Part shown: positions 1 through 64,000 of the stretch, piece after piece | Position numbering within the stretch: the first letter of the stretch is position 1 | Layout of the letters: each line of letters opens with the position of its first letter | NCBI GenBank assembly: GCA_036229005.1 | Contig: JAZAMN010000052.1 | Coordinates: forward strand, 128,001 to 192,000 | Direction: 5' to 3' | DNA length: 64,000 bases | Source of the DNA: Myxococcota bacterium | GTDB taxonomy: Bacteria > Myxococcota_A > UBA796 > CAJQPC01 | Program-made: the position numbers and the translations under genes | Notes under the pieces: model-generated | The model's input: only the letters and a program-made list of their open reading frames with translations | Told to the model about the DNA's origin: nothing | The model's database searches: none

Positions 1-299
1 TCACCGACACCTGCGACACCCCCATGCGGGACAACCAGGACAAGCACGACGCCATGCAGAAGCTGTCGCCGGACGCGTGGTTCCGCTGGGCCTGCGACCG
101 CCCCGCCGACCTGGAGCGCCTGGGCATGCGCCTGGACCGCAGCCGCAGCTTCATGGACGCCCCCGCCGAGTTCGTCTCAGGCATGCCCCCCCTCTACAAG
201 TGGGTGTTCCGCCTGGCCCCCTGGCTGATCCGCAGCAAGGTCGAGGGCTACCGGATCAACCGCTTTTGCCTGCTGGGGTCACCGGCGAGCGCCGCATGA
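1..299 (+). CDS. Partial CDS (5' end outside window); possibly C-terminus of an LCM/TcmP-like SAM-dependent methyltransferase
   Basis: Frame open from window start (TDTCDTPMRDNQDKHDAM...WFRWACD), host-like codon usage; family call is recalled similarity only. Confidence 0.4.
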   Translation, partial: TDTCDTPMRDNQDKHDAMQKLSPDAWFRWACDRPADLERLGMRLDRSRSFMDAPAEFVSGMPPLYKWVFRLAPWLIRSKVEGYRINRFCLLGSPASAA

Positions 300-338
300 G
301 CCACACCGGTGGCGCTGCGCTCCGGGCTGGCCCATCCG

Positions 339-953
339 CTACTCCACATCCCAGTCCATCGACAAGCTCACGCTGCCATCACAGTCCTCGACCGCGCTGG
401 AGCAGCCCTCGCGCCACTCAAAGGGCACCTCGGGCAGGGACAGGCTGCCGCTGCCGGGGCCGGTGATCTCGACGGTGGAGTCGGCCAGCAGCTCCTCCAG
501 GCCGGCGGTGGGCAGGGCCACGCGACCGCCCCAGCGGGTCTCGTCCAGGTCGGCGTCGTCGTACTGGAGCTCCCAGGCCAGCTCGGCGCCGGCCTCGGTG
601 AAGGTCCAGACCTCGCCCTCGGGGGGCGGCGCGGACAGGCGCAGGTAGACGTCCAGCTCGGCCTCGGCCATGGGGGCGTCGTCCAGGGTGACGGGGGCGC
701 AGAAGCGCAGGGTGTAGGCGGGCCAGGCGTCCGCGCGCAGGTCCTGAACCCAGCCGGCGCTCTGGCCGGCGGCGCCGTCGCACAGCGTGCCGGTGTCCTC
801 GAACGCGGTGGCCTCGCTGAGGTCCTCGCTCCCGTCCAGGGTCCAGGTCCCCGCAGGGGCTGGGTCGTCCCCAGCGGTCAGAGCGGTGGAGAGCGATCCC
901 TGGGAGTACAGGTCTCCTCCTCCACAGGCGATCAGGCTGAGCAGCAGCGACAT
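339..953 (-). CDS. Hypothetical lipoprotein
   Basis: GAGGAG RBS then ATG at 953 giving MSLLLSLIAC lipobox; acidic mature region. Confidence 0.7.
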   Translation of the reverse strand: MSLLLSLIACGGGDLYSQGSLSTALTAGDDPAPAGTWTLDGSEDLSEATAFEDTGTLCDGAAGQSAGWVQDLRADAWPAYTLRFCAPVTLDDAPMAEAELDVYLRLSAPPPEGEVWTFTEAGAELAWELQYDDADLDETRWGGRVALPTAGLEELLADSTVEITGPGSGSLSLPEVPFEWREGCSSAVEDCDGSVSLSMDWDVE

Positions 954-1012
954 GGGGCCTCCTCGGAGCAGCACTCTATCCGGCTGCCTGGCACTGGGCG
1001 TACACTCCGGCG

Positions 1013-2830
1013 ATGTCCAAGCTCGATCCTGGCCTCGGTCGCCTCGGCAACTTCCTCTACTACGGCGGGCTGCTGCTCTTCCCGGCGGCCCTGGGCTCCG
1101 TGGTGGGCTTCTACGCGGCCGACCAGGGCGTGCACTGGCTGCCCAACTTCATCGGCGGCGTGCTCGCGCTCTCGGTGCTGTCCATGGTCATGGTCATGCT
1201 GGGCCGCTGGCTGCGCGGACGGCTCTTCTCCCTGAGCGAGAACGGGCAGGTGCTCTCCCGGCGCTTCCTGCTGGCCATGGTGCTGGCGATCCTGGGGCTG
1301 GGCATGCGCCTGTGGGTGCACCAGAGCCAGGACACGAGCCCGCTGACCGACCTGGAGAGCGCAGCCTTCGAGGAGGCCTGGCGCACCGACCTGGGCCGCT
1401 ACGAGGAGTACGAGCGCGGGATGGAGCTCACCCTGCTGGAGCTGGAAGCCCACCCCATGTTCCGAGAGGGCGACCGGGTCCTCAGCGCCGACGAAGAGGC
1501 CCTGCTGCTCCAGGCCTGGCGGCAGCTCTACGACTACAGCTTCGGCCTGGACCAGGTGCGGCAGTTCTACGAGGACTGGTACCGCTTCGACCCCAGCCGG
1601 GCCCAGCGCAGCTACCACCTGCGCAGCTTCCTGCTGATGTACCTCAGCGAGCTCGCGCTCTACGAGAAGAGCACCCGCTTTGCCCGCTTGATCCTGCAGA
1701 ACCGCGACGCCCAGCGCTACCTGGACAGCGCCCACCCCGAGCTGGGCATGGGTGAGGACAGCTTCGCCAGCTACCGCGCCCAGCTCCACGGGACCGAGCC
1801 CACCTCGCGCATCCTGGCCCTCAAGCGCTACCGCGACTTCCTGCTGGGGCCGCTGCACGCCCGCCGGGACACGGACGCAGTGGGGCTGAGCTGGACCTGG
1901 GAGCGCATCGAGGCCCACCGCGCGACCATCAACTCCGTCGCCCCTCTGCAGCGCGGCGAGCTGTCCCTGCGAGGAGACGTGCGCCTGGTCCAGCGCAAGC
2001 TGCGACACACCTGGTACCCGGCCCAGTCCGGGGTGGCCGAGTGGTTCGGGGACACCCGCCGCCGCCGCATCGGCTGGTACCTCATCACCCCCGAGCAGGT
2101 CGCCGAGATCGACCCCGAGCTCAACCCCGGCGACGTTCTGGTCAGCCGCAAGAACTGGTACCTGTCCAACGTCGGCCTGCCCGGCTTCTGGCCCCACGCG
2201 CTGATCTACCTGGGGGAGCCCGACAAGCTGGTCGCCTTCTTCGACGACCCCGAGGTCGACGCCTGGGTGCTGGAGCAGACGGGCCAGGACATCGGCTTTG
2301 ACGCCTACATGGCCCAGGCCCACCCCCAGGCCTGGCGCGCCTACGTGCTGGGCGACGGCAGCGTGCACCCCTACCGGGTGATCGAGGCCACCAGCGAGGG
2401 CATCGGCTTCTCCACCCTGGAGCACGCCGCCGGGGACTACCTGGGGGCCATGCGGCCGCGCCTGGACAAGGTCGCCCTGGCGCAGTCCGTGGACGCCGCC
2501 TTCTCCCACTACGCCAAGCCCTACGACTACGACTTCGACTTCGCCACCGACCACACCCTGGTGTGCACCGAGCTGGTCTGGCGGGCCCTGCGTCCGGGCG
2601 AGGGCAAGGACGGCGTGGACTGGGAGATGGTGCAGGTCGCCGGCCGCCGCACCCTCCCCGCGAACGACCTGGTGGCGCAGGCCGCGCAGGCCGTTGGAAC
2701 CCCCGAGCAGCAGCTCGACTTTGTGCTCTTCCTGGACGCCCGCGAGCGCCAGGACGTGGCGGTCCGCTCCACCGAGGCGGCCTTCTGGGAGAGCTGGCAG
2801 AGGGTGAAGTGGGACATGGCGCAGGAATGA
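1013..2830 (+). CDS. Membrane-anchored YiiX/YebB-like permuted papain-like (NlpC/P60, peptidase C92) hydrolase
   Basis: Three N-terminal TM helices; PGDVLVSR...GFWPHALIY His motif precedes YDYDFDF...LVCTELVW Cys motif (permuted order). Confidence 0.8.
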   Translation: MSKLDPGLGRLGNFLYYGGLLLFPAALGSVVGFYAADQGVHWLPNFIGGVLALSVLSMVMVMLGRWLRGRLFSLSENGQVLSRRFLLAMVLAILGLGMRLWVHQSQDTSPLTDLESAAFEEAWRTDLGRYEEYERGMELTLLELEAHPMFREGDRVLSADEEALLLQAWRQLYDYSFGLDQVRQFYEDWYRFDPSRAQRSYHLRSFLLMYLSELALYEKSTRFARLILQNRDAQRYLDSAHPELGMGEDSFASYRAQLHGTEPTSRILALKRYRDFLLGPLHARRDTDAVGLSWTWERIEAHRATINSVAPLQRGELSLRGDVRLVQRKLRHTWYPAQSGVAEWFGDTRRRRIGWYLITPEQVAEIDPELNPGDVLVSRKNWYLSNVGLPGFWPHALIYLGEPDKLVAFFDDPEVDAWVLEQTGQDIGFDAYMAQAHPQAWRAYVLGDGSVHPYRVIEATSEGIGFSTLEHAAGDYLGAMRPRLDKVALAQSVDAAFSHYAKPYDYDFDFATDHTLVCTELVWRALRPGEGKDGVDWEMVQVAGRRTLPANDLVAQAAQAVGTPEQQLDFVLFLDARERQDVAVRSTEAAFWESWQRVKWDMAQE

Positions 2831-2981
2831 TCCCGGCCCCACCACGATACACCCATCCACCCGAAACCATTAACAAAACCAGAACCCAAACGAGGTCACG
2901 CGGGTTCAGAGAATCGTGAGGTGCTCGCCCGTACCTTGTTCATGCACCCCGCGGTGGGGTGCGGTCCATCAGGAGTCCGAC

Positions 2982-3254
2982 ATGAACAAGCGCATCCCCC
3001 TCTTTGCCCTGATCCTGGGAGCCGCCGGCGCGGCCTCCGTCGCCATGGCCCAGGACGCGCCCCCCGAGCGCCGCGGCCCGCCCCCGGAGGCCCTGGAGGC
3101 CTGCGCGGAGCTCAGCGCGGGCGACGCCTGCACGGTCGACGGCCCCCGCGGCACCGCCGAGGGCACCTGCGAGGCGCCCCCCGACCGCAGCGACGCCGAG
3201 CTGGCCTGCCGCCCCGACGACATGGGTCCTCCCCCCGAACATCCCGAGGAGTAG
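2982..3254 (+). CDS. Small secreted Pro/Cys-rich protein
   Basis: AGGAG RBS, signal peptide MNKRIPLFALILGAAGAASVAMA, RGPPPEALEAC motif and four Cys. Confidence 0.75.
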   Translation: MNKRIPLFALILGAAGAASVAMAQDAPPERRGPPPEALEACAELSAGDACTVDGPRGTAEGTCEAPPDRSDAELACRPDDMGPPPEHPEE

Positions 3255-3297
3255 CGGCCCGCATCCATGGCGTATCCTCTGCCTCTGGAGGACGGAT

Positions 3298-5184
3298 ATG
3301 GGCGATCGACAGACGTGGCAGCAGGATCCCGAGGCCTTCTGGGCCGCACAGGCCGAGAAGGTCCCCTGGATCCGCAAGCCGGAGCACACTCTGGAGACCC
3401 GCGAGGACGGGTCCTGGACCTGGTTCCCCGGCGGCGAGCTGAACACCTGCGCCCTGGCCCTGGACCGCTGGGTCGCGGAGGGCCGCGGGGAGCAGCTCGC
3501 GCTGATCTACGACTCCCCCGTGACCGGCCGCAAGCAGAGCTGGACCTACAGCCAGCTCACCGCCGAGGTCGCCCGCCTGGCCGGAGCGCTCAAGAGCCTG
3601 GGCGTCGTCAAGGGCGACCGGGTGGTGCTCTACATGCCGATGGTGCCCCAGGCCGCGATGGCGATGCTGGCCTGCGCGCGCCTGGGCGCCATCCACAGCG
3701 TGGTGTTCGGCGGCTTCGCGCCCCCGGAGCTGGCCGCGCGCATCGACGACGCCCAGCCCAAGCTGCTGCTCACCGCGAGCTGCGGCATCGAGGGCGCGCG
3801 GGTGATCCCCTACATGCCCCTGGTCCGCCAGGCGCTGACCCTGAGCCAGCACAGCCCTGAGCGGGTCGTGGTGCTGGAGCGGGAGCAGGCGCCCGTGGGC
3901 CTGGAGGAGCACGAGCTGGACTGGAACACCCTGGTCGAGGTCGCCCAGCCCGCAGACCCGGTCCCCGTGCGCAGCGAGGACCCGCTCTACATCCTCTACA
4001 CCTCCGGCACGACCGGGCGCCCCAAGGGCGTGGTGCGCGACAACGGCGGCCACGCGGTGGCCCTGCGCTACAGCATGGAGGCCGTCTACGACATCCAGCC
4101 CGGCGAGGTCTTCTGGGCGGCCTCGGACGTGGGCTGGGTGGTGGGCCACTCCTACATCGTCTACGCGTCCCTGCTGATGGGCTGCACCACCGTGTTCTAC
4201 GAAGGAAAGCCGGTGCGCACCCCCGACGCGGGCGCCTTCTGGCGCGTGCTGGAGGAGCACCAGGTCTCGGTGTTCTTCACCGCCCCCACGGCCTTCCGCG
4301 CCATCCGCAAGGAGGACCCCGAGGGCGCCGGCCTGCAGGGCCGCGACCTGTCCAAGCTGCGGTCCATCTTTGTGGCCGGGGAGCGCCTGGATCCGCCCAC
4401 CCTGGCCTGGCTCAAGGGGCTCACCGGCAAGCCCGTGCTGGACCACTGGTGGCAGACCGAGACCGGCTGGCCCATGGTCGCCAACGACCGCGGCCTGGAC
4501 GCGCTGCCGGTCAAGTCGGGCTCCGCGGGGCTCCCGGTCCCCGGCTACGAGGTCCTGGCCCTGGGCGAGGACAGCCAGCCCGTCCCCGCCGGCGAGGTCG
4601 GCGACATCGTGGTGCGTACCCCGCTGCCCCCCGGCTGCTTCAACACCCTCTGGCGGGACCACGAGCGCTTTCTGGACAGCTACCTGCGGCCGCAGCCGGG
4701 CTTCTACCAGACCAGCGACGGCGGCTACATCGACGCCGATGGCTACGTGTTCGTCCTGGGCCGCACCGACGACGTGATCAACGTGGCCGGCCACCGCCTG
4801 TCCACCGGCGAGATGGAGGCCGTGGTGGCCAAGCACCCCGCCGTGGCCGAGTGCGCGGTGGTGGGCATCCACGACGAGCTGCGCGGCCAGGTGCCCATCG
4901 GCTTTTTGGTGCTGGGCGACGGCGTGCGCGTGGACCCCGCCGCCCTGGAGAAGGAGCTGGTGGCCTCGGTGCGCGCGGACATCGGCCCCATCGCGGTGTT
5001 CAAGAAGACCATCGTGGTGGGCCGCCTGCCCAAGACCCGCTCGGGCAAGATCCTGCGCCGCACCCTGCGCAAGCTGGCCACGGAGAGCGACGTGGCTGTG
5101 CCCGCGACCATCGACGACCCCAACATCCTGCTGGAGGTCACCGCCGCCCTGCGCGCCCGCGGTGTGGGCCGCTTCGGCCCCTGA
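3298..5184 (+). CDS. prpE: Propionyl-CoA synthetase (acyl-CoA synthetase, AMP-forming)
   Basis: YILYTSGTTGRPKG AMP-binding motif, DHWWQTETG, GRTDDVINVAGHRLSTGEME, LPKTRSGKILR; VVRDNGGHAVAL is typical of PrpE. Confidence 0.9.
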   Translation: MGDRQTWQQDPEAFWAAQAEKVPWIRKPEHTLETREDGSWTWFPGGELNTCALALDRWVAEGRGEQLALIYDSPVTGRKQSWTYSQLTAEVARLAGALKSLGVVKGDRVVLYMPMVPQAAMAMLACARLGAIHSVVFGGFAPPELAARIDDAQPKLLLTASCGIEGARVIPYMPLVRQALTLSQHSPERVVVLEREQAPVGLEEHELDWNTLVEVAQPADPVPVRSEDPLYILYTSGTTGRPKGVVRDNGGHAVALRYSMEAVYDIQPGEVFWAASDVGWVVGHSYIVYASLLMGCTTVFYEGKPVRTPDAGAFWRVLEEHQVSVFFTAPTAFRAIRKEDPEGAGLQGRDLSKLRSIFVAGERLDPPTLAWLKGLTGKPVLDHWWQTETGWPMVANDRGLDALPVKSGSAGLPVPGYEVLALGEDSQPVPAGEVGDIVVRTPLPPGCFNTLWRDHERFLDSYLRPQPGFYQTSDGGYIDADGYVFVLGRTDDVINVAGHRLSTGEMEAVVAKHPAVAECAVVGIHDELRGQVPIGFLVLGDGVRVDPAALEKELVASVRADIGPIAVFKKTIVVGRLPKTRSGKILRRTLRKLATESDVAVPATIDDPNILLEVTAALRARGVGRFGP

Positions 5185-5301
5185 GGCGCCGCGTCGCGGT
5201 TTGACGCAGCCTGTCCTCGCTGGTGGGCAAGGTGTTGAGATCCTTGGAGGGCCAAGTTGGCACGGAGGTTGAACCCTGGTCTGCAGAGACCGGAGTTCCC
5301 C

Positions 5302-5976
5302 TTGCTTCTTCCCCTGCTGACTGCCGCTGCGCTGAGCACCCCGGCCCAGGCCTCCGAGGCCCCCACAGAGCAGCAGGCGCCGCCTCCCAGCGCGAGCGCC
5401 CCAGACCGCGAGCTGCTGGCCCCCCGCGAAGACGCGCTCCGCCCCGACTGGGTGCGGGACGAGATGCTCCACGTCGGGGAGAGCCTGGATGGCGATCTGG
5501 TCATCTACCGCACAGGCCAGCCTCTGACGCCGGTGGAGGTCGCGTGGATCCTGGGTGACTACGGCGCGGTCGCGGCCTACGGGCTGGGCACGGGCTTGAG
5601 CCTTGGGGTGGGTGCGGTCGGCGCGGTCGGCGCTCTCGGCGGCTTCGCGTTCGGCACCCTGGGTGCGTTCAGCCTGGCGCTGGAGCTGACCTTTGGCACC
5701 TCGCAGGTCCTCAATCCGGGGGGGCCGGACATCTGGCCCGCGGTCAAGCTCATGGCCGCCAGCGGCGGGGTGATGCTCGCCGGCTCCGCGCTCTTCGTCG
5801 GGGCCATCGGCGGCTTCCAGCTCTACACCTCCAAGCAGAAGAAATGGATGAACGCCGAGGACGCCCAGGACCGGGTGGACCTCTACAACCAGGACCTCTG
5901 GCTGGAGCGGGCGCCCGCTCTGGAGGTCTCCGTCGCCCTCAACCCCGGCGGGCTCAGCCTCGTCGGGCGCTTCTGA
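5302..5976 (+). CDS. Hypothetical exported/membrane protein with C-terminal beta-strand ending GRF
   Basis: GGAG RBS then TTG at 5302; signal peptide ending PAQA; Gly-rich hydrophobic helices; ends LSLVGRF. Confidence 0.65.
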   Translation: MLLPLLTAAALSTPAQASEAPTEQQAPPPSASAPDRELLAPREDALRPDWVRDEMLHVGESLDGDLVIYRTGQPLTPVEVAWILGDYGAVAAYGLGTGLSLGVGAVGAVGALGGFAFGTLGAFSLALELTFGTSQVLNPGGPDIWPAVKLMAASGGVMLAGSALFVGAIGGFQLYTSKQKKWMNAEDAQDRVDLYNQDLWLERAPALEVSVALNPGGLSLVGRF

Positions 5977-6043
5977 GGAGGACCGGATGCTGCTCTCCCT
6001 GTTGACCGCCCTGAGCACCCCGGCCCAGGCCTCCGAGGCCCCC
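5332..6043 (+). repeat. Exact 33-nt direct repeat (5332-5364 and 6011-6043) encoding LSTPAQASEAP in two adjacent genes
   Basis: CTGAGCACCCCGGCCCAGGCCTCCGAGGCCCCC read at both positions. Confidence 0.9.
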
Positions 6044-6976
6044 GCGCCGTCAGCTCCCACCGTCACCGCGCCTGCGCATACCGAGGCCCAGCCCTGGACC
6101 CTGGAGTGGACGCCCCAGCGCTACATGCCCATCGAGATCGGCCCCAACACGAACTCGCACGCGAGCTTGCTGCTGGAGCAGGCCTGGTGGTGGACGGGGC
6201 TCACCTTGGGCATGAGCCTGGCGACGCCGGTGATCCTGAGCGGGCGCAGCGGCATCAACGGCCAACCCCTGGACGGCGCCGCGGAGCTGCTCTCGGGCGG
6301 CGCGATGCTGGCCACCGTCCCCGCATCGGCGGTCGGGAGCTTCCTGTGCCTCTACGCTGCCCAGAAGGCCCCCGGACGACGCCAACCCTACCTGGGGGCC
6401 GCCTCTCTGGGCATGTGGGCCGCGGGCATGTCGGTGCTCTGGGGGGGCGAGCTGGACTCCCTGCTGGGCTGGTCCCTGATCGCCGCTTCCCCGGCGCTGG
6501 CGTTCGCCGAGGCCAACCTCTCCCTGGTCCGCACCCACGAGCGGGGAAGCGGGGCTGGAGCGGCCCTGACGCTGCGCTTGGCTCAGGGGCTCACCGTCCT
6601 GGCGGCTGGGAGCACGGCCCTGTTGTGGGCAGGCTATGGCGCCAGCGAGGTGAACGTTCTGCTGGGCGGAGTGGCCGCCTCCTTCGCGCTGCCCGTGCTG
6701 GCGAGCTCGGCGTTCACCGCGAACCTGCTGCTGCTCGGCCACAGCAGCGCGGCCGGAGAGCCCCTGCTGCTGGGCGTGATGGGCATGGCGCTGGCGGTCG
6801 TGGGCACCGCCCAGATGTACGGCAGCGAGGGCAGCGACTGGCTGACCGGCGCCGGCATGCTGACCCTGGCGCCGGTGCTCGCGGGCGCACAGTGGGCGCG
6901 GATCGGTCAGGACACCCAGCTTGCCTTCGGGCCGGCTGAGGGGGGCGGGGTGGTGGGGGTGAGCGGGCGATTCTGA
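5987..6976 (+). CDS. Hypothetical multi-helix membrane protein with C-terminal beta-strand ending GRF
   Basis: GAGGAG RBS; same signal region as the upstream gene; many hydrophobic segments; ends VVGVSGRF. Confidence 0.65.
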   Translation: MLLSLLTALSTPAQASEAPAPSAPTVTAPAHTEAQPWTLEWTPQRYMPIEIGPNTNSHASLLLEQAWWWTGLTLGMSLATPVILSGRSGINGQPLDGAAELLSGGAMLATVPASAVGSFLCLYAAQKAPGRRQPYLGAASLGMWAAGMSVLWGGELDSLLGWSLIAASPALAFAEANLSLVRTHERGSGAGAALTLRLAQGLTVLAAGSTALLWAGYGASEVNVLLGGVAASFALPVLASSAFTANLLLLGHSSAAGEPLLLGVMGMALAVVGTAQMYGSEGSDWLTGAGMLTLAPVLAGAQWARIGQDTQLAFGPAEGGGVVGVSGRF

Positions 6977-7069
6977 GGGGTGGATCAACGCGCGCGGGTG
7001 CCCACGTTCGACTTCCGGCGCGATCTGGCCTCTCCTGAGCTACCTTGACCGGGTGCCGGGAGCCACGAC

Positions 7070-8902
<1,833 letters not shown>

Positions 8903-8932
8903 GCGCCGCAGCAGCGCTGAAGGGCCGCCGGG

Positions 8933-10651
<1,719 letters not shown>

Positions 10652-10688
10652 CCCCGAAGGGTAACGACGCAAGCGGCGGATGTCCCCC

Positions 10689-12284
10689 TCAGGGGCTCTG
10701 GGGCCCCCAAAGCGCAGAGGGGGTGATTCGCCAGATCACCTGTCCATCCACGATGGGGAGCGTGGCGGTCACAGGCGGCGACCAGGCGTCCCGGGCCAGC
10801 TCCAGCTCCAGGCTCTGGACCCCCGCCTGGAGGGCCGGAAGGACGGCATAGTGGGCCTCGTCCAGCACTGCGACGCCGGCTTGAGGGGAGCGAACCACAG
10901 CGCCGGCCAAGTCGGCGGGGCCCTCCACCCAGACCTCCACGCTGCGAGACTCCGGGTGCAGATCGCCGAGCTCCAGGCGCTCCCCAGGCTGCAGCTCCAA
11001 GGCCAGGTTCAAGGTCTGTCGCTCGCCAGCAGCGGAGATCACCACGCTGACCTGCTCGGCGTGGGCCTCGACGTGGACCTGCCCGTCCTGGCTGCACCAA
11101 GCCCGGCCCAATGTCCCCCCGGTGTAGAGGTAGGCGGTGCAGGGGACCTCCCCTTTCCACTGACCCACCGCGCTGGCTGCTCGCGGGTCGATCAGCAGGG
11201 TGTCCTGGCCGGGGGAGAGGGGCCAAGCTCTGGAAGCGGCATCCAGCAGCCCGCTGATCTGCGTCGCGCCAGCCGGACACCGGCACGCATAGGTCTCGGG
11301 GCCCCCCGTGCAAGGGGTCTGGGCGCAGCTGAGCTGCTCCAGAGAGGCATCTTGCAGCAGCACCACCTGGACAGGCCGGCCGGGGTCCGCGAGCAGCTCG
11401 GTGACGCCACCCGCGATGCGCACCCGCCTGGAGTAGCGGAGCCCCTGGTAGGCGACATCCACGCGGGTCCAGCTTCGGCGCGAGGACAGGCGCACCCGCC
11501 CCGGCCCCAGCACCTGGGTTTCCAGACAGCGGTGGGCGCAGTCGATGCTGCCGGCGACGGGGTCTCCTTTGGAGTCCACGAGCTGCAGGATCTCTGTGGC
11601 CGGCTCGGGGACCACCACACGCAGGTCCTGGTCGTCGTGGACATAGAAGACACCCAGGGGGGCGCCCCCCTCCCCGGCGCTCAGCCGCACCTCGCCGCAG
11701 GGTCGATCGGCCAAGAAGCCGTCGGCATCAGGGTGCTGGGAGATGTGCCCACCCGTGATGGAGCGCAGCATGAACGGCAGCTCCACCTCCTGTCCGTGGG
11801 TGTCGACCAGGACGACCCTCCCCGGGCAGGCGCGCTCGACCACCAACTGCGCCCGTGTGCGCCCCAACCCCACCTCCACCTGACTGCCGGAGGCCGCGAT
11901 GAAGGGCGGCTCCGGCTCCACGAACACCAGGCCCGGGCCGCTCGTGAAGCGCCACCGCCCCTGCTCGTCTGTGGCCCCCTCCGCGGGGGTCGGCCGCGCG
12001 CGCTCGTCCTCCCAGTAGGGGCGTACGCGGAGGGAGACGCCGGGCTGGGGCGCGCCGGTGGAGTCGACGACCTGGACGGTGACGGCGCCACGCCAGGAGG
12101 CGAGCCTGGCCAGCGCCGCGACGGGCTCGAAGCTCCGGGGCGCGCCGGGCAAGGGCGCCAGGGTGTCCTCGCTGGTGGGAGCAGTTGGCGGGCCGTCACG
12201 TCCCGAGACCCAAGCCAAGAGGGTGAGCCCCAGCAGCAGCAGGGCCCCGATCCACCTCGCCCAAGCTCTTTGCTGCGTACCCAT
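10689..12284 (-). CDS. Hypothetical N-terminally anchored protein with carboxypeptidase-regulatory-like beta-sandwich repeats
   Basis: One TM helix then VQVVDSTGAPQPGV...TDEQGRWRF and related V/LVD..G.P repeats. Confidence 0.6.
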   Translation of the reverse strand: MGTQQRAWARWIGALLLLGLTLLAWVSGRDGPPTAPTSEDTLAPLPGAPRSFEPVAALARLASWRGAVTVQVVDSTGAPQPGVSLRVRPYWEDERARPTPAEGATDEQGRWRFTSGPGLVFVEPEPPFIAASGSQVEVGLGRTRAQLVVERACPGRVVLVDTHGQEVELPFMLRSITGGHISQHPDADGFLADRPCGEVRLSAGEGGAPLGVFYVHDDQDLRVVVPEPATEILQLVDSKGDPVAGSIDCAHRCLETQVLGPGRVRLSSRRSWTRVDVAYQGLRYSRRVRIAGGVTELLADPGRPVQVVLLQDASLEQLSCAQTPCTGGPETYACRCPAGATQISGLLDAASRAWPLSPGQDTLLIDPRAASAVGQWKGEVPCTAYLYTGGTLGRAWCSQDGQVHVEAHAEQVSVVISAAGERQTLNLALELQPGERLELGDLHPESRSVEVWVEGPADLAGAVVRSPQAGVAVLDEAHYAVLPALQAGVQSLELELARDAWSPPVTATLPIVDGQVIWRITPSALWGPQSP

Positions 12285-12320
12285 GGTCGATCCCGGCAGG
12301 GTCGGCAGGAGGCTACCAGC

Positions 12321-12845
12321 TCAGATGGCCGCCCCCGCCCGCAGCCCCACCCGCAGGCTCCCGGACAGACTGTGTGGCCAAGGCCACGCGGACACCAGCG
12401 ACTCCACGCAGCGGGCGCGCTCGGGATCGGGGTGCACCACCGAGGCCTCCCCCTGCGCCAGGTCCACCTGCAGCCAGTCCACCGCCCCCTGGTCCGCGCT
12501 GTCGTAGCAGGCGGAGAGCCGGTGGGCGTAGCGCTCGACCATATAGGTGGCCACGGCCATGTCCCCCAGCCCCAGGTACTCCAGGTCCTGGACGTGCACG
12601 CGCGTAGGCGGCGGCTGCCAGTCCCCGGTGTCGATGGCCTCCGGGTCCAGGGCCTGCGCGTCCACCCCGAAGGCCAGGCGGGTGACGTGGTCGGGGAGCT
12701 GCTGGATCGCGATCTCCTCGGTGGGCGCGCGCATCCATGCGGCCAGCCCCAACGCCAGGCCCATGGCCGCACAGAAGGCCAGGAAGGCGAAGAAGACCTG
12801 GGACTGCTGCTGCTCCAATGCGCACCTCTGCACCTCTGCAGACAC
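12321..12845 (-). CDS. Hypothetical membrane protein, possible AgmX/PglI-like C-terminal domain
   Basis: TM helix followed by RLSACY...RCVESLVSAWPWP pattern; start uncertain. Confidence 0.45.
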   Translation of the reverse strand: MSAEVQRCALEQQQSQVFFAFLAFCAAMGLALGLAAWMRAPTEEIAIQQLPDHVTRLAFGVDAQALDPEAIDTGDWQPPPTRVHVQDLEYLGLGDMAVATYMVERYAHRLSACYDSADQGAVDWLQVDLAQGEASVVHPDPERARCVESLVSAWPWPHSLSGSLRVGLRAGAAI

Positions 12846-12890
12846 CGCGCCCTTCAGGGGGTTCCCGCTTTCGACGAGGACAGGCTGGGC

Positions 12891-14054
12891 TCAACCGTCA
12901 GCGGGCGTCCGAGCTGGCCCCGGGCGGTCCCGTCCCCGCGGCTGGTGAACCGGCGTCTCGGAGCCCCCAGCGGCCCCCAGCTCCAGGTGATTCCACGCCC
13001 CGGCCCCGGCCACCAGCGACAGCAGCGCCCAAGACGCCCGGCCCCGCAGCGCGCCCATCCCGACCCCCAGCAGCACGGCGACGGGGCCCATGTAGTACTC
13101 GAAGTTGAAGGCCTCGAAGGCCACCGCCGCCGGTAGCCCCAGCGAAGGCCAGAGCAGCACCGCCAGCGCGCGCCGCTCTCCCCGACGCCAGAGCTGGACC
13201 GCCCCGGCCCCCGCGAGTCCCAGAATCACCAGGCACAGCGCCAGGCTGGTCGGGCCGCGCTGCTGGGGCTGAACCCGCAGCAGCACCGTGGGCAGGGTGT
13301 CCCGGGCGCTGCGCAGAGGCGCCTCCACCACCGGGCGGGCCTGCTCGCTGCGCAGCTCTCCCAGCACCAGCTCAATGGCCACATTCTGGGCAGCCTGTCC
13401 TCGCTGGAGCCGCTGAGCCCCTACGGCGCCGTAGGCCAGCATCCCCAGCAGAGCGGTGAGCCCCAGCATCCCGAGCAGACGGCGGCCCCACCTCTCCTGC
13501 CCCCACAAGCTGAGCATGAAGGCGGCGGGGAGGGCGAGGATCATGGTCTTGTGCAGCAGGATCCCCACCGTCATCGCGATGGCGCTGCCCCAGGGTCGCC
13601 CGCGGGGGCCCAGCGCGAGCCCGCAAGCGAGGAACACCGTGCCCACGGCGGCCACGTGGACCTCCCAGGCGGTGGACTGGGCCATCCAGCCGCTGCCCAG
13701 CCCCAGGATCAGGGCGCCCGTGACCACGCCCCCCAGGGGGATCCGCAGGCGCTGGAGCAGGAAGCTGAAGCTGCCCACTGCGTAGGCGCCAAAGACCGCG
13801 GCCAGGGTCCCGGCGACCTGCACCGGGTTCTGCTGAGGGAAGAGCTTGAGGGCCGCCAGCAGAGGCAGCCCGTAGATCAGGTGCTGCGCGTGGAAGGGAT
13901 CCCCTGCGCGGACGAGATCCAGGTAGGCCTGGCCATCCGGCGTGGGATCCGGCGCGAGGTTGAGCAGGTAGATCGCCAGGAAAAGCACAGTGACGGCGAC
14001 CGGTAGCGCCCGCTGGAGGGCGGCCTGGGGCCCATTTGTGGATCGCGGATGCAC
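12891..14054 (-). CDS. Polytopic membrane protein, possibly GT-C glycosyltransferase-like
   Basis: About 10 hydrophobic segments; DG..Y...H.QH.IY first loop and W.QS...EV motif; start uncertain. Confidence 0.55.
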   Translation of the reverse strand: MHPRSTNGPQAALQRALPVAVTVLFLAIYLLNLAPDPTPDGQAYLDLVRAGDPFHAQHLIYGLPLLAALKLFPQQNPVQVAGTLAAVFGAYAVGSFSFLLQRLRIPLGGVVTGALILGLGSGWMAQSTAWEVHVAAVGTVFLACGLALGPRGRPWGSAIAMTVGILLHKTMILALPAAFMLSLWGQERWGRRLLGMLGLTALLGMLAYGAVGAQRLQRGQAAQNVAIELVLGELRSEQARPVVEAPLRSARDTLPTVLLRVQPQQRGPTSLALCLVILGLAGAGAVQLWRRGERRALAVLLWPSLGLPAAVAFEAFNFEYYMGPVAVLLGVGMGALRGRASWALLSLVAGAGAWNHLELGAAGGSETPVHQPRGRDRPGPARTPADG

Positions 14055-14062
14055 AAAATCCT

Positions 14063-14091
14063 TTGACGCGGTTTTCGGGGGCGACTATATG
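14063..14091 (+). promoter_or_regulatory. Sigma70-type promoter for tRNA-Leu
   Basis: TTGACG (14063-68), 17-nt spacer, TATATG (14086-91), about 25 nt upstream of the tRNA. Confidence 0.65.
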
Positions 14092-14116
14092 CCGGGGGCT
14101 CAACGAAGCAACGTCT

Positions 14117-14202
14117 GCGGAAGTGGTGGAATGGCAGACACGCTAGCCTCAGGAGCTAGTGGGGTAACTCCCGTGGGGGTTCGACTCCCCCCTTCCGCAC
14201 CA
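14117..14202 (+). tRNA. tRNA-Leu (anticodon CAG)
   Basis: GCGGAAG/CTTCCGC acceptor stem, D-loop GG, anticodon arm CTAGC-CT CAG GA-GCTAG, long variable arm, GGTTCGACTCC T-arm, encoded CCA. Confidence 0.97.
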
Positions 14203-14204
14203 TC

Positions 14205-14235
14205 AAACCCCTGGGCTCCGGCCCGGGGGTTTTTT
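14205..14235 (+). terminator. Intrinsic terminator after tRNA-Leu
   Basis: AAACCCCTGGGC-TCCG-GCCCGGGGG followed by a T-run. Confidence 0.85.
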
Positions 14236-14259
14236 GCTCTGTGAGCTGTGCTGTGGGCC

Positions 14260-14967
14260 TCAGTCGAAGCAGCGCCAGAACAGCCGCAGGCCGACTTGGA
14301 TCTCCAGCCCCGTGTGCTGGTCCAGCAGCACTGGGGCGTGGTCGCGGAACTCGTTGTGGACCACAGCCTCCAGCTCCTCGCGACGCTGAAAGCGCCAGCA
14401 GGTGGCGACAGTGCGGGCCTGGAAGCCCTTGCTCCGCCAGAAGGACTCCACGGCGCCTCGGTCCCGGGGATACGCGCGCTGGAGCCACTGTGCGAAGGTC
14501 CCCTGCTGCAGGTCGTTGTCGACTACGATCAGCGCACCGCCGGGCCTGAGGATGCGGTCGACCTCCTGAAGCCCCTGCTCACAGCCCGGCCCCCAGAAGT
14601 AGGCAAAGCGGGCCACCACCAGGTCCATGCTGTCGGACTGGAGGCCCGTGTGCTCCGCGCTCCCGATCAGCACCGAGGCGTTGGTGAGCCCCAGCCGGAG
14701 CAGGCGCTCCATGGCCAGCAGGCGCGAGGGACCGTGGGGCTCGACGGCGTAGACATGCCGGGCGCGCTGGGCGAAGCGAGGGACGTGGAAGCCGGAGCCC
14801 GCGCCCAGGTCCACGACCAACTGGTCCTCCCAGGGGTGGATCTCGTCCAGCGCCTCCCAAATGAGGCCCTCGGGGTCGGCGGCGCGGTTCTCGAGCTCAT
14901 AGGTCTCGGGCGCGTCCTGGAGGTTGGGGGTGGCGTGGACGCCAGGCAGCCAGGGGGTGCGGGACAC
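14260..14967 (-). CDS. Class I SAM-dependent methyltransferase
   Basis: VVDLGAGSG motif I, YAVEP, RILRPGG. Confidence 0.85.
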   Translation of the reverse strand: MSRTPWLPGVHATPNLQDAPETYELENRAADPEGLIWEALDEIHPWEDQLVVDLGAGSGFHVPRFAQRARHVYAVEPHGPSRLLAMERLLRLGLTNASVLIGSAEHTGLQSDSMDLVVARFAYFWGPGCEQGLQEVDRILRPGGALIVVDNDLQQGTFAQWLQRAYPRDRGAVESFWRSKGFQARTVATCWRFQRREELEAVVHNEFRDHAPVLLDQHTGLEIQVGLRLFWRCFD

Positions 14968-15053
14968 GGGGCGCTCCTTGATCTGGCAGCCCTATGCACC
15001 TGGCTGCGTGTTTCAAGTGTTTCACCCCGCCGCGAGCGCGTTAGACGGCGGCA

Positions 15054-15599
15054 ATGAGCGAGCGCATCCCCGTCTACCAAGGCCAGGTCGTCGACCTGGG
15101 CATCGAGACCGTCACCCTGCCCAACGGCAAGGAGGTCGAGCTCGAGGTCATCCGCCACCCCGGCGCGTCCGCCGTGCTGCCTCTGCACGACGACGGCACC
15201 GTCACGCTGGTCTACCAGTTCCGCCACGCCGGCGGCGGCATGCACTACGAGGTGCCCGCCGGCAAGCTGGACGGCCCCGAGCTCCCCGAGAAGTGCGCCC
15301 GCCGCGAGCTGGTCGAAGAGACCGGCCTTTCCTGCGAGAAGCTGGCCCGCCTGGGCTTCGTGCACACCACGCCGGGGTTCACCGACGAGCTGATCTTCCT
15401 CTTCCTGGCCACCGGCCTGAGCGAGGGCGAGCAGGCGCTGGAGGACGACGAGTTCCTGCGCCCGGTGCGCATGCCCTTCTCCCAGGCCCTGGAGATGGTG
15501 CACGAGGGCGACATCACCGACGCCAAGACCATGCTGGCGCTGATGCTGGCGGAGAAGCACGTGTCGGTGGAGCACGGCGGGCGCAAGGCCCAGGACTGA
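15054..15599 (+). CDS. NUDIX hydrolase, ADP-ribose pyrophosphatase (NudF-like)
   Basis: EVPAGKLD...CARRELVEETG Nudix box, HPGAS, TPGFTDE, ITDAKT. Confidence 0.88.
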   Translation: MSERIPVYQGQVVDLGIETVTLPNGKEVELEVIRHPGASAVLPLHDDGTVTLVYQFRHAGGGMHYEVPAGKLDGPELPEKCARRELVEETGLSCEKLARLGFVHTTPGFTDELIFLFLATGLSEGEQALEDDEFLRPVRMPFSQALEMVHEGDITDAKTMLALMLAEKHVSVEHGGRKAQD

Positions 15600-15684
15600 C
15601 CTGCCGCACGGGCTGCCGCCAAAGCGCGCGGGTGTCACAGCCACCCCGGCCACCGCGTAGTTAGCTTTGGACCTGGAGGCTCCC

Positions 15685-17211
15685 GTGACGCCCATTCTCC
15701 TGACCCTCGCCTGCGCGGACTTCGAGCTCTCGCCGTCCTACGGCCCCGCGGACGACAACGCCGGCTGGGACGCCGACAGCGGCTCGGAGTACGAGCCCGG
15801 CGATGACACCGGCGACTTTGGCTCGGAGACCGAGAGCGACTTCCTCAAGCTCTCCCCCACCGCGACCCAGGCCTACGTGTTCGTGGTCAACAGCAGCCGC
15901 AACACCGTCAGCCGGATCTCCGTGCCCGAGCTGGACGTGCTCACCACCGAGGTCGGCGTGAACCCAAAGGTCGCGACCACCTCGTCCGACTACGCCAAGG
16001 CCGTGGTGTTCAACGCGGGCTCGGACTCCCTGAGCGTCATCGACGCCGAGACCATGGAGAGCGTCGAGGTCCAAATCCGCAGCAACTTCAACAACATGCT
16101 GCTCTCGCCCGATGGCGTATGGGCCCTGGTCTACAACGACGCGGACCTTCCCACGGAGGGCAGCACCGGGTACCTGCAGTCCTTCAACGAGATCTCCCTG
16201 GTGAACACCGAGACCGGGGAGCACAGCGCCATGGCGGTGGGCTTCCACCCGCGCCAGGCCCGCTTCACGCCGGACTCCGGGCAGCTCGTGCTGGTCGCCG
16301 AGCAGTGGATGGCGGTGCTCGATCTGCGGGTGACCTCGCTGACACCACAGCTCATCGAGCTGTCCGAAGATGAGCTGGATCCCCCGGCGGCAGAGGAGGT
16401 TTTGATCGAGCCCACCGGCCGCTTCGCCTTTGTCCGTCAGTACGGTGAGACGCGCCTGGCCGTGGTCGACCTGGACGAGGGGACCCTGGAGCGCGTGGAC
16501 ATCGGGCTCAACCCCACCGACATGGACCTGAGCGCGGACGGCTCGCAGGCCATCGTGGTCAGTCGAGGGAGCGGTGAGCTGCACCTGATCGACACCCAGG
16601 ACCCCACCGGACCCCAGCGCATCGTGGCCCTGCCGCCCAGCGAGATCCTGGGCAGCCTGCTGCTCAGCCCGGACGGCACCCAGGGCGTGCTCTACACGAC
16701 GGCCGCGCCGGTGGCCCGCTACACGACCTGGAACCTGGCGGACGACACCCTGACCGTGCGGCGCCTGGAGAAGCCGGTCGCCAGCGCGAGCGTGTCCCCC
16801 ACCGGCGGCACGCTGCTGTTCTTCCACGACGAGACCAACGACCCGGACGCGGCCACCACCAGCCCCTTCCACGACAAGCCCGCCATCACGATGGTGGACC
16901 TGGACAGCCACCTGCAGAACGCCTTGGTGCTGCCCACCATGCCCAGCGCGGCGGCCAACAGCCACGACGGGCACTTTGGGTTCTTCATCATGGACGGCGT
17001 GAGCTCGCTGGCGGTGCTGCGCTATGACCACCTGCTCTTTGACGAGATCGCTCTGCGCAGCGAGCCCGTGCACGTGGGGGTGCTCCCGGAGTCGACCTAC
17101 GCCTACGTGAACCAGGAGCACGCCCTGGGGCGCCTGAGCTTCTACGACCCCGACACCGAGAGCCTGCAGACCATCACCGGCTTCGAGCTGAACGCGGGCA
17201 TCGAACACTGA
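15685..17211 (+). CDS. YncE-like beta-propeller lipoprotein (paralogue 1)
   Basis: GGAGG RBS, GTG start, MTPILLTLAC lipobox; repeated SPDG/TPDS/VIDA blade motifs. Confidence 0.8.
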   Translation: MTPILLTLACADFELSPSYGPADDNAGWDADSGSEYEPGDDTGDFGSETESDFLKLSPTATQAYVFVVNSSRNTVSRISVPELDVLTTEVGVNPKVATTSSDYAKAVVFNAGSDSLSVIDAETMESVEVQIRSNFNNMLLSPDGVWALVYNDADLPTEGSTGYLQSFNEISLVNTETGEHSAMAVGFHPRQARFTPDSGQLVLVAEQWMAVLDLRVTSLTPQLIELSEDELDPPAAEEVLIEPTGRFAFVRQYGETRLAVVDLDEGTLERVDIGLNPTDMDLSADGSQAIVVSRGSGELHLIDTQDPTGPQRIVALPPSEILGSLLLSPDGTQGVLYTTAAPVARYTTWNLADDTLTVRRLEKPVASASVSPTGGTLLFFHDETNDPDAATTSPFHDKPAITMVDLDSHLQNALVLPTMPSAAANSHDGHFGFFIMDGVSSLAVLRYDHLLFDEIALRSEPVHVGVLPESTYAYVNQEHALGRLSFYDPDTESLQTITGFELNAGIEH

Positions 17212-17319
17212 CATCCCTGTCGCGATCCCGGGGGGGTTCCCCCGGGGGCGGCCGCAGCATCAGCGGGTCCTGGCGATGGCACGGATGCTGCAGACCCTCT
17301 CCGAGAGACCGGAGGACCC

Positions 17320-18873
17320 ATGAGAGCGACCCCCATCCTGGCGCTGCTCGCCCTGAGCGCCTGCTCTTCCTACGAAAACAGCATGTACGCCGACGCCGCC
17401 GACTCCGGCTGGGCCGGCGCGTGGGACGACACGAGCAGCAGCGAGTACGACCCCAACGACGACGGCGACGGCACCGACCTGGGCTCGGAGACGGAGGACG
17501 ACTTCCTCAAGCTCTCGCCCACCGCCACCCAGGCCTACGTGTTCGTGGTCAACTCCAGCCGCAACACGGTGAGCCGCATCTCCGTGCCCAGCCTGGACGT
17601 GCTCACCACCGAGGTCGGCGTGGACCCCCAGGTCGCCACCACCACCAGCGACTACAGCCGGGCCGTGGTGTTCAACGCTGGCTCGGACTCCATCAGCGTC
17701 ATCGACGCCGAGACGATGGAGAGCACCGAGGTGGAGATCCGCAGCAACTTCAACAACATGCTGCTCTCACCGGACGGCCGCTGGGCGCTCGTCTACAACG
17801 ACGCGGACCTGCCCACCGAGGGCTCCACGGGCGCCCTGCAGTCCTTCAACGAGATCTCCCTGGTCAACGTGGAGACCCTGGAGCACCTCTCGATGGCCGT
17901 GGGCTTCCACCCGCGCGAGGCCACCTTCACGCCCGACTCCAGCGAGCTGCTGATCGTCGCCAACGAGTGGATGGCCAGCCTGGACCTGGAGGCCGAGGAC
18001 ATCCGCCCGCAGCTCGTCGAGCTGGCCGAGGACCCCCTGAACGCCCCCGTGGCCGAGGAGGTCCTGGTCGAGCCCACCGGCGCGTTCGCGTTCGTGCGCC
18101 AGTTCGGAGAGGACCGGCTGGTCGTGGTGGACCTGGCCGAGCACACCCTGCAGCGCGTGGACATCGGCTACAACCCCACCGACCTGGACCTGAGCCCGGA
18201 CGGGACGAAGGCGGTCGTGGTGAGTCGTGGGAGCCAGGAGCTTCACGTCCTCAACGCCCAGGATCCCCTCGCCGAACAGGAGGTGATCGCTCTGCCCGCA
18301 GACGAGGTCATCGGGAGCCTGCACTTCTCCCCCGACGGGTCCAAGGCGGTGCTCTACACCACGGCCCAGCGCGAGGCCCGCTACACCACCTGGGACGTGG
18401 ACTCCGGCGAGCTCAAGGTGCGCTCCCTGGTCAAGCCCGTGAAGTCCGTCTCCGTGTCCCCCACCGGCGGCACTCTGCTGGTCTTCCACACCCTGGAGGA
18501 CGACGCGGACACCCCCAGCACGAGCCCCTACTTTGGGGAGCACGCGCTCACGATGATCGACCTGGACAGCTTCCTGGCCAACCCCCTGCTGATCCCCGAT
18601 GAGCCCAGCGCGTTCGCCAACAGCAGCGACGGCGAGTTCGGCTACTTCATCATGGAGGGGATCCCGGCCCTGGCGGTGCTGCAGTACGACAACCTGCTCT
18701 TCGAGGAGGTCACCCTGCGCAGCGACCCCGTGCACGTGGGCGTGCTGCCCGAGTCCACCTACGCCTACGTCAACCAGGAGCACGAGCTCGGGCGCCTGAG
18801 CTTCTACGAGCCCGAGACCCAGGCCCTGCAGACCATCACCGGCTTTGAGCTGAACAGCGGCATCAAGCACTGA
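17320..18873 (+). CDS. YncE-like beta-propeller lipoprotein (paralogue 2)
   Basis: LSAC lipobox; colinear with 15685-17211 with long identical stretches (DFLKLSPTATQAYVFVVNSSRNTVSRISVP, LQTITGFELN). Confidence 0.82.
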   Translation: MRATPILALLALSACSSYENSMYADAADSGWAGAWDDTSSSEYDPNDDGDGTDLGSETEDDFLKLSPTATQAYVFVVNSSRNTVSRISVPSLDVLTTEVGVDPQVATTTSDYSRAVVFNAGSDSISVIDAETMESTEVEIRSNFNNMLLSPDGRWALVYNDADLPTEGSTGALQSFNEISLVNVETLEHLSMAVGFHPREATFTPDSSELLIVANEWMASLDLEAEDIRPQLVELAEDPLNAPVAEEVLVEPTGAFAFVRQFGEDRLVVVDLAEHTLQRVDIGYNPTDLDLSPDGTKAVVVSRGSQELHVLNAQDPLAEQEVIALPADEVIGSLHFSPDGSKAVLYTTAQREARYTTWDVDSGELKVRSLVKPVKSVSVSPTGGTLLVFHTLEDDADTPSTSPYFGEHALTMIDLDSFLANPLLIPDEPSAFANSSDGEFGYFIMEGIPALAVLQYDNLLFEEVTLRSDPVHVGVLPESTYAYVNQEHELGRLSFYEPETQALQTITGFELNSGIKH

Positions 18874-18881
18874 GGCCCCCA

Positions 18882-20408
18882 ATGACTTTTCTCTTGATGA
18901 TGGCCGGCTGCTGGTCCGGCAACTTCTACGAAGACGGCGGGCTCTGGGATCCCGAGCCCATCGCGGCCTCCGACGGCCTGTACTTCACCCTCCCCAGCGC
19001 CGGCGCCCTGGTGCAGGTCAAGCCCGACGGCACGACCACCCAGGTGGAGCTGGACGGCGCCCGGGCGCTGCACGGCGAGCTGGCCCCCGACGGCGAGACC
19101 GTGGTGCTCTTCGCCCAGACCACGGCCTGCGAGGACGGGCCGGAGGCGCCCAGAGATCCCCAGCAGTGCCTCGACGATGGGGGGGAGCTGGTGACCCAGC
19201 AGGAGCTGCAGGTGATCCGGGGCGGTGTGGTCCAGGGCGCGCCCATCCAGATCCCCAACCACTTCAACCGCTTGAGCTTCACCAGCGACGGTCGGCAGGC
19301 GGTGGCCTGGCTGGAATACACGGCGGGGACCGAGCTGGACATCTCCGCGGTGGACAACGTGACCGAGGTGATGTTCGTGGACCTGGAGTCCGTGACCGCG
19401 ACCCCGGTGGCGATTGGCGACGTGGCGGACCGCATCCTCTTTGACCAGGACGACGCGCGGGCGCTGGTGCTCAGCCGCTCCAAGGTCACGGTCGTGGAGC
19501 TGCTCTCGGGCGACTACGAGCGCGAGGTGAGCTTCCCGCTGGCGCTGGACGTGGACGACAAGGTGCAGCCCACCGATCTCGTGCTCACCGCCGACGGCCA
19601 CTACGCGATGCTGACCATCGAGGGCAGCGGCGATCTGTACGTGCTGGACCTGGTGGCCGAGTCCATCAACATCGTCTCGCTGGAGGCGGTGCCCTCGGAC
19701 CTGGTGGTGGAGTCCGCGATGGACACCTCCATGCTGGTCTACGCCGGGCGCGCCAAGGCCGACATCCTGGACCACGCGTACTTCGAGCTGGACCCCGTGG
19801 ACCTGGAGGAGCCGGTCTCCGAGATCCACATGCTGGAGGGCGAGGCCTTCCTGGTGAACACCACGTCCACGGTCTACAAGGACGCCTACCGGGTGGATCT
19901 GGAGACGGGCGAGGTGATCGAGTACCGCCTGGAGAATCCGGCCTACCGCGCCGAGCTCTCCCCGGACGGCAACTACGCGGTGGCCTTCACCCTGCCCGAG
20001 GGCGGCTACGGCGACGGAGTCGAGGCGCTGTTCGACCAGAACTACGGCGTGGAGCTGATCTCCATGGCCGACGACCAGAGCGTGCCCCTGATCGCGACCT
20101 CCGAGCCGGTGGGCCTGGCCTTCCGGGGCAGCGGCGCCGAGTCCGAGGCCCTGGTGCTGGTGGAGGGCCACGACGAGCTGATGTTCATCGACCTGGCGCG
20201 CGCCACCAAGACCCCCCTCAAGCTCGACGACGTGGGCCTGGACATCGGGACCGTCGGCGAGACCTTCTACATCACCCTGGACAGCCCGCTGGGCATGGTC
20301 AGCTTCATGGACGCCGACGGGGAGATCACCACCGTGTCGGGCTTCGCGAAGCTGGACTTCTTCCCCCCGGAGACCGTGCTGGTCGACCGCAGCAGCGAGG
20401 AGGGCTGA
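18882..20408 (+). CDS. Beta-propeller lipoprotein
   Basis: MTFLLMMAGC lipobox; APDG/TSDG/TADG/SPDG blades; 8 nt after the previous stop. Confidence 0.78.
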   Translation: MTFLLMMAGCWSGNFYEDGGLWDPEPIAASDGLYFTLPSAGALVQVKPDGTTTQVELDGARALHGELAPDGETVVLFAQTTACEDGPEAPRDPQQCLDDGGELVTQQELQVIRGGVVQGAPIQIPNHFNRLSFTSDGRQAVAWLEYTAGTELDISAVDNVTEVMFVDLESVTATPVAIGDVADRILFDQDDARALVLSRSKVTVVELLSGDYEREVSFPLALDVDDKVQPTDLVLTADGHYAMLTIEGSGDLYVLDLVAESINIVSLEAVPSDLVVESAMDTSMLVYAGRAKADILDHAYFELDPVDLEEPVSEIHMLEGEAFLVNTTSTVYKDAYRVDLETGEVIEYRLENPAYRAELSPDGNYAVAFTLPEGGYGDGVEALFDQNYGVELISMADDQSVPLIATSEPVGLAFRGSGAESEALVLVEGHDELMFIDLARATKTPLKLDDVGLDIGTVGETFYITLDSPLGMVSFMDADGEITTVSGFAKLDFFPPETVLVDRSSEEG

Positions 20409-20409
20409 G

Positions 20410-21009
20410 ATGCTTGCTCTGATTTCCATGTTCGCGTCCACCGCTCTGGCCGGCGAGATGCGCGTCCACATCGAAGGGGGCACCCTCCCCACCGGCGAGG
20501 CACTGGACAGCTACTCCGTGAGCGGGAACAACCTGCGCCACGGCGGCCTGCGCGGCGGCTACAGCCTGACGGACAAGCTGGAGCTGACGGCCTCCTTCTC
20601 CGCCGGCACCAGCGCCAGCCGCGTCGACTACGTGGAGTACCCCGAGGAGGACCTGGCCCTGCGCCTGAACACCTGGACCTACGGTCTGGGGGCCCGCTAC
20701 ATCGTCGGCAACGGCGGCCTGCACCCCTACGCTCTGGCCCAGGCCCGGCTCTTCCAGGGCGGCCTGCGCATGGACGGCTCCCCCTCCCGCGACGACAACC
20801 TGGACCAGTTCGTGGAGCGGGCCTTCTCGCCTGGCGCCTACGGCGCGCTGGGTCTGGAGCTGGTGGTGCTGGACGAGAAGCCCCTGGCGCCTTCCTTGTT
20901 CGTGGAGGCCGGCTACTCCTGGCTGATGGACGCGCGCTTTGGCGACGCCGGCAGCGTGTCGGACATGCGCGGTGTCGCGGGCCGGGCGGGCATCGGGGTG
21001 GTGTTCTGA
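20410..21009 (+). CDS. Small outer-membrane beta-barrel protein
   Basis: Signal peptide ending ALA; alternating beta-strands with Gly/aromatic residues; C-terminal GIGVVF. Confidence 0.72.
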   Translation: MLALISMFASTALAGEMRVHIEGGTLPTGEALDSYSVSGNNLRHGGLRGGYSLTDKLELTASFSAGTSASRVDYVEYPEEDLALRLNTWTYGLGARYIVGNGGLHPYALAQARLFQGGLRMDGSPSRDDNLDQFVERAFSPGAYGALGLELVVLDEKPLAPSLFVEAGYSWLMDARFGDAGSVSDMRGVAGRAGIGVVF

Positions 21010-21148
21010 GGGACCCTGTCGGGGGCCCTGTGACGGGGCTCTGACTTTGGTGGAACCCTGGCTTGTCGGCGGTGGTGGACCTCGCTACCACTTGGGTGAA
21101 CACAATGGCGAATCCACCGGGATTCTGCTCGCATGACGGAGGTCCACC

Positions 21149-21556
21149 ATGGGCTACAAGATCGAAGAGGTCGAGGGCATCGGCCCCGCCTACGCTGAGA
21201 AGCTGGCCGCTGCTGGCGTCACCAACACGGACGAGCTGCTCGAGAAGGGCGCCACCCCCGCCGGCCGCAAGGGCCTGGCCGAGGCCAGCGACATCTCCGG
21301 CAAGCTGATCCTGACCTGGTGCAACCAGGCCGACCTGATGCGCATCAGCGGCGTGGGTCCCCAGTGGGCCGAGCTGCTGCAGGCCTCCGGCGTGGACACC
21401 GTCAAGGAGCTCCGCAACCGCAACGCCGCGAACCTCGCCAAGAAGATGGACGAGGTGAACGAGGAGAAGAACCTGACCAACGGTGCGGTCTCCGAGAAGA
21501 AGGTCGCGGGTTGGGTTGAGCAGGCGAAGGAGATGGAGCCGGTTCTCACGTATTGA
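21149..21556 (+). CDS. DUF4332 (helix-hairpin-helix) protein
   Basis: IEEVEGIGPAYAEKL...QADLMRISGVG...LLQASGVDTVKELRNRN; GGAGG RBS. Confidence 0.88.
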   Translation: MGYKIEEVEGIGPAYAEKLAAAGVTNTDELLEKGATPAGRKGLAEASDISGKLILTWCNQADLMRISGVGPQWAELLQASGVDTVKELRNRNAANLAKKMDEVNEEKNLTNGAVSEKKVAGWVEQAKEMEPVLTY

Positions 21557-21574
21557 GATCGGTCTGCTTTGTGG

Positions 21575-21604
21575 AAGGGTCAGCCCTGGTGGGCTGGCCC
21601 TTTT
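21575..21604 (+). terminator. Intrinsic terminator
   Basis: AAGGGTCAGCCC-TGGT-GGGCTGGCCC followed by TTTT. Confidence 0.8.
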
Positions 21605-21621
21605 GCGTTGGGGGGGGCGGG

Positions 21622-21737
21622 TCGGAGGTCAGATTCAGGGACTTCGTCCCGTGAATCGACCCTGGAAGCGGAATCCGAATCGGAGGTCAGATTCAGGGAC
21701 TGCGTCCCGTGAATCGACCCTGGAATCGGAGGTCAGA
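21622..21737. repeat. Two 46-nt hairpin-forming direct repeats plus a partial third (REP-like)
   Basis: TCGGAGGTCAGATTCAGGGACT(T/G)CGTCCCGTGAATCGACCCTGGAA at 21622-21667 and 21680-21725; partial copy 21726-21737. Confidence 0.85.
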
Positions 21738-21834
21738 CTCCGGTGCCTGCGGCCGCCGGGGCTCAGGAGTGTCGGCCCCGCTTCGCTTTGAGGGGCCGCC
21801 ACTCCTGAACCCCGGCGGCCTCGGAGACTCCGAC

Positions 21835-22149
21835 ATGCCGCTCTCGATCGAAAACCTGGATGCCTACCGGCTGGCCATCTCCCTCAATCGCTCCATCGCC
21901 GCGCTGGACTTCCCCAAGAACCGTGCACACCTCCGCGACCAGGGCGTCCGCGCCGCAGACTCCGTGGTGCTCAACATCGCCGAAGGCATGGGCCGCGGTC
22001 GCCTCACCAACGCCGGGAAAAACCACATGCGCATCGCCAAGGGGTCCCTGCTCGAGGTCTACGCCGTGCTGGACCTGCTCAACAAGGCCGACCAGCACCG
22101 CGTGGACATCGAGCGCCTGGACCGTCTGCTCTACGGCCTCCAGCGGTGA
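21835..22149 (+). CDS. Four-helix bundle protein (23S rRNA IVS-protein / bAvd-like family)
   Basis: IENLDAYRLA...LRDQ..RAADSVVLNIAEG...IAKGSLLEV signature; GGAG RBS before ATG 21835. Confidence 0.88.
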   Translation: MPLSIENLDAYRLAISLNRSIAALDFPKNRAHLRDQGVRAADSVVLNIAEGMGRGRLTNAGKNHMRIAKGSLLEVYAVLDLLNKADQHRVDIERLDRLLYGLQR

Positions 22150-22159
22150 AGCCCCGCCC

Positions 22160-23533
22160 CTACTCCGACCGATTGAACGCCGCCCGCAGGTGGCTCACCG
22201 AGTCCGAGCGGACCAGGTAGATCAGCGGCAGCAGCTCCGGCCGGGCGATGTAGGTGTAGGGGGTGCCGTTGATGTCGATCTGCTTGCCGATCCACAGCTC
22301 GGTGCCGCCGCCGTTGAAGAAGCGCACCTTGAGCACCGCGACGGGCTCCTCCAGGCCGGCGTCGGCCTGGGAGATCTCGGGGTCGATGGCGTCGGCCCGC
22401 AGCTCGCCCAGGGTGTTGATGGACTGGGTGACCGCGAGCACGTCGGTGTCCATGTTGGCCGGCTGGGTGAAGGCCCACATGTTGGTGTTGGGGTCCTGGG
22501 CGAGCACGGCGGTGCCCAGGGAGTCGACCAGGGTGTAGGTCGCCACGTCCACGCGCAGGAAGCTGAACATCACCCGGTTGCGGTAGGCGATGGCCGGCCG
22601 CAGCAGGCGCTCCCGGACCGCGCTGGAGACCAGGTAGACCGCGTCCCGGTCCGTGCGCCGCACGTAGGCCGCGCCCGATTCGGTGAGGCGGCTGCCGAAC
22701 TCGAAGGTGAGCTGCTCGCCGTCCACCATCAGCAGGCTGGCGGTGAGCGCGGGGGGCGCGAAGCCGCCGTCGGTGTCCCCCGAGAAGATGCGGCCAGCCC
22801 GCAGCTCCGCCAGGGACTTGACCGCCGCGTCCACAGACTTCTGGTCCAGGGCGTAGTCCTGGTGGTCCGAGGTCCACGCGCCAAAGTGGGAGCTCTCGTC
22901 GGTGCCCATGTCGCCTTCGGGCAGGCGGTAGAACACCAGCTCCGGGCCATCCAGGGGCTGCAGGCGGATCTCCTGCACCAGCCCGGCGGGCACCTGGGCG
23001 ACCATCTTGTCGCGCCAGTCCAGAGGGTCCCGAGCGTAGCGGGCGCGGGTGCCCACCTTGCCGCGGTAGACCGTGTCGGAGCCCGGCAGGCGCACGAAGC
23101 TCGCGCCGCCCGGCCGGTCCTTGCCCACGATGAAGGCCACCGCCGGGGTGTCCGGGTCGTCGGCGAACAGCTCCACCAGCACGCCCTGGGCGTCGTCCAG
23201 GCCGTACTGCTCCAGGTTGCCCTCGTCGACGGCCAGATCCATGCGGGTCTTCTCGCGCTCGAAGATGGACAGCAGCGGCCGCAGGGCGATGGTGTCGGCC
23301 GGTGCACTGTAGGGCGCGACCACCTGGAAGCCCTCCTCCAGGTTCCCCTCCATGACGACCGTCTCCCCCTGACCGACGGTGATCTCGATGCGCTGCACGT
23401 CCGCGCGCTCGACCTTGGCCAGGGCCGGCAGGTCGGACTGCGGATCCAGACTCTGGGCGGGGATCAGGGTGAGCCCCCCCATCAGCAGAGCGGCGCCGAG
23501 CAGCAGCTTGGACTTGGTGGTGAGCCAGCTCAT
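22160..23533 (-). CDS. DUF4340 domain protein
   Basis: N-terminal anchor; three repeats with PAD, YGLDD, L..LRA, F.VG...YVR; follows a GldG-like gene. Confidence 0.8.
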   Translation of the reverse strand: MSWLTTKSKLLLGAALLMGGLTLIPAQSLDPQSDLPALAKVERADVQRIEITVGQGETVVMEGNLEEGFQVVAPYSAPADTIALRPLLSIFEREKTRMDLAVDEGNLEQYGLDDAQGVLVELFADDPDTPAVAFIVGKDRPGGASFVRLPGSDTVYRGKVGTRARYARDPLDWRDKMVAQVPAGLVQEIRLQPLDGPELVFYRLPEGDMGTDESSHFGAWTSDHQDYALDQKSVDAAVKSLAELRAGRIFSGDTDGGFAPPALTASLLMVDGEQLTFEFGSRLTESGAAYVRRTDRDAVYLVSSAVRERLLRPAIAYRNRVMFSFLRVDVATYTLVDSLGTAVLAQDPNTNMWAFTQPANMDTDVLAVTQSINTLGELRADAIDPEISQADAGLEEPVAVLKVRFFNGGGTELWIGKQIDINGTPYTYIARPELLPLIYLVRSDSVSHLRAAFNRSE

Positions 23534-25128
23534 GCGGCCTCCCCGTCTGCGGCCTTGCGCTGCGGACCGCCTCCGGCCCCCCGACGCAGGCGCTTGACCC
23601 CGCCGAACACCAGCAGCAGCAGCGCCGGGCCCAGCAGGTTGATGAGCTTGAGGCGGGTGCGCTGGGCCTTGGTGGTGGCCTCCAGCACGGGGACCTGGAC
23701 GTTCTTGGAGCGGATGGCGATCAGCCCCTCATCCTCCAGCATCCAGTCCGCCAGGTTGGACATGAAGGCGATGTTGTTGGCGATGAAGTCCGCGCTGCCG
23801 CCCACCACGATGCGGGCGCGCTCCGCCTCGGGGATCTGCACCACCAGCCCATCGGGGAGCTCCTGGCCGGCGAACGCCGAGCGCAGCGGACCGCTGACGG
23901 ACACCATCAGGGGCCAGGCCCCGGTCTCCTCGCTGGGGTCCAGCCGCTGGTAGACCTGGGGGGCAAAGAGCTTGGGGGCCTTGATGCGACCGCTGCCGGG
24001 CTCAGACCGCGCCATCACCTCGATCTCCACCCCCGCCGGCAGCTCCGCGGGCACGTCGATGCTGCTCACGAAGGGGAAGGTCATGGTGTCCAGGTCCTTG
24101 ACCACGATGGAGTCCTGGGCCAGGTCGGTCGTGGTCGGGATGAAGGGCACGTTCAGCGGGACGGTGCCGCGGAAGCTGCCCTGCTGCACCGGGAACTGCA
24201 TCTTGCCGTTGTTCTGGCGGTCCACCACCACGTCGCGGTTGAGCTCGACGTTCCAGGTCGCCAGCAGCGGCTCCAGGCCGTGCTTGACCGGGATGGCGTT
24301 GTGGCGCGGGGGCCGCGGGTCAAAGCGGAAGTTCTGCAGGAAGAAGGCCGCCGGCCGGCCGCTCATCACGAACTGGTCCAGGGCGAGCTGCTCCTCCAGG
24401 GGCAGGGCCTCCTTGGGGCCCACCATCACCAGGGCGTCGATGTGCTCGCCGATGCCCTCGGGGTTGGACAGGTCCACGTTCTCCACCGCGTAGTTGGCCT
24501 GCAGAGCCCCGCGAAGCTGCGCCACCGGCCCCTTGCCCGCCAGCACGTCCGGCTCGCCGTGGCCCACCACGAAGCCCATGGTGCGGGTCTGCCCAAAGTC
24601 CAGCAGCGCCTTGATGGTCCGCGCGATGTCGTACTCGATGGTCGCCACGGACGTGATGGCCGGCAGCACCGTCTGGCGGTCGCCATACAGGAACGCGGCC
24701 CCCATGTAGACCTGCTTGAGCTCCGTGCGGGACTCGCTGCGGAAGGTGTAGGGGATCGGCTCGATGCCCAGGCGCGCGGCCTCGGCCATCAGCTCCTCGT
24801 CGCCGGTGGGGTCGACCACCACCAGCTCCATGCGGCCCCGGGACCAGGCGCGGAACTCCTCGAGCTTGTCCACCAGGGTCTGCTCGTGGTTGTTGTAGGG
24901 CGCCTCCAGCCCCTGGGTGAAGTAGACCCGCACGATCAGCGGCTGCTCCAGCCGCGACATCAGCACCTTGCCCTCGTGGGAGAGGGTGTAGACCTGATCC
25001 GAGGTCATGTCGAAGCGCGAGAACCAGCGGCTCCCCAGCACGTTCGCGAACACCACGATGGCCAACACGGCGACCATCTGCAGCACCGAGTTCCCCCGCA
25101 GGATGGGGCGGCGAGAGCGCGCGTTCAC
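23530..25128 (-). CDS. GldG-like ABC transporter auxiliary protein
   Basis: RFDMTSDQVYTLS, IEYDIARTI, GHGEP, LDQFVMSG, N..F..N..DWM, C-terminal TM helix. Confidence 0.85.
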   Translation of the reverse strand: MNARSRRPILRGNSVLQMVAVLAIVVFANVLGSRWFSRFDMTSDQVYTLSHEGKVLMSRLEQPLIVRVYFTQGLEAPYNNHEQTLVDKLEEFRAWSRGRMELVVVDPTGDEELMAEAARLGIEPIPYTFRSESRTELKQVYMGAAFLYGDRQTVLPAITSVATIEYDIARTIKALLDFGQTRTMGFVVGHGEPDVLAGKGPVAQLRGALQANYAVENVDLSNPEGIGEHIDALVMVGPKEALPLEEQLALDQFVMSGRPAAFFLQNFRFDPRPPRHNAIPVKHGLEPLLATWNVELNRDVVVDRQNNGKMQFPVQQGSFRGTVPLNVPFIPTTTDLAQDSIVVKDLDTMTFPFVSSIDVPAELPAGVEIEVMARSEPGSGRIKAPKLFAPQVYQRLDPSEETGAWPLMVSVSGPLRSAFAGQELPDGLVVQIPEAERARIVVGGSADFIANNIAFMSNLADWMLEDEGLIAIRSKNVQVPVLEATTKAQRTRLKLINLLGPALLLLVFGGVKRLRRGAGGGPQRKAADGEAA

Positions 25129-25841
25129 GAGAGCCTCCGCTGCTCGAGGGCGAAGGTCGCCACGTGCAGGAACAGGGCCACCACCGAGCCGTAGAACACC
25201 AGGTTGCGCGTGTCGATCACGCCGCGGGAGAGCCCGCCAAAGTGGTAGTCAAAGCTCAGGTATTGCACCAAGGGGAGGATGGAGGCCGGGATGCTGCTCA
25301 GGAAGAAGCCCACCACGTAGGGCACAAGGCACAGCAGCATCGCCACCAGAAAGGCCACGATCTGGTTCGAGGTCAGCGAGCTGGCCGCCGTCCCGATCGC
25401 CGTGTAGGCCGCCGCCATCAGCGAGAGCCCCAGGTAGCCGCCCAGCACCGGCCCCCAGTCCAGCTCCCCCAGGGTCGCCAGGGTCAGCGGGTAGGAGAAG
25501 GTCAGCGCGACCGCCACCAGGATCAGCGTCAGCGCCGCCAGGTACTTGCCCAGCACGAGCTGCCCTTCGTTCACCGGCAGGGTCACCAGCAGCTCCAGGG
25601 AGCCCGTGCGCTTCTCTTCGGCGAACAGGCGCATCGTGACCGCCGGGATCAGCAGCAGGAAGAACATCGCCGACCAGAAGAACACGGTCCGCAGCGTCGC
25701 CAGCCCCGTCACGAACAGGTCGTTGAAGTACAGCGAGAACAGCCCCACCAGCAGCAGGAAGATGGGCACGATGATGTAGGCCAGCGCGGAGTTGAAGTAG
25801 CTGGACAGCTCGCGGCGGTAGATGGCCAGGACCGTTGTCAT
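25125..25841 (-). CDS. ABC-2 permease (GldF-like)
   Basis: RELSSYFNS..AY, TMRLFAEEKRTGSLELLVTLP, LGKY, SSLTSNQIVA, RGVIDTR. Confidence 0.9.
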   Translation of the reverse strand: MTTVLAIYRRELSSYFNSALAYIIVPIFLLLVGLFSLYFNDLFVTGLATLRTVFFWSAMFFLLLIPAVTMRLFAEEKRTGSLELLVTLPVNEGQLVLGKYLAALTLILVAVALTFSYPLTLATLGELDWGPVLGGYLGLSLMAAAYTAIGTAASSLTSNQIVAFLVAMLLCLVPYVVGFFLSSIPASILPLVQYLSFDYHFGGLSRGVIDTRNLVFYGSVVALFLHVATFALEQRRLS

Positions 25842-25940
25842 CGCGCTCCCATGTGCTCGGACCGAGGGAGCCTAACTTGGCGTGGCCTCGCCTGCGCCCA
25901 CCAGCCCCCCACCCTGCGCGGGCGGGGTTATCTCCGGGCG

Positions 25941-26813
25941 GTGCGCACCTTCTTCCTGGCCATGTTCGCGACCTGCTCCATGGCCCTGCTCTACTACCTG
26001 GTCCGGCTCTTCCAGCACCGGAAGACCCACGCCCCGGACAGCGCGACGCACCAGGCCTTCCTGGACGAGATGGAGCGCTCCGTCTGGCGCAAGCTCGCCA
26101 AGCAGCACGGGTTCGGGGTCGAGGTGCGGGAGCCTGAAGTCCTGCTCTGTCAGCACACCCTCCGGGGACCTTGGCGCGAGCGGGATCTGCGAATCCAGGT
26201 GTTCGACCGAGGTCACGCTGGGCGCAACGGACAGCCCTCCGCCCTGCGCATCGCGGCGCGCCAGAAGGCCCCGGAGCTGGGCCTGGAGCTGAGCGAGGGC
26301 CTGGGCACCGCGGTGGTCCACGGGGCCCACTGCGTGACCTACACCGGCGACCGCCTGCTGGGGATGGGCCCCTGGCTGGGCGAGAAGGCCGTGCGCCTGC
26401 GCCACGAGGACGACTGGCTGGAGATCGAGGCCCGGGCCACCCCCGAGCAGCTCCCCGAGCGCCTGGACCAGGTGCTGGCGCTGTTCTCCGAGCTGGAGCG
26501 CGCGAGCCACCCCCAGTGGGTGGAGGCTGCGAAGGATCACGGGCTGGAGCTGGCCTGGGAGGGGCTCCGGCGACACCCGCGGCTGATCGGTGTCCTCGCT
26601 GGCGGGGGGATCCGGGTCTCCGTGCTGGAAGGCCAGGGGGTCCAGGTGGTGTGGGTCGGTGAGGCTGAGCTGGATCGCGCTCTGGCCACTCTCCCCGACG
26701 CTGAGCTCAAGGGAGACACCCTGCGGTGGCTGCTCCCCCAGGCCTCCCCCGTGCCCCTGAGCCAGGCGCTGGGTGCGCTGGAATCCGCCGTAATGCCAGC
26801 ACAGAGGCCCTAA
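25941..26813 (+). CDS. Hypothetical membrane-anchored protein
   Basis: GTG start, one N-terminal TM helix, host codon usage; two W...AK.HG(F/L) repeats. Confidence 0.55.
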   Translation: MRTFFLAMFATCSMALLYYLVRLFQHRKTHAPDSATHQAFLDEMERSVWRKLAKQHGFGVEVREPEVLLCQHTLRGPWRERDLRIQVFDRGHAGRNGQPSALRIAARQKAPELGLELSEGLGTAVVHGAHCVTYTGDRLLGMGPWLGEKAVRLRHEDDWLEIEARATPEQLPERLDQVLALFSELERASHPQWVEAAKDHGLELAWEGLRRHPRLIGVLAGGGIRVSVLEGQGVQVVWVGEAELDRALATLPDAELKGDTLRWLLPQASPVPLSQALGALESAVMPAQRP

Positions 26814-26872
26814 AGCCGTCGGCCGGGGTTCCGTTCGGAGGGTGGTCCCTTCATCCGAACCCGGAGTCCCCC

Positions 26873-27991
26873 ATGCAGACCTTCCAGGGCCGCTCGGCCC
26901 AGACGGACGCGCGCGCTGCCGTCCAGGAGGCCGCGGCCGAGTTGCCCGCCGACCTGGACCTGATCTTCGTCTTTTCGTCCACCGAACAGGACCCCGAGCA
27001 GGTCGCCCAGGCGCTGACCGAGCGCTTCCCCGGCGTCCCCCTGGCAGGCTGCACCACCTCGGGCGAGCACCTGAGCGACGGACACAGCCGCGGCAACCTG
27101 GTGGTCACCGGCATCCAGGCCCCCGAGTACCGCTGGACCACCGCCTCCGTCGACCTGGAGGGCTTCGACAAGGGCAAGGCCGAGGCAGCCGCCAAGGAGC
27201 TCTTCGAGGCGGTCGGCGTGGACCCCGAGGAGATGGACCCCGAGAAGCTGGTCAGCCTGCTGTTCATCGACGGCTTGAGCGGCGTCGAGGAGGACTTCAC
27301 CGCGACCCTGGCCGACGCACTCCAGGGCGTCCCCTTGGCGGGCGGCAGCGCCGGTGACGACCTCAAGTTCGAGAAGACCTGGGTCTACGGCCCCCACGGA
27401 GCCCGCAGCGGCGCCGCCACCCTGGTGATGGCCTACAGCCCCGACGGCGCCCCCATCCAGATCGTCAAGCACCAGCACTTCACCACCACCCCCCGCAGCG
27501 TGGTGGTCACCCGGGTCGAGGGCCGCCGCGTCTACGAGTTCGACGGCTACCCCGCCCTGGAGGGCTACGCCCGCGCCCTGGGCATGGAGCCCGAGCAGGT
27601 CAGCGGCGACGTCACCTTCCTCAACCCCGTGACCTTCGCCTGCAACGGCGAGCTCTACGTGCGCAGCATCCAGGCCATCCACGACGACGGCTCCATCAGC
27701 TTCTACTGCGCCGTCGAGGAGGGCATGGTCCTGGACATCAGCGACCACCACGAGATGAGCGCGTCCCTGGAGCAGGGCCTGCAGTTCACCCGGCCCCCCG
27801 AGTTCGTCGTGGGCTTCAACTGCATCCTGCGCGCCCTGGAGGCCACCGGCTCCGAGCTGCACGCCGAGCAGTCCGAGATCCTCCAGAAGGCCTGCAACAC
27901 GCTGATCGGCTTCGACACCTACGGCGAGCAGCTCAACGGCCTGCACATCAACCAGACCCTGGTCGCGGTCGGCTTCGGCCACGCCGCCTGA
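26873..27991 (+). CDS. FIST (FIST_N + FIST_C, NosP-like) sensory protein
   Basis: GCTTSGE, FIDGLS..E, LAGGSAGDDL.F, YVRSIQ, FNCILR, GFDTYGEQ...HINQT. Confidence 0.9.
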   Translation: MQTFQGRSAQTDARAAVQEAAAELPADLDLIFVFSSTEQDPEQVAQALTERFPGVPLAGCTTSGEHLSDGHSRGNLVVTGIQAPEYRWTTASVDLEGFDKGKAEAAAKELFEAVGVDPEEMDPEKLVSLLFIDGLSGVEEDFTATLADALQGVPLAGGSAGDDLKFEKTWVYGPHGARSGAATLVMAYSPDGAPIQIVKHQHFTTTPRSVVVTRVEGRRVYEFDGYPALEGYARALGMEPEQVSGDVTFLNPVTFACNGELYVRSIQAIHDDGSISFYCAVEEGMVLDISDHHEMSASLEQGLQFTRPPEFVVGFNCILRALEATGSELHAEQSEILQKACNTLIGFDTYGEQLNGLHINQTLVAVGFGHAA

Positions 27992-28003
27992 GGAGACAGA
28001 CAC

Positions 28004-29593
28004 ATGGACAGCAAAATTCCTTGGGAGCGCCGCGCCGTCGCCGCGGAGAAGACCGTCGACGTCCTCAAGCAGCGGGTGCGCTCGCTCTACAACGAGGGCG
28101 CCCAGACCGCCATCCACCAGCAGCTCGACCGCGCCCGCAAGCGCCAGGAGGAGGCCACCCGCCGCCGCGCCCTGGCCGAGGCCCGCAACCAGGCCCTGCA
28201 GAAGCACTCCGAGATGCTGGAGAGCCAGGTCCAGGAGCGCACCCGCCACATCCGCACCATCCTGGACAACGTGCTCTTTGGCTTCGCCATGGTCGACCAG
28301 GAGGGGCAGATCCTGGAGTGCACCCGCTCCTGCGCCGAGCTCACCGGGCGCGAGGTGACCGTAGGCGACAACCTGCTCGATGTGCTGGGCGTGGCCAATG
28401 ACAGCCGCGGCGTGGAGCTCATCCTGGGCCTGGACCAGGTCTTCGAGGACTTCATGCCCGAGGAGCTCACCCTGGGCCAGATCCCCCAGCGCTTCGAGCT
28501 GGCCGGCAGCACCCTCAAGGTCGAGGGCCGCGTGATCCGGGACCCCGAAGGCGCCGTGCAGTCCGTGCTGTTCACCATGTCCGACATCAGCGATCTGGAG
28601 GCCGCCCGAAAGGAGGCCCACACCAACGCCGTGCTGGTCGGCATCCTGCGCCAGAAGGCCGCGTTCGCCAGCTTCGTGGACGACGCCCGGGGCCGCATCC
28701 AGGCCGCCCGGGAGGCCCTCTCCGACGCCACCTTCGTGCGCCGCGCCGTGCACACGGTCAAGGGCAATGCCGCCTCCTACGGCTTGGAGCAGGTGGCCAA
28801 GACGGCGCATGAGGTGGAGGCCAAAGAGGGGATCACCGCCCAGGACCTCGACCGCGTCCGCGCATCCCTGGAGGACTTCCTGAGCGCAAACGAGGCCATC
28901 CTGCAGCTCTCCGGCGGCGGCACCGTCGAGGTCCCCGTCTCCGTGATGGAGAACCTGCGCGCCCTGCTCAACCCCCTCAACGCCCAGGGCCTGGCCCAGT
29001 GGGGCGCCGAGATCGTGCAGCGGCCCGTCCGCGACATCGTCGGCCCCCTGGAGGTGTTCGTCGATAGGTTGGCCGAGCGCCTGGGCCGGAGGGTAGACTT
29101 CACCCTGGAGGGCGCAGACGTGCTGGTGGATCCCCAGGCCACATCCGAGGTGCTCAACAACCTCTCCCACCTGATCCGCAACGCCGTCGATCACGGCCTG
29201 GAGCCGCCCGACCAGCGCGGTGACAAGCCCGAGGTCGGCAGACTGAGCCTGCGCGTGGTCCGCTCCACCCAGAGCTGGGTGATCCAGGTCGAAGACGACG
29301 GCCGCGGCGTGGACGTCGACACCATGGTCAGCAAGGCCATCGCCAAGGGCACCATCACCGCCCAGGAGGTCGCCGCCATGGACCACGAAGCCAAGCTCGA
29401 GCTGATCTTCATCGACGGCCTGTCCTCCCGCGAGGAGGCCTCCGAGATCTCCGGGCGCGGCGTCGGCATGTCGGCGGTCCGCGAGGCGGTCACCCGCAGC
29501 GGCGGCCACATGGACATCTGGACCAAGGCCGGCCACGGCACCCGCTTCACCCTGCACATCCCCGTCCCCGAAGCTGGAGCCATGGCCGCCTGA
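28004..29593 (+). CDS. CheA-like histidine kinase (coiled coil, PAS, HPt, HATPase; no CheW domain)
   Basis: VHTVKGNA HPt His; HLIRNAVDHGLE, EDDGRG, ISGRGVGM, GTRFTL; ends right after the ATPase domain. Confidence 0.85.
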   Translation: MDSKIPWERRAVAAEKTVDVLKQRVRSLYNEGAQTAIHQQLDRARKRQEEATRRRALAEARNQALQKHSEMLESQVQERTRHIRTILDNVLFGFAMVDQEGQILECTRSCAELTGREVTVGDNLLDVLGVANDSRGVELILGLDQVFEDFMPEELTLGQIPQRFELAGSTLKVEGRVIRDPEGAVQSVLFTMSDISDLEAARKEAHTNAVLVGILRQKAAFASFVDDARGRIQAAREALSDATFVRRAVHTVKGNAASYGLEQVAKTAHEVEAKEGITAQDLDRVRASLEDFLSANEAILQLSGGGTVEVPVSVMENLRALLNPLNAQGLAQWGAEIVQRPVRDIVGPLEVFVDRLAERLGRRVDFTLEGADVLVDPQATSEVLNNLSHLIRNAVDHGLEPPDQRGDKPEVGRLSLRVVRSTQSWVIQVEDDGRGVDVDTMVSKAIAKGTITAQEVAAMDHEAKLELIFIDGLSSREEASEISGRGVGMSAVREAVTRSGGHMDIWTKAGHGTRFTLHIPVPEAGAMAA

Positions 29594-29603
29594 GGCCGCC
29601 CCC

Positions 29604-31277
<1,674 letters not shown>

Positions 31278-31311
31278 GCCCCCCCAAACTCAGAGAGTCA
31301 CAGAGTCGGGG

Positions 31312-33612
31312 TCAGGGGGTCAGCGTCAGGGTGCTGTCCGCGGCGCGCTCCACGTCCTCGTCGTGGAAGTACAGGGGCAGGGTGCCGCCGGTCTTCCAGG
31401 AGTGGAGCTGGTCCTGGTAGTGGCGCGAGGCCGGGTGCCCCGACTGCCCCGGGGGCAACACCACCACCGCCTGACCCACGTCATTGAGCGGGGTGACCAC
31501 GCGCAGGCTCGCGATCCACTTGGTCTCGTAGCCCTGCGCCCAGTTGAACGACGACACGTTCACCGTGTTGGAGGAGCCGCCGTACTCGGTGCTGCCGGCG
31601 TTGAGCACCTTGACCCCGAAGGGGTGCGCGAAGGTCACGGCGTGGGCATCGCCCCAGGACCAGGCGCTGGTGTCCTCGCCATACTGGGCGACCAGGGCGT
31701 CGTAGGCGCGGAGCATCGCGGCGCGGGTGGACTTGTCGGCGTCGGCGAAGAAGTGGTCCATGCCGGTGTCGGTGTCCAGCAGGCTGCGGCCGGGGGAGCT
31801 CGTGCGCAGGACCAGGTCGATCTCATGGCCGGACAGGCCCTTCTCCTCCAGCGCCATGAGCACCATCTGCTTCTGCAGCTCGGCCCACACCAGGGACTCC
31901 ACGCTGCGCGGGTCGGTGCTGTAGTCCCAGCCGGCCAGCACATCGCGCACCCACTGGCCGCCCTCGGACTGGGGCTCCAGGTGCACCACCCACTCGGGCA
32001 CGCGGGCCTGGGCGTGGGTGTCCAGGGTGTCCATCTGCACCTTGCCCATGGTGGCCACCGAGTGCTGGGGGGTCTCCTGGATCAGGTCCTCGATGCGGTG
32101 CTTGCGCCAGGGGCTGAAGTAGAAGGTGCCCAGCTTGTAGGGGTCCACGCTGGCGTCGGTCTGGGGCGCCTTGGTGTTGGCCGAGACGATCACGCCGCCC
32201 TCGGGGTCCATCAGCCCGGGCATGGCCTCGATCCACCCGTCCCAGCCGTGGTACTCGGAGCTGGCCGGGTAGGGCACGCGGCCGGTGTGCCCCTTGCGCT
32301 GGGGCAGGATGCCCAGGGACTGGTAGCCGATGCTGCCCTGGTCATCGCCCAGCACCAGGTTCAGGCCCACCAGGGTGGGGGGCCGCTCGCTGGCGACGAA
32401 GGCCTCGACCGTCTCGCTGTGGTTGAGCATCTTGAGCAGCGCCGCGCTCTGGTCGGGGTGATGGAACGCGGACCACTGCATGACCAGGACGTGGTCCCCC
32501 TCAAGCTCGGTGAGCACCGGGCCCAGCTCGGTCATCTGGACCGTGTGCACGGAGCGCTCCCCCTCGGGCAGCTCGATGGTGAACTCCTGGGCCTGGAAGG
32601 CCTTCTGCTGGCCGGCCAGGATGTAGCCGTCGCCCTTGCGCTGCACGATGGCGTAGTCCAGGTAGTCGGCCATCAGGTTGGTCATGCCCCAGGCCATGTG
32701 TTCGTTGTGGCCGGAGATCACCCAGGGCATGCCCGGCATGGTGCCGCCGGCCACGTGCAGGTCGCCGCCCTTGGCCTCGACGATGTACCAGATGCCCGGC
32801 ACCCGCACGGGCAGGTGGGGGTCGTTGGCCACGATGGGGGCCTCGCCCTTGGAGCGCTCCGCGCCCACCACCCAGGCGTTGGAGGCCTCGGTGTCCGTGC
32901 CCTTGGCCATAAAGAAGTCCACGAAGCCCTGGAACTCCGGCGTGAAGCCGCCGGCCTCCATCTTCTGCACCTGGGCCCAGTAGGGGTCCACGCGCGGGCT
33001 CCCGTCACGCACCCAGAGCGCGTCCAGGTCGTCGCGGTCCAGCTTCTCGCGGAGCTGCCAGGACACCAGCTCCTGCCAGTGTCCGGAGCCCAGGCCCAGC
33101 GACTGCATGAAGATCACCGCCATGGAGTCCGCCGCAGTCCAGTCCGCGAAGCCGCCCTCCACCTTGAGCAGGCGGTACTCGATGGGGTCCTTCTTGGCCG
33201 TCTGGAAGCCCGCGTTGACCCCCTGCGCGTAGGCCGCGAGCTGGAAGCGCGTGTCGGGGTCCATCGCCCGCAGGCCGTCCTCCGCGCGCTTTTGCAGGTC
33301 CATTGCGCGCATGAACGCGTCCAGCTCGGCGAAATCGGGGCCCAGGACCTCCGAGACGCGCCCGTAGGCGATGCGCCGCATCAGGTCCATCTGGAAGGCG
33401 CGGTCCTGCCCGTGCACGAACCCGATGCCGTAGGTGGCGTCCGATTCGGAGCCCGCGCGGACGTGGGGGATGCCCTTGGAGTCGCGCAGGATCTGCACCT
33501 CGCCGGCGAGCCCGGGGCCCGTGGCGGCGCCGTCGATCTGGGGCAGCGAGCGGCCCTGACTCATGAGGGTGGTCACGGCGCAGCCGGACAGCAGCAGCAG
33601 CAAGGAAGGCAT
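31312..33612 (-). CDS. Penicillin acylase family (Ntn hydrolase) lipoprotein
   Basis: RDSKGIPHV, GQDRAFQMDLMRR, ASNAWVVG catalytic Ser, ANDPHL, PGQSGHPAS.HY.DQ; LSGC lipobox. Confidence 0.9.
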   Translation of the reverse strand: MPSLLLLLSGCAVTTLMSQGRSLPQIDGAATGPGLAGEVQILRDSKGIPHVRAGSESDATYGIGFVHGQDRAFQMDLMRRIAYGRVSEVLGPDFAELDAFMRAMDLQKRAEDGLRAMDPDTRFQLAAYAQGVNAGFQTAKKDPIEYRLLKVEGGFADWTAADSMAVIFMQSLGLGSGHWQELVSWQLREKLDRDDLDALWVRDGSPRVDPYWAQVQKMEAGGFTPEFQGFVDFFMAKGTDTEASNAWVVGAERSKGEAPIVANDPHLPVRVPGIWYIVEAKGGDLHVAGGTMPGMPWVISGHNEHMAWGMTNLMADYLDYAIVQRKGDGYILAGQQKAFQAQEFTIELPEGERSVHTVQMTELGPVLTELEGDHVLVMQWSAFHHPDQSAALLKMLNHSETVEAFVASERPPTLVGLNLVLGDDQGSIGYQSLGILPQRKGHTGRVPYPASSEYHGWDGWIEAMPGLMDPEGGVIVSANTKAPQTDASVDPYKLGTFYFSPWRKHRIEDLIQETPQHSVATMGKVQMDTLDTHAQARVPEWVVHLEPQSEGGQWVRDVLAGWDYSTDPRSVESLVWAELQKQMVLMALEEKGLSGHEIDLVLRTSSPGRSLLDTDTGMDHFFADADKSTRAAMLRAYDALVAQYGEDTSAWSWGDAHAVTFAHPFGVKVLNAGSTEYGGSSNTVNVSSFNWAQGYETKWIASLRVVTPLNDVGQAVVVLPPGQSGHPASRHYQDQLHSWKTGGTLPLYFHDEDVERAADSTLTLTP

Positions 33613-33651
33613 GGGGGATTCTCTCCTGTGGCCGTGGTATACCCCGCCGCG

Positions 33652-34050
33652 ATGTCACAGACGCCCACCTTCACCGTCGTGGCCGCCCGCATCGAGCGGG
33701 ATGGCCGCTTCCTGATCACCCAGCGCCGGCCCCAGGCCGTGCTCCCGCTGCTCTGGGAGTTCCCTGGGGGCAAGGTGGAACCGGGTGAGACGGAGATCGA
33801 GGCCCTCCGCCGGGAGCTGCGGCACCGCATCAACGTCGAGATCGGTCACGCAGTCGAGGACATGGAGGTGCAGCACCCCTACGCCGGCTACACGCTGTGC
33901 CTGCGCCTCTACACCTGCCAGCTCGCCCAGGGCTGCGAGCCCCAGGCCGTGAACTGCAACGACCTCAAGTGGGTGCTCCCCGAAGAGCTCGCCCAGCACG
34001 AGTTCCCCGGCGCCGACCAGGCCACCGTGGATCAGCTCCTGGGGCGCTGA
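33652..34050 (+). CDS. MutT/NudG-like NUDIX pyrophosphohydrolase
   Basis: LITQRR...WEFPGGKVEPGET..EALRREL; FPGAD. Confidence 0.85.
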   Translation: MSQTPTFTVVAARIERDGRFLITQRRPQAVLPLLWEFPGGKVEPGETEIEALRRELRHRINVEIGHAVEDMEVQHPYAGYTLCLRLYTCQLAQGCEPQAVNCNDLKWVLPEELAQHEFPGADQATVDQLLGR

Positions 34051-34089
34051 GCCGCTCCTGCTGAGCCCGCCATCTGGGCGGGGAGGCCC

Positions 34090-35823
34090 TCAGTCCCGCC
34101 GCCGCCCCAGCAACAGCAGCGGCAGCAGCAGCAGCGCCGCGGAGCCACCACTCTCCCCGCAGCCGCCCATCAGAGTGACGCCGCTGCCAGAGACACTGCC
34201 GGTGCCTCCGCCCTCGCCGCCCCAGACCTCCGCGTTGGGCCCGCCAAAGGCCCCGATGTCCGACAGGCCCCCGTCGGGATCCTGGATCTCCGGGCTCCCG
34301 TTGTCCACCAGCGGCGAGCCCTCCGCGGGGACGGGGTCCACAGCGCAGTCCTGGTCAGCGGCCGCGAACGCCGATTCGAACTCCGGCGGCGTGTCGATCA
34401 GGTTGCCCTCGCCGAGCTCCAGGCCTGCCTCCGTGATGGAGACCACCAGGCCGTCCAGGAGGTTGTAGGAGAAGTTGTCGACCACCCCGACCAGGTCACT
34501 CCGGAGCCTGTTCACGTCGACCACCGCGTTGTTGACGAACCACAGAGAGCTGGGGCTGCTGTCGATCAGCGCGTCATCGAGCTGGTAGAAGGTGTTGTTG
34601 ACCAGCTCCAGGCTGCCGTCCACGTTGAGCCCCGGCCCGCTCACCTGCCGGAGCACGCTGTTCTGCATCCGCAGGCCGCCGTCCCGCACCTCGAAGAGGG
34701 AGCCGCTGTCGCTGCCCACCGAGCAGAAGCGCCCGTTGACCAGGTCGACCACCTGCCCCAGCCCCTCGGCGTAGACGACCCCACCGGCCTTGGCGCTGGC
34801 CCCCTCCACCCGGATCCCCTTGAGGATCAGGGCCTCGCCGTCCGTGCTCTTGACCACCGCGCCGTAGTCCGCGTCCACGTCGCGGAACACACCCCCGCTG
34901 ATGGCCAGCGAGGCATCCACCGCGTAGAACGCCCCCCCGTCCACGCCCGTGACGCTGACATCCGACCAGCTATGGCCCCCGTCCAGCAGGTAGATGGCGT
35001 TGCCCTCGGCCTCGACCACCTGGACGCCCTCGGCCACCGAGTCCACGCCCGAGAGGAAGACCGCGGAGCCAAAGGACCGGCCGGCCTCGTAGCCGATCTC
35101 CGCGCCGGTCACCGTCAGCCCGTCGATGCGAACGGAGTTGGTGACCCCGCCGCTGCCGAACACGCTGTCGACAAGCAGCCCGGTGTTTCCCGTGCCTGTC
35201 GTGTCCTCCGGCACCTCGATCACGACATCCTGGAACACCCACTCCCGACCGTCCGCGACCGAGGAGGTGATCACGATCGCCGCCCCCGGGTAGCCCGCCG
35301 CGGCGGAGAAGTCGTTGCCGTGGAAGCTCACGCCGTAGAGCTCCAGCCCCCCGCTGTCCACCTGCAGCGGCGTCCCAAAGGTCCCTCCCGAGACCCCCGA
35401 GAACTCCAGCTCCTTGCCGATGAACGTGGCCCCCTCCCGCACGATCACGCCAGAGGTGCCCTCGGCCAGGATTTGGTTCGACGGGTAGGTCGACGCGGCG
35501 ACCACCGAGGACCCAGGCTGGACCTGTCCCTGCTCCACGGTGACCGTGACGCCGTCGCCGCTGACGACCATGCAGGGCAGCGACCGTGGCTCGCCGTCAG
35601 AGGACCGGATGGTCACGCTTCGCCACACCTCGACGCAGGCAAAGTAGCCGCTCCCGGAGAGCGCCCCCTCCAGGTTCTCGTAGTCCGGCTGCAGCTCGAT
35701 GACCTGGAGGTCCTCCCCGGCGAGCTGCAGGGCATCCGCGATGCGCTCGTAGTCCCGGTCCGCGCTCGCGCCGACGGTGACAGTGGATTGCGCGAAGCCC
35801 AGAGACGAGAGCAGCAGGATCAT
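34090..35823 (-). CDS. Secreted parallel beta-helix-type protein with MYXO-CTERM-like tail
   Basis: Short signal; DY..I.DAL, NNTF, SYN, SPLVDNG...DIGAFGG; C-terminus GGCG...AALLLLPLLLLGRRRD. Confidence 0.7.
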   Translation of the reverse strand: MILLLSSLGFAQSTVTVGASADRDYERIADALQLAGEDLQVIELQPDYENLEGALSGSGYFACVEVWRSVTIRSSDGEPRSLPCMVVSGDGVTVTVEQGQVQPGSSVVAASTYPSNQILAEGTSGVIVREGATFIGKELEFSGVSGGTFGTPLQVDSGGLELYGVSFHGNDFSAAAGYPGAAIVITSSVADGREWVFQDVVIEVPEDTTGTGNTGLLVDSVFGSGGVTNSVRIDGLTVTGAEIGYEAGRSFGSAVFLSGVDSVAEGVQVVEAEGNAIYLLDGGHSWSDVSVTGVDGGAFYAVDASLAISGGVFRDVDADYGAVVKSTDGEALILKGIRVEGASAKAGGVVYAEGLGQVVDLVNGRFCSVGSDSGSLFEVRDGGLRMQNSVLRQVSGPGLNVDGSLELVNNTFYQLDDALIDSSPSSLWFVNNAVVDVNRLRSDLVGVVDNFSYNLLDGLVVSITEAGLELGEGNLIDTPPEFESAFAAADQDCAVDPVPAEGSPLVDNGSPEIQDPDGGLSDIGAFGGPNAEVWGGEGGGTGSVSGSGVTLMGGCGESGGSAALLLLPLLLLGRRRD

Positions 35824-35911
35824 GGACGCAGCATACAAAAAGGCCACCGGGGTTGTCCCCAGTGGCCCTCTCACCCGCCTCTCGGCGGCACGCGGCCCAA
35901 AGACCCGGCGC

Positions 35912-36853
35912 TCAGAAGCCCGGGTTGTTGGTGGCCTTGACCTTGAGCTCGGCGATCGCCACGCTGCCCTTGGCGCTGGTGCCCTCGTAGACCTCCAGGA
36001 CCTCCATCTTGACAGGGCCAAAGGCCGAGCCGGTGTACCCAAATGGCGTGGGGATCATGGCCAGGTGCTCCCCCTTCTCGTCCGGGATCTCGGTCACCAC
36101 CGACTTGTTGTTGGCGGTGAGCTTGACCTTCTTGACGCGGTCGTGGGTCTTGGGTCCGTGCACGATGCGCACGCTGGACAGACCCAGGATGGAGGAGAAC
36201 TCCACGAACGCGCCCTCGCTGGGGGTCGCGAAGAAGCTCTTGGCGTTGTCGTCCATCATGTCCATCGTGATGTGCTCGGGGTCCTCCTCCGAGCTGCTGT
36301 CGATGGTGGGCACGGCGTCGTACTCCTCCATGTGCACAGCCAGCTCGGAGATGGCCACGGAGGGGAAGTCGCGCCCCTCGTAGACCTCTACGATGGAGAG
36401 CTTGAGCCAGCCGCCAAACCCGTTCTCACCGACCTCGGCGTTCTCGATGTCCACCACCTGCACGTCGGCGGTGTCAGCGAGGTCGATGTGGGTGGTGAAG
36501 GTGGTCTTCACGTCGCCCATGGAGCTGGTGCAGCACACAAACTCCACCTTCATCTTCTTGACGCGGGCGTAGTCGGAGAAGGTCTCCTCGTCCTTGACCC
36601 ACCCGTTCTGGAACGCGATCTTGTCGAGCTTGCCCTGGGGCACCTCGATCTGGATGTACTCGCCGACGTTCTCGGAGTCGCCGGGCACCATCCACGCGGT
36701 CTCCGGGTTCCCGTCGATCGCCGAGTTTCCACCCCAGAAGTTCTCGGTCTGGCCGCGGGCGGCGTTCTTCTGGGAGCTGACCTTCGCGCCGCCGAATGCC
36801 AGGGCGGGCAACAGGACGGCCGCGGCTGCGGTCAGGGCGATGGCCTTCTTCAT
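35912..36853 (-). CDS. Secreted discoidin-like (NADase-type glycan-binding) tandem-domain protein
   Basis: Signal MKKAIALTAAA; AIDGNPETAW...GEYI...NG....F..Y.RVKK...EVYEG...AISEL repeated twice. Confidence 0.72.
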   Translation of the reverse strand: MKKAIALTAAAAVLLPALAFGGAKVSSQKNAARGQTENFWGGNSAIDGNPETAWMVPGDSENVGEYIQIEVPQGKLDKIAFQNGWVKDEETFSDYARVKKMKVEFVCCTSSMGDVKTTFTTHIDLADTADVQVVDIENAEVGENGFGGWLKLSIVEVYEGRDFPSVAISELAVHMEEYDAVPTIDSSSEEDPEHITMDMMDDNAKSFFATPSEGAFVEFSSILGLSSVRIVHGPKTHDRVKKVKLTANNKSVVTEIPDEKGEHLAMIPTPFGYTGSAFGPVKMEVLEVYEGTSAKGSVAIAELKVKATNNPGF

Positions 36854-36944
36854 GACTACTCTCCACGAAATGGTGCGGCAGCGTAGCACGCAACAGGCCT
36901 GCGCCATTCCGAGCATGAGCGGCCTTCACGGTTAGAGAGCGTCC

Positions 36945-37526
36945 ATGAACGAGCCCAGCCCACCGCCCCTGGAAGTCGGCCAGCTCCTGGCGCGCATGAC
37001 CGCCGGGGTGTTGGTGCTCATGGCGGCCCTGGGCCTCACCGGGTGGCTGTGGGGCGAGCAGATCAAGGCCGGCGGCACCTGGTTCGTGGAGACCCTGGGC
37101 CTTCCCGGACTCTTTGCCTGCTTCTACGTGCCCGACGCCATCCCCATCCCCGGCGCCCACGAGGTCTGCACCGGCCTCTCCCTGATCGGTGGCGTCAACT
37201 TCTGGGCCATCACCGGGGTCGCCGGCCTGGGGAGCGTCAGCGGCGGCATCACCGGCTACTTCCTGGGTCGCCTGCTGGCCCACACCGAGCGCCTGCAGTC
37301 CTTCCTGAGCGGGCGCGGCGCCAAGGCCAGCCTGCTCGTCAAGCGCCACGGCGCCACCGCGGTCGCCCTGGGCGCGGTCTCCCCCATCCCCTACTCGGTC
37401 ACCGCCTGGGCCGCGGGCAGCCTGCGCATGCCCCTGCTGCCCTTCATCCTGGTCAGCCTGCTGCGCTTCCCGCGCATCGCCTTCTACCTGTGGCTGATCC
37501 AGCTCGGGGTCGCCTCCACGAGCTGA
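36945..37526 (+). CDS. DedA/VTT (SNARE-associated) membrane protein
   Basis: GSVSGG..GYFLG, RHG, SPIPY, AG..RMP...F...SLLRFPR. Confidence 0.8.
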   Translation: MNEPSPPPLEVGQLLARMTAGVLVLMAALGLTGWLWGEQIKAGGTWFVETLGLPGLFACFYVPDAIPIPGAHEVCTGLSLIGGVNFWAITGVAGLGSVSGGITGYFLGRLLAHTERLQSFLSGRGAKASLLVKRHGATAVALGAVSPIPYSVTAWAAGSLRMPLLPFILVSLLRFPRIAFYLWLIQLGVASTS

Positions 37527-37547
37527 CGGCGCTGTGCTCCCCGGGGC

Positions 37548-38798
37548 TCAGTCCAGCCGGGGTCCGTGGTGGGGGTCTTGGGCCAGGCGGCGCTGAACGC
37601 CCAGGTCCAGCTCCAGCCAGATCCGCTCGGGGATGCGGCCATCCGGGCGTGTCCACCAACAGAAGAACTCATCGGCCAGGGAGTCCCGCAGCCAGTCCAC
37701 CCCGCCGGCGTGGACCACCGCGCCTTGGGCGTCCAGCAGCTTCACGTTCTCCAGGTCTGGGAAGGACCCGTGGTGTACGCGGGCCCAGCGCTTCAACGCT
37801 CTGGCACCCGTGAAGTCCAGGGACACCCCTACACCTCCGACCGCCAGCGAGGTGCGGTCGTCCATGAGCTGCTGGTGCACCGTCCAGCGCAGGTCGGCGT
37901 CGCACTCCGAGAGCACCCGCGGGCTACCCCCCAGGTCGGCCGGGTGCGCGCCCGGGTCCCCGTGGGGGTAGACCGTGCTGGGGCCTGGGTCGGGGTCCGC
38001 GTCGCCGTCGAGCTCGGCCAACGCCTGCTGCAGCGTGCCCTTGGGCACCCGGCCCAGGGTGGCGCGGGTGGTCTCGGGCTCCACGGACACATCCCCGGGT
38101 GGCAGGGGCTTGAAGTGCGTCTTGCGGCCTTCGCCCTTGCGGCGGCTGCCCACCAGCGCCTCGAGCTCCGGTCCGGTCCAGCAGCGCGGGCCGCCCAGCG
38201 CCAGGGCGCGGCCGGGCTGCTCGATGCGGTCCAACAGGTCCAGGATGGCCTCGGCGGCGTCCAGACGGCTGATGGGTGCGTAGCGGCTGCTCTCCTTGAA
38301 GGTGTAGGGGCTGCCGCCGTCCGGCGGCTGTACGTGCCCCTCGATCACCTCGTCGTGGTAGCAGGAAAAGCGCAGGATGGTCCACGGGGCGTTGCAGTTG
38401 CGCACCCCGCCCTCCAGGTAGAAGGAGCGCCGGTTCAGGCTGGCGTAGGACCAGCGGTAGGCGCCCATCACGGACACGTGCAGGATGGTGTGGGCCCCCG
38501 CGTCGCGGGCGGCGTTCACGATGTTCTCGGCGGCCACCCCGTCGTAGATGGGCGCGCCGGGCCCGCAGGTGCGCGGGTCGATGCAGCTCACCACCGTGGT
38601 GGCGCCCTCCATGACCGCCTTGAGGGCGGAGGGCACCATGGGGTCGGCGTAGCAGAGCTTCTGCACGTCGGCCAGGCCGCGGATGCGTTCGATGTCGCGG
38701 TCATCCCGCACCACCGGGCGCACGGGGATCCCGCGGGCCTCGGCGAGGCGGAGGACCTGGAGGCCGGTCAGGCCGTTGGCACCAAGCAGTACGAGCAT
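37548..38798 (-). CDS. Atypical SDR / NAD(P)H-binding protein with C-terminal extension
   Basis: LGANGLTG Rossmann motif, HVSVMGA, WTILR, PISRLDAA, LGGP. Confidence 0.75.
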   Translation of the reverse strand: MLVLLGANGLTGLQVLRLAEARGIPVRPVVRDDRDIERIRGLADVQKLCYADPMVPSALKAVMEGATTVVSCIDPRTCGPGAPIYDGVAAENIVNAARDAGAHTILHVSVMGAYRWSYASLNRRSFYLEGGVRNCNAPWTILRFSCYHDEVIEGHVQPPDGGSPYTFKESSRYAPISRLDAAEAILDLLDRIEQPGRALALGGPRCWTGPELEALVGSRRKGEGRKTHFKPLPPGDVSVEPETTRATLGRVPKGTLQQALAELDGDADPDPGPSTVYPHGDPGAHPADLGGSPRVLSECDADLRWTVHQQLMDDRTSLAVGGVGVSLDFTGARALKRWARVHHGSFPDLENVKLLDAQGAVVHAGGVDWLRDSLADEFFCWWTRPDGRIPERIWLELDLGVQRRLAQDPHHGPRLD

Positions 38799-38891
38799 GG
38801 CCGCAGTATGGCACCCGCCGCGCCTCGACTGACAGACCCAGCGCAGCTTTTGGGGTGGGCTGCGGGGGCGAGGCGGTGGACCCCCGGGCGG

Positions 38892-41114
<2,223 letters not shown>

Positions 41115-41196
41115 GGGGAGCTCCGGGGATCGCGGCCATCGTGTCAGGGGCGGGCGGGCGCTTCAATAGCGCAGCGGCTGTGTCGATGGGGAGGAC

Positions 41197-41700
41197 ATGT
41201 TGGCACTCCTCCTTGCATGGCAGGCTGTGGGCGGCGACGCCCTGGGTCCTTGGCAGCTCGGCACCCCCGGCTCCTCCCGCGCGACGGTCGCCCAGGTCCT
41301 GGGCGAGCAGGGCATCCTCCGCGCCGAGTCCTGTGACGGCCAGGTGCAGCAGCTCATCTTCTCGGTCCCCTTCTCCGAGGTCGTCCTGCCCTCCGAGCGC
41401 TACCCCGCCGTGCGCCAGACCCCCGACGCCGTCAGCGACGCCGCGATGCTCACCCTGGCGCTCTACGAGCGCATGTCCCTGGCGGGCTGGCGCGGCGATC
41501 CCTTGAGCCCCCGCGACTTCTGGGCTGCCACCCCCGCGCACTTCTCCGATCCCGACCTGCCGGAGCAGGGTCCGGTGCAGTGGACTGTCCGGCGCTCGCT
41601 GGATCGCGGCCCCCACCACCGGGAGCTGGTGCAGTGGTGCAGCGGGACGCGGGATCTGCGCACCTGCGAGGTCAGCGTGGTGGCCGGCGAGGGGTGTTGA
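41197..41700 (+). CDS. Hypothetical exported protein
   Basis: GGAGG RBS, short hydrophobic N-terminus, host codon usage. Confidence 0.55.
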   Translation: MLALLLAWQAVGGDALGPWQLGTPGSSRATVAQVLGEQGILRAESCDGQVQQLIFSVPFSEVVLPSERYPAVRQTPDAVSDAAMLTLALYERMSLAGWRGDPLSPRDFWAATPAHFSDPDLPEQGPVQWTVRRSLDRGPHHRELVQWCSGTRDLRTCEVSVVAGEGC

Positions 41701-41712
41701 GGGGCCTGACCC

Positions 41713-42291
41713 TCAGGCGGTGAGCTCCACCATCCCCTCCGCACAGGGCGCAAAACGCAGCGCCTCCAGCGCAGCGATGCGCTCCGCTCCCCGGCTCTGC
41801 ACGACGCGCTCAAAGTCGGCCGCGGTCAGCGAGCGCGCGGAGAGGTTGATCTCCATCTCTCCATCGACCACCTCCAGCGTGAGCTTGCTGCCCAGCTGGG
41901 ACTGGTCCAGACGCACCATGCACACCTGCTCCCAGGACAGCGACCGGGTCTCCAGCTGGACGTTGAAGCGGTGGGGCACAAAGTGCAGAGCCCGATCCGT
42001 CACGAACAGGCGCCCACCGCGCATCTCCGCACCCACGCGGTGGTTCGCCGGCGCATGCCCGACCACAAGCTCCCCGGCTCCGATCCGGACGGTGGGCCTG
42101 GGCAGGAAGAGACCGCGGCCCATGGTCCAGAACACCGCGATCAGCGCAGCCGGGACCAGCCCAAAGCAGACGGTGAGGAGGATCCGCAGCCCCAGAGTCA
42201 TCTGGCCCCCTTCGCCGGGGCCGGCGAAGAACCACGCGGCCAGGCTGAAGATGGGCGCGAGGACCAGGAAGACATGCTGAGGCTTGGGCAT
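41713..42291 (-). CDS. Hypothetical membrane protein with PH/GRAM-like C-terminus
   Basis: Two TM helices then ANH...GGRLFVTDRALHFVPH.FN. Confidence 0.6.
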   Translation of the reverse strand: MPKPQHVFLVLAPIFSLAAWFFAGPGEGGQMTLGLRILLTVCFGLVPAALIAVFWTMGRGLFLPRPTVRIGAGELVVGHAPANHRVGAEMRGGRLFVTDRALHFVPHRFNVQLETRSLSWEQVCMVRLDQSQLGSKLTLEVVDGEMEINLSARSLTAADFERVVQSRGAERIAALEALRFAPCAEGMVELTA

Positions 42292-42331
42292 GGACGGGGA
42301 CTAACGCCGGCGAGGGTGGCCCAGCCGGCGA

Positions 42332-42597
42332 GGCTACGGGGTCTGAATGAAATCCGGCCGAGGCTACGGGGTCTGAGTGATCCCGAGGGGGTGGCTACGG
42401 GTCCTGGGTGAGCGCTTCGCTGCGGCTACGCAGGCTCAGTGAGCGATCCCGAGGGCCCGCGAAGGCCAGATCGGTGTCCTGGGCCCGATTTCAGCGGGTT
42501 TGGGGCCCCCAATCGGTCCTCTCTGAGCAGATCGGTGAGCCGAGCGCTCACCGGTGGGGCGTAGCCTCAAAGGGCCGCTCATTGGGAGGGCGTAGCC
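42332..42597. repeat. Phased GGCTACG-N9-TGA motif array (4 direct, 2 inverted)
   Basis: Plus strand at 42332, 42362, 42393, 42424; minus-strand copies at 42548-42566 and 42579-42597. Confidence 0.8.
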
Positions 42598-42615
42598 GCC
42601 GTCTGGGCAGGCCGC

Positions 42616-43071
42616 TCAGCCCTCGAGGGCCTGATTCAGCGCGGCTGCGGCGCGCTCCACCTTGTCCTTGGGCAGCGCGATGGCGTGAATGCGCAGCGTC
42701 TCCGCCCCCACCTTGAGCTCCAGGCGTCCCTGCCTGGGGCTCAGCAGGACCGGCGCGACCTGGGCGCCCGTGAGCTCCGCGCGGGAGACGCTCTGTGTGC
42801 CACGCAGGGACAGCGGCCCGGTGTGCACCGAGAGCTGCTCGCCATCCAGGGTCAGGCGGGTGGTGTTCAGCAGCAGCGAGAGCCCCTGCAGCAGGAAGCT
42901 TCCCCCCAGGCCGATCGGCCCAAGGAGCAGCCCGTTGGGCAGCACGGGGTTGAGCACCAGCACCACCCCCCACACGATGCAGACGAGCACCACCAGCAGG
43001 GGAAGCCAGGCCGTCGACAGGCCGCCCCAAGGGAGCTCAATGACGGCGGGGGAGTCGCTCTGAGAGGTCAT
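42616..43071 (-). CDS. Hypothetical membrane protein
   Basis: Two TM helices plus NTTRLTL...GPL bPH-like region. Confidence 0.55.
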   Translation of the reverse strand: MTSQSDSPAVIELPWGGLSTAWLPLLVVLVCIVWGVVLVLNPVLPNGLLLGPIGLGGSFLLQGLSLLLNTTRLTLDGEQLSVHTGPLSLRGTQSVSRAELTGAQVAPVLLSPRQGRLELKVGAETLRIHAIALPKDKVERAAAALNQALEG

Positions 43072-43129
43072 TTTCGGAATCTATGCGCCCAAGGTCCGCG
43101 CGCCATGGGAGTGCGGTCAAGTCCGGAGG

Positions 43130-43543
43130 TCAAGGCCCAGAGGGCGCGTAGTTGGCTTCGTCGCAGGTGTAGAAGTTCTCGAGAGCAGGCTGGGCGATGG
43201 GCTCGAAGTAGACGTCCCAGTTCTCAAACTCCTCTTCGACGAGGGGGTCTGCGAGGGAGCAGTCCTGCTCCCGGACCGACTGCCAGTGCTCCCGAGCCGC
43301 GCACCAGTCGATGCACTGTTCGGCCTCCACAGGCGGGATCAGCTGATCGGCGAAGAAGTTGGTGCAGTAGGCCAGGTGCCGCTGCTCCAGGTGCCCGCAG
43401 TCGAAGATCAGCCAGTTGCAGGTCTCGCGCACGGTGTTGAAGCGCACCTCATCAATGTCACCCACGTCCTCGCAGCCGGTGTCGGCGGAGGAATCCACCG
43501 GTTCGGACGGGCACCCGAACAGACACAGGAAGATCAGGGCCAT
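43130..43543 (-). CDS. Small Cys-rich lipoprotein (paralogue B)
   Basis: MALIFLCLFGC; GDI, C..LI.C, C.DWCAARE, FY.C shared with 43534-43917; overlaps the upstream stop. Confidence 0.7.
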   Translation of the reverse strand: MALIFLCLFGCPSEPVDSSADTGCEDVGDIDEVRFNTVRETCNWLIFDCGHLEQRHLAYCTNFFADQLIPPVEAEQCIDWCAAREHWQSVREQDCSLADPLVEEEFENWDVYFEPIAQPALENFYTCDEANYAPSGP

Positions 43544-43917
43544 TGGGTCTCCCCACAGATGTAGAAGGGAGCCGGCTCGTCCTCGTTGTAGGTGGTCAGA
43601 TCTGGAGACGCGTAGCACTCCACGTCTTCCCAGAGCTTGTAGGCCTCTCTGGCCGCGCACCAGTCAAAGCACCAGCCCTGATCAGGGCCGTCGTAGATGG
43701 CGCTGTTCGCCTGCCCCAGGTAGTTCACGCACTCGTAGTAGTCCAGATCTGGCTCGACGCACTCGATCAGGTAGAGACAGTGCTCCTTGTGCCAACGCAT
43801 GAGGAACCGAGTGATGTCGCCTGGCTCGGAGCAGTCCTGGGGCGCGGTGTCGACGCTTTCCTCCATCAAATCGATAGAAGCCGAGTCGCCACATGCGAAA
43901 TACAAGAAAAACCACAT
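43534..43917 (-). CDS. Small Cys-rich lipoprotein (paralogue A)
   Basis: MWFFLYFAC start 2 nt after the upstream TAG; WCFDWCAARE motif. Confidence 0.7.
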   Translation of the reverse strand: MWFFLYFACGDSASIDLMEESVDTAPQDCSEPGDITRFLMRWHKEHCLYLIECVEPDLDYYECVNYLGQANSAIYDGPDQGWCFDWCAAREAYKLWEDVECYASPDLTTYNEDEPAPFYICGETQWP

Positions 43918-43919
43918 GA

Positions 43920-46272
43920 CTACTGATCCTCGCACACGCTCTCAGATATCCTCACACCATCGGCCGGAATCTGTGGAGGGTTTCCGGTCGTCCCATCCAC
44001 CGGCGAGTACTCATCACAGTCGGCGCCCCCAGCACCAGTGAACTTGAACGAACAGCCCACGCCTTTCCGCTCCGCGGAGATATGGGCCCACACGTCTCCG
44101 GGCCAGTCGATCTGCACATCCAGTTCTACCTCATTGGTGGCGGCTGAGATAACCTCAATGCTCACCGTCGCAGTCGCATTGCGAAGATCTGTCTCTGAGT
44201 CCTCCGCCAGGATTGCCAAGAGACCCTCATCCAAGCTGTCGAGGATGATGTCACCAACCGGGACATCCGTCCATACGTAGGAGTTGGTCGAAGAATCAAA
44301 GGCCCCAGAGCATGTGTCCGGTAGGTACAACGAAGTTCCCGACGGAATGGAATTCGCGGCATACTGAATCTGGTCCACTTCGCCCAAGGCCACAGCCGCC
44401 GAAAGGAGGGCGTCGCAACCGATTCCATAGTTCACACTCGTATCCAGCAAGTCCATCATGCACGGCTCAGAGCCGCCCGCCTCAGACACGTTCAGATACA
44501 GAGGCTTCTGAAACAGGACCACGGTCTCCCCAGCGTCCTCCCAGACCACGATCTCCGCAGTTCTGTCGACGAACTCAGTAGTATCTTCTTTCCACTTCTG
44601 AGTATCCACCTTCCACCAGCCAGTGAGCTCGGGACAAGCCCCGATAGATGAGGTGTTGGTCGCGGTAGCGCGTGTAAGCGCGGGCATATCATTGGCCGGC
44701 TGCGAAATGACCAAATCACCCCACAGGCGCTCTGCGATATAGCCGCTGGACATGCTCTCGCCGAAGCGATAGCCGGGGCCACCAAAGGGATCCACCACGG
44801 CCGACACAAAGCCCGTTGGGTCGAGACCGTCGGGCTGAGCAGCGAAAAGGGCCACCGCTCCTTGGTCCGAACCCATTCCCGGGATGCCGACTGCGATGTC
44901 GTTGAGCAGCGACGCGTCTGAATAGTACTGCCCGTTCTTGTCAGATGCGACAAAGTTTCCGACAGCTACAGACTCTCCGAGTCGATTGCCGGACGAGGAC
45001 AGCCCAATGGAGGACCCAGTAAGACAGGTGGTCGACTGCACGGCGAGGAGGGAAGCCTCAGCGAAGTCCGTGTCGATCAAGAACTGGCACACGGCACCAG
45101 CGTCTGGCTTGGTCGTCCCATAGGTCACGTCGTATCCAGGTATGCCGACCAAGAGGCCATGCTTCTTGGTCATCAACTCGTCATCTGGGGAGTAGATGAT
45201 CGGGCCGCTCGCCAGGGAATGACCAAAGTCATCGTCCATCGGGCTACTGTCAAGTGATGTATCTCCATTCCGTCTGACGTTCAGCCCGATGGGGTAGACG
45301 GGGGTCGAGACGCCATAGCCCCCCTGCCCCCGGAACACCCAGACGGCTCCTCCACTTGTTCCGTACGGCGCAGCGACAATCAGGTCCGGCCAGCCCTGTC
45401 CGTCATTGTCAACGTTGTCTACGATGATCTCCGAGCCAAACCCCCAGTGGTCGGTGGGGTTGGGGTTGGGGATGCTCATTACCCAAGTGAATGGACTCGA
45501 TCCCCGCTCCGCTGCTGTGGGGTCGACCTCGAAGATCTCTACACGCTCGTCTCCGGGAGCCCCAACGGCGATCCACTCCGGTGCCAGCTCTGCTCGGTCC
45601 CATGGCGCATCCTCGTCAACCTCGTCTCGACTGGCGATGGCGATGGCGGCACCAAACTCAGAGCCCAGCATGGGAGTGGGGTCAACGACCTCGCCCGCAT
45701 AGACCAGAATGGGCTCAACAGACGGGTCATTGTTCGGCTCAAATAGGTATACACCACCAACAGTGGAGCCTGTCCCGGTATCAGGAGCCCCAATTAACAG
45801 CTCTTCGCCACAGGCGTAATCCGGTCCCCCCGGCCATGCCTCCCGGCAGTCATTGATGTTCCCTGCAGCCAACTCCGCTCCAAACTGATACTCAACGCCA
45901 CCAGACGCTCCCCCGAAAACGGCCGGTACGTCTGACGGCACAATCTGCATGACATTGGCACTGGAGCCATCGAATTGCGAGCTCGACAGGTTGGCTTCCA
46001 TGATCTGAACGAAGCCTTCGAGGTCACCGTCAGGTGCAGATCCAAGAGCCACCAGACGCAGCGCGTCCGGTTCAGCGGGGGAAGATCCCACACTAAGGAT
46101 AGCGCTTGCAGCACCAAGCTCCATCGAGTGAGAGTAGGGAGAAGAGATCCCCGCCGCGTAGTCTCCAATGTCCGGTTCGCACAGGAGCGGATCTACCCCC
46201 TGCGCTGGCTCGTCCACGCCGTTGTCTCTACAGGCGAGAAGAGAAGAGAAGAGAAGAGAAGAGAAGATTCAT
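43920..46272 (-). CDS. FG-GAP (integrin-alpha-like propeller) lipoprotein, frameshifted in its signal peptide (long open frame 43920-46217)
   Basis: FGAELAAG...ELLIGAP, FGAAIA...AVGAPG, FGS...DLIVAAP, LGESVAVG, DIAVGIPG; LAC lipobox at 46230-46238 is out of frame with ATG 46272. Confidence 0.75.
46236..46265 (-). repeat. (TTCTC)6 simple sequence repeat within the signal-peptide coding region
   Basis: Six perfect GAGAA units on the plus strand at 46236-46265. Confidence 0.95.
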
Positions 46273-46361
46273 CACGCCCCCAACGGAGTCTTCAAGGTGT
46301 TCTCCGAGAGTAGAACTCACCTCGCCCACCCAGTCAAGGAGACTTGCATCACCGTCAAACC

Positions 46362-47321
46362 TCACCCTGCCAGCGCCCCCCCACAGCTCGACCCCGCCCC
46401 CGCCGTACACCCCAGACAGTGCCGGGCCACCGCGATGCCCTCCCCCTGGAGTTGGGCCACGTCGTCCAGCTCGAAGAGGGTCCGGGGCCCGTTGGGGAGG
46501 GGCATCTCCAGCATCTGGTTGAAGTCGCAGTCGTAGAGGTTGCCCTGCCAGTCCACGCTGATCAGGTGTCGACACATCAGGCCGGGCAGGGTCGCGGGGT
46601 TGAAGCTGGAGCGCAACAGGTGCAGGTAGTCGTCCAGCTTGCCCTGCCGCTTGAGCTGGCGTTCAAAGCGCGCAATGGGCATGTTGGCCAGGGTCAGCAG
46701 GTCGTTGAAGACCACGCCGTGGTCACGCAGCAGGCGCAGGCTGTAGTCGGCCTGCAGGCCGGCCTGGGAGCCGGGCAGGAAGGCGCCGCCGGGGTTGTAG
46801 ACCAGGTCCAGGGCCAGGCCGCTCCCGGGCTTGCCGTAGCCCAGGCGGTTGAGGGTCCGAAGCCCGTCGATGGAGCGCTCGAAGACGCCCTTGCCGCGCT
46901 GCTTGTCGACGTTGTCCTGGGTGTAGCAGGGCAGGCTCGCCACGATCTGGACGCCATTGTCGGCCAGGAACTGTGCGAGGTCCTCCTGGCCCGGCTCCGA
47001 GAGGATGGTCAGGTTGCAGCGGTCGGTGACCTTGCGGTCCAGTGACCTCGCCGAGACGACGAGTCGCCGAAAGTGGGGGTTGAGCTCGGGAGCCCCGCCG
47101 GTGAGGTCCAGGTGCTCCAGCGCCGGGTTCTGCTCCAGCACCTCAATCACCCGGTCGATGGTGCGCGCGTCCATCATCTCGGTGCGCGCAGGCGAGGCGT
47201 CCACGTGGCAGTGGGTGCAGGCCTGGTTGCACTTGCGGCCCAGGTTGACCTGAAGCCAGGAGGGCAGCGCGCGGGTCAGCGGAGGCAGGCCGTTGGCAGT
47301 GAGGGTGGCTGAGAAAGACAT
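46362..47321 (-). CDS. arsS: Arsenosugar-biosynthesis-type radical SAM protein ArsS (DUF3641)
   Basis: LQVNLGRKCNQACTHCHV, DLTGGAPELNP, SLPCY, LMCR..ISVDWQG.LYDCDFNQML, HCLGCTAGAGSSCGGAL. Confidence 0.88.
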   Translation of the reverse strand: MSFSATLTANGLPPLTRALPSWLQVNLGRKCNQACTHCHVDASPARTEMMDARTIDRVIEVLEQNPALEHLDLTGGAPELNPHFRRLVVSARSLDRKVTDRCNLTILSEPGQEDLAQFLADNGVQIVASLPCYTQDNVDKQRGKGVFERSIDGLRTLNRLGYGKPGSGLALDLVYNPGGAFLPGSQAGLQADYSLRLLRDHGVVFNDLLTLANMPIARFERQLKRQGKLDDYLHLLRSSFNPATLPGLMCRHLISVDWQGNLYDCDFNQMLEMPLPNGPRTLFELDDVAQLQGEGIAVARHCLGCTAGAGSSCGGALAG

Positions 47322-47392
47322 CCAAGGCTCCAAAGGGGCGAGGATGCCACGGAGGGGGGCGGGTTGCGGGGGGAGGCGCGGCTGGGCGCTGC

Positions 47393-47640
47393 GCGGCCGG
47401 GGTCAGGGGCCGGGGCTCAGGAGTCAGGTATCAGGTATCAGGACGGCTCGGGAGGGCTCGGCGACAGGCGACAGGCGACAGGCGACAGGCATGACGGAGA
47501 GCCAGGTGCAGGCGGTGAGGCTCTGACCGGCAGCGCATCACGCGGGGGCGGCTTCAGCGCCGGCGCTGGGCGGCCGGGGTCAGGGGCCGGGGCTCAGGAG
47601 TCAGGATCGGGTCTCAGGAGTCAGGTATCAGGTATCGGGC
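47393..47640. repeat. Heptamer-tract repeat module, opposite orientation to the downstream array
   Basis: 36-nt direct repeat at 47393-47428 and 47570-47605, CAGGTAT tracts, (GGCGACA)4 at 47460-47487. Confidence 0.85.
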
Positions 47641-47724
47641 ATCACGCCGGGGCAGGGTCCAGCGCCGACTCTGGCCCGGGCTGGCAGCACTTGCCGCCAC
47701 CTCCGGCGCCTCCCCTGCCCCAGA

Positions 47725-48005
47725 GTAGGCTGCCACCCCCAAACCTCACCTTCCACCTACGTCATCGCCGGTTGCCGGTCGCCGGTCGCCAGTCGCCGCC
47801 CAACACCTGACCTCCGATACCTGATACCTGATACCCACCCCGCACCAACGTCGGCTGCCACGCCCAAACCACCCCTTCCTCCTGCGTCATCGCCGGTCGC
47901 CAGTCGCCGCCCGACACCTGACCTCCGATACCTGATACCCGATACCCACCCGCCCCCAACGTAGGCTGCCACCCCCAAACCGACCCTTCCTCCTACGTCA
48001 TCGCC
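47725..48005. repeat. Tandem 111-125 nt units containing (G/A)GTCGCC and C(C/T)GATAC heptamer tracts; third unit interrupted by IS110
   Basis: Unit starts at 47725, 47850 and 47961; lengths differ by two heptamers. Confidence 0.88.
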
Positions 48006-48016
48006 TATGACTGTTT

Positions 48017-48210
48017 TTGGTGGTTTTCCACCTGCACGCACAGCACCCCATCACCTACAAGTCGCCCGCCCCGTTGAGGGCTAGGACCGGACCCGGGATG
48101 GGGTGCTGCTGTGGGCAAGAGGGCCTTAGTGATGCCTTGTCCCACGACCGATGTTGACAACGGACCTGTCGGAGAACTTCATAGGCGCGCCCCACATGCC
48201 CACAGCAGCG
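48017..48210 (+). ncRNA. Predicted IS110 bridge RNA
   Basis: 5' hairpin 48019-48032; 12-bp stem 48041-52/48097-108 enclosing the target loop; 13-bp stem 48105-17/48197-209 enclosing the donor loop; guide segments match the junctions. Confidence 0.8.
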
Positions 48211-48231
48211 TGCTCCAACACAGGAGCATTC

Positions 48232-49479
48232 GTGATCTATCTGGGAATCGACTGGAGCAAGTCAGAAATCGTCGTCGCAGTCAGCCAGGGGGGCGCTAAG
48301 CCCCGGCATCTGGGCAGCTTCGACCGCAGCCGAAAGGGGGTTGAGGGGCTCGTCAGGCGCCTTCGAAAGCAGGGCGCGTGTGGAGCTGATGCCATCGTCG
48401 GCGTGATCGAAGCGGGGGCGCCAGGGTGGCAGGCGCTGCTGCATGACGCGGGCATCGAGCTCCACGTCGCAGACCCCAAGCAGGCCAAGTCCTTCGCGGC
48501 CTCGCTGGGCTCCTCGGGTGCAAAGGACGACCGCCGAGACGCCGCTGCCCTGTGCCTGATGGCCCAGAGTCCGGTGCATCGTGGGGAGCGCTGGACGCCG
48601 CACGCCGGCGTGCACGCGCAGCTGGTGGTGCTGTCCAAGGGGCACCAGACCCTCAGTGAAGAGAGCACACGCGCGCGCCAGCGCCTCCGCGCCCTCCTCC
48701 GAGAGGAGAACACGGCGGTGGAGGCGCTGATCCGAAGCCTCGACGTCCACTGGTGTCACGCGCTGCTCCAGGCCTACCCCACCGCCTGGCACCTGGCGGC
48801 AGCCACCCCGGAAGCGCTCGATGCAGTCCTGGGTGGGACGCGCTGCCCAATGGACAAGCGCGCGGCGCTTGTCCAGGTCCTCGCCGATGCCCGCAGGTCG
48901 TCCTGGCAGTCCGAGGGACTGGCCCAGGTGCAGGGGTTGGTCATCCAGCAGTTGCTCACCCAGGTCTCCCTCCTCAAGGCCCAGCTCAAGGTCCTCGACG
49001 ACCGGATCGACGCCTGCCTGCAGCAGCTCACTGAGGCACAGCACATCATGCAGATCAATGGCATCGGCCGGCAGCTGACAGCGCGGATCCTGCGCTTTCT
49101 GGGGCCTCTCGAGGGCTCTGGGCAACGGGACCACGCGTCCATCGCGCTGGGCGTTGCGCCGGTGTTCCAGGGCTCGGGGACGGACCGGATGGGTCGGCCC
49201 AAAGGGCAGGTGCGAATGCGGAAGTCAGTCGACCCGCACGCGCGCGCCACGGGCTATCTGCTGGGGCGCCTGGCGACGCAGAACCTGGACTGGGCGCGGG
49301 CCAAGTACGCGGACGCGCTGGCGCGCGGCAAGAACTCAGCGACCGCGTACCGCATCGTCGCCCGCAGCATGCTGCGCATCATCACGGCAATCCAGAAGAC
49401 AGGGCAGCCCTACGACCACGACCGCTACGTGCGGCGCTTGAAGGCCAACGGCGTGCCGTGGGCGATGGGCCTTGGGTGA
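48232..49479 (+). CDS. IS110-family DEDD transposase/recombinase
   Basis: AGGAG RBS, GTG start; YLGIDWSK, IEAG, AKDDRRDA (DEDD); INGIG and GVAPVFQGSG with the conserved Ser. Confidence 0.93.
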   Translation: MIYLGIDWSKSEIVVAVSQGGAKPRHLGSFDRSRKGVEGLVRRLRKQGACGADAIVGVIEAGAPGWQALLHDAGIELHVADPKQAKSFAASLGSSGAKDDRRDAAALCLMAQSPVHRGERWTPHAGVHAQLVVLSKGHQTLSEESTRARQRLRALLREENTAVEALIRSLDVHWCHALLQAYPTAWHLAAATPEALDAVLGGTRCPMDKRAALVQVLADARRSSWQSEGLAQVQGLVIQQLLTQVSLLKAQLKVLDDRIDACLQQLTEAQHIMQINGIGRQLTARILRFLGPLEGSGQRDHASIALGVAPVFQGSGTDRMGRPKGQVRMRKSVDPHARATGYLLGRLATQNLDWARAKYADALARGKNSATAYRIVARSMLRIITAIQKTGQPYDHDRYVRRLKANGVPWAMGLG

Positions 49480-49510
49480 GATTTGGGTGGACGAAACGGT
49501 AGTGATGTCC

Positions 49511-49597
49511 GGTCCGGTCCCCAGTCGCCGGTCTCCGGTCGCCGCTCCCCTGCAGGGCCCCACCGATACCCGATACCCGACACCCGACACCCGATAC
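49511..49597. repeat. Continuation of the heptamer array right of the IS
   Basis: GGTCCCC AGTCGCC GGTCTCC GGTCGCC then five CCGA(T/C)AC copies at 49563-49597. Confidence 0.85.
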
Positions 49598-49690
49598 CCG
49601 GGCTGCCCGACCTGAACAGCCGGTCACACACTTGTTGGGTCCGGTCCCCCGCCGAGTCGGTTAGGGCCGGAGACCCAAAGCGAGGAACGA

Positions 49691-50560
49691 ATGAACTTCC
49701 AGGACCTGATCCTGGCCCTGCAGCGCTACTGGGGCGCCCAGGGCTGCGCAGTTCTCCAGCCCCTGGACGTCGAAGTCGGCGCCGGCACCTTCCACCCGGC
49801 CACCTTCCTGCGAAGCCTCGGCCCCAAGCCCTGGCGCTGCGTCTACGTTCAGCCCTGCCGCCGTCCCGGTGATGCGCGCTACGGCGAGAACCCCAACCGG
49901 CTCGGCCACTACTACCAGCTCCAGGTGCTGATCAAGCCCAGCCCCGAGAACATCCAGGAGCTCTACCTGGGCTCGCTGGAGGCCATCGGCATCGACCTGT
50001 CCAAGCACGACGTGCGCTTCGTCCACGACGACTGGGAGAGCCCCACCCTGGGCGCCTGGGGTCTGGGCTGGGAGGTCTGGCTGGATGGCATGGAGGTCAC
50101 CCAGTACACCTACTTCCAGCAGTGCGGCGGCCACGATCTCGGCCCCATCAGCGTCGAGCTGACCTACGGCCTGGAGCGCCTGGCCATGTACCTGCAGAAG
50201 GTGGACAACATCTTCGATCTCACCTGGGTCGACGGCATCTCCTACCGGGACGTCTACCTGGAGAACGAGAAGCAGCAGTCGGCCTACAACTTCGAGCACA
50301 GCACGGTCGAGGCGTTGCTGGCGAACTTCGACTTCGCCCAGTCCGAGTGCAAGCAGCTCGCCGAGAAGGGCCTGGCTCTGCCGGCCTACGACTACGCCTG
50401 CAAGGCCTCGCACCTCTTCAACCTGCTGGACGCCCGCGGCGCCATCTCCGTCGCCGAGCGCGCCCAGTACATCAAGCGCATCCGGGATCTGGCCTGCGCG
50501 TGCGCAGACGCCTACGTCGAGACCGAGTCCGGCACCACCCCCGCGCAGCAGGAGGCCTGA
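49691..50560 (+). CDS. glyQ: Glycine--tRNA ligase alpha subunit
   Basis: [58 protein letters not shown]. Confidence 0.97.
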
Positions 50561-50563
50561 GCC

Positions 50564-52597
50564 ATGGCCGAACTTCTGATCGAGTGCCTCTGCGAAGAGC
50601 TCCCCTACGGGATGATCGAGCCCGCCCTCAAGGCCCTGGACAAGGGCCTGCGTGAGCTCCTCAAGGGCGTGTCCATCGGCGCCTCCCGCTGCTACAGCAC
50701 CCCCCGCCGCCTCTGCGTGGTCATCCAGGACGTGGCCGAGGGCCGCCCCCTGACCGAGGAGCTGGTGACCGGTCCGCCGCTGGCCGCCGCCAAGCGTGAC
50801 GGGCAGTGGACCCGTGCCGCCGAGGGATTCGCCAAGGGCAAGGGCCTGACGGTGGACGACCTGCAGGTGGTCGAATCCAAGGGCCGTGAGGTCATCGCCG
50901 CGATGGTCAAGGGTGGGGGAGAGCGCAGCGTCGAGCTGGTCGCCGCCGGCCTGGACAAGCTGGTCATGGGCCTGCCCTTCAAGAAGTCCATGCGCTGGGG
51001 CGTCGGCGAGTTCCGCTGGGGCCGCCCCCTGCACGCCGTGTGCGCCATCTACGACGGGCAGCGCATCGAGACCACCGTCGCCGGCAAGCCCACCACCGAC
51101 CAGGTCGTCGGCCACCGCCGCAGCACCCTGGGCAGCTTCACCGCCACCACCGAGGCCAGCTACCTGAGCGGCCTGCGGGAGCGCTGGGTGGAGCCCGACC
51201 GCGACAGGCGCCAGGCCACCATCCGTCAGCAGCTCAATGACCTCGCTGGCACCCAGAGCGTCACGGTGTCCTGGGACCCCCGCCTGCTCGAAGAGGTGAC
51301 CGACCTCGTGGAGTGGCCCACTCCTGTCGCTGCCAACTTCGATGACAAGCTGCTGGAGCTGCCCTCCCGCCTGCTCGTCGAGTCCATGCGCGTGCACCAG
51401 CGCTACTTCCCGACCACCCGGGATGGCGCGCTCACGAGCACCTTCCTGCTGGTCTCGAACAACCCCACCGGGGACGCGCAGATCATCGCCGAGGGCAACC
51501 GCCGGGTGCTGGCCGCCCGCTTCCACGACGCCAGCTTCTTCCTGGCCGAGGACCGCAAGCTCAGCCTCCAGGAGCACGCCGCGGGGCTGGAGAAGATGAG
51601 GTGGGTGCGGAAGCTGGGGACCATGGCGGACAAGCAACTCCGCATCACCCAGCTCGCCGCGCAGATCTCTGCACTCTTCGGCGCCGACGAGGACACCGTT
51701 GCTGCGGCTGGCGCCGTCTGCAAGGCCGACCTGCTCTCCCAGATGGTCGGTGAGTTCCCCGAGCTCCAGGGCCACATGGGCCGGCTCTACGCCGAGCACC
51801 AGGGCATGCCGGAGTCCCAGGCCGTCGCCATCGAAGAGCACTACCTGCCGCGCTACTCCGGTGACGCGCTCCCCGAGACCCCCGCGGGTCGGGCCCTGGC
51901 CGTCGCGGACCGCCTGGACACCCTGCTGGGCTGCTTCTCCATCGGGCTCATCCCCAAGGGCAGCGCGGATCCTCAGGGTCTGCGCCGCGCGGCCATCGGC
52001 ACCAACGCCATCTTGGCGGCCGCCGGTCCCCAGGACCTGAGCTGGAAGGCGCTGCTGGAGCTCGCCTCCGCCGGTCGCGACATCGACGCGGAGACCCTGG
52101 GTAAGCTCCAGGGCTTCATGCAGGCCCGCTTCCGGGCGGCGCTGATCGCGGAAGGCTACGGCACCGACCTGGTGGACGCGGTCCTGGCCGCCGAGGGCGT
52201 CGAGCCCGGCCCCGCGCAGGTGCTGGCGCGCGCCAAGGCCCTCAAGGCCCTGAGCGAGGGAGGGGAGTTCGGCACGCTGCTGCAGGCCCTCCGCCGCCCC
52301 CTGAACATCGCCAAGGACCACAGCGGCTCCGCCCTGCACCTGGGGGCCTACGCGCTCCCCGTCGAGCAGTCCCTGGCCGAGGCCGCGCAGGCTCTGAGCG
52401 AGGCGGTGTCCCAGGACTCGCCCGCCGAGCTGCTCGCGCGCATGGTGGCCCTCAAGCCGCAGATCGACGCCTACTTCGACGAGGTGATGGTCATGGCCGA
52501 CGACCCCGCGGTGCGGGCGCAGCGGCTGGACCTGATGCGCTTCATCGCCGGTGTGTTTTTGACTTTGGCGGACTTCCGCCTCATCTCCACGGAGTGA
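50564..52597 (+). CDS. glyS: Glycine--tRNA ligase beta subunit
   Basis: EELP, TPRRL, KSMRWG, LVEWP, KADL..QMVGEFPELQG, EHYLPR, GSADP.GLRRAA. Confidence 0.95.
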   Translation: MAELLIECLCEELPYGMIEPALKALDKGLRELLKGVSIGASRCYSTPRRLCVVIQDVAEGRPLTEELVTGPPLAAAKRDGQWTRAAEGFAKGKGLTVDDLQVVESKGREVIAAMVKGGGERSVELVAAGLDKLVMGLPFKKSMRWGVGEFRWGRPLHAVCAIYDGQRIETTVAGKPTTDQVVGHRRSTLGSFTATTEASYLSGLRERWVEPDRDRRQATIRQQLNDLAGTQSVTVSWDPRLLEEVTDLVEWPTPVAANFDDKLLELPSRLLVESMRVHQRYFPTTRDGALTSTFLLVSNNPTGDAQIIAEGNRRVLAARFHDASFFLAEDRKLSLQEHAAGLEKMRWVRKLGTMADKQLRITQLAAQISALFGADEDTVAAAGAVCKADLLSQMVGEFPELQGHMGRLYAEHQGMPESQAVAIEEHYLPRYSGDALPETPAGRALAVADRLDTLLGCFSIGLIPKGSADPQGLRRAAIGTNAILAAAGPQDLSWKALLELASAGRDIDAETLGKLQGFMQARFRAALIAEGYGTDLVDAVLAAEGVEPGPAQVLARAKALKALSEGGEFGTLLQALRRPLNIAKDHSGSALHLGAYALPVEQSLAEAAQALSEAVSQDSPAELLARMVALKPQIDAYFDEVMVMADDPAVRAQRLDLMRFIAGVFLTLADFRLISTE

Positions 52598-52601
52598 TCC
52601 C

Positions 52602-55241
<2,640 letters not shown>

Positions 55242-55308
55242 GAATAGGCTAAGGGGGTGGTCCGAACACCCCTGGGGTGTCCTCGGACACCCGCGTGTGG
55301 AGACCTTC

Positions 55309-58300
55309 GTGCTGCTGTTGAGCCTGACCCTGGGCTGCCTGGTCCAAGACGGCGCGCCCTATGTTGGCGCGTGCGCCGAGTACCCCGGGACCCGCTACGA
55401 CTACGGTCAGATCGGCATCGGGGACTGCCTGGCAGGCCCCATCAGCCTGCACTGGGTGGACGAGGACACGCTCCTCGTCACCAACGCGAACCCCTTCCGG
55501 GACTTCGTGGGGGGCTCGGTGATCACGGTGGATGTCGCCGCCTGGAGGCAGGACGCAGCCAAGCGACCCGACGGCCGCGTGGCCATCGTCCCGGACGTCC
55601 ACGTGCCCTACAGCGTCGGCGTGAGCACCTTCTCCGATGACGGCGTCAGCGACGAGAGCATGCCCGGGGAGTCCCTGCTCATCCCGGACAGCGACCTGCT
55701 GCTGGTCCCAAACCGCTACTCCCCGGACGCCCGCAACCGCGTCTGGTTCGACCGGGTCAACTTCTACTTTGTGGAGGAGTCCGGCCAGGTCTACGAGGTG
55801 GGCGCGGCGGACGGCGAGCGCAGTCTGGAGCTGATGTCCGACCCGGTCACCAGCACCTACGACGCCGAGAACGAGCAGGTCTACATCGGCAACATCACCT
55901 CGCACACGGTCAGCGTGCTGTCGGTGGCCGACGGCCAGGTCAGCCTGGTGGATGGGAGCCCGGTGGCGAGCCTCTCCAGTCCCGCGATCCGCGACCTGGA
56001 TGGCAGCGGCAGCGAGATGGAGTTGAGCATCTCGGAGATCGTCGACTCTGAAGATGTCCTGACGGAGACCTGGACCCTGACCTACGTCGAGGGGACCGAC
56101 CGCATCTGGGAGGCCACCGCCGACGGCCTGCTGCGTCACGAGAGCGTGGGGCAGGAGCAGTGGGTGACCGCCACCACCGTCGACCTGCCCGTCACCGATC
56201 TCGTCCTCTCCGACCCGACCTACACCATCGGCGCCGATGGCAGCTACCTGGGCATGGTCGTGGTCCAAGGGGGCATCTACAACGCGGTGCCCTCGGCTGA
56301 CAGCGCGGAGACCTGGGGCCTGCTCAGCGCGGCCGCCCTCAGCCCACGATCGGACAACTGGGACGCCGTGCTCGGGGGCCCCCACCACCTGATCTCCTCC
56401 AGCACGGACCACCTCTTCTTCGACGGCTGGAACGAGGCCACCGGGGAGTCCGGCATCGGGCTCGCCACCAGCAGCGACAGCCGGGTCTACACCCGGGAGA
56501 CCAGCGGCCCGCTCTTGTTGGCCGGCAGCGCCGGGGGTGACCACGACAGCGTCCGTATCGCCGATCCCTTCGTCGTCTACGACGCCCAGGCCGACCGCTG
56601 GCGCATGTACTACTCCGCGTTCGACGGGGAGCACTGGAGCATCGGCCACGCGGTCAGCAGCGACCTGCGCAGCTGGCAGCCCGACGCCGAGCCCGTGTTC
56701 GACACCACCACGGGCGCCGCGGCCCCCATCCTGCGCGTAGACGGCTCCGGCTTCCGGATGTGGACCTCCCGCCCCACCGATACCGGCTGGGAGCTGGGCG
56801 TCGCCTGGTCACTGGACGGCAGCGACTGGGAGGACCTCGGCGCCGTCCTGGAGCTGGAATCCACCGACAGCGAGCCCCCGGGCGTGAGCCTGCAGCGCCT
56901 GAGCACGCTGGGCTGGAGCGTCTGGGGCAACGACAGCGGCGGCCAGGAGCTCACGCTGCTCAGCGGGGACCTGTCCGAGTTCGGCGGCCTCTACGTGATG
57001 CCCTCCCACGGCTTCTCCCACGGCCTCAGCGCCAGCGAAGATGCGGAGACCGGCGTCCAGGCCTGGAGTCTGCTCTCCGACGGCACCCTGCTCCTGGCCC
57101 TGACCGATGGGGAAGGGGAGCGCAGCATCGCCTGGGGAGGGGCGGGTGGGCATGTCTCCCGGCCCGTCTTCACCGCCTCGGACTCCGAGCTGGCCACCAC
57201 GGGTGTGCACAGCCCGACCGCATACGAGGTCAACGGGGCCCTCTACATGCTCTACGCAGCCACCGATGATGACGGCCTGGACCGCATCGGCCGCGCCACC
57301 AGCACCGACGGCGGCAAGAGCTGGACCGACCTGGGCCTGGCCCTGGACCTGGGTGAAGACTGGGACAGCGTGCGCGTGTTCCCTGGCTCCGTGGTCGGGG
57401 ACGAGACCGAGCTGACCCTCTACTACACCGGCTTCAACGGCACCCAGAGCCGCCTGGGCCTGGCCACGTCCACCGACGGCGGCGAGACCTGGCTGCGCAG
57501 CGAGCCCGACGAGCCCTGGCTCTACCAGGGCGGCACCCCGGGCAGCTTCGACGACTCCGCCGTGCGCAACCCCTTCGTGCTGCGCCAGGACGGCGTCGAC
57601 CACATCTGGTACGGCGGCTTCGACGGCGAGCTCTGGCGCCTGGGCTACGCCACCCGCAGCGTCGGCAGCCTGGAGTGGGTGCAGCCCGCGGACCGCGACG
57701 GCGAGCCCAAGTGGGCCCACGTCGGCATGCCCTCGACCTTCGCGTCCGAGAGCGTGGATCGGGTGGTGCTCCAGCAGCTCAGCGACGGCAGCTACCAGGG
57801 CTACGTCAGCGGCTGGGACGCGCCCGAGGCCTACGAGCGGGTGGGCCGCGTGTTCGGCACCTCGCCGGAGACCCTCTACCCGGACCTGGGCATGCCCACC
57901 GCTGGCGACCAGATGGTCCTCTACACCCACCGCGGCGACGACAGCGACAGCATGGCCATCGACCTGGAGCTGGACGTCGGCGGCGCCACGTTCAGCGGGC
58001 AGGCGACCGCGGCGCTGCGGGTGGACCACGAGCGCGGCTTCCTCTACGTCGCCTCCGAGGTCCAGAACGCCATCTACGTCATCGACATCCGCGATGACAG
58101 CGACGGGCTCTTCGACGACAGCAACGTCTTCGACGTCGAGGCCGTGCTGATCAACAACAACAACACCGGCGCCTACAAGAGCCGCGACATCCTCGCCCCC
58201 CAGGGCAGCGACTGGATCTACGCGCTCAACGCCACCCCGGATGCGCTGGTGGTCTACGACGCCACCCAGATCGTCGACGACGGCGACACCGAGCTCGTGT

Positions 58301-58677
58301 TCGACGCCCCCATCGGCGTGCTCCCGCTCCCCCGCGCGAGCACCACCGTGGACAACGGCGTGCAGACCACCGTCGAGGTCGGCCCGGGCCGCATGGTCCA
58401 GGTCGGCGAGCTGCTGGTGGTGTCCAACTTCAACGAGAACAGCCTCAGCGTCATCGATCCCCGCCTGGGCACCTTCGGCCAGGTCATCGGGGACGTCGAG
58501 AACATCGGCGAGAACCCCTTCGCCATGGCGCTCTCCCCGGACGGCACCACCCTCGCCGTCGCGAACTACGTCGGCGAGATCCTGGACCAGCACGTCAACC
58601 CCAGCGTCGTGCTGGTCGACATGGACCCGGACAGCGAGACCTTCATGCAGCCCGTGGCCACCCTGGTGAACGAATGA
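55309..58677 (+). CDS. Large beta-propeller lipoprotein with two internal GH43/32/130-like five-bladed propeller modules
   Basis: GGAG RBS then GTG giving MLLLSLTLGC; repeated DP.V...W.MYYS...IG.A.S.D...W blades; YncE-like N- and C-terminal blades. Confidence 0.75.
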   Translation: MLLLSLTLGCLVQDGAPYVGACAEYPGTRYDYGQIGIGDCLAGPISLHWVDEDTLLVTNANPFRDFVGGSVITVDVAAWRQDAAKRPDGRVAIVPDVHVPYSVGVSTFSDDGVSDESMPGESLLIPDSDLLLVPNRYSPDARNRVWFDRVNFYFVEESGQVYEVGAADGERSLELMSDPVTSTYDAENEQVYIGNITSHTVSVLSVADGQVSLVDGSPVASLSSPAIRDLDGSGSEMELSISEIVDSEDVLTETWTLTYVEGTDRIWEATADGLLRHESVGQEQWVTATTVDLPVTDLVLSDPTYTIGADGSYLGMVVVQGGIYNAVPSADSAETWGLLSAAALSPRSDNWDAVLGGPHHLISSSTDHLFFDGWNEATGESGIGLATSSDSRVYTRETSGPLLLAGSAGGDHDSVRIADPFVVYDAQADRWRMYYSAFDGEHWSIGHAVSSDLRSWQPDAEPVFDTTTGAAAPILRVDGSGFRMWTSRPTDTGWELGVAWSLDGSDWEDLGAVLELESTDSEPPGVSLQRLSTLGWSVWGNDSGGQELTLLSGDLSEFGGLYVMPSHGFSHGLSASEDAETGVQAWSLLSDGTLLLALTDGEGERSIAWGGAGGHVSRPVFTASDSELATTGVHSPTAYEVNGALYMLYAATDDDGLDRIGRATSTDGGKSWTDLGLALDLGEDWDSVRVFPGSVVGDETELTLYYTGFNGTQSRLGLATSTDGGETWLRSEPDEPWLYQGGTPGSFDDSAVRNPFVLRQDGVDHIWYGGFDGELWRLGYATRSVGSLEWVQPADRDGEPKWAHVGMPSTFASESVDRVVLQQLSDGSYQGYVSGWDAPEAYERVGRVFGTSPETLYPDLGMPTAGDQMVLYTHRGDDSDSMAIDLELDVGGATFSGQATAALRVDHERGFLYVASEVQNAIYVIDIRDDSDGLFDDSNVFDVEAVLINNNNTGAYKSRDILAPQGSDWIYALNATPDALVVYDATQIVDDGDTELVFDAPIGVLPLPRASTTVDNGVQTTVEVGPGRMVQVGELLVVSNFNENSLSVIDPRLGTFGQVIGDVENIGENPFAMALSPDGTTLAVANYVGEILDQHVNPSVVLVDMDPDSETFMQPVATLVNE

Positions 58678-60611
58678 TCTGGATGCTCGCCGCGCTGGCC
58701 TGCAAGGAGCCCAACAACCTGCAGGGCAGCTTCGACGCGCCGGCCTACGCCAGCGTGCTCAGCCCCGAGCAGGGGGGGCCCTTCGTGGACCCCGTCGCGT
58801 TCGTGGTCAACCAGGACTCCGGCGTGATCATGCCCCTGGACGTGCAGCACGGCTGGATCGTCCCCGAGGACGCCGCCGCCCCCTACGTGCCCTCCGCTGG
58901 CATCCCCACGGGCGCCGACCGGCAGCTCGGCCCCATCGCCGCCTACGCCCCCGACGACAGCAGCGTCAGCCTCTGGGTCGCCGACCTGGCCAGCGACTCT
59001 TTGCTGCAGGTTCCCTGGATCTCCGGGGTCTCCGAGTCCGGCCTCCAGGCCCAGGGCGCCGAGATCTCGGGGGAGCCCGAGTTCAACGACGCCGACGCCA
59101 GCGGGGACAGCGCCACCCTCTCGGTGGTCGCCCTGCGTCGCGGCGCCGCCGCCTCCGAGACCTGGACCCTGAGCTGGACCGGCCAGGACTTCCTGGTCGT
59201 GGGCTCCCAGAGCGGTCGGCAGGCGCGCCGGGCCACCTGGCTCGCGCCCTACGCCACCGACGACAACTCCGTCCAGCTCCTGCTGGAGGGCACCGCCACC
59301 GTGGGCGACAGCTTCACCTTCACGGTGGACAGCGGACTCACTGAGCTGCCCGTGGGTGGCGCGGTACAGGACCTCTGGATGGCGCCGGATCAGAGCGCCC
59401 TCTGGGCGCTGGTGATGGACGTGGACGCCGTGGTGGCCGACACTGGCGGGGACACCGCCGACACCAACAGCCCCTCGGACACCGCAGACACCGGCCTGAC
59501 CAGCGAGGACACCGGCACCACGACCCTGCTCGCAATCGACCCCGCCAGCGGCGCCACCCTCGCCCAGGTCGCGCTGCCCAGCGGCGCCATGCCGCACCGG
59601 ATGAACGCCACGCCGGACGGCCTGCGCATCTACCTCAGCGACGCGGTCGGGGAGCAGGTGCTCCAGCTTGACCTCGCCGATGGGCTGGAGTCTGCCGCGT
59701 TGACGAGCATCCCCATGCCCGGAGCGGTGGTGGACGCTGTGTGGCAGACCGACGAGTCCGCCTCCTCCCGGCTCTATGTGGCCCTGCGGGGCGAGAAGGC
59801 CGTGCGCGTCTACGACCTGGACACCCAGCAGTGGGTGGACGTGAACCCCGTCACCGCCGAGATCGACGGCGTGTACGTGGGCTCCCCCGTGCTGGCCCTC
59901 AGCGCGCCCGCCGCCCCCTTCCTGATGCAGGAGGAGGGCACCTGGGAGACCCGCGAGCGCGACTACGCCGTCGCCATCACCACCTGGGAGGGCACCGTCC
60001 AGATCGCGCAGGCCAGCACCGGATGCCTCGCGCAGACCCTGTCCGGGGCCTACGTGAACTTCGGCGAGACCACCACCGACGACGGCTGGGACGACCAGGG
60101 GGCCACCTCCAACCCCGGCTTCGAGCTGGACGCGCTGGACGAGCCCGTCCAGGTCAACCCCTGCGGTGGCATCGCCCGCAGCGAGAGCTGGCGGCTGACC
60201 TACGACGGCTCCCAGGGCAACTGGATCGTCGAGGGCAGCGTCTCCGGCGTCCAGGCCGCACGCGCGCAGGAGGGGCAGCGCTACGTGTCCGACACCGGCG
60301 CCATCTCCTTCACCATCCGCTCGGGGACCCAGCCCAGCAGCGACGGGGACAACTTCTTCTTCACCGTCAGCAACGGCACCCTGGAGATCGACTTCGATCG
60401 CGACGGGGACGGCGTGCTCTCCAGCACCGGCAGCGAGACCCCGCTGGACAACCCGGCGCGACCCGCGGTCTACACCTTCCTGGCCGGCGCAGAGGACGGC
60501 GGCTGGGTCTCGGTGAACCGCAAGGTGGGCCTGGTCCTCCCGGTGACCGGGTACGACAACGTCGCCAAGGTGGATCTGCAGGCCGGTAGGGTCGTCTCCA
60601 TCTGGGACTGA
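58674..60611 (+). CDS. Beta-propeller lipoprotein with two copies of an unnamed beta-rich domain
   Basis: ATGA overlap; MIWMLAALAC; SE(T/S)W.L.(W/Y)...V.GS.SG.Q..RA...Y..D...GD.F.F.V twice. Confidence 0.75.
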   Translation: MIWMLAALACKEPNNLQGSFDAPAYASVLSPEQGGPFVDPVAFVVNQDSGVIMPLDVQHGWIVPEDAAAPYVPSAGIPTGADRQLGPIAAYAPDDSSVSLWVADLASDSLLQVPWISGVSESGLQAQGAEISGEPEFNDADASGDSATLSVVALRRGAAASETWTLSWTGQDFLVVGSQSGRQARRATWLAPYATDDNSVQLLLEGTATVGDSFTFTVDSGLTELPVGGAVQDLWMAPDQSALWALVMDVDAVVADTGGDTADTNSPSDTADTGLTSEDTGTTTLLAIDPASGATLAQVALPSGAMPHRMNATPDGLRIYLSDAVGEQVLQLDLADGLESAALTSIPMPGAVVDAVWQTDESASSRLYVALRGEKAVRVYDLDTQQWVDVNPVTAEIDGVYVGSPVLALSAPAAPFLMQEEGTWETRERDYAVAITTWEGTVQIAQASTGCLAQTLSGAYVNFGETTTDDGWDDQGATSNPGFELDALDEPVQVNPCGGIARSESWRLTYDGSQGNWIVEGSVSGVQAARAQEGQRYVSDTGAISFTIRSGTQPSSDGDNFFFTVSNGTLEIDFDRDGDGVLSSTGSETPLDNPARPAVYTFLAGAEDGGWVSVNRKVGLVLPVTGYDNVAKVDLQAGRVVSIWD

Positions 60612-60630
60612 ACCGCCTGGCGGCCTGGGC

Positions 60631-62277
60631 CTACCCCAGCCTCAGGGCCTGATTGCGCTCCGGCGAGGACAGCTCGGCGTCGACCTCGGCGAGCTGCTGC
60701 AGTAGCTCTTCGACCCGCAGCGAGTCGCTCCCGGCCCGCTCGACCACCAGCAGGTGCCTCAGGACCTTGCGGGCCCCCCGGAGGTCGCCCAGGCGCGCCG
60801 CTTCGCCCAGGGCCTGCTGGTAGATGTCGGCCGCCTCGGCCAGCGTCCCGGCCGCAGCCGCCAGGTCGCCCTGCAGACGGCGGCAGCGTGCGGCGGCCTG
60901 GGGCTCTCCCGCGCGCAGGTAGAGGGCGTGCGCGGCGTCGAGGGCGGCGGTGGCCTCGGGGTGCCTGCCGGTGCGCAGGTGGATGTCGGCCCGGAGCCGC
61001 AGCGCCCCCGCGAGCACCACCGGGCGGGAGCTGCCCAGGGCCTCCGCCTGGTCCAGGAGCAGCGTGGCGCCCATGGTCTCGCCCCGGGAGATGGAGAGCG
61101 CGGCGCGGCCCAGGCAGAGGTTGGCGCGGGCCAGAGTGGTCTGCGGCTGCTCGCCCATCACCGCGCCGGCCTGCTCATACAGCGCGTCGGCGCTCAGGAC
61201 CTCGCCGCTGTGGACGGCCACATCGCCGGCGGCCCGCAGGGTCTCGGCCACGCCCAGGGGATCCCCGTGGTCGCGGTGGAGCGCGCGGGCGCGGCGCATG
61301 CGGGAGATGGCCTCCTCGGATTCGCCCATGGCCGCCAGGATGTCCGCGCTGCGGCGCAGCAGGGTCGCTGCCAGCAGGGGCGCCTGGGCCTTCATGAGCA
61401 GGCGCAGAGCGGCCTCGTGGTGTCCGGTCGCCGCGCCCGTCAGGCCCTGTCGGAGCAGCAGGTCGCCTTCGGCCCAATGCAGCAGCGCCCGGGGCTCGCC
61501 GCCATGCGCTTCGCGGCCCTGGTCCAGCAGCTCCCGAGCCAGGGGGAGCTGGCCGCTGATGCCCAGCAGGCGGGCCGCTGCGGCGATTGCCTGGGCCTTG
61601 GGGAGCCCCGCGGGCAGGTGGCGGACCAGGGCCCGGAGGAAGAGCAGGTCGGCGTGCTCCAGGCCCGCGGGGAGTGCCTCACCGTGGGCGATGCTCAGGA
61701 GCTCCTGGGCCCGGGGCAGCAGCTCGGTTGCGGCTTCTGCGGGGTCGGCGTGGGGGCGGGCGCCCTCCAGGCGCTCGGGGGGCAGGCGCTCGCGAGGGGA
61801 CAGCAGGTCCTCGCCGGGGACACCAGCCGGACAGAGGCTCAGGGCATCTGGTGCCGAGAGGTGGGGTGGGGGAGTGACGCCATGACACTCGGCCCCCTCG
61901 ATCTCCCGAGCCCCAAACCCGACGACCGCGAGGCCGTCTCCGAAGGCGATCAGGGCCTCGGCGGCGGTGCGGGCGTCCTCGGCCTGGAGCTTGCGCCAGA
62001 TCAGCAGGGTGCCCGGCTCAAGTGCCTGGGCGACGGCCCCCGTGACGCCTGGGCTGGGGAGCCGGAGGGCGAGCCCAGTGGCTCGGATGAGATCGGGCGC
62101 GTCCACGCATCCCAGGGTGTCCACCTGCAGGCTGGGCCCGGTCCAGGCGTCCAGCAGGGACTCCAGGGCCTCCTGTCGGCTGCGGGGCCCACCGACGTGC
62201 AAGACCAGGGGGGTGCCCAGGTGAATGGCCTTCAAGGCGCTGCGAGGCCAGGGGGATTCGGGGGCGTCGGGCGGCAT
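60631..62277 (-). CDS. TPR-repeat protein with degenerate STAND/P-loop-like N-terminus
   Basis: C-terminal A..L...G.....G...EA...Y..A repeats; N-terminus resembles an NB-ARC-like layout lacking GKT. Confidence 0.7.
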   Translation of the reverse strand: MPPDAPESPWPRSALKAIHLGTPLVLHVGGPRSRQEALESLLDAWTGPSLQVDTLGCVDAPDLIRATGLALRLPSPGVTGAVAQALEPGTLLIWRKLQAEDARTAAEALIAFGDGLAVVGFGAREIEGAECHGVTPPPHLSAPDALSLCPAGVPGEDLLSPRERLPPERLEGARPHADPAEAATELLPRAQELLSIAHGEALPAGLEHADLLFLRALVRHLPAGLPKAQAIAAAARLLGISGQLPLARELLDQGREAHGGEPRALLHWAEGDLLLRQGLTGAATGHHEAALRLLMKAQAPLLAATLLRRSADILAAMGESEEAISRMRRARALHRDHGDPLGVAETLRAAGDVAVHSGEVLSADALYEQAGAVMGEQPQTTLARANLCLGRAALSISRGETMGATLLLDQAEALGSSRPVVLAGALRLRADIHLRTGRHPEATAALDAAHALYLRAGEPQAAARCRRLQGDLAAAAGTLAEAADIYQQALGEAARLGDLRGARKVLRHLLVVERAGSDSLRVEELLQQLAEVDAELSSPERNQALRLG

Positions 62278-62345
62278 TCGGACCGTGGCTGGAGGCCGGT
62301 TTCTGCGTTAGCGGACTGCCCCAGAGATACCAGACGGAGAGGGCC

Positions 62346-63221
62346 ATGTCCGAGAGCGTGATCGACATCCAGAACATCGGCGTGGTCGGCGCCGGACAGA
62401 TGGGCAACGGCATCGCCCAGGTCGCCGCGCAGGCGGGCTACCAGGTGGTCCTCAGCGACATCTCCCAGCCGGCGCTGGACAAGGGGATGGCCACCATCCA
62501 GAAGAACCTCGGGCGCATGGTCCGCAAGGAGAAGCTGACCGAGGCCGAGGCCCAGAGCGCCCTCTCGCGCATCCGCACCGCGACCGAGCTCTCCGCCTTT
62601 GGGGACAGCCAGCTCGTCATCGAAGCGGCGACCGAGCGCACCGAGCTCAAGTTCAAGATCTTCGAGCAGCTCTCCGCCGCGACCTCCGCGGACACCCTGC
62701 TGGCCTCGAACACCAGCTCGATCTCCATCACCGCCATCGCCGCCCACACGGACCGGCCGGACAAGGTGATGGGCATGCACTTCATGAACCCCGTGCCGGT
62801 CATGAAGCTGGTGGAGCTCATCCGGGGCCTGGCCACCGCCGACAGCACCTGGAGCGCGGTCGAGGCCGCCGCGCAGCGCATGGGCAAGACCACGGTCGAG
62901 GGGCGGGACATGCCCGGGTTCATCGTGAACCGCGTGCTCATGCCCTACATCAACGAGGCGGTCTACGCCCTGTACGAGGGCATCGGCTCGGTCGAGGACA
63001 TCGACACCGCCATGAAGCTGGGCACCAACGTTCCCATGGGGCCCCTGACCCTCGCGGACTTCATCGGCCTGGACACCTGCCTGGCCATCATGGAGGTCCT
63101 GCACACCGGCATGGGCGGCGACTCCAAGTACCGCCCGTGTCCGCTGCTCCGCAAGTACGTCGAGGCCGGCTGGCTGGGGCGCAAGACCGGTCGCGGCTTC
63201 TACACCTACCCGGCCAAGTGA
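62346..63221 (+). CDS. hbd: 3-hydroxybutyryl-CoA dehydrogenase
   Basis: GVVGAGQMGNGIA, EAATE, ASNTSSISIT, GMHFMNPVP, PGFIVNR, PMGPL.LAD.IGLD, LGRKTGRGFY. Confidence 0.93.
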   Translation: MSESVIDIQNIGVVGAGQMGNGIAQVAAQAGYQVVLSDISQPALDKGMATIQKNLGRMVRKEKLTEAEAQSALSRIRTATELSAFGDSQLVIEAATERTELKFKIFEQLSAATSADTLLASNTSSISITAIAAHTDRPDKVMGMHFMNPVPVMKLVELIRGLATADSTWSAVEAAAQRMGKTTVEGRDMPGFIVNRVLMPYINEAVYALYEGIGSVEDIDTAMKLGTNVPMGPLTLADFIGLDTCLAIMEVLHTGMGGDSKYRPCPLLRKYVEAGWLGRKTGRGFYTYPAK

Positions 63222-63228
63222 GGGACCG

Positions 63229-64000
63229 ATGAGCTCCGATCGCACCGTCCACCTGTACAGCACGATCAAGGTGGCCTTCGACGACCGCGTCGCCGTGGTC
63301 ACCCTCAACCGCCCCAAGGCCCTCAACGCCATCAACAGCACCATGGTCCAGGAGCTGGGCGAGGTCTTGGACGAGGTCACCCAGCGGGAGGCCCTCGCCG
63401 TGGTCCTGACGGGCGCGGGCCCCAAGGCCTTTGCCGCTGGCGCCGACATCTCCGAGATGCGCCGCATGAGCCCCGCCGAGGCGGCCCGCTTCGCCGAGCA
63501 GGGGCAGCGCGTGTTCTCTCGCCTGGAGAGCTTCGACCGCCCGATCATCGCTGCGGTCAATGGCTACGCGCTGGGGGGCGGCTGCGAGCTCGCCATGTCC
63601 TGCGACATCATCCTGGCCGCCAAGAACGCCGTGTTCGGCCAGCCCGAGGTCAAGCTGGGCGTCATCCCCGGCTTCGGCGGCAGCCAGCGCATGACCCGCC
63701 TGGTCGGGCGCCAGCGCGCTCGGGAGATCTGCTACACCGGCCGCAGCGTGCGCTCGGAAGAGGCGGCTCGCATCGGGCTGGCTGCACGGGTCGCAGAGGG
63801 GGACGTCGTCGCCGAGGCCATGAGCCTGGCCAACCAGATCGCCAACAACGCGCCGCGGGCGGTGAGCCTCTGCAAGCGCGCCATCAACACCGGGGCCGAC
63901 CTGGACATGAGCAGCGCGCTCGCGCACGAAGCCCAGCTCTTTGGGCTCTGCTTCGCCAGCTCGGATCAGAAGGAGGGCATGAGCGCCTTCCTCGACAAGC
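63229..64000 (+). CDS. crt: Enoyl-CoA hydratase (crotonase), truncated by window end
   Basis: ATG 63229; TLNRPKALNA, AFAAGADI, AAVNGYALGGGCELAMSCD, FGQPEVKLGVIPGFGG. Confidence 0.9.
   Translation, partial: MSSDRTVHLYSTIKVAFDDRVAVVTLNRPKALNAINSTMVQELGEVLDEVTQREALAVVLTGAGPKAFAAGADISEMRRMSPAEAARFAEQGQRVFSRLESFDRPIIAAVNGYALGGGCELAMSCDIILAAKNAVFGQPEVKLGVIPGFGGSQRMTRLVGRQRAREICYTGRSVRSEEAARIGLAARVAEGDVVAEAMSLANQIANNAPRAVSLCKRAINTGADLDMSSALAHEAQLFGLCFASSDQKEGMSAFLDK

What the first reader, a model, noticed from the sequence alone, without database searches (positions are those of the whole stretch)
46215..46275. Opa-like pentanucleotide phase-variation switch in a lipoprotein signal peptide, currently OFF
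Seen (minus strand): ATG AAT C (TTCTC)6 GCC TGT AGA GAC. With six units the ATG frame stops after MNLLFSSLLFSSRL, and the FG-GAP frame with its LAC lipobox has no start (TGA at 46269-71). With 4 units it reads MNLLFSSLLAC, matching this genome's short lipoprotein leaders; with 7 it reads MNLLFSSLLFSSLLAC. Established: Neisseria opa genes switch by slippage of the same CTCTT pentamer in the leader. Inference: convergent ON/OFF phase variation of an integrin-like surface protein in a probably free-living bacterium.
Basis: partly seen in the sequence, partly recalled or inferred. Interest (0 to 1): 0.85.

Follow-up and report, generated by a model that had tools for sequence, protein, structure and literature searches.

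The report
Opa-type repeat switch in marine myxobacterium
Six copies of a 5-base repeat inside the export signal put a surface-lipoprotein gene of an uncultured marine bacterium out of frame, and because related species and many unrelated bacteria carry the same repeat at the same spot in varying numbers, it likely works as the random on/off switch known from gonococcal Opa genes.

Summary
Observation confirmed. ATG 46272 is followed by (TTCTC)6. The ATG frame stops after 14 residues, and the 770-aa FG-GAP lipoprotein lies one base out of frame (in frame at 4 or 7 units). The tract is not chance. The 6.4-Mb genome has only two pentamer tracts of four or more units; both are TTCTC directly behind a lipoprotein start, and the second (trypsin-like protein, 5 units) is in frame. 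Two congeners keep a perfect tract (6 and 7 units, both out of frame) in homologous genes; in the pair measured, synonymous sites are saturated and the frame is intact. A homologue from another genus has a plain leader. A scan of 185,579 species genomes gave 50 ATG-(TTCTC)4+ loci; 34 sit before a long frame (14 on, 20 off) in unrelated proteins from at least five phyla, and five orthologue sets include both states. Best reading: opa-type slipped-strand phase variation, evolved repeatedly (about 75%). Not shown: mixed alleles in reads, or an in-frame allele of this gene. The mechanism is known from Neisseria; I found no paper on it outside Neisseria. This scan noted the same repeat before in two other genomes.

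The parts
46277..46281 (-). G-rich ribosome-binding-like run (GGGGG) 4 nt before the ATG
   Evidence: Sequence; similar G runs precede the ATG at the second locus and in both congeners. Function inferred.
46270..46272 (-). Start codon ATG of the leader
   Evidence: an ATG stands just before the tract in congeners G001 and G002 too
46236..46267 (-). Perfect (TTCTC)6.4 tract encoding the hydrophobic core of the signal peptide; inferred slippage switch, out of frame at 6 units
   Evidence: longest pentamer tract in the genome
46230..46238 (-). Lipobox L-A-C; the Cys codon 46232-46230 would be the lipidated first residue
   Evidence: 26 of 75 listed family members carry an N-terminal lipobox by a strict regex
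46228..46230 (-). TAG that ends the out-of-frame 14-residue product
43920..46268 (-). Uninterrupted frame for a 770-aa mature lipoprotein: predicted FG-GAP beta-propeller (about residues 10-525) plus a Cys-containing C-terminal part of no known family; GC3 0.67 against 0.92-0.97 in three housekeeping neighbours
43534..43917 (-). Small Cys-rich lipoprotein 1, starting 2 nt after the FG-GAP stop; likely the same operon
   Evidence: no Pfam family over cut-off
43130..43543 (-). Small Cys-rich lipoprotein 2, paralogue of 1 (25% identity over 106 aa, E 3e-6), overlapping its stop

Best explanation
A perfect run of six TTCTC units encodes the hydrophobic core of a lipoprotein signal peptide and leaves the 770-residue surface protein out of frame, and it likely acts as a reversible on/off switch by gaining or losing units during replication, as in Neisseria opa. 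Shown: the anatomy, the out-of-frame state, an intact coding frame, length differences between related species, and both states among orthologues elsewhere. Inferred: slipped-strand mispairing changes the unit number often; one unit gained here (7) or two lost (4) gives a complete leader; every in-frame length gives a usable export signal because the repeat reads L-F-S-S-L whatever the phase, with no stop, Pro or charge; a subpopulation therefore displays the protein. The likely benefit is bet-hedging over a surface structure (phage or grazer recognition, or attachment), which is untested. The same repeat appears to have been recruited independently in many lineages.
For: (1) Both long pentamer tracts of the genome are TTCTC in lipoprotein leaders of unrelated low-GC genes, one off (this) and one on (C32, 5 units, 434-aa trypsin-like protein). 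(2) 2 of 3 congeners have the tract behind the ATG of a homologue: G002 6 units, G001 7 units, both out of frame but one unit from in frame. Against G002, 330 codons give pS 0.78 (saturated) and pN 0.30 with no stop, so neither purity nor the frame decayed over a long time. (3) G015, another genus, has a plain in-frame leader. (4) A paralogue in G001 and G002 is put out of frame by a G run in its leader, with dN/dS 0.07 over 267 codons. (5) 34 of 50 GTDB loci precede a long frame, 14 on and 20 off; 32 of these 34 are at a gene 5' end, against 12.8% (924 of 7200) for random ATGA sites. 28 of the 34 show a lipobox- or cleavage-like site by crude regex, 13 on and 15 off. (6) Five orthologue sets hold both states (L034/L055, L043 with L054/L059/L071, L058/L064, L063/L075, L068/L069). 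(7) In a 151-genome family sample 5 of 6 TTCTC tracts lie in leaders; the same-composition, Pro-coding control TTTCC gave 2 tracts, neither in a leader. (8) Opa switches by this pentamer at about 1e-3 per cell per generation (PMC3960869, passages); a 4-unit pentamer in Haemophilus switches at high rate (PMC2651432, passages).
Against: No allele mixture was seen: the read tool skipped 46228-46273 and all four runs were contigs. No in-frame allele of this gene was found: all 3 tract-bearing FG-GAP genes are off, and 0 of 75 listed family proteins carry a repeated SLLFS leader. TTCTC tracts are not always leaders: the 5 other tracts in a 401-genome phylum sample were not, nor 3 of the 4 other tracts in the order sample, and 12 of the 50 GTDB loci have no long frame. 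The GTDB loci are not independent (orthologue sets; two are the congeners' own tracts), and the family sample was centred on a genome chosen for having a tract. The G002 poly-G paralogue has a second frameshift and may be decaying. Only one control pentamer was tested.
Confidence: 0.75

Rival explanations
1. Non-adaptive slippage hotspot: leaders rich in Leu/Phe/Ser codons drift into TTCTC repeats, which then slip out of frame, and the out-of-frame copies are dispensable accessory genes on their way to loss. Switching may occur but is not selected for.
For: All three tract-bearing FG-GAP genes are off; the gene is accessory (no match in congener G003 at 95% completeness; an abundant strain in run X2 leaves the window right after arsS); the G002 poly-G paralogue has two frameshifts; slippage itself keeps tracts pure (own knowledge).
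Against: The off frames carry no stops and show strong purifying selection despite saturated synonymous sites, which needs repeated return to on, or several recent independent slips. 20 of 34 long-frame GTDB loci are off with open frames. Tracts reach 11-15 units in leaders, which selection for steady expression should remove.
Confidence: 0.15
2. The gene is expressed all the time by another route: initiation at GTG 46217 or ATC 46268, or ribosomal or transcriptional slippage on the repeat.
For: ATC 46268 is in the long frame 8 nt behind the G run and would give a complete leader. NCBI calls the gene from GTG 46217 (P0007). A reference title seen in PMC3960869 (Belland 1989; title only) names ribosomal frameshifting in opa expression, so low-level leak is plausible.
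Against: GTG 46217 lies behind the lipobox, has no G-rich site upstream and would leave a Cys-rich protein without an export signal. No near-cognate start stands at that place in G001 or G002. The shift needed differs between homologues (+1 here, -1 in G002, +1 in G001; arithmetic), unlike a programmed frameshift.
Confidence: 0.06
3. Assembly artefact: the true allele has 4 or 7 units and the assembler miscounted.
For: The genome is a metagenome assembly; contigs in runs X1 and X2 end inside or at the tract.
Against: The tract is only 32 bp; two other species show out-of-frame tracts independently; off states occur in a RefSeq isolate genome (L058) and in a record titled as a chromosome-level assembly (L068); the second tract of this genome assembled in frame.
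Confidence: 0.04

Closest known systems
Neisseria gonorrhoeae / N. meningitidis opa genes (CTCTT coding repeat in the leader peptide; PMC3960869 and bioRxiv 10.1101/2020.09.16.300947, passages read)
   Same: Identical pentamer on the coding strand, inside the signal-peptide codons; unit number sets the frame of a surface protein.
   Different: Target is a lipoprotein with a predicted FG-GAP propeller, not an Opa outer-membrane barrel (barrel fold recalled); the tract starts 4 nt after ATG and makes up almost the whole leader; in frame at 4 or 7 units against 6, 9 or 12 for opa; two unrelated single genes rather than a paralogue family; a 70% GC marine bacterium with a 6.4-Mb genome; switching not measured.
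Simple-sequence contingency loci in general (Haemophilus penta- and tetranucleotide tracts, PMC2651432; Gardnerella nanH3 poly-C beside the signal peptide, bioRxiv 10.1101/2020.09.16.300947; passages read)
   Same: Unstable repeat with a unit not divisible by three near the 5' end of a gene; off alleles give a short peptide.
   Different: Those cases are host-associated bacteria with one or many loci each; here two loci in an environmental genome, and the repeat itself is the export signal.
FG-GAP / integrin-alpha beta-propeller proteins (PF01839)
   Same: Profile matches integrin-alpha chains (best E 1.2e-8); Atlas model aligns with FG-GAP clusters (TM 0.54 by query, 0.77 by target).
   Different: Pfam hit below cut-off; lipid-anchored rather than transmembrane; own family of 65 clusters at E<=1e-30 with a C-terminal part of no known family; no ligand or partner known.

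Membership tests
Opa-type coding-repeat phase variation (works like) | Perfect CTCTT tandem repeat on the coding strand | tested here: met
   6.4 perfect copies, 46267-46236
Opa-type coding-repeat phase variation (works like) | Repeat lies in the signal-peptide codons and its length sets the frame | tested here: met
   ATG 4 nt upstream, lipobox directly downstream, out of frame at 6
Opa-type coding-repeat phase variation (works like) | Downstream gene intact and under purifying selection | tested here: met
   782 open codons; pN 0.30 against pS 0.78 versus G002
Opa-type coding-repeat phase variation (works like) | Unit number varies, with on and off alleles of the same gene | tested here: inconclusive
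   6, 6 and 7 units across three species, all off; on/off pairs seen only for other genes; read tool skips the tract
Opa-type coding-repeat phase variation (works like) | High-frequency reversible switching within a clone | not testable with these tools
   Needs raw reads, a culture or a reporter
Opa protein family (membership) | Opa outer-membrane barrel domain | tested here: not met
   No Opa family hit in Pfam or NCBIfam; matches are to FG-GAP propellers
Bacterial lipoprotein (signal peptidase II substrate) | Hydrophobic leader ending in a lipobox Cys | tested here: met
   L-A-C after the tract; matches 260 regex-defined leaders of this genome and lipoboxes of relatives; by pattern only, no SignalP run
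FG-GAP beta-propeller proteins | FG-GAP repeats above Pfam cut-off | tested here: not met
   18.2 bits against cut-off 22.1; relative P0016 carries precomputed PF01839 and PF14312 hits
FG-GAP beta-propeller proteins | Integrin-alpha-like propeller fold | tested here: inconclusive
   Atlas model of low confidence (pLDDT 0.55) aligns with FG-GAP clusters, TM 0.54/0.77; profile hits integrin alpha; no model of my own was obtained
Myxococcota (host taxon) | MYXO-CTERM sorting domains | tested here: met
   32 matches over cut-off, 0 of 14 control genomes; no 16S gene found in the assembly, so the phylum label is indirect

The most novel reading that the evidence does not exclude
(TTCTC)n is a general-purpose, repeatedly re-invented phase-variation cassette of bacteria: because it doubles as a signal-peptide core at any length, environmental lineages from at least five phyla have placed the very repeat of gonococcal opa in the leaders of unrelated secreted proteins, so opa is one case of a wide class that annotation hides by calling off genes from a later start. 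In this myxobacterial genus the switch has been kept on one surface lipoprotein family across saturated synonymous divergence, pointing to lasting frequency-dependent pressure from phages or grazers in seawater.
Probability: 0.6. Interest if true: 0.72.

Novelty: new member of a known kind. Interest (0 to 1): 0.58.

Why it matters
Repeat-driven phase variation is documented mostly in host-adapted pathogens (short-unit repeats are most abundant there; PMC4692102, passages). A long-kept opa-type switch in a marine myxobacterial genus, and the same pentamer in about 30 leaders of unrelated environmental bacteria, would show that the design arises again and again and would mark the surface proteins under fluctuating selection in the wild. 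It also gives a test in culture: Phaeodactylibacter xiamenensis KD52 (L058) carries a 7-unit off allele whose orthologue in a relative is on. Practically, off alleles are annotated without their signal peptide (P0007 here), so such genes are mislabelled as cytoplasmic.

Tried and rejected
Counting alleles in reads: four runs laid, all contigs; the tool skipped the repeat, and pieces in X1 and X2 end inside or at it, which either allele mixture or other organisms' microsatellites would cause, so no inference is drawn. No RNA holder listed. Search for an in-frame allele of this gene among proteins: none; truncated starts in P0011, P0012, P0018, P0019 are not taken as off states because gene callers also miss the in-frame plain leader of G015 (P0015). 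Metagenome pattern scan: 5 loci, none of this family; 4 without a convincing gene, 1 (L026) a lipoprotein leader with 3 units in frame. Viral contigs: 7 loci, none with an evident signal peptide before a long frame. Empty-site junction from the X2 loose end: no match in window or genome. Promoter, terminator and RNA structure near the start: nothing above shuffles; the leader folds worse than shuffles (z +2.4). A wider switch repertoire in this genome: a scan of mono-, di-, tetra-, penta- and heptamer tracts in lipoprotein leaders gave only the two TTCTC loci plus 3 weak candidates, which I rejected or left open. Trypsin-like gene not found with this query in 21 family genomes. No structure model of my own was obtained. 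Mrazek 2007 (PNAS) was not held. The idea that 5-nt loops escape mismatch repair is recalled; one search and two papers gave no passage on it; MutS1 is present.

Full report
Observation. On the minus strand a GGGGG run (46281-46277) precedes ATG 46272, then AATC, six TTCTC units (46265-46236) and GCC TGT. Tandem Repeats Finder gives 6.4 perfect copies. The ATG frame stops at 46230-46228 after 14 residues. The long frame is closed by TGA 46271-46269 and runs 782 codons to 43920. With 37 bases between the start and the GCC codon, 4 or 7 units would be in frame.

The gene. The mature protein would be 770 residues from the lipobox Cys. Pfam gives one FG-GAP hit below cut-off and NCBIfam none. A 10-sequence profile matches integrin-alpha chains (54 sequences at E<=0.01, best 1.2e-8, short stretches). 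The Atlas's low-confidence model aligns with FG-GAP clusters. The profile finds 65 clusters at E<=1e-30. Of 75 listed proteins 26 have an N-terminal lipobox by a strict regex and none has a repeated SLLFS leader. So this is a lipoprotein family with a predicted propeller, and GTG 46217, from which NCBI calls the gene, drops a conserved feature. The gene has GC3 0.67 against 0.92-0.97 for arsS, glyQ and ppdK. It is followed closely by two small paralogous Cys-rich lipoprotein genes and preceded by arsS. The genome has 32 MYXO-CTERM matches, so it is probably Myxococcota; no 16S gene was found. Runs holding half or more of the sampled words are two seawater or marine metagenomes from two studies, with 528-base pieces of the gene free of differences; the best holder may be the source sample.

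More than chance. Among 20 perfect pentamer tracts of 3 or more copies in 6.4 Mb, only two exceed 3.6 copies. The second, on contig C32, is (TTCTC)5 directly behind the ATG of a 434-aa trypsin-like lipoprotein (GC 0.57) and is in frame, reading MSILFSSLLFSC. It lies in an array of small lipoprotein genes. In the order, 6 of 154 genomes have three or more units. Short leaders are the norm here: 225 of 260 regex candidates have 9-12 residues up to the Cys.

Relatives. Two of three congeners carry the tract right behind the ATG of a homologous gene: G002 with 6 units and G001 with 7, both out of frame and each one unit from an in-frame length. Their upstream neighbour differs from that in this genome. 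Against G002, 330 codons show 58% identity, pS 0.78 and pN 0.30: synonymous sites are saturated while the tract is perfect and the frame open. Only 69 codons of the G001 gene are assembled. G015, from another genus, has a 40% identical gene with a plain in-frame leader. A paralogue in G001 and G002 is out of frame at a G run in its leader (9 and 7 G), with dN/dS 0.07; the G002 copy has a second shift. The shifts needed to read through the three TTCTC tracts are +1, -1 and +1, which argues against a programmed frameshift.

The same design elsewhere. One scan of 185,579 species genomes for ATGA, 1-8 bases, (TTCTC)4 gave 50 loci (I do not know whether 50 is a display limit, and other start contexts were not scanned). 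38 of 50 have a long or run-off frame behind the tract (15 on, 23 off). 34 remain when the second-best frame must be under 60 codons (14 on, 20 off), and 32 of these 34 lie at the 5' end of that frame, against 924 of 7200 random ATGA sites in the same loci (the two tests use slightly different windows). 28 of the 34 show a lipobox- or cleavage-like site by crude regex (13 on, 15 off); the regex also fired on 2 of the 12 short-frame loci. By record titles these 28 come from Bacteroidota, Binatia, Bdellovibrionales, Haliangium-labelled myxobacteria and a Leptospiraceae bin; a Fimbriimonadaceae and a Parcubacteria locus look similar but missed the regex. Two of the 50 are the congeners' own tracts. 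The targets are unrelated apart from orthologue sets: 8 of 27 scanned proteins had Pfam hits (S8 and M12 peptidases, TPR, PEGA, GDSL, esterase, DUF302, DUF7948). Five orthologue sets include both states, with 4-15 units. An on share near one third is what free switching predicts; a constitutive repeat-built leader would be almost always on. In five genomes picked from these hits all 7 tracts were the leader ones. In a 151-genome family sample centred on one of them, 5 of 6 tracts were in leaders, while TTTCC, of the same composition but coding Pro, gave 2 tracts and no leader. Against generality: the 5 other tracts in a 401-genome phylum sample were not in leaders; of 4 other tracts in the order sample only G062 looked like a leader; 7 viral loci were not.

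Why this pentamer. A pentamer repeat gives the same cyclic peptide in every frame. Of 204 stranded pentamers, 32 encode no stop, Pro, Cys or D/E/K/R, and CTCTT (L-F-S-S-L) ranks seventh in hydropathy among them. It is therefore one of few repeats that can serve as a signal-peptide core at any length. I did not test whether the other candidates are used likewise.

What is not shown. The read tool skipped 46228-46273, and all four runs are contigs, so no allele count exists. No in-frame allele of this gene was found. Three of three off has probability about 0.3 if lengths are spread evenly, so it is compatible with switching but also with the drift rival. In run X2 a contig of depth 1056 follows arsS at 98% identity and leaves the window at 46352, while the FG-GAP contig has depth 52. 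This hints that the gene is accessory in that population; contig depth is not copy number.

Comparison with the known. Opa expression is set by CTCTT repeats in the leader-peptide codons and switches at about 1e-3 per cell per generation (PMC3960869, passages); 6, 9 or 12 units are in frame (bioRxiv 10.1101/2020.09.16.300947, passages). A 4-unit pentamer in Haemophilus hsdM switches at high rate (PMC2651432, passages). PMC4692102 (passages) reports, citing others, that short-unit repeats are commonest in host-adapted pathogens and that repeats are over-represented near N-termini of prokaryotic genes, so a general signal of this kind is in print. Searches for CTCTT with phase variation listed 6 and 11 papers, by title mostly Neisseria papers and reviews; of these I read passages of three, in which CTCTT referred to opa, and saw only listings of the rest. 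Searches with Myxococcota, free-living or marine terms returned none. Searches were seen as listings. I could not read Mrazek 2007 and did not read Lin and Kussell or any supplement; genome-wide repeat tables there might list some of these tracts. This locus works like opa and is not an Opa protein. Earlier notes of this scan describe the same repeat in a Binatia lipoprotein and in Dependentiae; I met the Binatia loci independently and did not test the other.

Verdict. A real, out-of-frame, opa-type coding repeat in a lipoprotein leader. Slipped-strand phase variation is the best reading (0.75), ahead of a non-adaptive slippage hotspot (0.15), constitutive expression by another route (0.06) and assembly error (0.04). 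The mechanism is known; its long retention in a marine myxobacterial genus and its recurrence across phyla are the new part. Novelty: new member of a known kind. Interest 0.58.

Noticed in passing
L001:9634-10938 (G000:C32:77633-78937, minus): Second (TTCTC)5 leader, in frame, on a 434-aa trypsin-like lipoprotein inside an array of small paralogous lipoprotein genes; only two database relatives at 64-68% identity.
   Followed up: yes
L020:1415-1450 (G001) and L021:1420-1460 (G002): Paralogue of the FG-GAP gene with a G9 or G7 run that puts its lipoprotein leader out of frame; dN/dS 0.07 between the two; a second candidate switch type in the same family.
   Followed up: partly
P0087 (protein only): A distant family member begins with a TRSLAHSL peptide repeated about three and a half times, which looks like a translated DNA tandem repeat in the leader region; DNA not seen.
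   Followed up: no
window 43130-43917 (minus): Two small Cys-rich lipoprotein paralogues of no known family, tightly coupled to the FG-GAP gene.
   Followed up: partly
window 46352: An abundant related strain in run X2 follows arsS at 98% identity and then goes on with DNA absent from this genome, so the site after arsS looks variable.
   Followed up: partly
window 47395-48005 and 49514-49600: Heptamer-repeat blocks, including a 111-bp duplication, flank an IS110-family transposase (48151-49479); 37 such heptamer tracts occur genome-wide.
   Followed up: no
L153:2290-2330 (G000:C21:5789): (CT)5 in an in-frame lipoprotein leader of a 665-aa protein with GC 0.71; probably ordinary Leu-Ser codons.
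   Followed up: partly
L082 (G062, same order): GTG AAA (TTCTC)4 before a signal-peptide-like frame of only 58 codons; possible further switch or a broken gene.
   Followed up: no
L026:601-640: Metagenome contig (48% GC) with three TTCTC units plus a partial unit in an in-frame lipoprotein leader; possible starting stage of such a tract.
   Followed up: no
L058 and L052: Two apparently cultured Bacteroidota strains carry out-of-frame TTCTC leaders on long secreted proteins without Pfam hits in the first 500 residues; usable test organisms.
   Followed up: partly
window 46362-47333 (minus): arsS, arsenosugar radical SAM protein (TIGR04167, 437 bits), ending in Cys codons; unrelated to the switch as far as seen.
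   Followed up: no

Follow-up and report, generated by a model that had tools for sequence, protein, structure and literature searches.

The window, the whole 64,000-nucleotide stretch of Myxococcota DNA that was analysed, carries an insertion sequence (IS) of the IS110 family with a body of 1503 bp (1505 bp when one copy of its core dinucleotide is counted) and a single recombinase gene. The element and its immediate borders comprise the following features.

48006-49508, forward strand: IS110-family insertion sequence, with edges taken from copies in the same genome and CC on either side
48004-48005, forward strand: left copy of the core dinucleotide CC, the sole sequence common to both junctions
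49509-49510, forward strand: right copy of the core dinucleotide CC, from the junction reading
47999-48003, forward strand: left target half-site (LT), CATCG, the same in 4/4 copies
49511-49515, forward strand: right target half-site (RT), GGTCC, the same in 4/4 copies; metagenome contigs of the IS end at 49515
49500-49508, forward strand: left donor half-site, which is the right end of the element, TAGTGATGT, from the junction reading and the right ends of homologues
48006-48011, forward strand: TATGAC, which contains the right donor half-site (TATGA) and is the predicted -10 box of a promoter that only the circle would complete
48222-48226, forward strand: Shine-Dalgarno-like AGGAG, 5 nt before the GTG start; GGAG is conserved in homologues
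48232-49479, forward strand: recombinase gene with a GTG start, 415 aa; the start fits the homologue consensus MxxYxGVDWS

The element ends proposed in the initial annotation were checked against the contig edges of the same genome, which hold three more left ends and three more right ends beside the one full copy. The identity of these copies stops exactly between CATCG-CC and TATGAC on the left and between GATGT and CC-GGTCC on the right, confirming the proposed ends. The copies showed no differences from the window over 128-140 nt of the right end and two differences over 134 nt of the left end. Logan contigs of the IS were recovered from four runs of four studies, all ending at 49515; they start at 47999 in runs X1, X2 and X6 (three studies) and at 48027 for the piece from run X8, so the full contigs span CATCGCC, the IS and CCGGTCC. 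Loose contig ends in the metagenomes carry other flanks, e.g., ..GCCATCG and CCGGTCGCC..., and the variant of run X8 shows 15 substitutions and a 3-nt deletion at 48157 with all four guides described below unaltered. The CC dinucleotide is the sole sequence that the left and right junctions have in common, with no duplication beyond this 2-nt core. The left end is non-coding and long (226 nt, 48006-48231) and the right end is short (29 nt, 49480-49508); terminal inverted repeats were absent, as the two ends, one of them inverted, agree at only 2 of 20 positions.

The recombinase reading frame is intact and has the catalytic residues of the family, D7, E60, D100 and D103 of the DEDD motif and the serine S315. 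The N-terminal DEDD RuvC-like domain matched PF01548 with 63.7 bits (E = 2.1e-17; cut-off 29), the C-terminal Tnp domain matched PF02371 marginally (22.2 bits against a cut-off of 21.3), and the NCBIfam model NF033542, "IS110 family RNA-guided transposase", scored 145.4 bits against a cut-off of 140. Among solved structures, the protein matched IS621 (5.3e-11) and ISCro4 (3.6e-10) with the GID, IEA, DxxD and SG motifs aligned; S315 lies within a GSG that aligns with the IS621 SG and is invariant in 27 clade proteins. These 27 proteins, retrieved from a search of 5.8 billion proteins, share at most 47% identity among themselves and about 25-28% with the next IS110 proteins. The initial annotation had called the enzyme a distinct bridge recombinase, which holds only insofar as it belongs to a divergent clade; the NF033542 model scores above its cut-off, and the clade may already stand in the ortholog tables of Durrant et al. 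A search of the genome contigs for relatives returned six distant loci (25-32% identical), and among 60 related genomes there was one partial match, locus L016, a decayed copy in which the RNA region is intact.

The insertion lies at the end of a host repeat, which was delimited by TRF (period 111, 91% matches).

47779-48005, forward strand: host 111-bp tandem repeat, 2.0 copies, ending exactly at the insertion point

Each repeat unit reads, in order, ..GT(C/A)GGCTGCCAC, about 26 nt, CGTCATCGCC, then two arrays, (GGTCNCC)n followed by (GATACCY)n. The genome contains 29 such modules, both dispersed and in tandem, and the empty sites read CATCGCCGGTCC. The insertion point is the place where CATCGCC meets the first GGTCCCC unit, i.e., the first junction of the heptamer array inside the larger host module. 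This corrects the proposal that the element is programmed against the heptamer repeat CCAGTCGCC, as none of the four genome copies is found at such a site and all four occupy (C/T)CATCG-CC-GGTCC; metagenome contigs of four other studies likewise read CATCG-CC-GGTCC. The 12-mer AGTCGCCGGTCC, a perfect fit to a left target guide of 7 nt (the guide is described below), occurs twice in the genome, both times outside the arrays and unoccupied.

The left end was then analysed for RNA structure. On its own, the window sequence folds with a z-score of -3.5. An alignment of nine elements, namely the window and eight metagenomic homologues whose proteins are 31-44% identical to that of the window, returned a consensus fold of 39 pairs with 93.7% of cells paired. 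The fold, with its two stem-bounded internal loops, is conserved, and 20 of the 39 pairs show compensatory changes. None of 500 shuffles was as good and slid controls reached at most 8, although these shuffle statistics overstate independence because only 9-10 homologous RNAs, mutually related, are available. A covariance model recovered the L016 locus, from another genome of the same order and left out of the training, with 145.5 bits. A scan of 47500-50000 against Rfam 15 with E up to 1 assigned no RNA family to the left end and returned only a chance miRNA match inside the reading frame. The structural elements and the guides that they display are listed below.

48019-48032, forward strand: 5' stem-loop GGTGG-TTTT-CCACC in the minimum free energy fold, a region variable in homologues
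48034-48039, forward strand: 5' strand (GCACGC) of the outer closing helix, paired with GCGTGC at 48208-48213; helix 1, 6 pairs, 2 compensatory, 96% of cells paired
48042-48107, forward strand: target-binding loop module, with stem 48042-55/48094-107, an internal loop and a distal hairpin at 48068-81 (GCCC-CGTTGA-GGGC); helices 2 and 3
48058-48066, forward strand: left target guide (LTG), CAAGTCGCC, of which only GTCGCC (48061-66) pairs with ATCG-CC, by one G·T wobble and five Watson-Crick pairs
48084-48092, forward strand: right target guide (RTG), GGACC to the RT GGTCC, then GG to the core, then handshake AC to the terminal GT of the element's right end
48108-48206, forward strand: donor-binding loop module, with stem 48108-24/48189-206 and an extended distal hairpin at about 48137-78; helix 4, 7/10 pairs compensatory
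48127-48136, forward strand: left donor guide (LDG), TAGTGATG-c-C, in the same sense as TAGTGATG-T-C of the right end and differing from it by a single C/T mismatch immediately before the core
48179-48187, forward strand: right donor guide (RDG), TCATA to TATGA, then GG to the core, then handshake CG to the CG that closes the left target

The outer 6-bp helix encloses both guide loops. In the target-binding module, 9 of the 14 pairs of helix 2 are compensatory and helix 3 shows an A-U to C-G change in 4 of 9 sequences. The long inner hairpin of the donor loop pointed out in the initial annotation is indeed a feature of the window element, being about 15-17 nt longer than in all eight homologues.

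All four guide strings were located where they had been placed, CAAGTCGCC at 48058-66, GGACCGGAC at 48084-92, TAGTGATG at 48127-34 and TCATAGGCG at 48179-87, and their described relations to the junctions proved correct: two strings are perfect reverse complements of the junctions, GGACCGGAC of the right one, GTCCGGTCC (49507-15), and TCATAGGCG of the left one, CGCCTATGA (48002-10), and TAGTGATG is identical to the right end at 49500-07. The non-coding left end contains each of these three strings (GGACCGGAC, TCATAGGCG, TAGTGATG) a single time. When 48011-48231 was shuffled 200,000 times at the mononucleotide level, the matches arose 384, 160 and 290 times (less than 0.2% each), and any two together never did. 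On the 3' sides, the segments consist of a 2-nt linker, a 5-nt guide to the RT, two core bases and two handshake bases, with a 1-nt linker after the donor-loop handshake.

Comparison across loci showed that the guides follow the sequences they face. The RTG matches the RT, the core and the handshake bases in all four loci with a known right end, in a constant register 2 nt after the hairpin. In the donor loop, the LDG changes together with the right end in L021 (TAGTAATGTC) and L023 (TAGTGACG), and the RDG compensates the change from TATGA to TATAA in L021. Over nine loci, 14 of 18 positions agree between the donor-loop handshake and the final two bases of the target, a score reached by 71 of 100,000 permutations, and non-own pairings give a mean of 0.78 of 2. 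For the LTG, the mean match to the own LT over nine loci is 6.67 of 9, compared with 4.97 for the 72 non-own pairs; most loci match at 7-8 of the 9 scored positions including wobble, a contiguous run of seven is present in L017, L018 and L020, and in L022 the match is absent (2+1 of 9).

In the window, the right side and the core pair perfectly (over 7 nt, to which the two handshake bases are added), and the left-side pairing is short. The left flank matches the LTG at 5 of 9 positions, as first described, and at 6 of 9 when the G·T wobble is counted. From this partial match a relaxed specificity had been deduced, which is true of the pairing at the distal LTG positions and untrue of the site, since the site used is invariant in the four copies. 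The stem strand CCCCATCACC (48047-56; 7/8 to CCATCGCC) was weighed as another left guide and discarded, because the homologues keep it whatever their targets and any change in it has a compensating one in the 3' strand. A CCTAC in the loop matches the left flank in the window and is missing from the flanks of the other three copies, so that this match was taken as chance.

The RNA fold shared by the homologues and the loops that track their own flanks support a layout of the IS621 type, as had been proposed, with LTG/RTG and LDG/RDG pairs, a core of CC and handshake guides of 2 nt that match the junctions as they stand after exchange; the structural covariation, the RTG in 4/4 loci with a known right end and the sequence complementarity of the donor-loop handshake at 14/18 positions speak for it. 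The left-end RNA is likely a bridge RNA, and CATCG-CC-GGTCC is the site to which it is predicted to direct insertion.

The resemblance to IS621 and ISCro4 (IS622) begins with the protein, which combines a DEDD RuvC-like domain with a Tnp domain bearing the catalytic serine. The IS621 reports describe a long left end whose RNA has a 5' stem-loop and two loops that bind target and donor (PMC11208158, PMC11208160), LTG and LDG in the sense of the top strand, RTG and RDG complementary to it, a core read by four guides, and 2-nt handshake guides after RTG and RDG, all of which have counterparts in the window. On the 3' side of each loop, the linkers and segments of IS621 are as long as ours (PMC11208158), a natural G·T wobble occurs in the IS621 LTG, and the LDG mismatch before the core fits the mismatch-tolerant position 7 of the left donor (PMC11208160). 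IS621 is also reported to insert into a host intergenic repeat, REP in its case, and to have a promoter split across the junction of right end (RE) and left end (LE), a feature predicted for the window element. The two systems differ in the core, which is described as CT with a nearly invariant T in IS621, whereas it is CC in the window and NC (CC, TC, GC) in the clade; the second core base is C in all nine aligned left junctions, which places the element outside the IS621/ISCro4 subgroup as defined by a CT core. The IS621 protein is a chain of 328 residues, compared with 415 aa here, and is only weakly similar at the E value given above; from the aligned ranges, the extra length would lie between the two catalytic domains. 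Further differences are the extended distal hairpin of the donor loop, the 6-bp outer helix around both loops (read on the side of the present RNA only) and the RTG, which already has 5 nt in the window while wild-type IS621 is reported to pair two RT bases beyond the core.

With ISPpu10 and other IS110 elements of REP-like repeats, the element shares the location of all copies at one position of a multi-copy intergenic repeat, as reported in a preprint (10.64898/2026.03.19.712850). ISPpu10 is there said to use a GC-rich target-side stem-loop as a second determinant, whereas a search for such a conserved stem-loop in 25 empty host modules found none, their alifold consensus coming out empty. 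The IS1111 group (seekRNA) has the recombinase family and the RNA-guided principle in common with the window element, according to PMC11208160. IS1111 elements are described there as having the RNA in a long right end and subterminal inverted repeats of 7-17 bp, in contrast to the window, in which the RNA lies in the 226-nt left end, the right end has 29 nt and terminal inverted repeats are lacking.

A bridge RNA of this kind would be produced from an excised circle, for which one further box is predicted.

49488-49493, forward strand: TGGACG, predicted -35 box; in the circle it would stand 17 nt from TATGAC

According to the mechanism that we propose, the element would excise as a circle joining ...TAGTGATGT-CC-TATGAC..., and the circle junction would set the -35-like TGGACG 17 nt from the -10-like TATGAC, giving rise to the RNA and the downstream recombinase message. 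In a tetramer of the recombinase, the circle junction would lie in the donor loop, paired with TAGTGATGcC through its bottom strand and with TCATAGG through its top strand, and CATCG-CC-GGTCC would lie in the target loop, paired with GTCGCC (one G·T wobble) through its bottom strand and with GGACCGG through its top strand. Top-strand exchange at the CC core would follow, and the handshakes would then pair with the newly joined strands, AC of the target loop with the donor GT and CG of the donor loop with the target CG.

The motif TATRAN is kept at the left end of 9/9 aligned elements. Junction boxes read by eye are TGGACG-17-TATGAC in the window, TTGACA-17-TATGAG in L023, TTGACT-17-TATGAA in L022 and TTGCTG-17-TATAAC in L021, and L016 shows an actual RE-LE abutment with TTGACA-16-TATGAC. 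The -35-like hexamer of the window is poor (4/6). A consensus scan of the integrated state found no promoter. Neither a circle junction nor a precise empty site at this locus was seen in the Logan contigs of four runs, and none of the 24 runs on record with the sequence is an RNA run. Some joints were observed in those Logan contigs; they sit in the flanking repeats and are not interpretable.

The low number of left-side pairs invites a different account of target choice, in which the RNA is a bridge RNA and yet the left side of the target is mainly set by something other than the LTG, either by RTG, core and handshake together ("half-match") or by another feature of the host module, the LTG, with its 7-nt ideal AGTCG-CC, being the legacy of a lineage whose target differed slightly. 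Several observations point this way: the four copies lie at CATCG and not at AGTCG; the window LTG shows no preference for its own flank (5+1) over those of L017 and L018 (6+0 and 6+1), which it fits as well or better; the four occupied sites all lie in a module with AAGTCGGCTGCCAC about 30 nt upstream; and the ten GTCGCCGGTCC sites outside the module, where better LTG pairing would be expected, are all unoccupied. Occupancy is 4/13 for modules continuing with GGTCC and 0/12 for those continuing with GGTCG. Precedents are offered by half-match insertion, reported for IS621 in a preprint (10.64898/2026.08.31.748434), and by the target-side structural determinant reported for ISPpu10 in the preprint cited above. 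However, the sites outside the modules seem to lie in coding sequence, from which selection may have removed insertions, and the 25 empty modules yielded no conserved stem-loop. Moreover, the LTG tracks the LT across homologues (6.67 for own against 4.97 for other flanks), TCGCC with the wobble still makes six contiguous pairs, and the counts are small, with four insertions. On balance we regard this account as rather unlikely.

Two other explanations concern the element as a whole. It is improbable that this real IS110 element is by now an inactive fossil with guide matches of historical meaning only; the lack of a circle junction in the four runs and of RNA in the 24, and the weak -35-like box, would suit a fossil, but the reading frame is intact with all catalytic residues, the copies are near-identical, metagenomes of several studies contain the element with differing flanks and the X8 variant keeps all four guides in spite of its 15 substitutions. 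Still less credible is a mere leader that regulates the translation or stability of the transposase, with the end matches as internal copies of protein-binding end sequences. The structure does adjoin the ribosome-binding site (48222-26) and the start codon, and the donor-side strings (TAGTGATG, TCATAGG) are conserved together with the ends, as protein-binding repeats would be; yet the RTG, the LTG and the donor-loop handshake change with differing host flanks, for which end-binding repeats cannot account, the guides sit in internal loops at the IS621 register, and the protein belongs to a family with demonstrated RNA guidance.

The segment 48006-49508 is thus very probably an intact insertion sequence of the IS110 group whose left-end RNA is predicted to be a bridge RNA of the IS621 type. 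It has the DEDD domain, the Tnp domain with its serine, a long left and a short right end, a two-loop RNA and complementarity to target, donor and handshake bases, and it is a clear but ordinary member of an already known kind, which leaves the known mechanism unchanged. Only tentatively, and with the balance against it, might its clade represent a separate lineage of bridge recombinases, marked by a second core base fixed as C and not T, by a closing helix through which the two guide loops are joined in one three-way junction, and by a target choice made by the right half-site, core and handshake with about five left-side pairs. If so, it would be a natural system leaning towards "half-match" and a possible orthogonal tool for sites with an NC core.

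These results provide a natural bridge-RNA element parsed in full, from an IS110 clade that is divergent and mostly metagenomic, with boundaries, core, target and guides backed by copies and homologues. For the builders of genetic tools it is a candidate recombinase/RNA pair with a CC (NC) core instead of CT, which would extend the number of addressable sites if it is active. As for its biology, it adds to the IS110 elements that home to one position within an intergenic repeat of the host, and its under-matched left guide bears on the amount of pairing needed for natural insertion.

The insertion sequence was delimited in its own genome (6.4 Mb, 70% G+C, 74 contigs), which carries one full copy together with three left ends and three right ends located at contig edges. 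Left junctions read ..(C/T)CATCG-CC|TATGAC and right junctions ..GATGT|CC-GGTCC.. in four of four cases, with CC being the sole sequence common to both. The junction sequences of all copies thus set the element body at 48006-49508 with a CC core, and the target is CATCG-CC-GGTCC. Terminal inverted repeats were absent, only 2 of 20 end positions matching.

Features of the element (window positions)
48006-49508: element body, from four left and four right junctions
48034-39 with 48208-13: outer helix, 6 bp, consensus fold of nine left ends
48042-55 with 48094-107: first stem, bearing an internal loop and, distally, a short hairpin (48068-81), same fold
48108-24 with 48189-206: second stem, bearing an internal loop and a distal hairpin, same fold
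48222-26: AGGAG preceding the recombinase frame
48232-49479: recombinase open reading frame, GTG to stop, 415 aa

The right ends of the other genomic copies were identical to the window copy over 128-140 nt, while their left ends differed twice in the vicinity of 48014, at sites that belong to none of the guides: a T is missing at about 48014 and a nearby window T is G, both in the three other copies and in contigs of three metagenome runs (X2, X6, X8). At the right flank (49511-49520) the window copy reads GGTCC-GGTCC-CCAG and the other three GGTCC-CCGG; the additional GGTCC, unique to the window insertion, could be due to repeat slippage or be a trace of the insertion event.

The recombinase matched Pfam DEDD_Tnp_IS110 (2.1e-17), NCBIfam NF033542 "IS110 family RNA-guided transposase" (145.4 bits, cut-off 140) and, marginally, Pfam Transposase_20 (22.2 bits versus 21.3). 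Among solved structures only IS621 (5.3e-11) and ISCro4 (3.6e-10) were matched, and alignment with IS621 placed D7, E60, D100, D103 and S315 on the catalytic motifs. The stored gene call (P0001) is 427 aa, 12 residues longer, and starts at ATG 48196 within the donor-loop stem; the GTG 48232 start is favoured, as it agrees with the MxxYxGVDWS consensus of the homologues and follows the AGGAG box. A search of 5.8 billion proteins returned 26 relatives at 39-47% identity, the next best reaching at most 28%. No complete relative was found in 60 related genomes, the single match being a partial, decayed copy (L016) in G050, a genome of the same order. The window's own genome also carries a gene for another, distinct DEDD transposase of the IS110 family (G000:C4:147677-148141; PF01548, 122.5 bits; open frame 436 aa).

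The initial annotation had proposed a bridge RNA in the left end, and direct reading of the sequence located its four guide strings at exactly the places it gave. A script bore out the exact relations of three of them: GGACCGGAC (48084-92) reverse-complements the right junction GTCCGGTCC (49507-15), TCATAGGCG (48179-87) does so for the left junction CGCCTATGA (48002-10), and the right end 49500-07 recurs as TAGTGATG at 48127-34. When the non-coding left end was shuffled 200,000 times by mononucleotide, the exact matches arose 384, 160 and 290 times, and two exact matches together never did. The guide-string observation is real and not a product of chance.

The left end alone folded at -98.5 kcal/mol (z = -3.5). 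A metagenome scan provided the DNA of eight clade members (L017-L024), whose left ends were aligned with that of the window, and the consensus fold comprised 39 pairs, 93.7% paired as counted on the alignment. Compensatory changes occurred at 20 pairs against a shuffled mean of 7.5, with none of 500 shuffles reaching 20 and at most 8 in a slid-partner control; as the aligned sequences are related, these controls overstate independence. The covariance model built from the nine elements matched the untrained L016 with 145.5 bits and, weakly but over its full length, the distant IS110 loci L058 (41.8 bits) and L056 (39.3 bits). No Rfam 15 family matched the left-end RNA.

The published description of IS621 (PMC11208158) includes left target and donor guides (LTG, LDG) of top-strand sense, right guides (RTG, RDG) complementary to the top strand, a core read by all four, and 2-nt handshake guides placed after RTG and RDG that pair, once the top strands have been exchanged, with the other DNA. 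In all four loci with the right end present, the RTG started 2 nt past the distal hairpin; read in order, it reverse-complements the 5-nt right flank and the core and closes with AC, which answers the GT at the element's terminus.

Right target guides of the window copy (WIN) and three homologues
WIN: GGACC-GG-AC
L021: ACCGT-GG-AC, one G·T
L022: ATCCC-GA-AC
L023: TTCGA-GG-AC

The RDG is TCATA-GG in most elements, TTATA-GG in L021, where the left end is TATAA, and CATA-GA in L022, where the core is TC. For the donor-loop handshake guide, 14 of 18 positions agreed with the two final bases of the element's own left flank (non-own mean 0.78 of 2), a total reached by 71 of 100,000 permutations. The LDG tracked the right end (TAGTGATG, TAGTAATG, TAGTGACG), with a single C/T mismatch at the base preceding the core in the window and L023, a position described as mismatch-tolerant in IS621 in the data of Durrant et al. 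(PMC11208160). Agreement between the LTG and the left flank was looser: scores averaged 6.67 of 9 for own pairs, wobbles included, and 4.97 for the 72 non-own pairs, L022 being unmatched.

The LTG had been proposed to aim at the host repeat CCAGTCGCC; the 8/9 sequence match is true, but no copy is inserted there. The host repeat module consists of CCCC-AAGTCGGCTGCCAC, about 26 variable nt, CG(C/T)CATCGCC and a (GGTCNCC)n array, to which a (GATACCY)n array is often added; the window carries the module as a tandem repeat of 111 bp whose end coincides with 48005. These composite modules are intergenic, with dispersed and tandem units of about 111-300 bp, and occupy 47395-48005 and 49511-49600 in the window and, elsewhere in the genome, stretches such as C45:44381-45480, C47 and C64. 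The genome holds 76 arrays with at least three NGTYNCC units and 47 with at least three GAYACCY units. The modules may be REP-like elements, arrays of promoters or arrays of small RNAs.

Sequence following the 29 modules found genome-wide by pattern search
GGTCC: 9, empty
insertion sequence: 4, occupied
GGTCG: 12, empty
other sequences: 4

By this tally, the element is inserted where the first unit (CATCGCC) meets a GGTCCCC unit. Judging from sequence, it is heptamer-array sequence that the guides read, at a single defined junction. The LTG forms pairs with CATCG-CC over TCGCC and at one G·T wobble, beyond which two or three positions mismatch. The 12-mer AGTCGCCGGTCC, which would be a perfect fit to a 7-nt LTG, occurs twice, outside the arrays, and ten GTCGCCGGTCC sites look coding; all of these are unoccupied. 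Ordinary LTG control might tolerate distal mismatches while selection removes genic insertions, or the target might be chosen mainly through its right half, the core and the handshake bases. Neither conserved secondary structure nor a target-side stem-loop of the type reported in a preprint for ISPpu10 (10.64898/2026.03.19.712850) was found in 25 empty copies of the host module. The 5' strand of the target-loop stem (48047-48056), CCCCATCACC, shares 7 of 8 positions with the left target actually used, CCATCGCC; this was taken as coincidence, since the strand is structurally compensated and kept in homologues with other targets.

The element forms a separate Logan contig in four metagenome runs from four different studies. 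These contigs end at 49515 in all four runs and begin at 47999 in X1, X2 and X6, thus covering CATCGCC, the element and CCGGTCC, while the X8 piece begins within the element at 48027. Other flanks occur at loose contig ends, such as ..AACGCCATCG (left) and CCGGTCGCC.. (right). The X8 variant differs by 15 substitutions and has lost 3 nt at 48157, with the four guide segments unchanged; this deletion and a T>C at 48167 both lie inside the long donor-loop hairpin, which suggests that variation is tolerated in this hairpin. The Logan contigs of the four runs contained no circle junction and, being contigs, are silent on expression.

Circle formation would set a -35-like hexamer of the right end 17 nt from the conserved left-end TATRAN.

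Predicted -35/-10 elements at the circle junction
Window: TGGACG...TATGAC
L023: TTGACA...TATGAG
L022: TTGACT...TATGAA
L021: TTGCTG...TATAAC

This predicted promoter would mirror that of IS621, for which a junction promoter is among the results presented (PMC11208160); a scan of the integrated element found none. In L016 (G050:C12:63678-67031, reverse strand; 1118-1140 of the reverse complement) only one C, in place of CC, separates a right-end fragment ..TTGACAGATCCGTAGTGACGT from the left end TATGACTG.. that it adjoins, yielding TTGACA-16-TATGAC in genomic DNA. The bridge RNA behind this abutment is intact, but the recombinase gene has a frameshift near residue 35 and breaks off near residue 160. 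A tandem or a circle-derived junction may have left this abutment behind.

Every sequence-level defining feature that could be tested was found, with the junction promoter a candidate, and the element is assigned to the IS110 group as a probable bridge-RNA element. It is placed outside the IS621/ISCro4 subgroup by four differences: the second core base is C in nine of nine clade elements (CC, TC or GC) rather than T, the 415-aa recombinase is only distantly similar, both loops are tied together in a single junction by the outer helix, and the donor-loop hairpin is expanded in the window copy. Durrant et al. report bridge RNAs of varied structure in 85.7% of ISfinder IS110s (PMC11208160). This kind of RNA is therefore already known and the element adds a divergent member, with an unusually clean parse and an under-matched left guide that is mildly interesting.
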